From NCBI GenBank assembly GCA_964016885.1, contig CAXHJY010000460.1:1-24678 (forward strand): 24,678 nt of DNA, given 5' to 3'. Below, one piece after another: positions 1 to 24,678 of the stretch. The translations under genes and the position numbers were made by a program. The stretch comes from Eledone cirrhosa. Lineage: Eukaryota. The notes beneath the pieces were generated by a model. The model ran no database searches. It worked only from the letters and a program-made list of their open reading frames with translations, and was not told where the DNA came from. The first letter of the stretch is position 1. Each line of letters begins with the position of its first letter.

Positions 1-14781: not shown

Positions 14782-14787
<6 letters not shown>
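14752..14787 (+). repeat. Left target-site duplication (36 bp)
   Basis: atttgtcagcattttcttttccttttactaatatat, identical to 15472-15507. Confidence 0.9.
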
Positions 14788-14814
<27 letters not shown>

Positions 14815-15471
14815 TGTATGTATGTATGTATGTATGTATGTGTGTATGTCAGGTCACCAGTTGGTGCTACTGGTAACATGTATCCCAGTACAACCTGTCT
14901 CATGGTCGGGTCGTTGGCGACTAAACTGGCAACCCCACCAAGGTTTCTTGGTGAGGAGGGTGACTTTGGACATCCTGCAGGACTAAAAACAAAACCTGTC
15001 AAAGGGCAAAGGAGCTCTTAAGAGTCAATGGCCATCCAAAATCACCGGGAGAGATGACCCCTTAGCCTTTGTCAAGGCAGAATTCTAGGAGAAGGAAAAC
15101 TCTGATATAACACCTGCAACCCTGATGGTATCCAATGATGTTGACTTGTTCTTCTTTTTGATATCATCTTGGTTAAGAGAGTGGGACTGGCTTTGTGCAG
15201 TGCCTTTACTCACTATAAAAGCTTCACGGCACAGGCATTGCTTTATATCTGGAGATCTCTCTGCACTTGTCGTCACATGGTACCATGGGCCCAGCACTAT
15301 GTGTCAATAATTGTCACAAGTGTAGTGTTTGTGCCAGAGTTTTCATGTTGCAGGCTGGACTAAAAAGTCACACTCGTTCAGCGCATCAATAGGGTTTCTC
15401 CTACATGGATATAAAGTAGTGGCCATACTCGAAAACGAGTTGGCAGCCACCATGTGTGTATGTATGTATGT
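14788..15471 (+). mobile_element. Internally deleted / non-autonomous RTE-clade LINE insertion
   Basis: The 5' part (14846-15030) resembles RTE 5' regions as I recall them (ttggcgactaaactggcaacccc, aaaacctgtcaaagggc). The 3' part has a C2H2 finger, a stop, a short 3' UTR and a (TGTA)n tail. It is flanked by a 36-bp direct repeat. Confidence 0.75.
15315..15392 (+). pseudogene. C-terminal C2H2 zinc-finger remnant of the retroelement ORF
   Basis: Translates HKCSVCARVFMLQAGLKSHTRSAHQ* (C-x2-C-x12-H-x4-H). There is an in-frame stop upstream at 15216-15218. Confidence 0.75.
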
Positions 15472-15507
15472 ATTTGTCAGCATTTTCTTTTCCTTTTACT
15501 AATATAT
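15472..15507 (+). repeat. Right target-site duplication (36 bp)
   Basis: Identical to 14752-14787. Confidence 0.9.
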
Positions 15508-15754
15508 ATATATATATGTATGTATATATGTATATATATATATTGTATATATACAATATATATATATATATATATATACATAGTATATATATATTTTTAT
15601 ATATATATATATATACATAGTATATACATATTGTATATATACTATGTATATATTTATATATATATGTATATATATACATAGTATATATATATATATATAT
15701 ACATAGTATTTATTTATATATATATATATTTATATATATTGTATATATACTATG

Positions 15755-15787
<33 letters not shown>

Positions 15788-16117
15788 ATATATATGTGTG
15801 TGTGTGTGTGTGTATATATGTGTGTGTGTGTGTATATATGTGTGTGTGTGTGTATATATATGTGTGTGTGTGTGTGTGTATATATGTGTGTGTGTGTGTA
15901 TGTATGTATGCATGTGTATATGTATGTACGTAAACATGTGCATCATGAGTATGTATGTATGTATGTAATCATGTATATAGTTACGTATTTATATATGTAT
16001 ATAAATGTATGCGTGTTTATATGTATACATACATACTCTCATATATATTATATACGTATATATATATATATATATACGTATATATATATATATATACGTA
16101 TATATATATATTTATAC

Positions 16118-16151
<34 letters not shown>

Positions 16152-16185
16152 GTATATATATATATATATTCATACGTGTGTGTAT
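15508..16185. repeat. (TA)n/(TG)n compound microsatellite
   Basis: Direct inspection. Confidence 0.95.
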
Positions 16186-16598
16186 ATAACCGATATGGAA
16201 ATCAAAACAGGGAGTAAATTGGTTGTGTATAATTATCTGCAAATAAATCCATAGAAACATATATGCTTAGATCGTTTAATAGTATAATATATATATATAT
16301 GTATATAATTATATATACATAATTATATGTATGTAATTCTATATAATATTATATGAATAATATTAAGTTAATCGTTATATATAATTATATATGAATATAT
16401 ATATATATACCTATATTTTTATTTATTTATATATATATACAGATATAAAATTATATATAATTGTTTATATATATACATAATTATATGTATATAAGTTATA
16501 TTTATATATGTAATTATATATATATGTATATATCTATATATATATATAGATACACACACATATATATCTATATCTATATACACATATAATCATGGCCG

Positions 16599-16643
16599 TT
16601 CCTGATGATTTCGTTCGATCGAAACAGTTCTAGTCTGGTAGAA
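16599..16643 (+). ncRNA. Type I hammerhead-like motif with intact core boxes but weak stem II
   Basis: ttc-CTGATGA (16602-16608), tttcgttcgatc, GAAA (16621-16624), CAG-ttctagt-CTg-GTA, gaa. Stem I is ttc/gaa. Confidence 0.55.
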
Positions 16644-16664
16644 ATCATTTCAATAATACGATGA

Positions 16665-16698
16665 ATACATACATATATAAACATATCAATACATATAT

Positions 16699-16776
<78 letters not shown>

Positions 16777-16928
16777 ATACATATATATACTCATACATAC
16801 ATATATATATACATATATATATACATACAGATATATATATATATATACATACATATATATATGCATACATATATATATACACACATATATATACATACAT
16901 ATATATATATACATACATATATATATAC

Positions 16929-16959
<31 letters not shown>

Positions 16960-17026
16960 CATACATATATATTCATACATATATATATACATGCATATAT
17001 ATATATACATACATATATATATATAC

Positions 17027-17094
<68 letters not shown>

Positions 17095-17097
17095 ACA

Positions 17098-17129
<32 letters not shown>

Positions 17130-17139
17130 CATATATACA

Positions 17140-17179
<40 letters not shown>

Positions 17180-17229
17180 CATACATACATATATATACAT
17201 ACATATATACGTACATATATATATACGTA

Positions 17230-17275
<46 letters not shown>
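16665..17275. repeat. (TA)n/(TACA)n microsatellite
   Basis: Direct inspection. Confidence 0.95.
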
Positions 17276-17277
<2 letters not shown>

Positions 17278-17720
17278 ATTAGATATATGCATGAGTATGT
17301 ATCCGTATATATGTATATATGTCAGCATTCATACATGCATGTGTGCATTTTTGTGCATTTTTAGGCACCCATTGTATAATTTTGTTTCTGTTGTGCATTT
17401 GTTTCTATTGCAAAACTGTTTCCAGCGAAATGGCAAATTTCAATATCTGTTAATTCCATCTGCAACAAGCGTTCATCATAGCAGATGTTTGCTTGAGAGT
17501 GCAAGACAATATATGTATGTGGTAAGACGTGAAAATGTAACTATGTGTGTACGTACGCCATTTTGATAATATTTTACTAGTGTAAAGACGTGACAATGTT
17601 TGTGTATATATGTTTGTATGTGTATGTTTGTTTGTCTGTGTATGTGTGTATTTGTGTGAATGTGTGTGCGTATGTATTTATGTTCTTATGTGTGTATACC
17701 TGTATATATGTGTTTATACG

Positions 17721-17768
<48 letters not shown>

Positions 17769-18072
17769 TATGTATATATGTGTGTATGTATGTTTGCATA
17801 TAAATGTGTGTATGCATGCATGCATGTTTGTATGTATGTATATAAGCATGCATCTTTTTATGTATGTAATATGTACGTAGCTATGTGTCCGTATGTATGT
17901 ATGTAAGTATTTATGTAGTATGTATATATGTATGTATATTTATATATGTATGTACGACATCTTGTCAATAATAAGAAGCATGCAATCCTGACGTACTTAA
18001 CTACAGAAATAAATATACACACGCACACATACGTTTCACACATACATATATACACAAAATTCTTGACAGCTT

Positions 18073-18134
18073 TCTCTCTCTCTCTCTTTCTCTCTACTAT
18101 GTCTACCTCTCTCTCTCTTTCTCTCTACTATGTC

Positions 18135-18174
<40 letters not shown>
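18073..18174. repeat. (CT)n microsatellite with a duplicated actatgtctac interruption
   Basis: Direct inspection. Confidence 0.95.
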
Positions 18175-18176
<2 letters not shown>

Positions 18177-18345
18177 GAAATGAGGGAATATGTTCATTTA
18201 TAGACATATGCAAAGGTGCATGTGTATGTGCTTTTGTATATATATACATACACGTTTGTGTGTACGTGTGGGGTGTATATACCTGTTACGTATCAGTATT
18301 CACACAATTTATATATGCATATATATATGTATACATATAAATGTG

Positions 18346-18408
<63 letters not shown>

Positions 18409-18409
18409 A

Positions 18410-18440
<31 letters not shown>
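18346..18440. repeat. (TATC)n / GATA microsatellite
   Basis: Direct inspection. Confidence 0.95.
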
Positions 18441-18817
18441 AAAGATTTACATATACACAAACTAGGCAAAGTCACAGATATATATGTTTTTGTTTTGGCA
18501 ACCATTCATGATGTGGCTCAATAATGAATTAATAAATTAAATAATCCTTAGAATCATTTGATAAGATATATACTCAATTTCCTCTCCCAATTAGCATAGT
18601 TAACCACACAAAAAATCAATTAGACCAGGCTATAAGATTAAAAGGCACCACTGAAGAAATAGTAGATAATTAAATGACAGCAATCTCTTCGCGGCCAACC
18701 GCCATAGAATACTTACCCAACATTTCAACAGCATGTGGAAATCGATTAAATATAACGTCAACCATACACAATTAAGTATAAAATTAAAGTTAGAAGAAAT
18801 GCATATAAATCTACCAG

Positions 18818-18897
18818 GATTCTACCCTCGGGTTTCGTTCGCATTTGGAAATATCCTATTAAGGATAAAATCTCGAGCTTCGAACTCATCAGGAAAC
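18818..18897 (-). ncRNA. Type I hammerhead ribozyme, complete catalytic core
   Basis: Minus strand: gtTTC-CTGATGA-GTTCG-[insert containing a TATCCT/AGGATA hairpin]-CGAAC-GAAA-CCC-ga-GGG-TA-GAAtc. All conserved core nucleotides are present, with a G10.1-C11.1 pair and a GUA triplet. Predicted cut is between 18823 and 18822. Confidence 0.8.
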
Positions 18898-18999
18898 TAA
18901 CTCGTTTGGACAAATAATATTCTGAAGTGATTCCTGCCAGAATGGGGTACATATGGTGTATACATATTATCAAATGATTCTATGGACATAGTTTATAGT

Positions 19000-20617
<1,618 letters not shown>

Positions 20618-21101
20618 AACACAGAGAGAATAATATTGCTCATACGCGTTTAAAATGACTTGTCAGCCTCTACTTAGAAGCTTTCTATACCGTAACATTT
20701 ATGAACACCCACACATACACTTACATACACACACATACACTTACACATACACACACATATACACATACGCACACACACACACACATTCATTCACACAAAC
20801 ACATACACATTCATGCACATACACACGGCCTTTCCCATTTACATGTATGTATTTATGTTTGTGTTTATGGTATATATTTATATATAAATACGCACACATA
20901 GATCTGTATATAAATGCTCATTCACACAGACACACACACATATATACGTATATATATATATATATATATATACATATATGCACAAACATATCCATGCATA
21001 TATGTAAATATAATCTACACACACATATATTTGCACAAAGACGTACATGCATATATATATATATATATATATCCACAAACATACATAGGTGTATGTATGT
21101 T

Positions 21102-21139
<38 letters not shown>

Positions 21140-21538
21140 TGTACGTCTTTGTGCAAATATATATATGTGTTTATATATATATATATATATGGTTGTGTGT
21201 GTGTGTGTGTGTATAAATATACATATACATATATTTATATATATATATACACACACACACACACAAAGAAGCAGGTGTTGTGTTGATACGCTGTTCAATT
21301 ACTCCTATTATAAATAGCAAATCCCTAGAATAACAACACCTTTGAAATGCAGTATATATCACCATCATATATAGTAGTGTATATATGTATATATACACAC
21401 ATATACATATATATATATATATATGTGTGTGTGTTTATGTACATATGTTTGCATAAGAAACTGTCATGTCGGTGAAGTGATAGATTTGTTATCTAACAAA
21501 AAGGAGCCAATCATAGAATCTCACCGATATATATATGT

Positions 21539-21569
<31 letters not shown>

Positions 21570-21571
21570 CA

Positions 21572-21619
<48 letters not shown>

Positions 21620-21774
21620 GAAGCTGTGTGTGTGGGTGATATATATATTTATGTGTATATATATATATATATGCATACATGGTTATAAAGATACATATGT
21701 ATATATCCATATAAATATATATATACATATATATATGTATATATATATATATGTTTATATATATATATATATCA

Positions 21775-21839
21775 AGACCGGTGCCCCAGCATGGCCTCAG
21801 CCGGATGGCTGAAACAGGTAAAAGAGTAAAAGAGTAAAA
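21775..21839 (+). mobile_element. SINE 3' end with (GTAAAAGA)n tail
   Basis: ccccagcatggcctcagccggatggctgaaacaggtaaaagagtaaaagagtaaaa resembles the recalled 3' end of octopus SINEs and has a tandem tail. Confidence 0.7.
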
Positions 21840-21886
21840 TATATATATATATATGTTTATATATATGTATATATAATATATATGTT

Positions 21887-21989
<103 letters not shown>

Positions 21990-22036
21990 ATTTATATATA
22001 TATATATTTATATATATATATATTTATATATATATA

Positions 22037-22103
<67 letters not shown>

Positions 22104-22310
22104 TTTCTAAAAATAATGAATAATAACAAAGAAACAGTTCCTTATATTAAAAATTCATTATTTTACGATCGTTTCTAGGATATATATGTTTGTGTTGGTA
22201 TGTATATCATATAGATCTATGTAAAAGTTTTACAAACTATCAGAGGGAATATACATACCTACACATATATATGCTGTCTTCAGAAATAATGTATATATAT
22301 ATATATATAA

Positions 22311-22352
<42 letters not shown>

Positions 22353-22422
22353 GCTGCTGTTGCTGCTCATGCTTCTGCTGCTCCTGTTGCTTCTATGTTT
22401 ACTACTAGCACTGCTGCTGCTT

Positions 22423-22462
<40 letters not shown>

Positions 22463-22478
22463 CACTACTGCTACTACT
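22311..22478. repeat. (CTA)n/(CTG)n trinucleotide repeat
   Basis: Direct inspection. Confidence 0.95.
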
Positions 22479-23019
22479 CTTTTGTAAAGCAACAGCGTTG
22501 ATATCATGAATCGCTGAGAGAGAGAGGCAGAAAGAGAAACATACAGAGTAAGAGAGAGATGACGATAAAGAGTGAGGGGGGGGGAGAGGATGTGAGAAAA
22601 TAAAGGAAAGAAAATGGCGTCGATTATTTTATTCCTCTAATGCAAAAGGACCTAAAGAAGGCAAACCGGAAGTAGAAATGTTTTCGGTGTCAGGTGATGG
22701 TATATGACGTAGGTTGGAGTGGGTTGGGGCGTGGGTTTTTTTTTGTTGGGGGGGGGGGGAAGAATGTTTTGCTGTTGAAGTATGTTTTGTGATGCACAAA
22801 ATACAAATATAAAACTAGTATATTATCTCTCTTTTGAGATGGACATGCCGCTACCGCCACCTACCGACCAAAGATATGAAAACGACCACTTTAATCACAA
22901 GCACAATCACTACTACCATTGTAATCAGCATTTCCGCCATCTTTGCCATTAATACAGCTGTTACCGAACCATTAACTTTACCATCGCTACCACCAACATA
23001 CAACCATAGCCTCTACCAT

Positions 23020-23560
23020 TCCGATCACTACACAACTTACACCACCACCATAACCATCACCAGCATCACCAACATTATCACTGACACAAGCATTACCGCT
23101 TCCATTGACACACCGACCCACACACCAACAACAACACCATCACCACATCCATCAACCAACAATGACATCATCATCACCATCATCACCACCACCAATACCA
23201 TCACCACCAGCACCACGACCGACACCACCATCACCACCACCGACACCACCATCACCACCACCAGCACCACCATCCTCACCACCATCATCATCATCACCAC
23301 CACCACCAATAACACCACCACCACCACCAGCAATGACACCATCACCACTATCACCCATAACACCACCACCATCACCACCATCATCTCCACCACCAGCACC
23401 ACCATCCTCACCACCATCATCATCACCACCACCACCAATAACACCACCACCACCACCAGCAATGACACCATCACCACTATCACCCATAACACCACCACCA
23501 TCACCACCATCACCACAATCATCCCACCATCCTCCATACCAGCCCCACCACCACCAGTAT
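23020..23560. repeat. (ACC/ATC)n low-complexity tract with an internal ~130-bp tandem duplication
   Basis: ccagcaccaccatcctc at 23261 and 23393; agcaatgacacc at 23329 and 23458. This tract explains the Thr-, Pro-, Gly- and Val-rich ORFs. Confidence 0.85.
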
Positions 23561-23744
23561 TATCAACCATTCTGTTAAACTGCCAACAAAGACAGGAACG
23601 TCGGAAACGAAAGATGTATACCGGAAGTAGTAGTAATAATAATAATAATACATATAATGACAATGTCGATGATGATGGTGATGATGTGTGTATGTATATG
23701 TGTGTGTGTATGTGTACAGTTAGAGATATGGAGAGGCACGGACT

Positions 23745-23793
23745 TACAGTTAGTTTGTGAGATATACAGTTAGTTTGTGAGATATACAGTTAG
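23745..23793 (+). repeat. 20-bp tandem repeat tacagttagtttgtgagata, ~2.5 copies
   Basis: Direct inspection. Confidence 0.9.
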
Positions 23794-23796
23794 ATT

Positions 23797-23850
<54 letters not shown>

Positions 23851-23852
<2 letters not shown>

Positions 23853-24009
23853 AAAAAGTATGACCCCGACGGCAGAGCTCAGAAATAGCCGTCGAAACGG
23901 CTTGAGATCTGCCGTCGGGTCATACTTTTTCCTATTTCCCACTCTACTACCCTAAGTATTGAGTACTCTGGTGCGTTATGGTCCACCTGGTTCCTTACCA
24001 CAATTCCTT

Positions 24010-24040
<31 letters not shown>

Positions 24041-24222
24041 ACGAAGGAAATCTGGTAAGGAACCAGGTGGACCATAACGCACCAAAGTACTCAATACTTA
24101 GGGTAGTAGAGTGGGTAAAAGGAACGAGTAAGACCCAACGGCTGAGCTCAAGCCTTTCCGACGGCTAATTCTGAATTAGCTGTCGAAACGGCTTGAGCTC
24201 AGCCGTCGGGGTCCTACTCGTT

Positions 24223-24224
<2 letters not shown>
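23851..24224. mobile_element. Tail-to-tail pair of foldback mini-elements carrying hammerhead 3' halves, separated by (TA)n
   Basis: 23938-24013 is the reverse complement of 24039-24114 (4 mismatches). Internal hairpins at 23851-23881/23903-23932 and 24121-24171/24173-24224. GAAA-CGGCT-tgagctc-AGCCG-TC at 24185-24207 and GAAA-CGGC-ttgagatct-GCCG-TC at 23894-23916. Confidence 0.85.
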
Positions 24225-24259
<35 letters not shown>

Positions 24260-24383
24260 AGTAACAAGTTATCGTTAGGTAATCCAGTTAGAGGTTGTGA
24301 GTACTCTGGTCTTGGATAGTTTTAACATACGGCTTTGTTTAACTCAACAAGTTATACAGCCAACCATGTTACTCTTCATTCTT

Positions 24384-24445
<62 letters not shown>

Positions 24446-24510
24446 ATATATGTGCGTGTGTGTGTAAAAGAAACCAAAAAACGCTTACATACTCAAACAG
24501 TTTTTAATTT

Positions 24511-24555
24511 GCTTACAATGTTTCATCCATACCGTTTGATAGGAATCATCAGAGC
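24511..24555 (-). ncRNA. Minimal type I hammerhead ribozyme, complete core
   Basis: Minus strand: GCT-CTGATGA-tTCC-tatc-aaac-ggta-t-GGAt-GAAA-C-att-G-TA-AGC. Stem I is GCT/AGC and the triplet is GUA. Predicted cut is between 24514 and 24513. There is a U-U at the base of stem II. Confidence 0.75.
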
Positions 24556-24678
24556 TTAATAAACACAGTGCTGAGTATAAGCTCAGTTCGATCTGTATCG
24601 ATCTAGCCCGACTCTATAACCAAATGCACGTCAGACCTCTTTGTTGGTAATGATGGAATTCCGCCATTACCTCCAAAG

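What the first reader, a model, noticed from the sequence alone, without database searches (positions are those of the whole stretch)
23851..24224. Nested double foldback with copy-specific paired substitutions
Two copies of a ~165-185 bp element lie tail-to-tail around (TA)n, and each begins with its own hairpin. Differences between the copies appear on both arms of each hairpin: ggaaaaag/ctttttcc versus ggaacgag/ctcgttcc, and ggcaga/tctgcc versus ggctga/tcagcc. Each carries a hammerhead 3' half (GAAA, a 5-6 bp stem III, GUC). The CUGAnGA half is replaced by an inverted copy of the downstream sequence. Inference: the inverted arm was templated from each copy during insertion (Penelope-type 5' inversion or snap-back priming). 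Selection on structure is the alternative. The whole unit could form long dsRNA or a cruciform.
Basis: partly seen in the sequence, partly recalled or inferred. Interest (0 to 1): 0.75.

Follow-up and report, generated by a model that had tools for sequence, protein, structure and literature searches.

The report
Two truncated Penelope-type retroelement ends
This double hairpin is two cut-short copies of a very common Penelope-type jumping gene lying tail to tail in a TA repeat; each hairpin likely formed when that copy was inserted, a pattern already published, so it is real but ordinary.

Summary
Real but ordinary. The two units are 5'-truncated, inverted copies of a Penelope-like retrotransposon (PLE) with Hydra-clade motifs. 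Exact 23-mers of the family occur 33,915 times in this genome; at least 62 full-length ORF copies are 99% identical, and the protein's best fold match is telomerase RT. Longer copies carry the missing hammerhead 5' half, as the known U3-A8 variant, not CUGAnGA. The paired substitutions are subfamily alleles, not copy-specific: recurrent alleles were mirrored 165 times and one-armed 39 times; private ones 8 and 73, which argues against selection on structure. Inversion centres vary (60 junctions in 69 copies) while both outer ends are fixed, 80 nt apart. The tail-to-tail pair is likely two separate insertions; about 56 similar pairs exist. Likely mechanism: both nicked strands of (TA)n prime cDNA at two fixed RNA sites and the cDNAs join head to head. 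The near-strict one-long/one-short rule (67 vs 2) is the only part of wider interest. This scan noted the same architecture before, on other DNA of this and other genomes.

The parts
23800..23850 (.). (TA)n target tract, left flank
23851..23881 (-). Copy A, inverted tail-less arm: 31 nt of the element end, starting at the fixed short start site (site 1); joined to the other arm over a 2-nt overlap
23880..23932 (+). Copy A, tail-bearing arm: element positions -54 to -1, truncated in hammerhead stem II
   Evidence: 89% to full element L061 over 135 nt with tail
23894..23916 (+). Hammerhead 3' half in copy A (GAAA, stem III, GUC); 5' half absent
23933..24012 (+). Copy A 80-nt tail, between site 1 and the long start site (site 2)
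24015..24040 (.). (TA)13 tract shared by the two insertions
24041..24120 (-). Copy B 80-nt tail
24121..24173 (-). Copy B, tail-bearing arm (-54 to -1); its hammerhead core letters are mutated
   Evidence: 93% to L061 over 135 nt with tail
24173..24224 (+). Copy B, inverted tail-less arm (52 nt, 1-nt overlap at the centre)
24185..24207 (+). Intact hammerhead 3' half on B's inverted arm; 5' half absent
24225..24257 (.). (TA)n target tract, right flank

Best explanation
The locus holds two 5'-truncated, inverted copies of a Penelope-like retrotransposon from two different subfamilies, likely inserted separately into one (TA)n tract, and each hairpin likely arose at insertion when both nicked target strands primed cDNA on the element RNA. 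Shown: family membership, a full element with RT-endonuclease ORF and a complete hammerhead fold, fixed outer ends 80 nt apart, variable centres, subfamily-concordant arms, one long and one short end per insertion. Inferred: the endonuclease nicks both strands of (TA)n; one 3' end primes at site 2 (giving the tail-bearing arm), the other at site 1 (giving the tail-less arm), each at a UAU that could pair with the TA primer; both use RNA of the same source element; both cDNAs usually stop 50-67 nt upstream of site 1, in hammerhead stem II, and are joined head to head through a short overlap or a few filler bases. The hammerhead 5' half is lost simply because synthesis stopped short of it. The stubs are likely inert. 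Odds: PLE origin about 0.97; two separate insertions 0.9; two-nick, two-site priming about 0.6.
For: Family size. Full element L061: 719-aa ORF between two repeats that contain the window sequence; model pLDDT 93, best PDB match telomerase TERT, E 2e-8; DKT, RWx, CxCx5C, CxxC-E-N-CxH motifs conserved 94-100% in 115 aligned proteins, matching the Hydra description (PMC8557442 section 11). Hammerhead three-way fold with UUGAGAA core. In 100 consecutive copies: tail ends at +80 before TA-like sequence in 86; 69 have a directly joined inverted arm with 60 different junctions; 102 of 138 arm ends lie at -50 to -67. Far end short in 67, long in 2, 11 unresolved, 20 without inverted arm. Arms share a recurrent haplotype in 57 of 62 units, 14.6 expected by chance. 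Either arm can be the longer. Arm length does not change with copy age (rho 0.00, n 66). Two RT start sites bounding the tail and cutting of both strands were shown in vitro for another PLE (PMC11167929).
Against: No insertion intermediate, empty allele or RNA was seen. Asymmetric arms could also come from deletions after insertion. Pfam found no family in the ORF and the PDB sequence search nothing below E 2; the endonuclease call rests on motifs, not on a separate fold match. No Hydra reference sequence was aligned, so the clade is assigned by motifs only; the tandem period (about 3.5 kb) exceeds the usual <3 kb. In vitro the Anolis PLE starts at sites not homologous to the target, unlike the UAU pairing proposed here. 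Five of 62 units, and window copy B, have arms of different haplotypes. The 100-copy sample comes from the first 21 Mb of one contig and is anchored on an exact 23-mer.
Confidence: 0.82

Rival explanations
1. Snap-back: one cDNA primed at the tail end folds back and copies itself to site 1, so the inverted arm is templated from the inserted copy.
For: Gives the same layout and explains arm concordance (57 of 62) and the one-tail rule. 33 of 69 junctions have a short overlap. Self-priming was proposed for PLE palindromes (PMC3846280, passages).
Against: The inverted arm reaches at least 15 nt further upstream than the tail arm in 13 of 69 copies, and by kilobases in L061, L062 and L064; it cannot be copied from a cDNA that lacks that sequence. 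It does not explain a fixed stop at site 1. PMC3846280 notes that head-to-head layout would need an antisense template.
Confidence: 0.15
2. The hairpin-plus-tail unit is itself a non-autonomous element (SINE-, MITE- or retrozyme-like) copied from a few short masters.
For: B's exact centre is shared by the top 40 hits, and unit lengths cluster at 104-116 nt.
Against: 60 different junctions in 69 copies; B's centre occurs on four stem haplotypes and with either central base, as expected of a recurrent junction; lengths run continuously up to full elements; units are not tandem arrays of complete hammerheads.
Confidence: 0.08
3. The hairpins are kept by selection or ongoing arm-to-arm conversion because the RNA or DNA structure has a function (dsRNA, cruciform).
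For: The whole 374-nt unit folds at -282 kcal/mol; 8 private variants are mirrored.
Against: 73 of 81 private variants are on one arm only, and 61 of 138 one-arm changes are C>T or G>A, as in neutral decay; A and B each carry unrepaired one-arm changes. The 8 mirrored ones can be rare source alleles.
Confidence: 0.04
4. Long-read foldback or assembly artefact on a small unplaced contig.
For: The window is a whole 24.7-kb contig; no contig of a public run spans the locus.
Against: Arms differ by mutations, A and B differ by 11%, ends are fixed at element-defined sites, and the same layouts occur on chromosome-scale contigs.
Confidence: 0.02

Closest known systems
Hydra-clade C-terminal-endonuclease Penelope-like elements (Craig et al. 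2021, PMC8557442; abstract, passages, sections 11 and 15 read)
   Same: Single ORF, DKT, RWx, CxCx5C linker, CxxC and CxH around E and N, (TA)n target, hammerhead in the pseudo-LTR, partial tandems, inverted 5'-truncated copy, one-sided tail.
   Different: Tail 80 nt rather than 30-40; unit about 3.5 kb; U3-A8 core with a long stem II and 5-6 bp stem III; most copies are 110-nt hairpin stubs; tens of thousands of copies.
Poseidon element PAc of Anolis (Frangieh et al. 2024, PMC11167929; parts 1-2 of 4 read)
   Same: Two RT start sites bound the tail; both target strands are cut and extended; AT-rich target; uncleaved RNA is the main template.
   Different: There both strands used the start sites alike and without target homology; here one end is long and one short almost always, and both sites sit at UAU.
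Adineta vaga Penelope insertions with inverted pLTR, tail and junction palindromes (PMC3846280; passages)
   Same: Head-to-head inverted repeats, optional tail on one side, palindromic junctions.
   Different: Those have target-site duplications and few copies; self-priming was proposed there.
PLE hammerheads including the U3-A8 core variant (Cervera and De la Pena 2014, PMC4209133; part 1 of 4 read)
   Same: Type I hammerhead in the PLE repeat, U3-A8 covariation, palindromic loop III, pairs on opposite strands, most copies single and truncated.
   Different: Stem III here is 5-6 bp, not minimal; the window copies lack the 5' half.
Metazoan non-LTR retrozymes (bioRxiv 10.64898/2026.07.22.740005; part 1 of 5 read)
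   Same: Non-coding, hammerhead-related, linked to PLE repeats.
   Different: Retrozymes are tandem repeats with complete hammerheads; these stubs are single, inverted and lack half the core.

Membership tests
Endonuclease-bearing Penelope-like element (parent family) | Single ORF with a telomerase-like RT | tested here: met
   719-aa ORF, YRDD 99-100% conserved; best fold match TERT; Pfam silent
Endonuclease-bearing Penelope-like element (parent family) | C-terminal GIY-YIG endonuclease | tested here: inconclusive
   YIG, downstream R, E and N conserved 97-100%; Pfam GIY-YIG passes only on one atypical homologue, P0001; no separate fold search of the domain
Endonuclease-bearing Penelope-like element (parent family) | Pseudo-LTRs from tandem or partial-tandem arrangement | tested here: met
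   repeat-ORF-repeat in L061; ORFs spaced about 3,530 nt in tandem
Endonuclease-bearing Penelope-like element (parent family) | Inverted 5'-truncated copy and one-sided tail | tested here: met
Hydra clade | DKT in place of DKG; RWK-type motif | tested here: met
   SDKTG and LRWR in the ORF; D98 K100 T94, R100 W98 K70
Hydra clade | CxCx5C linker; CxxC and CxH around E and N; no CCHH | tested here: met
   C572, C574, C580 100%; C670, C673 99%; E 98, N 98, C 98, H 97%; absence of CCHH judged by eye
Hydra clade | Insertion into (TA)n; hammerhead present | tested here: met
   (core is the U3-A8 variant)
Hydra clade | Generally under 3 kb | tested here: not met
   tandem period about 3.5 kb; the paper gives this as a tendency
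Hydra clade | RT phylogeny groups with Hydra references | not tested
   no reference sequence was fetched; the paper's supplements were not opened
Functional hammerhead ribozyme (window copies) | Both halves of the catalytic core with stems I-III | tested here: not met
   arms end at -54 or less; the 5' half lies at -101 to -95
Functional hammerhead ribozyme (full element) | Self-cleavage | not testable with these tools
   fold fits; Rfam gave no match; weak excess of copies starting at the predicted cut
Non-LTR retrozyme | Tandem units each with a complete type I hammerhead | tested here: not met
MITE / DNA transposon | Terminal inverted repeats at both ends, uniform interior | tested here: not met
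   one end carries an unpaired 80-nt tail; interiors vary and continue into an RT ORF

The most novel reading that the evidence does not exclude
This family records the Penelope insertion reaction at population scale: one ribonucleoprotein assigns its two target nicks to two different fixed RNA start sites (never at random), primes each through a 3-nt UAU match to (TA)n, copies the same RNA segment twice and usually stalls in its own hammerhead stem II; a minority of copies come from self-cleaved RNA. With dozens of 99% identical intact ORFs, it would make the open question of how PLE inversions and tails form directly testable.
Probability: 0.45. Interest if true: 0.55.

Novelty: new member of a known kind. 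Interest (0 to 1): 0.24.

Why it matters
As a locus it matters little: two likely inert stubs among tens of thousands. As a family it matters for annotation, because such stubs look like MITEs or miRNA precursors (only sub-threshold miRNA hits in Rfam) and seed tens of thousands of hairpins in this genome. PMC8557442 (section 15) names the formation of PLE inverted structures and the microsatellite bias as open; the fixed long/short rule, concordant arms and recently active ORFs give constraints and a ready substrate for that question.

Tried and rejected
Rfam on the window: only miRNA-type hits below gathering score among the 150 of 490 rows shown; on the full hammerhead: none. Tail-only DNA search blank because the words are too common. 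Pfam and PDB sequence searches of the ORF blank; single-sequence fold unusable, pLDDT 32. First regex for full hammerheads was mis-specified and gave 0; corrected. Idea that the 5' half was overwritten by quasi-palindrome repair: rejected, since centres vary and arms run on into upstream element sequence. Idea that the tail-less arm leads on the template and is longer: 13 vs 2 in short copies is biased by sampling, and long insertions go either way. Idea that arms come from two different RNAs: 5 of 62 discordant, four by one base, one mosaic; inconclusive. Trimming of palindromes with age: no trend. No RNA holder listed, so expression, small RNA and editing were not examined. Sequence look-up among earlier findings was blank. 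Paper searches: none of the PLE papers listed contains the phrase 'twin priming'; subscription journals and supplements were not seen. PMC13282606 (passages) gave nothing on these hairpins.

Full report
Observation. The sequence at 23851-24224 is as described: two related units, each a hairpin plus an 80-nt unpaired tail, lie tail to tail around (TA)13 with (TA)n outside. A and B are 89% identical over 135 nt.

It is a high-copy family. A DNA search of the own genome (3.0 Gb) gave 2,978 first-look candidates, of which 40 were scored. Exact patterns gave 12,703 matches for a 28-mer in the arm and 33,915 for a 23-mer at the arm-tail border, with none in reversed controls.

The parent element. 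Upstream of longer copies the sequence continues into a 3' region and an ORF. Locus L061 holds repeat-ORF-repeat with an inverted partial copy in front. The 719-aa protein had no Pfam or PDB sequence hit, but 2,054 of 7,996 scored candidates matched at E <= 1e-10. With 114 of them as alignment the model reached pLDDT 93, and its best PDB match was telomerase TERT, E 2e-8. DKT, RWx, CxCx5C, YIG and CxxC-E-N-CxH are conserved at 94-100% in their key residues, the features listed for the Hydra clade of Penelope-like elements, which insert into (TA)n (PMC8557442 section 11). No tree with Hydra references was built. All 62 scored genomic matches were full-length at 99-100% identity, some in tandems of about 3,530 nt. 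Window copies B and A match the element end at 93% and 89%.

The hammerhead. The full repeat folds as a three-way junction with stem I, an unpaired UUGAGAA, a long stem II, GAA, stem III and GUC (the folding energy is no better than shuffles, and Rfam gave no match). Of 54 regex matches across my loci, 16 were inverted arms or unrelated and were dropped; of the other 38 (overlapping loci may count twice) 29 read UUGAnAA, 5 CUGAGAA, 4 other, none CUGAnGA. U3-A8 is a published PLE variant (PMC4209133). The 5' half lies at -101 to -95 from site 1; the window arms reach only -54, so neither copy can be a ribozyme.

Anatomy of 100 consecutive copies. I took the 100 places listed (first 21 Mb of C1). 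The tail ends at +80 before TA-like sequence in 86. Sixty-nine have an inverted arm joined within 30 nt, with 60 different junctions: 33 overlap by a few bases, 11 are blunt, 25 have filler. 102 of 138 arm ends fall at -50 to -67, in the distal part of stem II. Eight of 100 reach 100 nt or more upstream. Both sites are followed by TAT in the element.

The paired substitutions. In 54 copies with both arms of at least 40 nt, alleles mirrored in two or more other copies were mirrored 165 times and one-armed 39 times; alleles mirrored in no other copy were mirrored 8 times and one-armed 73 times; a middle class gave 26 one-armed. So mirrored differences mark the source subfamily, and later mutations are not repaired or selected. 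In 62 of 110 units whose arms both carry a recurrent haplotype, 57 were concordant against 14.6 expected (this set includes loci selected for likeness to B). Five were discordant, as is B by one base; this does not decide between one and two RNA templates.

The outer foldback. A and B carry different linked alleles in stem, loop and tail. Tail-to-tail neighbours across 6-17 nt number 64 loci, 44 of the 50 listed with TA spacers; in 17 such loci that I fetched the partners mostly differ in subfamily or length (by eye). Tail-head and head-head pairs also occur. The nesting therefore likely comes from repeated use of the same target; the deficit of co-oriented pairs is unexplained. An empty allele was not found or sought further.

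Mechanism. Most likely both nicked strands of (TA)n prime cDNA on the element RNA, one at site 2 and one at site 1, and the two cDNAs are joined head to head. This follows from the fixed ends, the long/short rule, and arms of which either can be longer (13 of 69 inverted arms exceed the tail arm by 15 nt or more; kilobase cases both ways), together with the in vitro result that another PLE cuts both strands and starts at two sites bounding the tail (PMC11167929). Snap-back remains possible only if those asymmetric cases are later deletions; arm length shows no trend with age. Nicking, priming, stalling in stem II and joining are inferred, not shown. A weak excess of short copies starting at the predicted cleavage site (7-8 of 29) hints that cleaved RNA is sometimes copied.

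Known or new. Inverted 5'-truncated copies with a one-sided tail, (TA)n targeting and hammerheads are published PLE traits (PMC8557442; PMC3846280; PMC4209133). Earlier notes of this scan describe the same design in this and other genomes (unchecked AI notes, not counted as support). Verdict: a new member of a known kind, interest 0.24; the priming rule is the part worth an experiment.

Noticed in passing
window 2448 (-), 16602 (+), 18892 (-), 24552 (-), 5579 (+): Five further hammerhead-like motifs with the canonical CTGATGA and a downstream GAAA, probably stubs of other PLE or retrozyme families.
   Followed up: no
window 24259-24387 and 24570-24678: Other short non-simple segments beside (TA)n; the first shares a 13-mer with the tail, the second resembles a segment in L020 by eye.
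   Followed up: no
window 8638-14564: 5.9-kb G/T-skewed tandem array, period 35-41 nt, about 158 copies.
   Followed up: no
genome-wide: Neighbouring copies across 6-17 nt of TA: about 56 tail-tail, 36 tail-head, about 28 head-head (counted by eye). Random orientation predicts about 79 tail-head, so co-oriented neighbours are about half as common. 17 of 24 head-head pairs share the same haplotype on both sides. Unexplained.
   Followed up: partly
L084, L177-L224: Among 29 distinct short copies joined directly to (TA)n between -16 and -28, 7-8 begin at -17, the predicted hammerhead cut (p about 0.001 for 8 against uniform; G-run and T microhomology confound).
   Followed up: partly
L129 (G000:C1:13301130); also L006, L010 and window copy B: Arms carry different known haplotypes (3 bases in L129; the same single base in the other three).
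   Followed up: partly
L022 1877-1990, L020 100-200: Related but distinct TA-inserted elements with similar tails.
   Followed up: no
G000: At least 62 full-length ORF copies at 99% identity, several in tandems of about 3,530 nt: the family was recently active.
   Followed up: partly
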